Origin: Gemmataceae bacterium
GTDB taxonomy: Bacteria > Planctomycetota > Planctomycetia > Gemmatales > Gemmataceae
NCBI GenBank assembly: GCA_046350095.1
Contig: JAXMBA010000002.1
Coordinates: forward strand, 1,532,718-1,564,717
DNA: 32,000 nt
Direction of reading: 5' to 3'
The translations under genes were made by a program, and so were the position numbers. Shown piece after piece: positions 1-32,000 of this stretch (the first letter of the stretch is position 1; every line of letters starts with the position of its first letter). Below the pieces are notes generated by a model. It was given only the letters and a program-made list of their open reading frames with translations, searched no databases and was not told the DNA's origin.

Positions 1-3000
1 CCGAGGCGGCCGGGCTGGTGGCGGCCGCCGCCGAGGCCCTCCACCACGCCCACCGGACCGGCCTCGTCCACCGCGACATCAAGCCGGGGAACATCCTCCT
101 GGAGGCCGACGGCCGCCCGGTCGTCGCCGACTTCGGGCTGGCGCTGCGGGAGGAGGACTACGGTCGGGGGCCGAAGTCGGCCGGGACGCCGGCGTACATG
201 AGCCCCGAGCAGGCCCGCGGCGAGGGGCACCTGGTGGACGCCCGGACGGACGTGTATAGCCTCGGCGTCGTCCTGTACGAGTTGCTCACCGGCCGCCGGC
301 CGTTCCGCGCCGCCGGCCTGGCCGAGATGCTCGACCTCGTCGCCCGGGGCGACCCGAGGCCGCCGCGGCAGGTGGACGACGCCGTCCCCCGGGAGTTGGA
401 CCGGGTCTGCGTGAAGGCGATGGCCCGGCGGGCGTCGGACCGGTACAGCACGGCCCTCGACCTGGCCGAAGACCTGCGGCAGTGGCTGGCCGCCGACCGA
501 CCCACCACCGCGACCGCCCCGGCCCCGCCCGCCGACGGCGCGGCCCGGCCCGCCGAGCCGGCGAGCTCCCGGCTGGCCGACCCCGTCGTCCCGCGCGGCC
601 TGCGGTCGTTCGAGCCGGAGGACGCCGACTTCTTCCTCGACCTCCTCCCCGGGCCGCGGGGCCGCGGCGGCGTCCCCGAGAGCGTCCGGTTCTGGAAGAC
701 GCAGCTCGAAGACACGGACGAGGGCCGGGCGTGCCGGGTCGGCCTGGTCTACGGCCCGAGCGGGTGCGGCAAGTCGTCGCTGGTGAAGGCCGGCCTCCTG
801 CCGCGGCTGGCCGGGCACGTCGTGGCGGTGTACGTCGAGGCGACGGCCGACGACACCGAGGCGCGGCTGCTGACCGGGCTGCGCCGCCGGTGGCCGGGGT
901 TGCCGGCTGGGGTCGCCCCGGCCGACGCGCTCGCCCGCCTCCGCCGCGGCCGCGACCTCCCGCCGGGGGGGAAGGTGGTCCTCGTGTTCGACCAGTTCGA
1001 GCAGTGGCTCCACGCCCACCCGGGCGAGGCCGGCGCGGCCCTGACGGAAGCCCTCCGGCAGTGCGACGGGGCGCACGTCCAGGCGCTGCTGCTGGTGCGG
1101 GACGACTTCTGGATGGGGATCAGCCGCTTCATGCGCGAGCTGGAGGTCCCGCTGGTCGAGGGCCGCAACTGCGGCCCGGTGGACCTGTTCGACCCCCGGC
1201 ACGCGCGGAAGGTGCTGGCCGCGCTCGGCCGGGCCTACGGGGCGCTCCCCCTCGGCGACCTCCCGGCCGCCCAGGCGCGGTTCCTCGAGCTGGCGGTCGA
1301 GGGGCTGGCGGAGGGGGGCAAGGTGGTGCCGGTGCGGCTGGCCCTGTTCGCCGAGATGGTGAAGGGGAAGGAGTGGACGCCGGCGACGTGGAAGGCGGTC
1401 GGCGGGGCCGGCGGGGTAGGGGTGGCGTTCCTGGAGGAGGCGTTCGGGGCGCCGACCGCGCCGCCGCACCACCGGGCCCACCAGCGTGCGGCGCGGGCCG
1501 TCCTGGCGGAGTTGCTCCCGGCCGGCGGGGCCGACATCAAGGGGCCGATGCGGGCGCGCGCCGAGCTCCTGGCGGCGTCGGGGTACGCCGCCCGGCCGGC
1601 CGAGTTCGACGAGTTGGTCCGCGTCCTCGACGGCGGGCTGCGGCTGGTGACGGCGACCGACCACGACCCCGACGCAGCGGCCCCCGCCGGGGCGGAGCCC
1701 GGGGCGCGGCGGTACTACCAGCTGACCCACGACTACCTCGTCCCGGCGCTGCGAGAGTGGCTGACCCGCAAGCGGCGGGAGACGCGGCGGGGGCGGGCCG
1801 AACTCCGGCTGGAGGAGCTGGCCGCGGCTTACGCCGCCCGCCCCGAGCGGCGGAACCTGCCGGGGTGGTGGGAGTGGGCGTACCTGCGGGCGGTCACCCG
1901 CAAGCGGGACTGGGCGAAGCCGCAGCGGGTGATGATGCGGCGGGCGGCCCGCGCCCACGCCGCCCGGGCGGCGGTGGTCGTCGTCGTTGCCGCGCTGCTG
2001 GGCTGGGCCGGCTGGGAGTACCACGCCCGGTCGCAGGCCGCCGAGCTCCACAAGCGCCTCCTCACCGCCGTGACGGCGGACGTGCCGGCCGTCGTCGCCG
2101 AGATGGCCCCCTACCGCCGCCGGCTCGACCCCCTGTTGCGGCAGGCCGAGACCGAGGCGCGGGAGGCGGGCGAACCCCGCAAGGAGCTGCACGCGGCGCT
2201 CGCGCTCCTGCCGTCTGAACCCGAGCGGGTGGACGACCTGTACGAGAAGCTGCTCCGCGCCCGGCCCGACGAGTTCGCCGCGATCCGGCAGTCGCTGACC
2301 CCCCACGCGGACCAGTTGACGGCCCGGCTGTGGGCCGAGTTGGAGTCCGACCGCGACCCCGAGCGGCGGTTCCGCGCCGCCGCGGCGCTGGCCGCGTACG
2401 CACCGGACCAGCCGCGGTGGGCGGCCGCGGCGCCGTTCGTCGCCGCGCGGCTGACGGGCGAGTCGGGGCTGGCGGTGACCGACTGGGCGGCCGCCGTGCG
2501 CCCCGCCCGCCGGCACCTCCTCGCGCCGCTGGCCGCCGCGCTCCAGGACGAGAAGGCCGGCCCAGCCCGCCGGCGGACCGCGGTCGAACTGTTCCGCGCG
2601 TTCGGCACCACCGCCGACATCGCCAGCCTGGAAGCCGGGCTGGGCGGCGGCCCGCCAGCGGACGCGGACGCGGCCCGGAAGCGGGCGAACCTCGCGGTGG
2701 CGCTCGTGGTGCTCGGCCGCCCCGACCGCGTGTGGCCGCTCCTTCGCCGGGCCGACGACAACACCCTCCGCGGCTACTTGATCGAGCGCCTCGCCCCCGG
2801 CGGGGCCGCCCCCGGGGCGATCGAGACTCAGTTGCGGGAGGAGCAGGACGTGTTCGTCCGCCGGGCGCTGATCCAGGCGCTCGGCGGGTTCGAGGCGGGG
2901 TCGCAGTCGGCGGAGCGGCTGCTGCTCGACCTGTACGCGACCGACCCCGACCCGGGCGTCCACTCGTCGGCCGAGTGGGCGTTGCGGAAGTGGGAGCGCC

Positions 3001-3812
3001 CCCCGCCCGCGCCCGCCGCGCCGCGGGGCCGGTGGCTGCTCATCCCGGAGGGCCAGACGCTGGCGGTGATCGAGCCGGGCCGGCTGCGACTCCAGCTTCA
3101 AACGGGCAAGAACGAGGAGCGTCAGGAACTTGTGGTCGATCACGCCTTCGCGATCGGAACGAAGGAAGTCACGGTCGCCGAGTTCCAGGCGTTCCAGGCC
3201 GCCAACCCGGGGTACGTGTTCCACGGGCCGGTCGGACCGGACCGGAGTCGCCCGGTGAACGGGGTGTCGTGGTATGCGGCGGCCGCCTATTGCAACTGGC
3301 TCAGCAAGCGGGAGCAAATCCCTCGGACTGAGTGGTGCTATCAGCCGAACGCGGACGGGGAGTACGGCGCCGGCATGGCGGTGGCTCGCGACTACCTCCG
3401 GCGGCGGGGGTACCGCCTGCCGACTACGGCCGAGTGGCGCTTCGCCGCAGCCGCAGGGGCGGCGACGCCCTGGCCGTGCGGCGACCGGGGTCTCGTCCCC
3501 GGGTACGCCTGGTTCATACCCGGCTCGGAGGACAACGGCACCGCCCGGACTTGGACGGTCGGGACGCTAAAACCGAACGACCTGGGGCTGTTCGACACCC
3601 TCGGGAATGTGGCCGAGTGGTGCCAGGACCAAACCGTGCCGACGAAGAGCCCGGAGCCGGTCGGCGAGTTCGTCCCGGTACCCCGCGCGCTCTCCCGCGC
3701 GGTGATCGGGGGCTACTACAACCAGAAGCCTGCGCCCCCGGCCGCAACCGGCTTCTTACCGGACCGAGCCGACCAGTTTTTGGGCTTTCGCCCCATCCGG
3801 ACCGTCCCCTGA
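1..3812 (+). CDS. Ser/Thr protein kinase (N-terminus lies outside the window) fused to an nSTAND-like P-loop NTPase, a TM helix, a HEAT-like helical repeat region and a C-terminal FGE-sulfatase (SUMF1-like) domain
   Basis: The frame is open from the window edge. Kinase motifs HRDIKPGN, DFG and SPE lie at about nt 60-200. Walker A GPSGCGKS is at nt 753-776 and the Walker-B-like VLVFDQFEQ at about nt 980-1004. The LRSFEPEDADFF lead-in is typical of nSTAND-type NTPases. A hydrophobic stretch AAVVVVVAALLGWAGW lies at about nt 1960-2020. FGE-type motifs NGVSWYAAAAYCNWLS, GYRLPTTAEWRFAA and GNVAEWCQD lie at about nt 3030-3800. Stop codon at 3810-3812. Confidence 0.85.
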   Translation, partial: EAAGLVAAAAEALHHAHRTGLVHRDIKPGNILLEADGRPVVADFGLALREEDYGRGPKSAGTPAYMSPEQARGEGHLVDARTDVYSLGVVLYELLTGRRPFRAAGLAEMLDLVARGDPRPPRQVDDAVPRELDRVCVKAMARRASDRYSTALDLAEDLRQWLAADRPTTATAPAPPADGAARPAEPASSRLADPVVPRGLRSFEPEDADFFLDLLPGPRGRGGVPESVRFWKTQLEDTDEGRACRVGLVYGPSGCGKSSLVKAGLLPRLAGHVVAVYVEATADDTEARLLTGLRRRWPGLPAGVAPADALARLRRGRDLPPGGKVVLVFDQFEQWLHAHPGEAGAALTEALRQCDGAHVQALLLVRDDFWMGISRFMRELEVPLVEGRNCGPVDLFDPRHARKVLAALGRAYGALPLGDLPAAQARFLELAVEGLAEGGKVVPVRLALFAEMVKGKEWTPATWKAVGGAGGVGVAFLEEAFGAPTAPPHHRAHQRAARAVLAELLPAGGADIKGPMRARAELLAASGYAARPAEFDELVRVLDGGLRLVTATDHDPDAAAPAGAEPGARRYYQLTHDYLVPALREWLTRKRRETRRGRAELRLEELAAAYAARPERRNLPGWWEWAYLRAVTRKRDWAKPQRVMMRRAARAHAARAAVVVVVAALLGWAGWEYHARSQAAELHKRLLTAVTADVPAVVAEMAPYRRRLDPLLRQAETEAREAGEPRKELHAALALLPSEPERVDDLYEKLLRARPDEFAAIRQSLTPHADQLTARLWAELESDRDPERRFRAAAALAAYAPDQPRWAAAAPFVAARLTGESGLAVTDWAAAVRPARRHLLAPLAAALQDEKAGPARRRTAVELFRAFGTTADIASLEAGLGGGPPADADAARKRANLAVALVVLGRPDRVWPLLRRADDNTLRGYLIERLAPGGAAPGAIETQLREEQDVFVRRALIQALGGFEAGSQSAERLLLDLYATDPDPGVHSSAEWALRKWERPPPAPAAPRGRWLLIPEGQTLAVIEPGRLRLQLQTGKNEERQELVVDHAFAIGTKEVTVAEFQAFQAANPGYVFHGPVGPDRSRPVNGVSWYAAAAYCNWLSKREQIPRTEWCYQPNADGEYGAGMAVARDYLRRRGYRLPTTAEWRFAAAAGAATPWPCGDRGLVPGYAWFIPGSEDNGTARTWTVGTLKPNDLGLFDTLGNVAEWCQDQTVPTKSPEPVGEFVPVPRALSRAVIGGYYNQKPAPPAATGFLPDRADQFLGFRPIRTVP

Positions 3813-3977
3813 CCGTGGCGACAAGACCGGTTGTGCGAGTTGTACGGATTAGGTGAGCACGCCCATTTGTGGTTTGAACGCGGGCTGGAACATCTGGGGA
3901 GGCGCAAGCTCACGAGCGTGTATGTTGGGCCGTCATGGTGGCGGGTTAATTCCGATTCTCGTAGCCCGGAGCGATCC

Positions 3978-4712
3978 ATGTGCCCGACGCGGATTCGCAT
4001 CGCCCTCGTCGCATTCGGTCTGGCCGCTCTCAGCGTGGCTGGCCTCCCCGCCCTCGCCGGCGCGCAAGTGAGCGATTACCCCGAAGGGGGTGCTCCTGGC
4101 GCGGTCCAGAAGGGCACGCCGAAAGCGGACCCCAAATACTACCTCTGGAAGTACCAAGGCTCCACCGACAAGTGGAAAAAAGTCAAGGATAATCAGGGCA
4201 AGGAGGTGGAAGACAAATCCCACAAGGCGCTTCACAATTTAGCCAAGGCGAACCAAGGCTGGCGGCTCGTCCATCCCCAGTATTGGAACGAGGCTGCGAC
4301 GCTACGGACAGCCACCCCCCTCGTTATGTACACGATCACGCTCGACGGCGGGTCTCCTCCCAACCCGAACTCGACCGACCCCGGTCAACTCAATTTCTGT
4401 CTCTACCACTGCGAGGACAGGTGGGTCTACAAGGATACGAACCCTAGCTTCCAGTGCCTCTACGACTCCCCGCTGAATGCGAACTGTGTCGAGTTCCGCG
4501 ACTGCAAAGAGGCGTGTGGGCTCCGTACCCGAAAGGACGCGATGTACTTCACCGTCTGCAAGGACGGCGAAGATTTGTACAACGGTCGGAAGTGCTGTGA
4601 GCCGGAACCCGTCATGGACCGTGTCTTGCTCCCCGCCTGCTACCCGGTCCCCGTCGAGAAGCAGCACTGCTCCCTGTTCGACCGGATCCGCGCGCGGCGC
4701 CTCTGCCGGTAG
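3978..4712 (+). CDS. Secreted cysteine-rich hypothetical protein with atypical low-GC codon usage
   Basis: ATG at 3978 gives a signal-peptide-like N-terminus, MCPTRIRIALVAFGLAALSVAGLPALAGA/QV. Twelve Cys residues are all in the last ~110 residues. The N-terminal half is Lys-rich. The gene uses A/T-rich codons (aaa, aat, gat, and one tta at 4239-4241) that are otherwise rare in this window. The ORF-track start at 3831 is probably too far upstream. I recognise no family. Confidence 0.6.
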   Translation: MCPTRIRIALVAFGLAALSVAGLPALAGAQVSDYPEGGAPGAVQKGTPKADPKYYLWKYQGSTDKWKKVKDNQGKEVEDKSHKALHNLAKANQGWRLVHPQYWNEAATLRTATPLVMYTITLDGGSPPNPNSTDPGQLNFCLYHCEDRWVYKDTNPSFQCLYDSPLNANCVEFRDCKEACGLRTRKDAMYFTVCKDGEDLYNGRKCCEPEPVMDRVLLPACYPVPVEKQHCSLFDRIRARRLCR

Positions 4713-4718
4713 GCGGGG

Positions 4719-5318
4719 TCAGCCGGTCGGGTAGTTGTCGCCGAGGCGCTCCGCCAGGAGCTCGACCGCCCGGCAGTACCGCCGCCGGACGGTCCGCTCG
4801 TCGCGGTCGAGGAGTTCCGCGATCTGGGCCTGGGTCCAGCCGTGGTAGTACATCAGGCCCACCACCTCCCGCTCCTCCGCCGGGAGGTCCTCCACCGCCT
4901 CGTGGAACGCGGCCATCCGCTCCAGCTCCGCCGGGTCGTCGGCCGGGGCCGCCGGCTCGGGCGTCTCCTGGCCCGGGTCGCTCGCGTGGTTCGCCCCGAT
5001 CCCGCGCGGCCCCAGATAGTGCCGGGCCAGGTCGATCAGCTCGTTCCGGATGATCCGGGCGGCCAGGCCGAAGAACGCCCGCGTGTCGGCGACCGGCACC
5101 TTCTCCAGCGCCTTGAGCAGCTTGAGCGCGGCGGCCACGAACACGTCCCCCGTTTCCGCCCACCGGCGGACGGCCGGGTACTTGCGGAGCATCTTGCGGG
5201 CGAGCGCCTCCAGCCGCTTCTGGCAGGCGCGGATGATCTCGTCCCGGGCGGCCGGGTCCCCGGCCCGTAGCCGGACTAGCAGACCATCCAGCGCGACCGT
5301 GTTGAACTCGTCGGGCAT
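4719..5318 (-). CDS. ECF-type RNA polymerase sigma-70 factor
   Basis: The 200-aa product runs from ATG at 5318 (cat at 5316-5318 on the plus strand). The sigma-2-like region reads RKMLRKYPAVRRWAETGDVFVAAALKLL. The sigma-4 HTH reads LPAEEREVVGLMYYHGWTQAQIAELLDRDERTVRRRYCRAVELL. The upstream 76 codons of the track ORF are Pro/Gly/Arg-rich and look non-coding. Confidence 0.8.
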   Translation of the reverse strand: MPDEFNTVALDGLLVRLRAGDPAARDEIIRACQKRLEALARKMLRKYPAVRRWAETGDVFVAAALKLLKALEKVPVADTRAFFGLAARIIRNELIDLARHYLGPRGIGANHASDPGQETPEPAAPADDPAELERMAAFHEAVEDLPAEEREVVGLMYYHGWTQAQIAELLDRDERTVRRRYCRAVELLAERLGDNYPTG

Positions 5319-5652
5319 CGACGGCCGGCTCCGGTGCGGCGAGCGTGTGCGGTAACATACCAGCCCGTCCGCGGGCCTCTGGCGTAATTCCCCTTCGACC
5401 GCCTCCCCGCCCCGGCCCACGCCCGGCGGCGGAATTTCGTGCGCACCATGTCCGGTCGGCCGGGTCACTTCCGCTTGATTGGGTGGAACCAAGCCCGGGA
5501 ACGCCCGCCCCAGGCCGCACAATCCGGATAATCCGTGTCCGGTCACCCCCCCGGCGCTCGTTCTTTCGTGTAGGGGACCGGACCCGGACCGGCCGCCCGC
5601 CGCGTACGTTTCCGTCGGTCACCCGGAGTCCTACCCCGCCGCGGAGCCGGCC

Positions 5653-6030
5653 ATGTTCACGCTGCTACTCGTCGAGGACAACGAGCTCAACCGCGACATG
5701 CTTTCCCGCCGGCTCGAGCGGCAGGGGTTCCGGGTGGTCTGCGCCGTGGACGGGGAGGACGGCTACCGGGCGGCCCGGGCGGAGCGGCCGGACCTGATCC
5801 TGATGGACATGCACCTGCCGGTGATGGACGGGTGGGAGGTCACCCGTCGGCTCAAGGCCGAGCCCGACACCCGACCCACGCCGGTCATCGCGCTCACGGC
5901 CGACGCCATGACCGGCGACCGGGAGAAGGCCCTCGCCGCCGGGTGCGACGACTACGACACCAAGCCCGTCGACCTCCCCCGCCTCCTCGACAAGATACGC
6001 ACCCTGATCGGCCACGGAGGGAACGGATGA
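5653..6030 (+). CDS. Single-domain response regulator (CheY-like receiver)
   Basis: Starts MFTLLLVEDNELNRDML. Phospho-acceptor context DLILMDMHLPVMDGWE, plus LTADAM and the conserved KP. The TGA stop overlaps the next gene's ATG (ATGA at 6027-6030). Confidence 0.9.
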   Translation: MFTLLLVEDNELNRDMLSRRLERQGFRVVCAVDGEDGYRAARAERPDLILMDMHLPVMDGWEVTRRLKAEPDTRPTPVIALTADAMTGDREKALAAGCDDYDTKPVDLPRLLDKIRTLIGHGGNG

Positions 6031-7514
6031 CCGCCGCCGCCTTACCGGCCGCCGCCCCGGACTGGCAGGCCCGCACCGCCGAGGCGCTGCTCGCCCCGGC
6101 CGTCGCCGCCCGCGACCTGGCCGCCCGGATGCTCGCCGACGCCGAACCGCGCGGGCCGGACGAGTTCGCCGCCGACCTGCGGAAGGTGGTCGCGGCCGCC
6201 GCCCGGCTGGTGGACGGGCTGGAGGACGCGCTCGCCCCGACGGCCCCGGCGCCGCTCCCCCGCGAGGTCCGGCACGAGCTGCGGACGCCGCTCAACCACG
6301 TCCTCGGGTACGCCGAGTTGTGGCTGGAGGACGCGGCCGAGTACCTGCTGGAGGGGTTCGTCGGCGACCTGCGGGAACTGCGGCGGCTGGCGGCGGGCGT
6401 CCTCGACCAGCTGAACCGGGCGACCGCGGACGCCCGGGCCGCGGACGCCGCGGCCCGCCCGCACACCTGCGACCTGCTCCGCCGCGGCCGCGTCCTGGTG
6501 GTGGACGACAACGAGGCCAACCGGGACATCCTGCGCCGCCGGCTGGAACTGGACGGGCACCAGGTCGCGGAGGCCGCGGACGGGGCGGCCGCCGTCGACC
6601 AGGCCCGGTGCTGGTTCCCGGACGTCGTCCTGCTCGACGTCGTCATGCCCGGGGTGAACGGGGTCGAGGCCCTGCGGCGGCTGAAGGCCGACGCCCGCCT
6701 GGCCCACATCCCGGTCATCATGGTGACCGCCCTGTCCGACGTGGGCGGCGCCGCCGGGTGCATCGAGATGGGCGCCGAGGACTACCTCCCCAAGCCGTGC
6801 GACCCCGTTCTGCTCCGCGCCCGGGTCGGGGCGTGCCTGGAGAAGAAGCGGCTGCGCGACCGCGAGGCGGTGTACGTCCGCGAGCTCGACCGGGAGCGGC
6901 GGCGCGCCGACGAGTTGCTCCACGGCATCCTGCCGCCGGAGGTGGTCGGGGAGTTGAAGGAGACCGGCACGGTCCGCCCGCGCCGGTTCAACGGGGTGGC
7001 CGTGCTGTTCGCCGACGTCGTCAACTTCACCCCGTTCTGCGACCGCAACCCGCCGGAGCGGGTGGTCGAGCTCCTCCAGCGGCTGATCGAGGGGTGGGAG
7101 GAGGCGGCCCGTCGGCACCAGGCGGAGAAGGTGAAGACGGTCGGCGACTGCATGATGGTCGCGGCCGGGCTGCTCCGCCGGACCGACGACCACCCGGTGC
7201 GGCACGCCGTCCGGTGCGGGCGGGACATGATCGCCGCCACGCGGGCGCTGGGGGTGGGGTGGGACCTGCGGGTCGGGGTCCACTGGGGGCCGGTGGTGGC
7301 CGGGGTGATCGGCCGGCAAAAGTACCTGTTCGACCTGTGGGGCGACACGGTCAACACGGCCGCGCGGATGGAGAGCCACGGGCTCCCCGGCCACGTCACC
7401 CTCAGCGGCGACGCCTGGGCCCACGCCGCCGGGGCGTGCGACGGGGAGCCGCACGGGATGGTGGAGGTGAAGGGGAAGGGGTCGATGCCGGTGTACCGGG
7501 TGGCCGCCGGCTGA
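6027..7514 (+). CDS. Three-domain protein: HisKA/DHp-like phosphoacceptor domain with no ATPase domain, then a receiver domain, then a class III adenylate cyclase catalytic domain
   Basis: H-box [19 protein letters not shown] at about nt 6261-6323, with no HATPase_c motifs following. REC domain VLVVDDNEANRDIL...VLLDVVMPGVNG...MVTAL...YLPKP. Cyclase motifs VLFADVVNFT and KVKTVGDCMMVAAG (metal Asp and substrate Lys), then FDLWGDTVNTAARME (substrate Asp, Asn and Arg). The Lys/Asp pair predicts ATP rather than GTP as substrate. Confidence 0.88.
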   Translation: MTAAALPAAAPDWQARTAEALLAPAVAARDLAARMLADAEPRGPDEFAADLRKVVAAAARLVDGLEDALAPTAPAPLPREVRHELRTPLNHVLGYAELWLEDAAEYLLEGFVGDLRELRRLAAGVLDQLNRATADARAADAAARPHTCDLLRRGRVLVVDDNEANRDILRRRLELDGHQVAEAADGAAAVDQARCWFPDVVLLDVVMPGVNGVEALRRLKADARLAHIPVIMVTALSDVGGAAGCIEMGAEDYLPKPCDPVLLRARVGACLEKKRLRDREAVYVRELDRERRRADELLHGILPPEVVGELKETGTVRPRRFNGVAVLFADVVNFTPFCDRNPPERVVELLQRLIEGWEEAARRHQAEKVKTVGDCMMVAAGLLRRTDDHPVRHAVRCGRDMIAATRALGVGWDLRVGVHWGPVVAGVIGRQKYLFDLWGDTVNTAARMESHGLPGHVTLSGDAWAHAAGACDGEPHGMVEVKGKGSMPVYRVAAG

Positions 7515-7529
7515 CGTGGAGGTCCTGCC

Positions 7530-10067
7530 ATGAGCGAGGCTGACGAGGCCGGCCCGCGGGCGTGCGAGCCGGCACCGACCGGGTTCCCCGCGGTCGAACG
7601 ACCCGACCCCGCCCGCGCCTGCCGGCGGATCGTGCGGGTGGGCGTCGCCGTCGGGGCGGCCGTCGGGCTGACCTGCCTGGTCGGCTGGTGGTTCGCCCTC
7701 GGGCCGCTCGGCGAGCGCGACTCCTACTACACCCTGGCCCCGAGCGTCAGCCTGGGGTTCGTCCTGATCGGGGCCGCCGTCCTCGCCCGGGTCGAGCGCC
7801 CGACCTGCCCGCGGGCGGGGGCGGCCGCGGCCGCGGCGGCCGCCCTCGCGGTCGGCTGGGGGGCGGTCCGCGTCGCCGAGCACCTGGCCGGGCGGGCCGA
7901 CCACGAGACGACCGACTACCGCCTCCTCGACGCCCTCTGGCGGGTCGGCGCGGCCGGGCCCGGCGACGCGGTGATGTCCCCGATCACCGCCGCCAACTTC
8001 GCCCTGGCCGGCGTCGCCCTGGCCCTCCTGTCGTGGGCTCACCCCCGAACCCGGGCCGCCGCGGCGGCGCTGGCCGCGGTGGTCGCCACGGTCAACGCCC
8101 TGCTGCTCGTGGACTACGCCCTCGGGGCCGAGCTGGTCTACCGGTCCGCGGTGTTCATCTCCGTCCAGACCGGGCTGGTCTGGGTGTTCCTGGGCTCGGC
8201 CCTGATGGCGGCGGCCGGGCCCGACCGGTGGCCGCTGCGGCGGGTGGTCGGCGCCACGTCCACCGAGGCGCGGCTGCTGCGGGCGTTCCTCCCGGTCACC
8301 CTGGCCGCCCTGCTGGTCGCCAGCGCCCTCCACAACCTCACCTACGGGTCGAAGGGGGTGATCGCCGACAAGGCCCTGGTGCCGAAGGAGTACCAGGCCC
8401 TGGTCGGCGCCGTCTGGACCCTGCTCACCGCCGCGGTGGTCGGCGCGATCGTGGTCCGGTTCGCCCGCGGCATCGCCCGGCAGCTGGACCGGGCCGAGGC
8501 CGAGCGGTGCCGCGTCCTCGACGAGCTCCGCGCCGCCCGGGACGCCGCCGACGCCTCCAACCGGGCCAAGAGCCAGTTCCTGGCGAACATGAGCCACGAG
8601 CTGCGCACCCCGCTCAACGCGGTGATCGGGTACAGCGAGCTGCTGGCCGACGCGGCCGGCGACGACGGCCGCGCCGAGTACCTGCCGGACCTGGGGAAGA
8701 TTCACGCCGCCGGGAAGCACCTGCTCACCCTCATCAACGACATCCTCGACCTGTCCAAGATCGAGGCCGGGCGGGTCACCCTGGCCCCGGAGGCGGTGGA
8801 CGTTTCGGCCCTGGTCGCCACCGCGGCCACCACCATCCGCCCGCTGGTCGAGAAGAACGGGAACACGTTCGTGGTGGACTGCCCGGCCGGCGCCGGCGAG
8901 CTCACGGCCGACCCGACGCGGGTCCGCCAGTGCCTGTACAACCTGCTCGGCAACGCCGGCAAGTTCACCGACCGCGGGGAGGTGCGGCTGGAGGTCGCCC
9001 GGGAGGAGCGGGGCGGGGCCGGGTGGGTGGTGTTCCGCGTCCGCGACACCGGCATCGGCATGACGCCCGAGCAGCTCGGCCGGATCTTCCAGCCGTTCGT
9101 CCAGGCCGACCTCTCGACGACGCGGAAGTACGGCGGGACCGGCCTGGGGCTGACCATCACCCGCAAGCTGGCCCGGATGATGGGCGGGGACGTGCGGGTG
9201 GCGAGCGAGCCGGGGCGGGGGACGGAGTTCACCCTGGAGCTCCCGGCCCGCCCGGCGGCCGCCCCGGCGCTCACGGCCGCGCCGGTCGCGGCCGCCGCCC
9301 TGCCCCGGCCGGGGGTCGGGAACACGGTGGTGGCGGTGGACGACGACCCGGCCGTGCTCGACATCCTGACGCGGTACCTGACCGGCGAGGGGTACCGGGT
9401 GGTGGCGGTGCCGAACGGGGCCGACGCCGTCCGCGTGTGCCGCGAGGTCCGGCCCGCGGCCGTCACCCTCGACGTGATGATGCCGGAGGTGGACGGGTGG
9501 TCGGTCCTGGCCGCGCTGAAGGCCGACCCGGAGCTGGCCGGGATCCCGGTGATCATGCTGACGATCGTGGAGGACCGGAGCCTGGGGCACGCCCTCGGCG
9601 CGGCCGACTACCTGTTCAAGCCGGTCGACCCGGGCCGGCTGCTGGCGACCGTCCGCCGGCACGCGCCGGCCCGGCGGGGGCTGGCGCTGATGGTCGAGGA
9701 CGACGGCCCGACGCGGGAGATCGTGCGGCGGATGCTGGAGAGCGACGGCTGGGCGGTGGCCGAGGCGGGCAACGGGCGGGAGGCGCTGGGGTGCGTGGGG
9801 CGGGCGAAGCCGGGGCTGATCGTCCTCGACCTGATGATGCCGGAGATGGACGGGTTCGAGTTCCTGACGGAGTTGCAGCGGCACCCGGACTGGCGGTCGA
9901 TCCCGGTGATGGTGGTGACGGCCAAGGACTTGACCCCGGAGGACCGGGGGTTCCTGAACGGGTCGCTGATGCTCAGCGGGGCGGGCCGGCGGGTGCTCCA
10001 GAAGGGGGCGTTCAGCCGCGAGGACCTGTTGCGCGAGGTCCGCGACCTGCTGGCCGTGCGGGTCTAA
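7530..10067 (+). CDS. Hybrid sensor histidine kinase: multi-pass membrane sensor region, HisKA, HATPase_c and two C-terminal receiver domains
   Basis: The N-terminal ~300 aa are hydrophobic with several predicted TM helices, including the [19 protein letters not shown] segment. H-box [19 protein letters not shown] at about nt 8590-8645. ATPase motifs [16 protein letters not shown] and [12 protein letters not shown]1 is [14 protein letters not shown]...[11 protein letters not shown]...FKP. REC2 is [13 protein letters not shown]...[11 protein letters not shown]...VVTAKD. Confidence 0.9.
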
Positions 10068-10142
10068 CTCCGCCGGCCCCGATCGCGACGACGGCCCGTC
10101 TTCCCCGCGGTCCCACGGGCCTTACAATGCCGCGGACGGGTA

Positions 10143-10240
10143 GGGGGGTGTTTACTCGGCTGGTGCCGGTCCCGGTCTTCAAAACCGGTGAGGGGTGTGA
10201 ACAACGCCCCTGGTGGGTTCGATTCCCATCCACCCCCGCC
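10143..10240 (+). tRNA. selC: Probable selenocysteine tRNA (tRNA-Sec, anticodon UCA)
   Basis: Hand-folded cloverleaf. Acceptor 10144-10150 gggggtg pairs with 10231-10237 caccccc. D stem 10156-10160/10165-10169 has a 4-nt loop tggt. Anticodon stem 10172-10176 ccggt pairs with 10184-10188 accgg, loop cttcaaa, anticodon tca at 10179-10181. A long variable arm has a 7-bp stem, 10191-10197/10205-10211. T arm gtggg-ttcgatt-cccat spans 10213-10229. Acceptor plus T helix totals 13 bp. CCA is not fully encoded. The exact ends are uncertain by 1-3 nt. Confidence 0.7.
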
Positions 10241-10265
10241 CGCCGCGACCGCCGACCGCCCGGCC

Positions 10266-11699
10266 CTACACCAGCTCCCCGATCACGTCGCCGTGCGGGA
10301 GCATCGGCATCGGCCGGCCGCTGCCGTCGGGGAAGCTCGTCCGGTTGGGGTCGATGTTCAGGTGCCGGAACACCGTCGCCCACAGGTCGTTCGGCGACAG
10401 CGGCCGGTCCTTCGGCACCTCCGCCCGCGCCGTCGTGCTCCCCACCACCTGCCCCGTCTTGCACGCGCCACTGACGAGGATGCTCATCGCGTTCGGCCAG
10501 TGGTCGCGGCCCGGCTGCGTCACGCCCGTCTGCGAGCCCACCGTGTACTCCACCTTCGGCGTCCGCCCGAACTCGCCCGTCACCACCAGCAGCACCCGGC
10601 GGTTCAGCCCGCGCAGGTACAGGTCGTCGATCAGCGCCGCGATCGCCTGGTCCAGGAAGCCGAGCTTGTACCTGGTGTCGTCGAAGATGTGGCAGTTGAC
10701 CGCGTGCGAGTCCCAGTTGTAGGTGTGGTTCTTCTTCATCTCGCCGCCGAACGGGGTGGCGTTCTCCATCACCATCGTCACCCAGCTGGCCCCGTGCTCG
10801 ACCAGCCGCCGGGCCAGCAGCGCCCGCTGGCCGTAGCGGTGCATGCCGTAGCGGTCGCGGGTGCGGGCGTCCTCGCGGCGGAGGTCGAAGGCGTTCCGCG
10901 CCGTGTCGGTCGTCACCAGCTCGAGCGCCCGGCCGCGGTGGTTGTCCACCGCGCCGGCGGCGCCGGTGATGTCGGACCCGCGCAGGGGGCGGTCGAGGGC
11001 GCCGAGCACGCCCACGCGCTCGGCCAGCCGCGCCGACTGCTCGGGCCGCGCGCTCAGCCCCTGGATGTCGAACTTCGGGTCGGACGGGTCGCCGTGGAAG
11101 GTGAACGGGTGGCTCTGCGGGCCGAGGTACGCCGAGCCGAAGCTGAACGTGTCGATCTGCTGCCGGCCGCCGTCCACGCCGCAGACGTAGTTCGGCACCG
11201 CGGCGTGCCGGTGCTTCAGCACCTCCGCGGCCATGGACCCGACCATCGGCGTGTCGTTCACGAAGCCGACCGGCTGCGCCGGGTCGCGGCCGGTGAGGAA
11301 GCGCTTGTGGCCGCCGCCGTGGTCGGCGAAGCGGTGGCTTACGGAGCGGATGAGGGCGTACTTGTCGGCCATCGTGGCGAGCCGCGGCAGGTGCTCGCAG
11401 ACGTCGATGCCGGGGACGTTCGTGCGGACGGGCCGGTAGGCGCCGCGGTACTCCTCGGGCGCGTCCGGCTTCATGTCGAACGTGTCCTGGTGCGGCGGCC
11501 CGCCGGGGAGCCACACGAAGATCACGGCCGGGTCGTTGGTGGTGTGGTCGTCCGGGCTGCCGTGGGCGGTGAGGCCGTGGGCGGCGGACGCGAGGGCGAC
11601 GGAGCCGAACTTGAGCGCGTCCCGGCGGCTGGGGCCGGGGCAGGGGCGGGCGGGCATCGCGACGGGCTCCGCGGGCGCGGGCGGTGGGTGGAGGGCCAC
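10266..11699 (-). CDS. DUF1501 family protein (sulfatase-fold, Tat-signal), typical of Planctomycetota
   Basis: Twin-arginine signal SRRDALKFGSVALASAAHG. DUF1501-type block FVWLPGGPPHQDTFDMKPDAPEEYRGAYRPVRTNVPGIDVCEHLPRLATMADKYALIRSVSH. C-terminal TGEFGRTP...GRDHW. The start is either GTG at 11699 or ATG at 11657. Confidence 0.85.
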   Translation of the reverse strand: MALHPPPAPAEPVAMPARPCPGPSRRDALKFGSVALASAAHGLTAHGSPDDHTTNDPAVIFVWLPGGPPHQDTFDMKPDAPEEYRGAYRPVRTNVPGIDVCEHLPRLATMADKYALIRSVSHRFADHGGGHKRFLTGRDPAQPVGFVNDTPMVGSMAAEVLKHRHAAVPNYVCGVDGGRQQIDTFSFGSAYLGPQSHPFTFHGDPSDPKFDIQGLSARPEQSARLAERVGVLGALDRPLRGSDITGAAGAVDNHRGRALELVTTDTARNAFDLRREDARTRDRYGMHRYGQRALLARRLVEHGASWVTMVMENATPFGGEMKKNHTYNWDSHAVNCHIFDDTRYKLGFLDQAIAALIDDLYLRGLNRRVLLVVTGEFGRTPKVEYTVGSQTGVTQPGRDHWPNAMSILVSGACKTGQVVGSTTARAEVPKDRPLSPNDLWATVFRHLNIDPNRTSFPDGSGRPMPMLPHGDVIGELV

Positions 11700-12210
11700 C
11701 GTTTAGCCTACCCGCGGGCCAGAATGAAGTCAAACCAGTGGAAGCCGGAGCGCCACGCCGCGAATCGCGGTGCCTTCCGACATTCTGGCGCTGCGCGGCG
11801 GGTCGGCCCGGCGGGCCAGAACCCGACTTTCGCGCCGCGATGAGAGTCAGAATCCGTCGACGCGGTTACAGCCGTTCCACGAGTGAGCGGAGAATTCTCG
11901 CACCAATCCGCGGCCTTTCCGCGATTCCGGCAGGTCGAGTTCTCCGCACTGGCCGGCGGCTGAACAGGCTGTCGGTGTTTCCGGCGCGCCCGGCGGCGAA
12001 CCCGCGGCGGTATGGCACTGCCGCTGCAATCGTCCACACGCCCCCGCCCAGTTGGTACGCGCGGCCGAGTCCCGGCGAGCCCCCGGCTTCGCCGGCCCAC
12101 CTCGTGACGTACCCACCCCCGTCCCCGCCCGACTCGAAGCCGGGCCGGGGCTGACTGTCCGAGCCCCCGGGTGTCGGCGGTCGTTCCACACTCCCACGGA
12201 GGAACCGCAG

Positions 12211-13200
12211 ATGGATCGGAACAAGCTGGTGGCTGGCGGCTTTCACCCACGCCTGGAGGAACTGGTCAACCGCATCGTCCCGGCGGTCACCGTCGACCTC
12301 ACCGGCGGCGTTCTGACGCTGACCGGCGACGAGACGGACGACCGCGCGGTGGTCACCATCGACGGCGACGAAATCACCGTCGAGGCCGGCGGCGAGACCA
12401 CCACCGAGACGCTCGAGGAGGGCGAGGCGCTCACGGCGATCACGGCCGACCTCGGGGACGGGGACAACCGCCTGGTGGTGAACCTGGGCGAGGTCGGCCG
12501 CGACGAGGAGCTGACGATCGACGTGACGGCCGGCGACGGGGACGACCGGGTGGTGGTGAACGCGGACGAGGTCGGCCGGGACGCCGAGCTGACGATCACC
12601 GCCGACACCGGGGCCGGGGATGACGTGTTCCGGGTCGACCTCGGCGAGGTCGGCAAGGGGGCCACCGCCACGATCAACGGCGAGCTCGGGGCGGGGGCCG
12701 ACCGGTTCGTGCTCGGGGACATCGAGGTCGGCCGCGACGCGTCGCTGACGGTCGACGTCGAGACGAACGGCGGGGCCGACGTGGTCCGCCTGGGGAGCAT
12801 CGAGGTCGGCCGGGACGGGGAGCTGGCGGTCGACGTCGACACGGGTGCTGGGGACGACCGGCTGGTCCTGTCCGGGTTTGAGGTCGGGAACGGGGCGACC
12901 GCGACCGTGACCGCCGACCTGAAAGGCGGAACGGACACCGTCGTCGGGCTCGACGACGCCGAGGCCGTGAAGAACCTGGACGTGGAGGTGACCAACGCCG
13001 AGACGTTCCGGGACGGCAGCAGTGACGACGACGACTCGGACGGCGGGAGCGGCGGTGAGGACGACGACGACGACTCGGACGGCGGGAGCGGCAGCGGCAG
13101 CGCGATCGACCGGGTGGTCGAGCAGTTGCAGCGGCTCGTCGACCGGCTCGTCGACCGCATCGGGCAGGTGATCGACCGACTGCGGGACCGGATCGGGTAA
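12211..13200 (+). CDS. Highly acidic repeat protein: six to seven ~26-residue repeats, an Asp/Gly/Ser linker and a C-terminal amphipathic helix. Function unknown.
   Basis: ATG at 12211 is preceded by GGAGGA at 12199-12204. The repeat unit is G-[AD]-G-D-D-R-x-V-V-N-x-x-E-V-G-R-D-x-E-L-T-x-D-V-x-T, for example GDGDNRLVVNLGEVGRDEELTIDVTA, GDGDDRVVVNADEVGRDAELTITADT and GAGDDRLVLSGFEVGNGATATVTADLK. The tail is IDRVVEQLQRLVDRLVDRIGQVIDRLRDRIG. No signal peptide is evident. The overlapping 751-aa minus-strand ORF also overlaps a clearly real plus-strand gene, so I treat it as a shadow. Confidence 0.7.
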   Translation: MDRNKLVAGGFHPRLEELVNRIVPAVTVDLTGGVLTLTGDETDDRAVVTIDGDEITVEAGGETTTETLEEGEALTAITADLGDGDNRLVVNLGEVGRDEELTIDVTAGDGDDRVVVNADEVGRDAELTITADTGAGDDVFRVDLGEVGKGATATINGELGAGADRFVLGDIEVGRDASLTVDVETNGGADVVRLGSIEVGRDGELAVDVDTGAGDDRLVLSGFEVGNGATATVTADLKGGTDTVVGLDDAEAVKNLDVEVTNAETFRDGSSDDDDSDGGSGGEDDDDDSDGGSGSGSAIDRVVEQLQRLVDRLVDRIGQVIDRLRDRIG

Positions 13201-13207
13201 CTGAGGT

Positions 13208-13244
13208 CCGTTCCGGGTCGGGGCTCGCCCCCGACCCGGGACGG
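13208..13244 (+). terminator. GC-rich stem-loop immediately after the repeat-protein stop (putative terminator, no U-tract)
   Basis: 13208-13223 pairs with 13229-13244. The core ccgggtcgggg/ccccgacccgg is 11 perfect bp, extended to about 16 bp with one G-U pair. The loop is ctcgc. It starts 8 nt after the stop at 13200. Confidence 0.5.
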
Positions 13245-13314
13245 CCGGCGGTCGGGGGGTGCGGCGTATCCGGCGGGATCCCCGTACAGTAACGGCGGGA
13301 GACGAACCGTACCC

Positions 13315-13983
13315 GTGCCGGGTGGGGCCGCCGTGCCGATCCAGATTCTCACCGTCGAGTCGCAGCCGTTCGCCGAGAACTCCTACGTCGTGTGGCGCGA
13401 CGGCGGCACGGAGGGGTTCGTCATCGACCCCGGGTTCGAGCCCGACCTCATCCACGACGCCCTCGCCGAGCGGAGCCTCACGCTCGCGGCCATCGTCTGC
13501 ACCCACGGCCACGTCGACCACATCGCCGGCAACGCCTTCCTGAAGCAGGCCTTCCCCGCCGCCCCCATCCTGATCGGCTCCGGCGACGCCCCCATGCTGA
13601 CGGACGCGGACCTGAACCTGAGCGGCCCGTACGGCATGCCGGTCACCAGCCCCCCGGCCGACCGCCTGGTGGCCGACGGCGAGCGGGTCACGGTCGCGGG
13701 CATCGAGCTGGAGGTGTTCGACGTGCCGGGCCACTCGCCGGGGCACGTCGTCTACGTGCTCCGCGAGACGAACCCGCCGACGGTCCTGGGCGGCGACGTG
13801 CTGTTCCGCGGCAGCATCGGGCGGGTCGATTTCCCCGGCGGCAGCTTCGAGACGCTGAAGCACCACATCGAACGGGTGCTGTGGCCGCTGCCGGACGGCA
13901 CGGTGGTGTACCCGGGTCACGGTCCGGTGACGACCGTGGGGCACGAGAAGCGGACGAACCCGTTTGTCGGCAAGGGATTGTGA
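13315..13983 (+). CDS. MBL-fold metallo-hydrolase (glyoxalase II / YcbL-like)
   Basis: HxHxDH motif THGHVDHIAGN, then DVPGHSPGH and GDVLFRGSIGRVDFPGGS. GTG start at 13315, though a slightly later start is possible. Confidence 0.85.
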   Translation: MPGGAAVPIQILTVESQPFAENSYVVWRDGGTEGFVIDPGFEPDLIHDALAERSLTLAAIVCTHGHVDHIAGNAFLKQAFPAAPILIGSGDAPMLTDADLNLSGPYGMPVTSPPADRLVADGERVTVAGIELEVFDVPGHSPGHVVYVLRETNPPTVLGGDVLFRGSIGRVDFPGGSFETLKHHIERVLWPLPDGTVVYPGHGPVTTVGHEKRTNPFVGKGL

Positions 13984-14001
13984 CGAGACAGAAACGACGA
14001 T

Positions 14002-14049
14002 CCGCACGGTTGGCCGACTGCCTCTCCCCTCAGTCGACCAACCGTGCGG
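14002..14049 (+). terminator. Stem-loop after the MBL hydrolase gene (putative terminator)
   Basis: ccgcacggttggccgactg (14002-14020) pairs with cagtcgaccaaccgtgcgg (14031-14049), 19 bp with one C/A mismatch. The loop is cctctcccct. No clear U-tract follows. Confidence 0.45.
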
Positions 14050-14202
14050 TGTCAGGCTCTCGCCGCCTGAAGATAAAGCAGGGTGCGTGCCACGGCCGCG
14101 GCGCGGAACCCGGAGCGGCATTCGTCAACGCCTAAAGTGTCATCACGGAACGACTTCTGGCGGTCAGAAAAATCGCCCGCGGGACGTGACAGGATACCGA
14201 TT

Positions 14203-14237
14203 CACGGCGAATTGCCCAATATGACGGCAAACTGCCC
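14203..14237. promoter_or_regulatory. Two similar 15-nt sites spaced 20 bp apart upstream of fhcD (candidate operator)
   Basis: cACGGCGAATTGCCC is at 14203-14217 and gACGGCAAACTGCCC at 14223-14237. Each contains a GGC-N5-GCC dyad. They lie in a lower-GC 420-bp intergenic region, about 170 bp upstream of the fhcD start. Confidence 0.25.
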
Positions 14238-14406
14238 GCGAAAGTGCGCAGTCATCGCGCATCTGGCAGCGAAACCCCAACGCTCTTTTGTGGCATCGAC
14301 TCATTTCGTGCCCTGACCCCCCGGGGGGTGCGGAGACACACAATGTGGTTGGCTTGACCGTGGGCCGGGAATGCGGACAATCACCGCTGCCCCCCGGGAG
14401 CCCGAC

Positions 14407-15315
14407 ATGCCGGCGACGATCGACGACACGTATGCCGAGGCCTTCCGCAGCATCTACGCCTCCGTGCTCGTGACGGCCCGCGACCGCACCTGGCTCGACC
14501 ACGCCATCAACGCCGCCACCGGCAACGCCAGCTCGGCCATCCTCTGCGACTGCGAAGCGGGGTTGGATCGCTATGTGGACGCGAGCGAAACGCCCGACGG
14601 CCGGCCCGGCGCGATCGTGCAGTTCCACGTGCCGCGGTTCTGGAAGGACCGCGAGGCGAAGCTGGAGCGATCGGTGCTCGTGCGGGTGTGCCAGAACGTG
14701 CTGACGTGCCCGACGACGGCGGCGTTCAACGTGCTGCCGGCCGAGGAGAAGTGGTTCCCGCTGGGGCGGAAGGTGTCGTACTTCGGCGACGGCCACCAGT
14801 ACGCGGCGGAGCGGTTCGGGCGGCGCTGCTGGGTGGTGCCGATCCTCAGCGGCGAGTTCGTGATCGAGCGCCGCTGCGGCTGGGCCGAGGGGCTGATGGG
14901 CGGCAACCTGTGGTTCTTCGGCGCCACCGCCGACGGGGCGCTGGAAGGCGCCACCCGCGCGGCGGCCGCAGCGGCGCAGACCCCGGGGGTGATCCTGCCG
15001 TTCCCCGGCGGCGTGGCGAGCAGCGGGTCGAAGGCGGGCAGCAAGTACAAGTTCGCCATCGCCAGCACCTACGCCGAGTACTGCCCGACGCTGCGGGACT
15101 CGATGGGCGAGGCGAGCAAGCTGCCGGCCGGCGTGGCGAGCGTGCAGGAGATCATCATCAACGGCCGCGACCTGGCGACGATCGCCGCCGCGACGCAGGC
15201 GGCGATCGCCGCGGCGCGGGACACGCCGGGGCTGCTGACGATCTCGGCGGGGAATTATGGGGGGAGGTTGGGCAAGAGTTTCGTGTACCTGCACCCCGAG
15301 AAGCAACCGGCGTGA
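14407..15315 (+). CDS. fhcD: Formylmethanofuran-tetrahydromethanopterin N-formyltransferase (Ftr / FhcD-like)
   Basis: The N-terminal block IDDTYAEAFRSIYASVLVTARDRTWLDHAINAATGNASSAILCDCEAGL resembles the conserved Ftr N-terminus. The length (~300 aa) fits. The C-terminal half is Gly-rich. I prefer ATG at 14407 over the track start at 14371. Confidence 0.78.
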   Translation: MPATIDDTYAEAFRSIYASVLVTARDRTWLDHAINAATGNASSAILCDCEAGLDRYVDASETPDGRPGAIVQFHVPRFWKDREAKLERSVLVRVCQNVLTCPTTAAFNVLPAEEKWFPLGRKVSYFGDGHQYAAERFGRRCWVVPILSGEFVIERRCGWAEGLMGGNLWFFGATADGALEGATRAAAAAAQTPGVILPFPGGVASSGSKAGSKYKFAIASTYAEYCPTLRDSMGEASKLPAGVASVQEIIINGRDLATIAAATQAAIAAARDTPGLLTISAGNYGGRLGKSFVYLHPEKQPA

Positions 15316-15321
15316 AACAGG

Positions 15322-15443
15322 AAGGCATTTTTTGACAGGATAACAGGATGAAGCAGGATGGAAGACAAAGACAAAATATCAATTTAAATTCTGTCTTTGT
15401 CTTCCATCCTGCTTCATCCTGTTATCCTGTCAAAAAATGCCTT
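15322..15443. repeat. Perfect inverted repeat (52-bp arms, 18-nt loop), AT-rich, between convergent genes
   Basis: 15322-15373 is the exact reverse complement of 15392-15443, checked base by base. The loop is aaatatcaatttaaattc. See findings. Confidence 0.95.
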
Positions 15444-15449
15444 TGTTCT

Positions 15450-16667
15450 TCACCCCAGCCCCGTGATCCCGTCCAGCAGCTTGCGTAGCTCCTCGACCTG
15501 GCGCGTGCAGTGCGCCACCGCGGCGGGGCCGTGCCGCACCGCCAGCGCCCGCACCGCCTCGACCAGCCCCAGCGCCGTGTCGGCGTCCACCACCGCGTTG
15601 GCGTCGGCGTCGAGCCCCTCGCGCAGCCGCGCCATCACCGCGTCCGGCGGCGGCCCCGGCAGCCCCACAGCCGACATCGCCGCTTCCACGCCCGAACTCG
15701 CCCGCAGCGCCGCCTCGACCGCGTCGAACAGGAGCCGGTGCGTCTGCCGCTCCGCCACCGCCTGCCGCAGCAGGTCCGCCCCCACCTCCGCGGCCGCGGC
15801 GACCAGCCGGCGGTCGTCGTCGGTGAAGCCGCCGGGCTTGTCGAACAGCTCCAGCGCCACGAGCGTGCTGCCGCCGACGGCCAGCGGCGCCGCCAGCACG
15901 GCGGCGCGGCCGTGCTCGAACGGGAACAGGTCGAGCACGCCGGCCGAGCCGCCGGAGAAGTCGTTCAACACCGCGGGCTCCGTCCGGCTCACGACCGACG
16001 CGGCGAGCGACCGGTTGAACGGCACGTCGCCGGTCGAGAGGAACTGCCCGTCCGGCCCGTAGGCGACCGTCACGTCGGTGCCGTCCGGGGAGTGGTGGCG
16101 GATCACGAGCGCGCCGTCCGCGGCGCCGACGGCCCGGCCGGCGAACTTGAGCAGCGACTTCACCGCCGTCGGCAGCGGCACCGGGTCGTTGAGGGCCGCG
16201 GCCGACCGCACGATCGGCAGCACCTTCTCGACCGCCTCGCGGAACGCGGCGAGGGTGCGGTTCACCTCGCGCTGCCGCTTCGCCGGGCGGATGCGGTCGA
16301 GCTGCCGGCCCACGGCCGCGACGAACGCCTCGCGGGTCAGGTCGGTGCTCTTGTCGAGGTAGTCGCGGACGCCCATGCGCAGCGCGTCGAGCGGCGTCGC
16401 CTGGTGGGCGAAGCCGGTGACCATGATCGCCACGATCTCGGGCTGGAAGACGACGAGGTCTTCGAGGAGGCGGAGGCCGTCGGAGCCGGAGCCGAGGTTC
16501 CAGTCGAGGACGGCCAAGTCGATGGGCGTCTGGTTGGCGATGGTGAGCGCCGCCTCGGCGTCGGCGGCGGCGAGCACGCGGACGCCGAGGCCGCTCCCCT
16601 TGAGCCACTCCTCGAAGGTGCGGCGGACGGGCTCCTCGTCGTCGACGATCAGGACGGCGTCGGTCAT
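15450..16667 (-). CDS. Response regulator with a receiver domain, a GAF-like domain and a C-terminal helical region of unknown function
   Basis: From ATG at 16667 the product starts MTDAVLIVDDEEPVRRTF, then DLAVLDWNLGSGSDG, MVTGFA and DYLDK. The middle region (ALVIRHHSPDGTDVTVAYGPDG...LAAPLAVGGSTLVALELFDKPGGFTDDD) looks GAF-like. No DNA-binding or enzymatic output motif is recognisable. Confidence 0.8.
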   Translation of the reverse strand: MTDAVLIVDDEEPVRRTFEEWLKGSGLGVRVLAAADAEAALTIANQTPIDLAVLDWNLGSGSDGLRLLEDLVVFQPEIVAIMVTGFAHQATPLDALRMGVRDYLDKSTDLTREAFVAAVGRQLDRIRPAKRQREVNRTLAAFREAVEKVLPIVRSAAALNDPVPLPTAVKSLLKFAGRAVGAADGALVIRHHSPDGTDVTVAYGPDGQFLSTGDVPFNRSLAASVVSRTEPAVLNDFSGGSAGVLDLFPFEHGRAAVLAAPLAVGGSTLVALELFDKPGGFTDDDRRLVAAAAEVGADLLRQAVAERQTHRLLFDAVEAALRASSGVEAAMSAVGLPGPPPDAVMARLREGLDADANAVVDADTALGLVEAVRALAVRHGPAAVAHCTRQVEELRKLLDGITGLG

Positions 16668-16668
16668 G

Positions 16669-16962
16669 TCACCCCTCCGCCAGTCCATGATACGCGGCGA
16701 GGGCGTCGGCGAACCGGCCGGCCAACAGTCGCGCGCAGGCTGCCACGCGCAGCGCGTCGGGCGTGCGGCGGACCGACGCGGACTGCCGCGCGAGCGCTTC
16801 CGACTCGGCGACGCGGCCGGCGGCGAGGGCGGCCCGCGCCGCGGCGAGGAGGCGCGCGGCGTCGGCGTCGGCGGCGAACAGGAGCGCGAGGTCGGCCTTG
16901 CAGCGGCGGCAGGCGGGGCCGGCGTCGTTGGCGGCTTTGCAGCACGGGCAGGGGACGGGCAT
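16669..16962 (-). CDS. Small zinc-ribbon protein (CxCC...CxxC) with an Ala-rich TPR-like helical tail
   Basis: MPVPCPCCKAANDAGPACRRCKADL, followed by Ala/Leu/Arg helices. Its stop (tca at 16669-16671 on the plus strand) lies 1 nt before the ATG of the REC-GAF gene, which suggests translational coupling. The composition is close to that of high-GC shadow ORFs, so confidence is moderate. Confidence 0.55.
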   Translation of the reverse strand: MPVPCPCCKAANDAGPACRRCKADLALLFAADADAARLLAAARAALAAGRVAESEALARQSASVRRTPDALRVAACARLLAGRFADALAAYHGLAEG

Positions 16963-17189
16963 GGGGGCGTCCGCGGGGTCGGGGGCGTCGCCGGTAGCTT
17001 ATCGGCGGCGGGCGTCAGGGCGGCGGCGGCGCTCCTGGCAAGTTTGAAACAGGCGACCCGCCCGGTGCCACCCCGTCACCGACGCGTGCTACGGTTGCCC
17101 GGTAGCCGCGGTTGGCGGCCCCAGGATGCGCCCTCGCCCGGCGGCCCCGGCGCGATAAGACTACTACCTGCCCCCGGAGAGCCCGGCCG

Positions 17190-17756
17190 ATGCGCGAAAC
17201 GCTGATGTTCTACGGCGAGATCGTTCGCCGCTGGCGGGTCACCGGCGCCATCGGGCCGAGCGGCCCCGTCCTCGCCCGCGCCATGGCCGACGCCGTCGGC
17301 CCCGTCGCCCCCGGGCAGGTGATCCTCGAACTCGGGCCGGGCACCGGCGTGTTCACGCGGGAGCTCGTGCGCCGATTCCCCTCGGCACGCGTCGTCGCCG
17401 TCGAGCTGAACGAGCGCTTCGCCGGCCACCTCCGCACCGCCGTGCCGGGCGCCACCGTCGTGAACGGCTGCGCCTCGCGGCTGGACGCGCACCTGGCGGG
17501 CCTCGGCTGCACGGCTCACGACGTGGCCGCGGTGGTGAGCGGGCTGCCGCTGCTGGTGCTGCCCGGCGACCTGCCGCGGCGGGTGTTCGGGTCGGTCGCC
17601 GGGGCGCTCCGGCCGGGCCGCCGGTTCGTACAATTCACCTACTCCCAGAAGGCGTGGCGGCGGTTCGACGCCACCGGCTTCCGGCCCGACGCGCCGCGCC
17701 GGGTGTGGCGGAACTTCCCGCCCGCGGTCGTCCTGCCGTTCACGCGCACCGACTGA
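17190..17756 (+). CDS. pmtA: Class I SAM-dependent methyltransferase, phospholipid N-methyltransferase (PmtA/COG3963)-like
   Basis: SAM-binding motif VILELGPGTGVFT. The N-terminal TGAIGPSGPVLARAM resembles the conserved PmtA-type lead-in. It sits directly upstream of psd and pssA on the same strand. Confidence 0.65.
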   Translation: MRETLMFYGEIVRRWRVTGAIGPSGPVLARAMADAVGPVAPGQVILELGPGTGVFTRELVRRFPSARVVAVELNERFAGHLRTAVPGATVVNGCASRLDAHLAGLGCTAHDVAAVVSGLPLLVLPGDLPRRVFGSVAGALRPGRRFVQFTYSQKAWRRFDATGFRPDAPRRVWRNFPPAVVLPFTRTD

Positions 17757-17776
17757 CCGAACTCCCCGGAACCCGC

Positions 17777-18754
17777 ATGTCGTCCGCCGCGCCGCTCCCG
17801 CCCGAGCCGATGGACCCCAAGCTAACGACGATCCAGCCCGGCGGCGGCGTCGTGATGCGGCTCGAACTCGCCTGGGGCGCCCTCCGCCGCGCCTACCTCC
17901 GCACCTTCCGCGCGGGTTACGTCCGCCGCATGGCCGCGCTCCGCAAGGGCGACACGAACCCCTGCCCGTTCCCCGTCCTCGACCCGCGCGACCTGAAGTT
18001 CTACCGCAACCAGCCCGGCTACCACTGGGAGCCGCAGGACGACCCGTTTCGCTGGCGCGACCGCATCCCGTTCGCCCGCGCCGGCCTCGCCGAGTTGCTC
18101 GTCTTCACCGCCCTCACGTTCGGCCCCGCCGCGGCGCTGGCCGCGTGGCTCTCCACCGCCGGAGACGGCCTGCTGCCGGCGCTCGGCTGGCTGCTCGTCG
18201 CGGCGCTGTGGGTGGCCGGCGTGCTCGTCGTGTGGTTCTTCCGCGACCCCGAGCGCGCCGTGCCGACGGCCCCGGGCCTGGTCATCTCCCCGGCCGACGG
18301 CAAGGTCGTGCTCATCCAGGAGCTGGAGTACGACGAGTTCGTCGGCGGCCCGGCGGTGCAGATCGGCATCTTCCTGTCGATCTTCAACTGCCACCTGAAC
18401 CGCGCCCCTGTGGCCGGCCGAGTGGTCGGGCTGCGCTACAAGATGGGCAAATTCCTGAACGCGATCCGCCCCGAGTCGGCGCGCGAGAACGAGCAACTCG
18501 CGGTGCGGATGCAGGAGGACGCCCCGCCGTACCGCCGCTACGTCATCCGCCAGATCACCGGCGCCATCGCCCGCCGCATCGTGTGCTGGCTGAAGCCGGG
18601 CGACGCCGTGAGCCGCGGCGAGCGGTTCGGCATGATCAAGTTCGGCTCGCGCACGGAGCTGGTGATGCCGCGGGAGGCGGGGCTGAAGATCGTCACCAAG
18701 CTCGGCGACAAGGTGAAGGCGGGGCTGTCGGTGCTCGCGGAGTACCCCTCATGA
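17777..18754 (+). CDS. psd: Phosphatidylserine decarboxylase proenzyme (short/archaeal-type core) with a long N-terminal extension
   Basis: Core region LVISPADGKVVLIQE, FLSIFNCHLNRAPVAGRV, and the self-cleavage-type motif FGSRTEL near the C-terminus. Two TM helices (ELLVFTALTFGPAAALAAWL and LGWLLVAALWVAGVLVVWFF) are preceded by about 100 extra residues. The stop overlaps the pssA ATG (ATGA at 18751-18754). Confidence 0.85.
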   Translation: MSSAAPLPPEPMDPKLTTIQPGGGVVMRLELAWGALRRAYLRTFRAGYVRRMAALRKGDTNPCPFPVLDPRDLKFYRNQPGYHWEPQDDPFRWRDRIPFARAGLAELLVFTALTFGPAAALAAWLSTAGDGLLPALGWLLVAALWVAGVLVVWFFRDPERAVPTAPGLVISPADGKVVLIQELEYDEFVGGPAVQIGIFLSIFNCHLNRAPVAGRVVGLRYKMGKFLNAIRPESARENEQLAVRMQEDAPPYRRYVIRQITGAIARRIVCWLKPGDAVSRGERFGMIKFGSRTELVMPREAGLKIVTKLGDKVKAGLSVLAEYPS

Positions 18755-19644
18755 AGCTGAAGCTGCGCGGACGCCGGCCGAGGCCCAAAGCGTTCGCCGT
18801 GCTGCCGACGCTGCTGACGCTGGCCAACGGCGTGTGCGGCTTCGGGGCCATCGCGTTCGCGTCGGGGTGGGCCGGGTACGAGCCGGCGACGGCGCTGTTC
18901 ACCGCCGGCTGCCTCATCTTCCTCGGCATGCTGTTCGACGGCCTCGACGGCGCCGCCGCCCGCTGGGCCGGGCAGACGAGTAAGTTCGGCGCCGAGCTCG
19001 ATTCCCTCTGCGACGCGATCAGCTTCGGGGCGGCGCCGGCGTTCGTGATGCTGGCGCTGGCGAAGTTCGAGCACGTCGGCATCCCGCCGCGGCTGCTGTT
19101 CGTGGTGGCGGCGCTGTACGTGGTGGGGGCGGTGCTGCGGCTGGCGCGGTTCAACGTGGAGCCGCCGCCGCCGCCGGAGCTGGCCGCCGAGGAGAAGGCA
19201 AAGGGGTTCACGGGCCTGCCGTCGCCGGCGGCGGCGGCGGTGGTGGCGTCGTTCCCGATCGCGCTGTTCGGCCCGCAGCTCGCGTCGGACGCGGAGCCGT
19301 CGGAGGCCGCGGCGCTGACCGACCTGTGGGCGGCCCGGCTGCTGCCGCTGGTGACGTTCGGCGTGGCGCTGCTGATGGTGTCGCGGGTGAGGTACGCCCA
19401 CCTGCTGAAGCAATTGCTGCGGCGCGGGCGGAACCGGAAGCTCCTGCTGGTGGTGGTCTTCGCCATTCTGGTGGTGATCGCGGTGCCGCGGGTGGCGGTG
19501 CCGATCCTGGTGTGCTGGTACGCCTTCGCGCCGCCGGTGATGGCGGGCTGGACCCGCTACTTCCGGGGGGCGCCGCCGGCGCCGGCGCCCGCGTCGGGGG
19601 TGTACCCGCGGCCGGTGCCGCCGAACGACGGCACTTCGGGCTGA
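18751..19644 (+). CDS. pssA: CDP-diacylglycerol-serine O-phosphatidyltransferase (CDP-alcohol phosphatidyltransferase family)
   Basis: DGLDGAAARWAGQTSKFGAELDSLCDAISF matches D-G-x2-A-R-x8-G-x3-D-x3-D. The protein has multiple TM helices. Confidence 0.88.
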   Translation: MKLKLRGRRPRPKAFAVLPTLLTLANGVCGFGAIAFASGWAGYEPATALFTAGCLIFLGMLFDGLDGAAARWAGQTSKFGAELDSLCDAISFGAAPAFVMLALAKFEHVGIPPRLLFVVAALYVVGAVLRLARFNVEPPPPPELAAEEKAKGFTGLPSPAAAAVVASFPIALFGPQLASDAEPSEAAALTDLWAARLLPLVTFGVALLMVSRVRYAHLLKQLLRRGRNRKLLLVVVFAILVVIAVPRVAVPILVCWYAFAPPVMAGWTRYFRGAPPAPAPASGVYPRPVPPNDGTSG

Positions 19645-19654
19645 TCCCGCCCCC

Positions 19655-19880
19655 GGGTTTTCACCCGGAAGGGGTGAGAGCCCTCAGCCCAGGACAAGGC
19701 CCGAAGGGCCGCCGCCCTGGGTACGGGGATCCAACCACCCCGCAGGCTGAAGGCCTGCCAGCCGGCTCGCAGGCCTTCAGCCTGCAAATCCCAACCCTTC
19801 ACACCCAGGGCGGCGCCGCTTCGCGGCTCGCCCTGGGCCGAGGGCTGCCAGGCCTTCGGCCTGAAAACCCCGGCACCGAC
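19655..19880. repeat. Composite cluster of GC-rich nested palindromic (REP/MITE-like) units
   Basis: Hairpins: caccc-ggaag-gggtg at 19662-19676; ggccc-gaa-gggcc at 19698-19710; gcaggc-tgaag-gcctgc at 19742-19758 and its inverted copy at 19769-19785; gccgc-ttc-gcggc at 19815-19827. Positions 19804-19870 match 26838-26904 at 61 of 67 positions by manual alignment. Confidence 0.8.
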
Positions 19881-19918
19881 CAACGCCGGACTCGAACCGA
19901 CTGGATTCGGGCGGACCC

Positions 19919-20623
19919 ATGACCGACCCCACGAAGCCGCCGGGCAACATCCTCCTCATCTGCTGGCGGCAGTGGCTCGCCGAGCGCGCCCTGGCCCGGC
20001 GCGGCGTCCGCTACCGGTCCACCGACCGGGCCGTCGTCGCCGCCGCCTACGCGGCCATGACCGAGGACGAGTTCGAGGCGTCGAACGCCCGGCAGACGTG
20101 GGCCAACTGGCGGACCATCCCGCGGGCGCTAAAGGGCCGCGTGCCCGCCCGCCCGTGGCGCGCGCTCGACCTCGGCTGCGGCACCGGCACCTCGACGCGC
20201 GTGTTGGCCGCGTGCGCCCCGGCGGGCTCGGAGGTGACCGGGTACGAGCTGGCGCCGCAGCTCGCGGAGGTGGCCGCCCGGCGGGCGTACGCCCCGGGCG
20301 TGACGGTGCGGTTCGTGTGTCAGGGGATCACCGAGCCGCTCCGCGACCCGGCGGGCGAGGTGGTGCGGGCGGCGTCGGTGGACGTGGTGAACAGCAGCGG
20401 CGTGGTCGGCCACCACCTCGACCCGGAGACGGTGCGGCCGCTGGTGGCGGAGGTGCGGCGGGTGCTGGCGCCCGGCGGGGTGGCGGTGCTCGACGACGGG
20501 CCGACGCTGCCGACCGCGGCGCTGACGGAACGGATGCGGGCGGCCGGCTTCGAGCCGCTGGGCCGGTACAAGTGCTGGCCGCTGGCCACGAGCGCCCAGG
20601 TGGCGTTCCGGGCGCCCGGGTAG
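19919..20623 (+). CDS. Class I SAM-dependent methyltransferase, substrate unknown
   Basis: Motif I ALDLGCGTGTSTRVLA, and post-motif VAVLDDGP. Confidence 0.8.
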   Translation: MTDPTKPPGNILLICWRQWLAERALARRGVRYRSTDRAVVAAAYAAMTEDEFEASNARQTWANWRTIPRALKGRVPARPWRALDLGCGTGTSTRVLAACAPAGSEVTGYELAPQLAEVAARRAYAPGVTVRFVCQGITEPLRDPAGEVVRAASVDVVNSSGVVGHHLDPETVRPLVAEVRRVLAPGGVAVLDDGPTLPTAALTERMRAAGFEPLGRYKCWPLATSAQVAFRAPG

Positions 20624-20698
20624 CCGCCGTCGGCCCATCGGGCGGGCGCGTTTTCCCCTCTTGCCCCCGTTCCCGCCGCGCGGGTATAACCCGCGGCC

Positions 20699-22786
20699 AT
20701 GCGGAACTTCCTGCGCACCCTGAAGTACGCCTGGCCGTACCGCCGCCGCCTGCTCGCGTCGTTCGTCTGCGCCCTCGTCGTCGCGGCGCTGTGGAGCCTC
20801 AACCTCTCCGCCATCTACCCGGTCCTGAAGATCCTCAGCACCGACAAGAACCTGCAGCAGTGGGTGGACGACGAGATCGACACCTGCGTGAAGGAGCGGA
20901 ACCGCCCCGACCGGCAGGCGAAGCTGGAGCAGCTCCGCGCCGACCTCCGCGCCGCCGAGGCGCAGCCCGAGGGCGCCGACCGCGAGACGGCCATCCGCAA
21001 GGCCGGCCACGAGATCGCCAAGGTCGAGGAGACGCTTCTGTACTTCGCCACGTGGGAGTACCGCTACCGGCTGCTGCGCGACCGCGTCATCACGCACCTG
21101 CCGGAGGACCGGTTCGCCACGTTCCTGGTCATCATGGGCGCGGTCGTCGGGTGCGTCGCGGTGAAGGGCGTGTTCGAGTTCGCCCACGAGTCGCTGGTCG
21201 GCAGCGTGATGAACCGGACGCTGTTCGACATCCGCAACCGCTGCTTCCGCCGGCTCATCCACCAGGACATCCGCCAGATCACCGCGGCCGGCACGGCCGA
21301 CCTGATGGCCCGGTTCACGAACGACACCGAGCAGCTCGGCCTGGGGCTGAAGATCCTGTTCGGCCGCATGGTCGCCGAGCCGCTCAAGGCCGTCGGCTGC
21401 CTCGCCGTGGCGTGCAGCATCTCGTGGCAGCTCACCGTCGTGTTCTGCGTCGTGGTGCCGCTGGTGATGGTCACGCTGATGCGCGTCAGCCGGGCGATGC
21501 GCCGCGCCGCCCGGAAGGTGCTGGAGCGGATGAGCGTGCTGTACAAGCTGCTGCGGGAGGTGCTGGACGGCGCCCGCGCGGTGAAGGCGTTCACCCGCGA
21601 GCCGCACGAGCGCCGCCGGTTCCACAAGGCCACCGAGGAGTACAACCGCAAGGCGATGCGCGTGGTGTACATCGACGCGTTCGCCAACCCGCTGATCGAG
21701 CTGCTCGGCGTGCTGGCCGTGGGCCTGGCGCTGGCCGCGGGCACGTACCTGGTGGTGACGAAGCACACGCACATCTTCGGCATGCGGATGACGGGCCAGC
21801 CGCTGGAGTTCGCCACGCTGTTGCAGCTGTACGCCTTCCTGGCGGCCATCGCCGACCCGGTGCGGAAGCTGTCGAGCGTGTACACGAAGCTCCAGAGCGG
21901 CGAGGCGGCGGCGAACCGCGTGTTCGAGGTGTTCGACCGCGTGCCGAGCGTGGGCGCGAACCCGGCCGGGCCGCGGGTCGGGCGGGTGAAGAAGGGGATC
22001 GAGTTCCGGCACGTCTGCTTCAGCTACAACCCCGGCTCGGACGCGCCGACGCTCGACCTCGTGGACCTGACGGTGAAGGCCGGCGAGACGGTGGCGCTGG
22101 TCGGCCCGAACGGGTGCGGCAAGACGACGCTGCTCGGCCTGCTGCCGCGGTTCTACGACCCCGACCACGGGGCGGTCTTCGTGGACGGCGTGAACGTGCG
22201 GCAGGCGCACCTGCGGAGCCTGCGCCGCCGCATCGGCCTGGTGACGCAGGACACGCAGCTGTTCGACGACACGGTGTTCGCCAACATCGCCTACGGCAAG
22301 AAGGGGGCGACGGAGGCCGAGGTGGTCGCGGCGGCGAAGAAGGCGCACGCCCACGACTTCATCGAGAAGGAGCTGCCGGCGGGCTACCAGACGATGATCG
22401 GCGACCTGGCGGGGAAGATCAGCGGCGGGCAGCGGCAGCGGATCGCGCTGGCGCGGGCGATCCTGCGCGACCCGGACGTGCTGATCCTGGACGAGTTCAC
22501 GAGCCAGATCGACCCGACGAGCGAGGCCGAGATTCACGCCGCCCTGAAGGACTTCGTGAAGGGGCGGACGGTGCTCATGATCACGCACCGGCTGCACGCC
22601 GCGGCGGAGCTCGCGGACCGCGTGGTGGTGATGGACGCCGGCAAGATCGTGGCCGTGGGGCCGCACGCCGAGCTGCTGGCGACGTGCCCGCTGTACCGCC
22701 GCCTGTGCGACCCCGGCCAGCGCGGCGAGGACGAGCCGCCGCCGCCCAGGCCGTCCGAGCCGCCGGCGAAGCGGGAGGCGGCGTGA
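20699..22786 (+). CDS. ABC transporter, fused permease/ATPase (MsbA-like type I exporter) with an enlarged loop between TM1 and TM2
   Basis: Six-TM exporter domain. Walker A GPNGCGKTT, signature ISGGQRQRIALARA, Walker B LILDEFTSQID, and the H-loop region ITHRL. About 85 extra charged, coiled-coil-like residues (STDKNLQQWVDDEID...AKVEETLLYF) follow TM1. Confidence 0.9.
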   Translation: MRNFLRTLKYAWPYRRRLLASFVCALVVAALWSLNLSAIYPVLKILSTDKNLQQWVDDEIDTCVKERNRPDRQAKLEQLRADLRAAEAQPEGADRETAIRKAGHEIAKVEETLLYFATWEYRYRLLRDRVITHLPEDRFATFLVIMGAVVGCVAVKGVFEFAHESLVGSVMNRTLFDIRNRCFRRLIHQDIRQITAAGTADLMARFTNDTEQLGLGLKILFGRMVAEPLKAVGCLAVACSISWQLTVVFCVVVPLVMVTLMRVSRAMRRAARKVLERMSVLYKLLREVLDGARAVKAFTREPHERRRFHKATEEYNRKAMRVVYIDAFANPLIELLGVLAVGLALAAGTYLVVTKHTHIFGMRMTGQPLEFATLLQLYAFLAAIADPVRKLSSVYTKLQSGEAAANRVFEVFDRVPSVGANPAGPRVGRVKKGIEFRHVCFSYNPGSDAPTLDLVDLTVKAGETVALVGPNGCGKTTLLGLLPRFYDPDHGAVFVDGVNVRQAHLRSLRRRIGLVTQDTQLFDDTVFANIAYGKKGATEAEVVAAAKKAHAHDFIEKELPAGYQTMIGDLAGKISGGQRQRIALARAILRDPDVLILDEFTSQIDPTSEAEIHAALKDFVKGRTVLMITHRLHAAAELADRVVVMDAGKIVAVGPHAELLATCPLYRRLCDPGQRGEDEPPPPRPSEPPAKREAA

Positions 22787-24351
22787 GCACCCCCGGTGCC
22801 TCGACGCGCCGCGACCGCCCGGGCGCGCCCGCGGCTGCGCCCGTTCTCCGAACGCAGATCGTCGATCACGGCAGCCACCCCGTTGCGGCCGGGGCTCGTC
22901 GGCGCGCCTGGATTCCCGTCGTCGCCGTTGCCGGCGTCGTCGCCCTGTTCACCGCCGGGCTCGGCAGCCGAGAGCTGTTCAGCAGTCACGAGGCGCGCGC
23001 CGCCCAGAACGCGCAGCGGATGCTCGACACCGGCGCGTGGGGGCTGCCGGTCCTGTTCGACGGGCAGGTCGATCTGCAGAAGCCGCCGGGCTACTACTGG
23101 CTCGTCGCCGCCGCGGGGTGGCTCAACGGCGGCACGGTGAACGAGGCCTGCGCCCGGCTGCCGGCGGCGCTCGCGGGGCTGTTCACGGTCGCGCTCGTGT
23201 ACGGCTGGCTGCGCCGCGAAGGCCGATCCGTGGCGGCGGCGGTCGCGGCGCTGACGCTGGCCACGGCCGGGCACTTCACCGCGATCTCGCGCACGGCCCG
23301 CATCGACGTGCCGCTGACGTGCGCGGTGGCGGTGACGCTGGTGGCCTTCTACCGCGGCACGCGCTCGACGCGCCTCGGCCCCTTTCTCCTCGCCGCCGTC
23401 GCCGCCGCGGTCGGCGTGTTGCTCAAGGGCCCCGTCGCCCTCGCGCTGGTCGGCCCCGCCGCGGTCGCGTGGCTCGTGGTGAAGCCGCGCGGCGGTGGGC
23501 TCACCGTCCCCGCCGCGCTCCTCGGCGTCGCCGTCGTGCTGGCGCTCGCCGCGCCGTGGTTCCTGTGGGCGAACGCCGCCACCGACGGCGAGTTCGTCCG
23601 CGTCTTCTTCTGGCACCACAACGTCGAGCGGTTCGCCGGCACGTCGCCGACGCTGGCGTCGCACCCGGTGTGGTACTACCTGCCGCGCCTCGCCGCCGAC
23701 TTCCTCCCGTGGACGCCCGCGCTCGCACTCCTGACGTGGTGGGCGGTGCGCGCCGGCGGCTGGCGAACCGACCCGCTGTTCCGCTTCGGCGTGGTGTGGT
23801 GCGTCACGATGTTCGCGGTCCTGTCGGCGGCGAAGTTCAAGCGGGCCGACTACCTCCTGCCGCTGTACCCCGGCGCCGCGGTCGTGCTCGGCTGCGCTGC
23901 CGAGCGGTGGCTCGCCACGCGGTCGAACCCGCGCACCGTCCGCCGGGCGACGTGGGCGTTCGCGCTGGTGCTGGCCGGCGTCGCGGTCGGCTGGGGCGTG
24001 GTGACGCAGGTCGTGGAGCCGGCGGAGGAGGCGCGCGAGGGGAGGCGGGCGTTCGCCGCGTTCATCCGCGCCGCCGCGCCGCAGCCGGAACCGGTGCTCA
24101 TGTTCCGGGCCGAGTCGCACCTGCTGGCGTTCCACCTCGGCCGGCCGCTCGACACGAAGGTGGAGTGGCACGACCTGGCGGCGTGGCTGCGCGAGCCGGG
24201 GCCGCGGTTCGTGGTGATGCCGCCGGAGTACGTCTACCCCGCCGCCGAGATCGTGAAGGTGCGGCGACTGGTCGAGGTCGGCCGGCTGGAGCAGTTCACC
24301 GGGGCGAAGCCGCCGCGGCCGCTCGTGTTCCTCCGCACCGCGGACGAGTAG
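22783..24351 (+). CDS. GT-C fold glycosyltransferase, PMT_2 / ArnT-like (GT39/GT83 family)
   Basis: GTG at 22783 overlaps the ABC stop (GTGA at 22783-22786), with GGGAGG at 22773-22778. The N-terminal loop SHEARAAQNAQRMLDTGAW...DLQKPPGYYWL matches the ArnT/PMT_2 signature region. About 11 TM helices. Only the last 522 codons of the 1459-aa track ORF are coding. Confidence 0.8.
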   Translation: MSTPGASTRRDRPGAPAAAPVLRTQIVDHGSHPVAAGARRRAWIPVVAVAGVVALFTAGLGSRELFSSHEARAAQNAQRMLDTGAWGLPVLFDGQVDLQKPPGYYWLVAAAGWLNGGTVNEACARLPAALAGLFTVALVYGWLRREGRSVAAAVAALTLATAGHFTAISRTARIDVPLTCAVAVTLVAFYRGTRSTRLGPFLLAAVAAAVGVLLKGPVALALVGPAAVAWLVVKPRGGGLTVPAALLGVAVVLALAAPWFLWANAATDGEFVRVFFWHHNVERFAGTSPTLASHPVWYYLPRLAADFLPWTPALALLTWWAVRAGGWRTDPLFRFGVVWCVTMFAVLSAAKFKRADYLLPLYPGAAVVLGCAAERWLATRSNPRTVRRATWAFALVLAGVAVGWGVVTQVVEPAEEAREGRRAFAAFIRAAAPQPEPVLMFRAESHLLAFHLGRPLDTKVEWHDLAAWLREPGPRFVVMPPEYVYPAAEIVKVRRLVEVGRLEQFTGAKPPRPLVFLRTADE

Positions 24352-24402
24352 CTTTCCCCGCGGCCAATCCCGGCTTGCCGCCGCCGGCCGGGTGCGGCTA
24401 GG

Positions 24403-26325
24403 ATGCCGCCCGTCATGGACGACACGCCGACCGACGGGTTCCGTCACCACCCGCGCTGGCTGCTTGGCGTGGTGGCGGTGGCGTGCGCCCAGGCCGGCCT
24501 GTTGCTGGGGCTGTTCGGCCCGCACCGCGCGTTCGCCGACCTGCTCGACGACCGGCCCGTCCTCTCGGGCCGGCACCCGCTCCACCTGTACCACGGCACC
24601 CTCGGGGCCGAGGCGTTCCGCGCCCGCGGCGCCACCACCGTCTACGACCCCAACTTCCAGGCCGGGTACGCCAAAACGCCCGTGTTCGACGGCGCCTGCC
24701 GCCCGGCCGAGCTGGTGCTGTGGCTCGCCGGCCGCGGCTACTCGCCGGCCGCGTACAAGGTCGGCCTGTTCGCGCTGCTGCTGCTGGTGCCGCTCGGGTT
24801 CGTGCTGGCCGCCCGCGGCGCGGGGCTCCCCGCCGGCGCCGCCGTGCTCGCGGGGGCCGCCGGCGTGGTGATCTCGGCGACGGGGCCGGTCCACCGCCTG
24901 ATCGACGAGGGCGAGATCGACTACCTCCTGGCCGGGCTCACGGTCGTGGTGTTCGTGTGCTGGCTGGCCCGGTACGCGAAGTGGTTCGGCGTGGACTCGT
25001 GGCTCGTGCTGGCGGTCACGGCCGTGGCCGGGTGGTACGCGCACCCGGTCGTCTGGGTCGGGGTGCTGCCGGTGGTCGTGGTCTTCTACGTGGCCGTGGC
25101 GCCGCGGCAGGAGCTGGCGTGGCACCTCGGCCTGCTCGGCGTCGTGGCCGCGGGCGTCGCCCCGAACGCGTGGTGGCTCACCGACTGGGTCCGGTACTGG
25201 TGGCACCGCGAGCCGAGCCCCGGCGACCCGGCCGCGTTCCCGACGTGGCAGGCCGTCGCCGGCGAGCCGTCGGACTACGCGGCGCTGCTGAACTCGGTGC
25301 CGTTCGGCGTGCCGGTCGCGGTGCTGTCGGCGGCCGGGCTCGTGCTGCTGTGGAAGGCCGGGCACCGCGGCGCCGCCGGGCTCGTCGCCGTCACCGCGGC
25401 CGCCGCCGTGGCGCTGGCGCGGCTGTCGGCCGAGTGGCCGCAGTGCGCCCCGGACACGCCCGACCGCCTGATCCCGCTCGCCGCCGGGCTGCTGGCGGTG
25501 CCGGCGTCGTTCGCCGTGTGGGCGGTGCTGGCCCGGTTCCGACTCGCCGGCCCGCTGACGCTCGCGGCCGTGGCCGGCGTGCTGCTCCTCGGCTGGGCCG
25601 ACGGGCCGACCCGCCCGCTGGCCGCCGTGGCGCAGGTGGACGGCCGCCCGCTGCTGGTCGGGCTGTCGGGCGAGCAGGACGAGTTGGTCGCGGCGCTGAA
25701 GCGGCACACGACGCCGGAGGCGCGCATCCTCTGGGACGACGGCGACGAGCCGCGGCCGGGGTGGAACTGGACGGCGCTACTGCCGGTGCTCACGGACCGC
25801 GCCTACCTCGGCGGGCTCGACCCGGCGTGCGGCGTGGAGTCGGGCTTCTGCCGGATGCAGGCCGGGTGCCTGACCGGCCGCCCGCTCGCGGCCCGCCCGG
25901 ACGCCGAGCTGGACCGCTTCTGCCACTGGTACAACGTCGGCTGGGTGGTGGGGCGGACGCCGGCGGCGATCGAGCGGTGGTCGAAGTACCCGGCGGCGGC
26001 GGTGGTGGCGCGGCTGACGGAGGCCGGCCGGCCGGTGGTGCTGTTCGAGCTGAAGCGGCCGCGGTCGTTCGTGCTGCGCGGGTCGGCGACGTGGGACGGG
26101 GCGACGACGACGCGGGTCACGCTGTCGAACGTGGTGCCGGACCGCGAGGGCGTGGTGGACCTGAGCCTGCACTGGGCGGACGGCCTGCGGGTGTACCCGT
26201 CGTACGTGAACCGCGGCGAGCCGGACTCGACGGAGGCGGTGGACGTGGGCGACCCGGTGAAGCACGTCCGGCTGCGCCTCCCCGGCCCCGTCCCGCGGCT
26301 CACACTGGTGTGGGAGAACCGGTAG
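24403..26325 (+). CDS. Large polytopic membrane protein with a C-terminal soluble domain, possibly a second GT-C-type enzyme
   Basis: About 12 hydrophobic helices over the first ~390 aa, with an acidic first loop (FADLLDDRPVLSGRHPLHLYHG). The ~250-aa C-terminal domain is non-hydrophobic. I recognise no family. Same strand as, and directly after, the ArnT-like gene. Confidence 0.65.
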   Translation: MPPVMDDTPTDGFRHHPRWLLGVVAVACAQAGLLLGLFGPHRAFADLLDDRPVLSGRHPLHLYHGTLGAEAFRARGATTVYDPNFQAGYAKTPVFDGACRPAELVLWLAGRGYSPAAYKVGLFALLLLVPLGFVLAARGAGLPAGAAVLAGAAGVVISATGPVHRLIDEGEIDYLLAGLTVVVFVCWLARYAKWFGVDSWLVLAVTAVAGWYAHPVVWVGVLPVVVVFYVAVAPRQELAWHLGLLGVVAAGVAPNAWWLTDWVRYWWHREPSPGDPAAFPTWQAVAGEPSDYAALLNSVPFGVPVAVLSAAGLVLLWKAGHRGAAGLVAVTAAAAVALARLSAEWPQCAPDTPDRLIPLAAGLLAVPASFAVWAVLARFRLAGPLTLAAVAGVLLLGWADGPTRPLAAVAQVDGRPLLVGLSGEQDELVAALKRHTTPEARILWDDGDEPRPGWNWTALLPVLTDRAYLGGLDPACGVESGFCRMQAGCLTGRPLAARPDAELDRFCHWYNVGWVVGRTPAAIERWSKYPAAAVVARLTEAGRPVVLFELKRPRSFVLRGSATWDGATTTRVTLSNVVPDREGVVDLSLHWADGLRVYPSYVNRGEPDSTEAVDVGDPVKHVRLRLPGPVPRLTLVWENR

Positions 26326-26346
26326 CGACGGCGGAGGACACCGGCG

Positions 26347-26802
26347 ATGGCGAAGCCGCTGCCGCACGACATCGAGGTCGAGGTTGCCCGGCTCTCCGAA
26401 GCGGCGGAAGACCGCGCGGACGCCGAGGACGATTCGGAAGCGTTGGCCCTGTTTCAAGCCGCGTGGGACTTGCTCCCCGACCCGAAGACGGAGTGGGAGC
26501 GGGCGTCGCAACTGCTGGGCGGGATCGCCGACAGTCACTTCCATCTCGGCGCCTTCGAGTCGTGTCGCCGGGCCATGCAGGAAGCGATGCGGAGCGGCAG
26601 CGGGCCGGAGAACCCGTTCGTTTGTCTGCGGTTGGGTCAGTGCCACCTCGAACTCGGCGACGAACGCGGCGCCGCGAACTGGCTCACGGGTGCTCTGATG
26701 GGTGGCGGCCTGGAGATGTTTGAGGAGGAAGACCCGAAATACTGGGCCTTCCTCCGCGAGCGGCTAGACCCGCCCCCGGGTGGGTGGCCGGCGGGGTGGT
26801 AG
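26347..26802 (+). CDS. Small TPR-like helical hypothetical protein
   Basis: Helix-pair pattern (EALALFQAAWDLL..., HFHLGAFESCRRAMQEAM, CLRLGQCHLELGDERGAANWL). Codon usage is consistent with coding. Confidence 0.55.
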   Translation: MAKPLPHDIEVEVARLSEAAEDRADAEDDSEALALFQAAWDLLPDPKTEWERASQLLGGIADSHFHLGAFESCRRAMQEAMRSGSGPENPFVCLRLGQCHLELGDERGAANWLTGALMGGGLEMFEEEDPKYWAFLRERLDPPPGGWPAGW

Positions 26803-26808
26803 GCCGGA

Positions 26809-26900
26809 TTTCAGGCCGAAGGCCTGGCAGCCCTCAGCCCAGGGCGGCGCGACTTCGTCGCTTGCCCTGGGCTGAGGGCTGCCAGGCCTTCGGCCTGAAA
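26809..26900. repeat. Nested palindromic REP/MITE-like element (37-bp perfect arms plus an inner hairpin)
   Basis: 26809-26845 tttcaggccgaaggcctggcagccctcagcccagggc is the exact reverse complement of 26864-26900. The inner hairpin gcgac-ttc-gtcgc is at 26849-26861. It lies between convergent gene ends at 26802 and 26953. Confidence 0.9.
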
Positions 26901-26952
26901 ACCCAGGTGCCGGCGGCGCGGAACCGGTGATGATCCGTCGGGCGACGGGCGG

Positions 26953-27924
26953 TTAGCGGCCGATCACGGTGTCGAACGCCTGCCGCAGCTCGGTGTGGTT
27001 CTGCGGGCGGTCGGCCGGGTCCTTCGACAGCATCCACAGGCACAGGTCCGACGCCAGCGGCGGCACCCCCGGCGCCCGCTGCGCCGGCGGCACCGGCGCG
27101 CTGCTCAGGTGCTGGAAGATCACCTGCACCCGGTTCTTCCCCTCGAACGGCAGCCGGCCCGTCAGCGCCTCGTACAGCGTCACGCCCAGGGAATAGATGT
27201 CCGCCCGGTGGTCCACGGTGGCGGCGTCCTTCGCCTGTTCCGGGGCCAGGTACGCCGCGGTGCCGGCCAGTTCCGGCACGCCGTCCGCCCGGCCGGCCTG
27301 CAGCGCGTCCGCCTTCGCCAGCCCGAAGTCGATCAGCTTGCACGACCCGTTCGGCCCCACCAGCACGTTGTCCGGCTTCACGTCGCGGTGGACCACGCCC
27401 GCCTGCCAGACCGCCCCGAGGGCGTCCGCCATCTGCGACACGAGGTGCAGCGCCCACCCGACCGGCAGCGCGCCGCCGGCCCGCAGCAGTTCGCCGAGCG
27501 GCCGGCCCTCGAAGAACTCGGTGACGAGGTACGGCCAGCGCGGGTCGAACCCGAAGTCCATGAACCGCACCACCTGCGGGTGCTTCACCCGGCTCAGCGT
27601 CAGCGCCTCCGTGCGGAGTTGCTTCATCGCCGCGGCCCGGTCGAACACGTTCGCCCAGTTCAGGATCTTCAGCGCCACGGGGGCGCTGCGTGCGGCGTCC
27701 CAGCCGCGGAAGACGTGGCACGACACGCCCTCGCCGAGCTTGTCCTGCAGCGTGAACGTGCCGACGGTGTCGCCGGTCTGCGGCGGCGGCGGCGTCTCCT
27801 GCGGCGGCTCGGCGGTGACCTCGCGCTGGAGGTACGCCAGCGCCCGCGTGTCGCCCGAGCGGGCCGACACGGTGGCGGTGATGCCGGTGGGCGACGTGGG
27901 CGGGGCGATTTCGCGTGAACTCAT
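26953..27924 (-). CDS. Ser/Thr protein kinase (stand-alone catalytic domain)
   Basis: GEGVSCHVF glycine loop, VALKIL, HRDVKPDNVLV, DFGLAK and GTAAYLAPEQ. Confidence 0.88.
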   Translation of the reverse strand: MSSREIAPPTSPTGITATVSARSGDTRALAYLQREVTAEPPQETPPPPQTGDTVGTFTLQDKLGEGVSCHVFRGWDAARSAPVALKILNWANVFDRAAAMKQLRTEALTLSRVKHPQVVRFMDFGFDPRWPYLVTEFFEGRPLGELLRAGGALPVGWALHLVSQMADALGAVWQAGVVHRDVKPDNVLVGPNGSCKLIDFGLAKADALQAGRADGVPELAGTAAYLAPEQAKDAATVDHRADIYSLGVTLYEALTGRLPFEGKNRVQVIFQHLSSAPVPPAQRAPGVPPLASDLCLWMLSKDPADRPQNHTELRQAFDTVIGR

Positions 27925-27973
27925 ACGGCGGCCGGCAGGGGGTGCCGGTGCGGGTTTACCGGTTAGGAGGACT

Positions 27974-29488
27974 CTAGCACACGCCGTACAGCGGCCCGAA
28001 CTTTTCTTTGAGGTACGACATGAACGGCACCGCCGACAACGACTCGCCGGTGGCCCGGCGGCACAGCTCGCCGGCCCGGTAGCGGCCGCCGTGGCGGTGG
28101 ATCTTCTCGCCGAGCCACGACTTGAGGCGGCCGAACTCGCCCCGGCGGAAGTCGTCGTCGAGCCCGGTCAGCTGCCGACGGGCGGCTGCCATCAGCTGCG
28201 CGGCGTAGAGGTTGCCCAGGGTATAGGTCGGAAAATAGCCGATGCCGCCGAAGCTCCAGTGGATGTCCTGGAGGCAGCCGCGGGCGTCGTCGGGCACGTC
28301 GAGGCCCAGCAGCGCCTTAAAGCGCTCGTTCCACACCCCCGGCAGGTCGGCGACGGCCAGGTCGCCGGAGATGAGCCCGAGCTCCAGCTCGAACCGCAGC
28401 GCGACGTGCAGGTTGTACGTCGCCTCGTCCGCCTCGACGCGGATCAGCGACGGCTTGACCTCGTTGACGGCGAAGTAGAACCGCTCGATCTCGACGCCGC
28501 CGAGCGCGGCCGGGAACGTCTGCCGCAGGCGCGGGAAGAAGTGGTCCCAGAACGGCCGGCCGCGGCCGACCTGGTTCTCCCACAGCCGGCTCTGGCTCTC
28601 GTGAATGCCGAGCGAGCACGCGGCGCCGACCGGCGTGCCGAAGTGCTCGGCCGGCAGGTTCTGCTCGTACAGACCGTGGCCGGTCTCGTGCAGCACGCCG
28701 AAAAACGCCTCGCTGAAGAACCGCGGGTTGTACCGCGTGGTGAGCCGGCAGTCGCCGGGGCCGACGCCGGAGCAGAACGGGTGCGCCGTGGTGTCGAGCC
28801 GGCCGGCGGCGAAGTCGAACCCGAACGCGACGGCGGCCGCTTCGGCGAACACCTTCTGCCGCTCGACGGGGAAGTCGCGCTCGAGCACGGAGCGGTCGGG
28901 CGTCTTGCCGCTGTCGCCGATGGCCTGGATGAGCGGCACGAGGCTGCGGGTGAGGCCGGCGAACACCTCGCGCACCTCGGCCACGGTCGCCCCGGGCTCG
29001 TACTCGTCGAGCAGCGCGTTGTACGGGTGCTCGGCGTAGCCGACGGCCTGCGCCTCCTGCCGCTTCAGCGCGACAACCTGTTCGAGCAGCGGGCGGAAGG
29101 CCGCAAAGTCGTTGGCGGCGCGGGCCTGCTGCCACGCCTGCTGCGCCGCGGTGGTGACGCGGGCCAACTCCTCGACGAGCGACGCCGGCAGCTTGGTGGC
29201 GCGGTCGTACCCCCGGCGCAGCTCGCGCACGTTCGCGGCGGCGTCCGATTCCGGGTCGCGCGCCAGGTCGCTCCCTTCGACCGCGGCCAGCAGCTCGCCG
29301 ACCTTCGGGTCGGTGGCCTTGCCGTGGGCCAGCCCGGCGAGGAAGGCTATCTGTTCGCCGCGGAGGCCGGCGCCCTTCGCGGGCATGTACGTCTGCTGGT
29401 CCCACCCGAGCACGGCGGCGCAGGAGTTGAGGACGCCGAGCTCCTTGGACCGGCGGACGAGTTCGGCGTAGCTGTCGGCGGCGGTCAT
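27974..29488 (-). CDS. Carboxypeptidase Taq-type metallopeptidase (family M32)
   Basis: All five M32 signature blocks are visible: HPF (TAHPFCSG), DxRxT (DCRLTTRY), HExxH (HETGHGLYE), IRxxAD (IRVEADEATY) and GxxQDxHW (GCLQDIHWS). Confidence 0.9.
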   Translation of the reverse strand: MTAADSYAELVRRSKELGVLNSCAAVLGWDQQTYMPAKGAGLRGEQIAFLAGLAHGKATDPKVGELLAAVEGSDLARDPESDAAANVRELRRGYDRATKLPASLVEELARVTTAAQQAWQQARAANDFAAFRPLLEQVVALKRQEAQAVGYAEHPYNALLDEYEPGATVAEVREVFAGLTRSLVPLIQAIGDSGKTPDRSVLERDFPVERQKVFAEAAAVAFGFDFAAGRLDTTAHPFCSGVGPGDCRLTTRYNPRFFSEAFFGVLHETGHGLYEQNLPAEHFGTPVGAACSLGIHESQSRLWENQVGRGRPFWDHFFPRLRQTFPAALGGVEIERFYFAVNEVKPSLIRVEADEATYNLHVALRFELELGLISGDLAVADLPGVWNERFKALLGLDVPDDARGCLQDIHWSFGGIGYFPTYTLGNLYAAQLMAAARRQLTGLDDDFRRGEFGRLKSWLGEKIHRHGGRYRAGELCRRATGESLSAVPFMSYLKEKFGPLYGVC

Positions 29489-29581
29489 GCGCGGCTCCGG
29501 GCGGGTATCATGTCGGTGTAGCGAAACGGGGACGGCTCGGGTTGCGGTCCGGCGCCCGCCGTTCGCCAGTGGGGTCCGCCG

Positions 29582-30133
29582 ATGGGCACGAAGCTGGTGA
29601 CGGTCGCCACGTTCGACCAGGTGGTGATGGCGCAGATGGCGGCCGACGCGCTGCGGGCCGGCGGCATCGACGCGGTCGTGACCGACGCCGAGGTGGTGAG
29701 CATGGACTGGCTGCTCGGCCAGGCCGTCGGCGGCATCAAGGTGCAGGTGCGCGAGGACGACGCCGAGCGCGCCGTGGCCGAACTCGGCCGCAAGTTCGGC
29801 GACGACGGCGAGGGGTTTGGCGCGGGAGCGGTCGAGGGGGAGGACCGGGGCGACGAGCCCGAGACGGACGACGCCCTGCCCGACGAGCCGGACCCTCCCG
29901 ACGCGCCCGCCGACTCCCGCGACGACTACGCCCGCCGGCTGGTGCCGGGGGCGGTGTTCGGGCTGGTGTTCCCACCGCTGTGGTTCTACGCCGTGTACCT
30001 GTTCCTGAATGCGGCGTTCGGCGAGGGGAGCCTGTCCGACACCGGGCGGAACAAGCTGTTCGTCGGCACCTTCGTGCTGGCCCTCGGCTTCCCGGCGGCG
30101 TTCGTCGTTCTCTACTTCTACGGCGTGTTATGA
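29582..30133 (+). CDS. DUF2007-like small domain protein with an acidic linker and two C-terminal TM helices
   Basis: The N-terminal LVTVATFDQVVMAQMAADALRAGGIDAVV...IKVQVREDDAERAVAEL resembles the putative signal-transducing DUF2007 fold. The C-terminus has FGLVFPPLWFYAVYLFL and LFVGTFVLALGFPAAFVVLYFY. The stop overlaps the mnmE ATG (ATGA at 30130-30133). Confidence 0.6.
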   Translation: MGTKLVTVATFDQVVMAQMAADALRAGGIDAVVTDAEVVSMDWLLGQAVGGIKVQVREDDAERAVAELGRKFGDDGEGFGAGAVEGEDRGDEPETDDALPDEPDPPDAPADSRDDYARRLVPGAVFGLVFPPLWFYAVYLFLNAAFGEGSLSDTGRNKLFVGTFVLALGFPAAFVVLYFYGVL

Positions 30134-31461
30134 GCCTCACCGGTAGCACCGCCCCGCACCCGGACGACACCATCGTCGCGGTGTCGTCGGCCCCCGGCCC
30201 CGGGGCGCGGGCGGTGGTGCGCGTCGGCGGGCCGGCGGCGCGGGCGGTGGTGGCGCGCGTCTTCACGCCGGACGCCCCCGCCGCCGAGCGCCACCTGGCC
30301 CCCGGCCGGCTCACGCTGTCCGGCGTGCACTCACCAGTGCCCGCGGACCTGTACGTCTTCGCCGGGCCGCGGTCGTACACCGGGCAGGACGTGGCCGAGC
30401 TGCACACCGTCGGCTCGCCGCCGCTCGTCGAGCGGCTCGTCGCCGACCTGCTCGCCGCCGGGGCGCGACCGGCGCGGCCCGGCGAGTTCACGCTGCGGGC
30501 GTTCCTGGCCGGGAAGCTCGACCTGCCGCGGGCCGAGGCCGTCCACGCCGTCGTCGCCGCCGGCACCGACGCCGACCTGACCGTGGCGCTGGCCCAACTC
30601 GCCGGCGGCGTGACGCAGCCGCTCCACGCCGTCCGCGACGACCTGTTGAACCTGCTCGCCGACCTCGAAGCCGCGCTCGACTTCGCCGACGAAGACATCG
30701 AGTTCGTCGGCAAGCCGGAAGCGCTGCTGCGGATCACCGCGGCGCTGGCCCGGCTGACGAACCTGCGGCGACAGCTCGACGGCCGGGCGGTCAGCGGGCG
30801 GGCGGTACGCGCGGCGCTGGTGGGGCCGCCGAACGCCGGGAAGAGCAGCCTGTTCAACGCGCTCGTCGGCGGCGCCGCGGCGCTCGTGAGTCCGGAAGCC
30901 GGCACGACGCGCGACTACCTCACGGCCCGGCTGACGCTCGACGGCGTGGACGTGGAGCTGATCGACACGGCGGGTACGGCGAGTGCGGCGGACGGCATCG
31001 AGGAGCAGGCCCAGCGGCTCGGCGCCGGCGCGGCGGCGGCCGCGGACGTGGTGCTGCGCTGCGCCGAGCCGGGGGACGCGTTTGCCGGCACCGCCGCAGG
31101 CGGCGAGCTGATCCGAGTGCGGACGAAGTCGGACCTGGGGGGTGACGCCGAGCCCGGCGTCGTGTCCGCGTCGGCGGTGGCGCCGGGGGGCGTGGCCGCG
31201 CTGCGGGCGGCGCTGGCGGAGCGCGTGGCGGCGCTGGCGCGGCCGCCGCTGGCGCCGAGCCAGAGTCGCTGCCGGCACCACCTGGATGCGTGCGCCGCCG
31301 ACCTGTCCGCGGCGCACCGCCACCTGGCGCTGGACGACCCGCCCGAACTGGCGGCGCTGGCCGTGCGGAACGCCGTCGGCCAGCTCGGCGAGATGGTCGG
31401 CGCCGTGTACACGACCGACCTGCTGGACCGCATCTTCAGCCGCTTCTGCATTGGAAAATGA
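30130..31461 (+). CDS. mnmE: tRNA modification GTPase MnmE (TrmE)
   Basis: N-terminal DTIVAVSSAPGPGARAVVRVGG. G1 motif GPPNAGKSSLFNAL, G3 motif DTAG. The hallmark C-terminal FCIGK is present. Confidence 0.92.
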   Translation: MSLTGSTAPHPDDTIVAVSSAPGPGARAVVRVGGPAARAVVARVFTPDAPAAERHLAPGRLTLSGVHSPVPADLYVFAGPRSYTGQDVAELHTVGSPPLVERLVADLLAAGARPARPGEFTLRAFLAGKLDLPRAEAVHAVVAAGTDADLTVALAQLAGGVTQPLHAVRDDLLNLLADLEAALDFADEDIEFVGKPEALLRITAALARLTNLRRQLDGRAVSGRAVRAALVGPPNAGKSSLFNALVGGAAALVSPEAGTTRDYLTARLTLDGVDVELIDTAGTASAADGIEEQAQRLGAGAAAAADVVLRCAEPGDAFAGTAAGGELIRVRTKSDLGGDAEPGVVSASAVAPGGVAALRAALAERVAALARPPLAPSQSRCRHHLDACAADLSAAHRHLALDDPPELAALAVRNAVGQLGEMVGAVYTTDLLDRIFSRFCIGK

Positions 31462-31678
31462 GTCCGACGCATCGGGAAAAGATGCGGAGGCGACTCCCGG
31501 CACTTCGCTCGGAATGGCTTGGTTTTCGTGGCCTTTGGCGGCGTCTGGTCATCGTGCATGAGCCGCCCGGTACACAACCGGGTACAGAACCCAACCGTCC
31601 TTCTCCCGGTCGTGCCCTCGTGACGCGGTCCCGGCCTGCGGGGTGGCGGCTTGCTGCTTACCTCTCCATGAAACGCCG

Positions 31679-31999
31679 TCAGTCCGTGGCGTCGAACCGA
31701 CAGCGGACGACGCGGAAACCGCCGGGCAGCGCGAGGATGGTGTCCACCCATTCGTGACCGCTGAACCGATACCGCACCTGCACCGCCCGGGCGGCTCCAG
31801 ACAACATCCGCGAGACCGCCGTTCCAGTCGTCAGTGATTCGGCCCCGGAGTACGCGGTCGGGGCACCTTTCTCGCGGACGCCAATCACGCTGGCGGCCGA
31901 TTCGAGGTCGGCGAACAGTCGGGTCAGGGTCGGCGCGTCGATCGCCCCCTCAACCATCAGCGGCACCAGCGGCCCGTCGGAGAACGTCGGCTGCGTCAT
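31679..31999 (-). CDS. Hypothetical protein, with the start at or beyond the window edge
   Basis: The 106-aa frame has non-shadow-like composition (MTQPTFSDGPLVPLMVEGAIDAPTLTRLFADLE...). ATG at 31999 is 1 nt from the window end, so the true start may lie outside. I recognise no family. Confidence 0.4.
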   Translation of the reverse strand: MTQPTFSDGPLVPLMVEGAIDAPTLTRLFADLESAASVIGVREKGAPTAYSGAESLTTGTAVSRMLSGAARAVQVRYRFSGHEWVDTILALPGGFRVVRCRFDATD

Positions 32000-32000
32000 T

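Follow-up and report, generated by a model that had tools for sequence, protein, structure and literature searches.

Between the stop codons of two convergent genes of a Gemmataceae bacterium, fhcD and a gene for a response-regulator receiver and GAF protein (REC-GAF), lies a long palindrome that raises two questions: where did it come from, and what does it do for the genes beside it? It sits in the 32-kb stretch of DNA that was analysed (the window), is 122 bp long and non-coding, and consists entirely of an inverted repeat and its loop. An earlier note on this DNA had offered three readings, namely a bidirectional terminator or RNA-processing element, a foldback insertion resembling a MITE, and a protein-bound palindromic site, with no choice made among them. 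The answer favoured here, with a probability of roughly 0.6, is that a dispersed repeat able to form hairpins left a gene-less copy here, which was perfected by copying between its arms and serves as a REP-like RNA element at the 3′ ends of both genes.

Table 1. Positions of the palindrome and its flanking genes in the window
Feature	Position	Strand	Description
fhcD (formylmethanofuran--tetrahydromethanopterin N-formyltransferase)	14407..15315	+	stop codon TGA at 15313-15315; NCBIfam NF002554 (4e-102), TIGR03119 (9e-94)
Left flank	15312..15321		GTGAA (15312-15316), complementary to TTCAC (15449-15453); AACAGGAA, a degenerate ACAGGAT-like unit
Left arm, 52 nt	15322..15373		exact reverse complement of 15392-15443
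A/T loop, 18 nt	15374..15391		AAATATCAATTTAAATTC, between the arms
Right arm, 52 nt	15392..15443		mirror of the left arm
Right flank	15444..15453		TGTTCTTCAC; on the + strand a moderately U-rich tail; TCA (reverse complement of TGA, 15450-15452), where the convergent gene stops, lies within
REC-GAF protein	15450..16688	-	Pfam Response_reg (3e-18), GAF_2 (4e-7)

Read directly, the sequence bears out the architecture described in the earlier note, and the identities of both genes are upheld by profile matches (Table 1). The arms agree at 52 of 52 positions, the loop contains AATTTAAATT, and each arm ends 6 nt from the nearer stop codon, with the dyad midway between the two stops and the palindrome filling the spacer exactly. 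The GC content is 0.40 in the arm and 0.37 in the spacer as against 0.733 in the window. Each arm carries three CAGGAT repeats and two tandem AAGACA repeats. The left arm is made up of AAGGCA (15322-27), T6 (15328-33), the ACAGGAT units GACAGGAT, AACAGGAT and GAAGCAGGAT (15334-59), GG, and AAGACAAAGACA (15362-73); the right arm runs through TGTCTTTGTCTT, CC, the units ATCCTGCTTC, ATCCTGTT and ATCCTGTC, A6 and TGCCTT. The decamer AATTTAAATT (15381-15390) lies 3 nt off the true dyad axis, which falls between 15382 and 15383 and around which six of the nine loop pairs are also complementary. Since GTGAA in the left flank pairs with TTCAC in the right, both stop codons belong to an imperfect extension of the palindrome. 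P0001, a 302-aa FhcD homologue, is 100% identical, and homologues place the FhcD start at 14407; REC-GAF homologues (96% identity) are 403-409 aa long, which puts the start of that gene near 16670. No second copy of the arm was found in the 32-kb window, either with up to 10 substitutions allowed or by 12-mers.

Chance is excluded as the origin of the palindrome. The folding check that the earlier note had proposed gave -105.9 kcal/mol for the RNA against -34.1 +/- 3.8 for shuffled sequences (z = -18.7), and the DNA fold reached -69.4 against -15.8 for shuffles. A 114-kb sample of Gemmataceae DNA contains 29 perfect inverted repeats with arms of at least 15 bp, as against 0-2 after mononucleotide shuffling. 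All but three of these (26 of 29) are intergenic, the occupied spacers being convergent (8 of 17), tandem (16 of 60) or divergent (2 of 16); gene context was taken from ORFs of at least 100 aa and deposited gene calls, naive ORF calls being noisy in GC-rich contigs. Most of the palindromes start near a stop codon, often within about 10 nt. Two Gemmataceae palindromes, one being the L139 homologue discussed below, lie in divergent spacers just upstream of start codons, and thus the element is not strictly a 3′-end device. The length of the perfect stem, which had seemed exceptional, is not so among relatives, as related genomes carry perfect arms of 51, 56 and 61 bp.

The orthologous spacer evolves rapidly. 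It had been asked whether the arm recurs between fhcD and REC-GAF in close relatives, and it does not: with fhcD nucleotide identities of 88-92%, these genomes carry unrelated perfect palindromes instead, with arms of 37 bp in L001, 27 bp in L135 and 32 bp in L137 and L138, the last of which spans both TAA stops. The presence of unrelated palindromes at the same site in three close relatives implies fast turnover, and the proposal of a protein-bound, locus-specific operator finds no support, as the sequence is not conserved there. Gene ends themselves have been overwritten by palindromes, in L135 at the FhcD C-terminus (now ending in TNAASRPPSGGGA before the stop) and in L137 at the final codon of each gene. 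Analogous palindromes are seen in more than one independent assembly (L001 and L002; L137 and L138). Palindromes of numerous unrelated families habitually span the 3′ spacers of Gemmataceae, convergent ones especially, from one stop to the other, and are quickly replaced.

By its sequence the window palindrome is a copy of a dispersed and previously undescribed family of hairpin repeats built from ACAGGAT units. Members are defined by a T-run, at least two ACAGGAT-like units spaced 8-10 nt apart and an inverted partner downstream, the purine arm being 5′. Typically the T-run is followed by about three tandem units of 8-9 nt, giving the layout 5′-TTTTT(nACAGGAT)3 ... (ATCCTGTn)3AAAAA-3′ and the consensus tTTnGACAGG...CCTGTCnAAA, and the window palindrome has this layout. 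An nhmmer model was built from 41 partner arms of unrelated metagenomes, none of them with the exact 19-mer core GACAGGATAACAGGATGAA and none from Gemmataceae; its consensus is TAAATTTTTTGACAGGATAACAGGATTGACAGGATATTTA, plus CAGGATGGAAGACAAAGACA. The model matches both arms of the window palindrome (15326-15354 and, on the minus strand, 15439-15411) at E = 4e-6, and both arms of the L009 copy at 8e-6. It also matches the L139 copy (4078-4184) at 5e-5 and 8e-4. L009 (GCA_006365155.1, Gemmataceae) has a perfect palindrome with 40-bp arms directly after fhcD and has GACAGGATAACAGGATGAA in common with the window. The L139 copy occupies a different spacer in a different genome and shares CAGGATGGAAGACAAAGACAGA(G/A)TTTA(G/A)AATT with the window, part of the loop included; read on the minus strand, the window loop is partly homologous to that of L139, GA(A/G)TTTA(A/G)AATT. 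The family is thereby represented in Gemmataceae by three loci in three genomes.

Outside Gemmataceae, at least 120 metagenome contigs, ranging in GC content from 0.32 to 0.70, contain GACAGGATAACAGGATGAA, mostly in imperfect hairpins adjoining gene 3′ ends; by a rough estimate only a few occurrences would be expected by chance. Among the matches listed, the motif is paired with downstream sequence in the fold in 74 of 122 instances. Polarity is fixed, the inverted partner lying upstream in 0 of 107 cases at a score of at least 30. The metagenome hairpins fall in 7-8 convergent, 9-13 tandem and 0-2 divergent spacers, and the metagenome loci contain about one extra family copy per 24 kb. Named hosts are Cloacimonadota, candidate division KSB1 and Gemmataceae, that is, at least three phyla, across which the unit sequence is conserved. 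In Rfam, 17 family loci and the window matched no family except tRNAs and gave only generic sub-threshold hits to miRNA hairpins, and the searchable literature yielded nothing relevant on the repeat sequence, GxxExxY, Gemmata palindromes or CsrA motif strings. A BLAST search of plasmids with the element returned only a chance 30-nt match in Nostoc. The inner 20-mer TGAAGCAGGATGGAAGACAA, present in both window arms, had three single chance matches in coding sequences of a genome collection that evidently lacks the source genome. Only 2 viral contigs were among the matches listed. Two local readings of the unit were rejected: the ATG inside GGATGAA does not act as a gene start, the median ORF being 15 codons as in a shifted-frame control, and TTGACA does not behave as part of a sigma-70 promoter, the base before GACA being variable in the family and no -10 partner being seen.

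Comparison of family members suggests how the window copy may have become perfect. In the L139 copy the arms are 31 bp long with 3 mismatches, and the 14-nt module GGAAGACAAAGACA is confined to one of them, whereas the window has it on both. Among Gemmataceae hairpins with arms of at least 18 bp, 21 of 43 are perfect and the others show graded decay. From the unrooted L139-window comparison, the window copy appears to have been extended and perfected through arm-to-arm copying. Mismatches in a young copy would most likely have been erased by templated copying (replication template switching or quasipalindrome correction), and duplication of the loop module GGAAGACAAAGACA on the other arm would have lengthened an imperfect stem of roughly 30 bp to 52 bp. 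The earlier suspicion of a recent origin or of conversion between the arms agrees with the imperfection and asymmetry of the L139 homologue and with the spacer having turned over completely in relatives. Template switching has so far been inferred mostly from much smaller events. It homogenises and expands the arms of inverted repeats and generates perfect RNA hairpins (PMC8794818, PMC13100816, PMC7202029). The contrast between L139 and the window matches quasipalindrome template-switch mutagenesis, which makes imperfect repeats both perfect and longer (PMC7202029, PMC8794818, PMC13100816). This is, however, a mutational process and not an element family, the events at this locus are reconstructed by comparison, and their scale is unusual, with at least 14 nt copied and the stop codons reached.

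The position of the palindrome points to a role in RNA. Transcription from either convergent gene would produce the same very stable RNA hairpin directly after the stop codon, and this hairpin would most likely limit read-through into the opposing gene and shield both 3′ ends from exonucleases. Judged from position, each of the two convergent transcripts most likely carries this REP-like RNA hairpin at its 3′ end, and the element would be a dual 3′-end element akin to REPs more than a canonical intrinsic terminator. Folds of the transcribed and the opposite strand, compared for G-U versus A-C asymmetry relative to the upstream gene, were consistent in 17 of 31 cases, no clear preference. REP and REPIN sequences are repetitive extragenic palindromes and their inverted doublets (PMC3116915), and REPs have been described as 3′UTR regulators (bioRxiv 10.64898/2026.03.23.713779). 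Like them, the family comprises short, non-coding, extragenic, multi-copy repeats with long hairpins whose presence varies between relatives, and it favours positions behind gene 3′ ends and in convergent spacers, where a role in 3′-end stability or termination has been proposed for REPs. Unlike them, the window arms consist of ACAGGAT units in direct tandem and lack a palindromic REP core of their own, and the copy is perfect and much longer. REPs are generally lineage-specific, whereas the same sequence family is found here in at least three phyla. No RAYT (Y1 HUH transposase) was noticed among the annotated subset of window ORFs, and no RAYT link was found. Neighbouring GC-rich palindromes of Gemmataceae have a REPIN-like look, with small tetraloop hairpins in their arms and palindromic units in an inverted doublet.

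A different account of the same dispersal would do away with any host function in RNA. The palindrome would be purely selfish DNA, a gene-less derivative of a unit in which ACAGGAT-type arrays bracket a small GxxExxY (PD-(D/E)XK) nuclease gene, and would survive in 3′ spacers for no other reason than that an insertion there does no harm. GxxExxY genes or fragments (Pfam PDDEXK_3, 7e-41; TIGR04256, 9e-42) do adjoin the motif in 16 of 120 metagenome loci among the matches listed, and in all seven clear cases forward units stand on one side of the gene and reverse units on the other, in either gene orientation. Plasmid-borne GxxExxY genes picked up without reference to the motif, in four other phyla, likewise have short-unit repeats (CACAGAGA, ACACGGATT, CGCGGAT and AATCCGTGTACC) on their flanks, inverted in three cases and direct in Fusobacteria. 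An AT-rich element in hosts of 32 to 73% GC and its rapid gain or loss at orthologous sites would suit this account as well. Yet neither the window nor about 165 kb of Gemmataceae loci contain a GxxExxY gene, and about 85% of motif loci, among the matches listed, have ordinary housekeeping neighbours. A selfish origin and a co-opted RNA role are, moreover, mutually compatible, and the purely selfish account is considered rather unlikely. Because the usual layout is hairpin-gene-hairpin, the link between GxxExxY genes and the repeats is one of flanking association and not of one big hairpin; a simple model with the gene in the loop was rejected on this ground.

The suggestion of a MITE-like foldback insertion survives in part. 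Dispersal is confirmed, and a short, non-coding element with terminal inverted repeats is what is seen, but target-site duplications and sharp ends are absent: the flanks AACAGG/TGTTCT (window), GCGATTG/TTCCCTC (L009) and GCGATTG/TCGGCGG (L139) contain no direct repeats, which also counts against a selfish mobile unit. No transposase of a parent IS was seen, the sole recurrent bracketed gene being the GxxExxY nuclease, which is not a known transposase, and no mobilising enzyme was identified for the window copy. With Correia, ERIC and Nezha elements the family shares small size, AT-richness, inverted repeats, lack of genes and dispersed intergenic location, and the GxxExxY-bearing unit could be its autonomous relative; it differs in that the whole element is one hairpin instead of terminal repeats around unrelated DNA. 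Without target-site duplications and sharply defined ends, it is better called REP-like or foldback-like than a textbook MITE. Integron attC sites likewise form hairpins and vary in sequence, and small gene units carry them at their 3′ ends; hairpin-bracketed GxxExxY genes look cassette-like. The arm ends, however, lack R/L core boxes (RYYYAAC / GTTRRRY), the perfect pairing without bulges leaves no extrahelical bases, and no integrase context was seen.

A bolder reading can be put forward only tentatively. The window palindrome may be one visible member of a class of mobile palindromes, as yet undescribed and shared across phyla, in which inverted, lineage-specific arrays of 8-9-nt units (ACAGGAT, CACAGAGA, CGCGGAT, ACACGGATT) bracket a GxxExxY gene. 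The putative nuclease would recognise the hairpin or cruciform and drive its spread in a homing-like or REP-RAYT-like manner, gene-less copies would colonise 3′ spacers, and those in Gemmataceae would be continually extended, perfected and replaced by template switching.

The remaining explanations fare worse. A bidirectional intrinsic terminator of local origin, serving the fhcD and REC-GAF pair, would account for a very stable hairpin set symmetrically in the convergent spacer and filling it exactly, and relatives also have hairpins at this site. It is largely refuted by homologous copies at other loci and in other phyla. The sequence is not conserved between orthologous spacers, and local evolution in a 73% GC genome would not be expected to yield an AT-rich stem of 52 bp; this origin is regarded as improbable. 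As to termination itself, the earlier terminator or processing reading is consistent with the position relative to the gene ends, directly downstream of the convergent stops. The structure departs from the canonical one. A short GC-rich stem of about 5-20 bp with a 3-8-nt loop is replaced by a 52-bp stem of 40% GC with an 18-nt loop, and in place of an A-tract 5′ and a T-tract 3′ the T6 is 5′ and the A6 (15432-37) is 3′, both within the stem. This polarity of the core is the same on both strands. Past the full stem the tails read UGUUCUU and CCUGUUU, of only moderate U content and with no canonical U-tract, and a scan for consensus terminators did not call the site. In the window as a whole the canonical terminators number 4 against 6.5 expected, without enrichment.

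A target for an RNA-binding or DNA-binding protein, either a CsrA site or sponge built on the repeated (A/U)ACAGGAUG or an iteron-like array in DNA, is very doubtful. The repeated motif resembles the consensus of CsrA/RsmA sites, RUACARGGAUGU, and the repeat of CsrB, CAGGAUG; each arm has three GGA-containing units spaced 8-10 nt apart, and the cross-phylum conservation of the unit and the fixed polarity would agree with such a target. The GGA units, which in CsrB/Rsm RNAs are exposed in loops or single strands, are all buried in the perfect duplex of the minimum-free-energy fold. No Rfam CsrB or Rsm model matches, the analogous arrays flanking GxxExxY genes elsewhere use units free of GGA, such as CACAGAGA, and the orthologous site does not keep the sequence. 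A structure acting in DNA (a cruciform or replication-hairpin hotspot in recombination or replication) is just as doubtful: perfect arms and an AT-rich centre favour cruciform extrusion, and the overwritten gene ends of L135 and L137 imply DNA-level dynamics, but the context suggests no specific DNA function and the bias to gene 3′ ends better fits tolerance or use at the RNA level, while an assembly artefact is unlikely for a 122-bp palindrome that is internal to a long contig, probably fits a single short read and has analogues in independent assemblies.

The favoured reading, a family copy perfected by arm-to-arm copying and serving as a 3′-end RNA hairpin, turns a single curious palindrome into a testable family: a conserved non-coding hairpin repeat that at least three phyla share and for which neither an Rfam model nor, in the searchable literature, a match to its sequence was found. 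The imperfect L139 copy, the perfect L009 copy, the extended window copy that reaches the stop codons and the unrelated replacements in sister genomes form a natural series of the birth and change of palindromes. The finding also suggests how Gemmataceae may end their transcripts in DNA that, as in the 73% GC window, is not enriched in canonical terminators. The repeats offer, besides, a first lead from genomics on what the widespread GxxExxY proteins do. If the cross-phylum reading is true, intergenic 3′ regions in Gemmataceae would be a rapidly evolving 'palindrome layer' from which transcript ends are drawn as well.

The spacer between fhcD and the convergent gene for a receiver-GAF response regulator (REC-GAF) is filled by a mismatch-free palindrome, just as the earlier note described it. 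Given the positions of the fhcD and REC-GAF stops, the arms begin 6 nt from the stop on either side, and their GC content is 0.40 versus 0.733 for the whole window. A single strand of the region folds into a very stable hairpin, both as RNA (-105.9 kcal/mol, z = -18.7) and as DNA (-69.4 kcal/mol, z = -19.2). About the true dyad 6/9 loop pairs are complementary. GTGAA (15312-16) is complementary to TTCAC (15449-53), and the two stop codons thus lie inside an imperfect outward extension of the palindrome. No further copy of the arm occurs in the 32-kb window.

Coordinates of palindromes, hairpins and neighbouring features (window positions unless a locus is named; L013-L132 are metagenome loci, other L numbers loci of related Gemmataceae)
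Feature	Position	Description
Left arm	15322-15373	AAGGCATTTTTTGACAGGATAACAGGATGAAGCAGGATGGAAGACAAAGACA; perfect reverse complement of 15392-15443
Right arm	15392-15443	mirrors left arm exactly
Loop	between arms	18 nt; AAATATCAATTTAAATTC
fhcD stop	15313-15315	TGA; NCBIfam fhcD 4e-102
REC-GAF gene end	15450-15452	convergent
fhcD/REC-GAF junction, L001/L002		perfect, 37-bp arms, GC-rich
fhcD/REC-GAF junction, L135	9235-9300	perfect, 27-bp arms; left arm encodes FhcD C-terminus
fhcD/REC-GAF junction, L137/L138	L137 1480-1568	perfect, 32-bp arms; TTAAGAGCGGGG...CCCCGCTCTTAA
~940-aa/TPR spacer, L139	4078-4184	ACAGGAT-type hairpin
~940-aa/TPR spacer, L135	2088-2258	perfect, 61-bp arms, GC-rich
Tandem-unit hairpins	L001 4740-4835; L001 11582-11717; L139 11225-11342; L144 16999-17096	units AAGGTAAA, ACAGGGA, GACAGAR, GTGTTTG
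Second window palindrome	26809-26900	perfect, 37-bp arms, 18-nt loop, GC 0.70
Relatives of 26809-26900	19849-19867; 19679-19846; L010 1585-1603	
GxxExxY bracketed by ACAGGAT units (examples from L013-L132)	L046 670-1213; L058 188-682; L062 368-919	
Hairpin upstream of fhcD	14002-14049	
Its counterparts	L001 5597-5644; L009 7635-7684; L004 5624-5673; L010 52-101; L135 10649-10696; L137 2855-2902	
Promoter match	14354-14381	TTGACC-16-GACAAT
tRNA-Sec	10144-10237 (+)	Rfam tRNA-Sec, 78.7 bits

The fhcD/REC-GAF junction was fetched from related genomes for comparison. A Gemmataceae MAG encodes a protein with 100% identity to the window FhcD, and the closest REC-GAF homologues, one of them named Urbifossiella sp., stand at 96%. 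The palindromes at the L001/L002, L135 and L137/L138 junctions are unrelated to one another and to that of the window, despite fhcD nucleotide identities of 88-92%. In L135 the FhcD C-terminus ...TNAASRPPSGGGA, encoded by one palindrome arm, replaces ...HPEKQPA, and the L137/L138 arms include both TAA stops, the final codon of both genes being altered (A to V, G to S). When fhcD or REC-GAF has another neighbour a hairpin still follows, given a sizeable spacer (L009, L139, L144); the short spacers of L004 and L011 (9-17 nt) have none, and in L010 the only one, weak and imperfect, lies ~200 nt downstream. The site therefore requires "a palindrome" and not the window sequence. Judged from these sequence comparisons, palindrome turnover at this spacer is fast, indeed extreme, a point that goes beyond the earlier note. 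A second orthologous spacer, between divergent genes for a ~940-aa protein and a TPR protein, also holds unrelated palindromes in L139 and L135.

Related loci for which gene calls are deposited (114 kb) contain 29 perfect inverted repeats (arms of 15 bp or more, loop of 120 nt or less), versus 0-2 in shuffles. All but three are intergenic (26/29), though intergenic sequence makes up 11% of bases. They occupy 8/17 convergent, 16/60 tandem and 2/16 divergent spacers, most of them starting near a stop codon, often within ~10 nt. Elsewhere in Gemmataceae perfect arms measure 51, 56 and 61 bp, so that a 52-bp stem, earlier singled out for its length, is not exceptional there. At an arm length of at least 18 bp, 21 of 43 hairpins are perfect and the remainder carry 1-7 mismatches, a gradation from young to decaying hairpins. 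In several AT- or purine-rich palindromes the arms are built of short tandem units other than ACAGGAT, making the tandem-unit palindrome a recurring architecture. A further, GC-rich set resembles REPINs, each arm containing small tetraloop hairpins, and turns up repeatedly both in one genome and across genomes. The second perfect palindrome of the window lies between convergent TPR (26347-26802 +) and Ser/Thr kinase (26953-27924 -) genes. CAGGCC-TTCG-GGCCTG, a UUCG tetraloop hairpin, is part of its arm. The REP/REPIN-like family to which it belongs, CAGGCCnnnGGCCTGAAAA, has three copies in the window, where chance would give 0, and a further one in a relative.

In L009 (GCA_006365155.1), where another gene adjoins fhcD, a perfect palindrome with 40-bp arms, GAAAATAGACAGGATAACAGGATGAACAGGATACCGAACC, stands directly 3′ of fhcD and has the core GACAGGATAACAGGATGAA in common with the window palindrome. 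A scan of JGI metagenomes with this 19-mer gave at least 120 loci, where a rough estimate of chance expectation is only a few; contig GC at the listed loci ranges from 0.32 to 0.70. Conservation reaches past the search pattern (tTTn upstream, C.GGAT downstream), and the motif is paired with downstream sequence in the folds of 74 of the 122 listed instances. The inverted partner lies downstream, and upstream in 0/107 at a score of 30 or more. Its consensus is TTTTTnGACAGGAT(n1-3)ACAGGAT(n2-3)AC(A)GGAT. Partner arms are free of bias from the search pattern, and an nhmmer model built from nothing but 41 of them finds three Gemmataceae copies: the window palindrome (E = 4e-6 for either arm), that of L009 (8e-6 for either arm) and that of L139. 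Extra copies occur about once per 24 kb at the listed metagenome loci. The neighbours of family copies are ordinary chromosomal genes (S16, sulfatases, YjeF, galactokinase), the named hosts are Cloacimonadota, candidate division KSB1 and Planctomycetota, and no phage association was found. On the strength of these matches, the window palindrome is a member of a dispersed family. That one non-coding sequence family is present in at least three phyla goes beyond the earlier note; Rfam holds no model for it, and it was not found in the searchable literature.

The L139 copy belongs to a different genome and a different spacer, between a divergent 941-aa gene and a TPR gene. Beyond the ACAGGAT units it shares with the window CAGGATGGAAGACAAAGACAGA(G/A)TTTA(G/A)AATT, which covers the inner module of the arm and some of the loop. 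Its arms are 31 bp with 3 mismatches and its loop is 42 nt and asymmetric. The module GGAAGACAAAGACA is found on one side only in L139 and on both sides, with zero mismatches, in the window; the L009 palindrome is entirely devoid of it. No outgroup polarises this change, but in its simplest reading the copying of one arm from the other would have homogenised the window copy and lengthened it inward. Replication template switching is known to act on quasipalindromes in this way (PMC7202029, PMC8794818, PMC13100816). The L137 and L135 palindromes, reaching outward into stop codons and coding ends, fit the same process, and such copying would also account for palindromes filling a spacer from stop to stop. 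The result is a natural series documenting how a palindrome is perfected and extended, which likewise goes beyond the earlier note.

The position of the element points to a function at the 3′ ends of transcripts, or at the least to its being tolerated in such places. Metagenome family hairpins occupy convergent (7-8) and tandem (9-13) spacers and almost never divergent ones (0-2), in agreement with the Gemmataceae census. Since the element is palindromic, both convergent mRNAs would end in the same purine-rich-arm-first hairpin, which favours a REP-like dual 3′-end element that would impede read-through and block 3′ exonucleases. The L139 copy and some metagenome copies immediately precede start codons, an A-rich linker lying between, so the element is tolerated, perhaps useful, at 5′ ends too. 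Testing strand asymmetry as a sign of RNA-level selection gave 17/31 consistent cases. It behaves like a REP/REPIN or a foldback MITE that doubles as a 3′-end hairpin, but differs from REPINs in having no internal REP palindrome and no known RAYT. The MITE-like insertion proposed earlier would explain the dispersed copies, but none of the three Gemmataceae copies (window, L009, L139) is flanked by target-site duplications, and no parent IS was found for the window element. Similarly, a canonical bidirectional terminator would account for a hairpin just after both stops but not for its make-up: stem and loop are wrong for one, and so is the tract polarity, with a T-run 5′ and an A-run 3′ of the core on both strands. 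Moderately U-rich tails follow only the extra AAGGCA/TGCCTT extension of the window palindrome. Canonical hairpin-plus-U-tract terminators show no enrichment in the window (4 found vs 6.5 expected). An attC site is set aside for want of core boxes and bulges, and a CsrA sponge because all GGA units are paired in the predicted fold. The element is classed as a palindromic intergenic repeat that fails defining tests of each named family.

Some 350 nt before the start of fhcD, between it and the metallo-beta-lactamase-fold gene, stands a hairpin that is kept in 7/7 related genomes, the opposite of the fast-turnover palindrome downstream of fhcD. Its C/U-rich loop, CCUCUCCCCU, is invariant and resembles an anti-Shine-Dalgarno-like sequence, and its stem shows compensatory changes at 4 base pairs. 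A role as conserved terminator or cis-regulatory RNA is possible. The following stretch (14050-14406), which leads up to fhcD, is non-coding, unusually long (~350 nt) and of lower GC (0.59-0.64), and holds the sole sigma-70-like promoter match in 20 kb. Elsewhere in the window, a selenocysteine tRNA gene lies between ORFs 7530-10067 (+) and 10266-11699 (-), which could be sel genes.

A candidate origin for the ACAGGAT hairpins is the GxxExxY family of small PD-(D/E)XK nuclease genes (Pfam PDDEXK_3 7e-41; TIGR04256 9e-42). At 16 of the 120 listed metagenome loci the motif has a GxxExxY gene or fragment beside it, and in 7/7 clear cases forward units lie on one side of the gene and reverse units on the other, in either gene orientation. 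Plasmid GxxExxY genes of Bacteroidota, Spirochaetota, Gemmatimonadota and Fusobacteriota (L140-L143), located independently of the motif, are flanked by lineage-specific short-unit repeats (CACAGAGA, ACACGGATT, CGCGGAT, AATCCGTGTACC), inverted in three and direct in the Fusobacteria case. As the Gemmataceae DNA covered here has no GxxExxY gene, the window copy is tied to these genes only indirectly. Judging by the arrangement around the genes, the short hairpins may derive from nuclease-associated palindromic units but lack the gene, and GxxExxY genes with their short-unit arrays may represent an undescribed nuclease-associated palindromic mobile unit.
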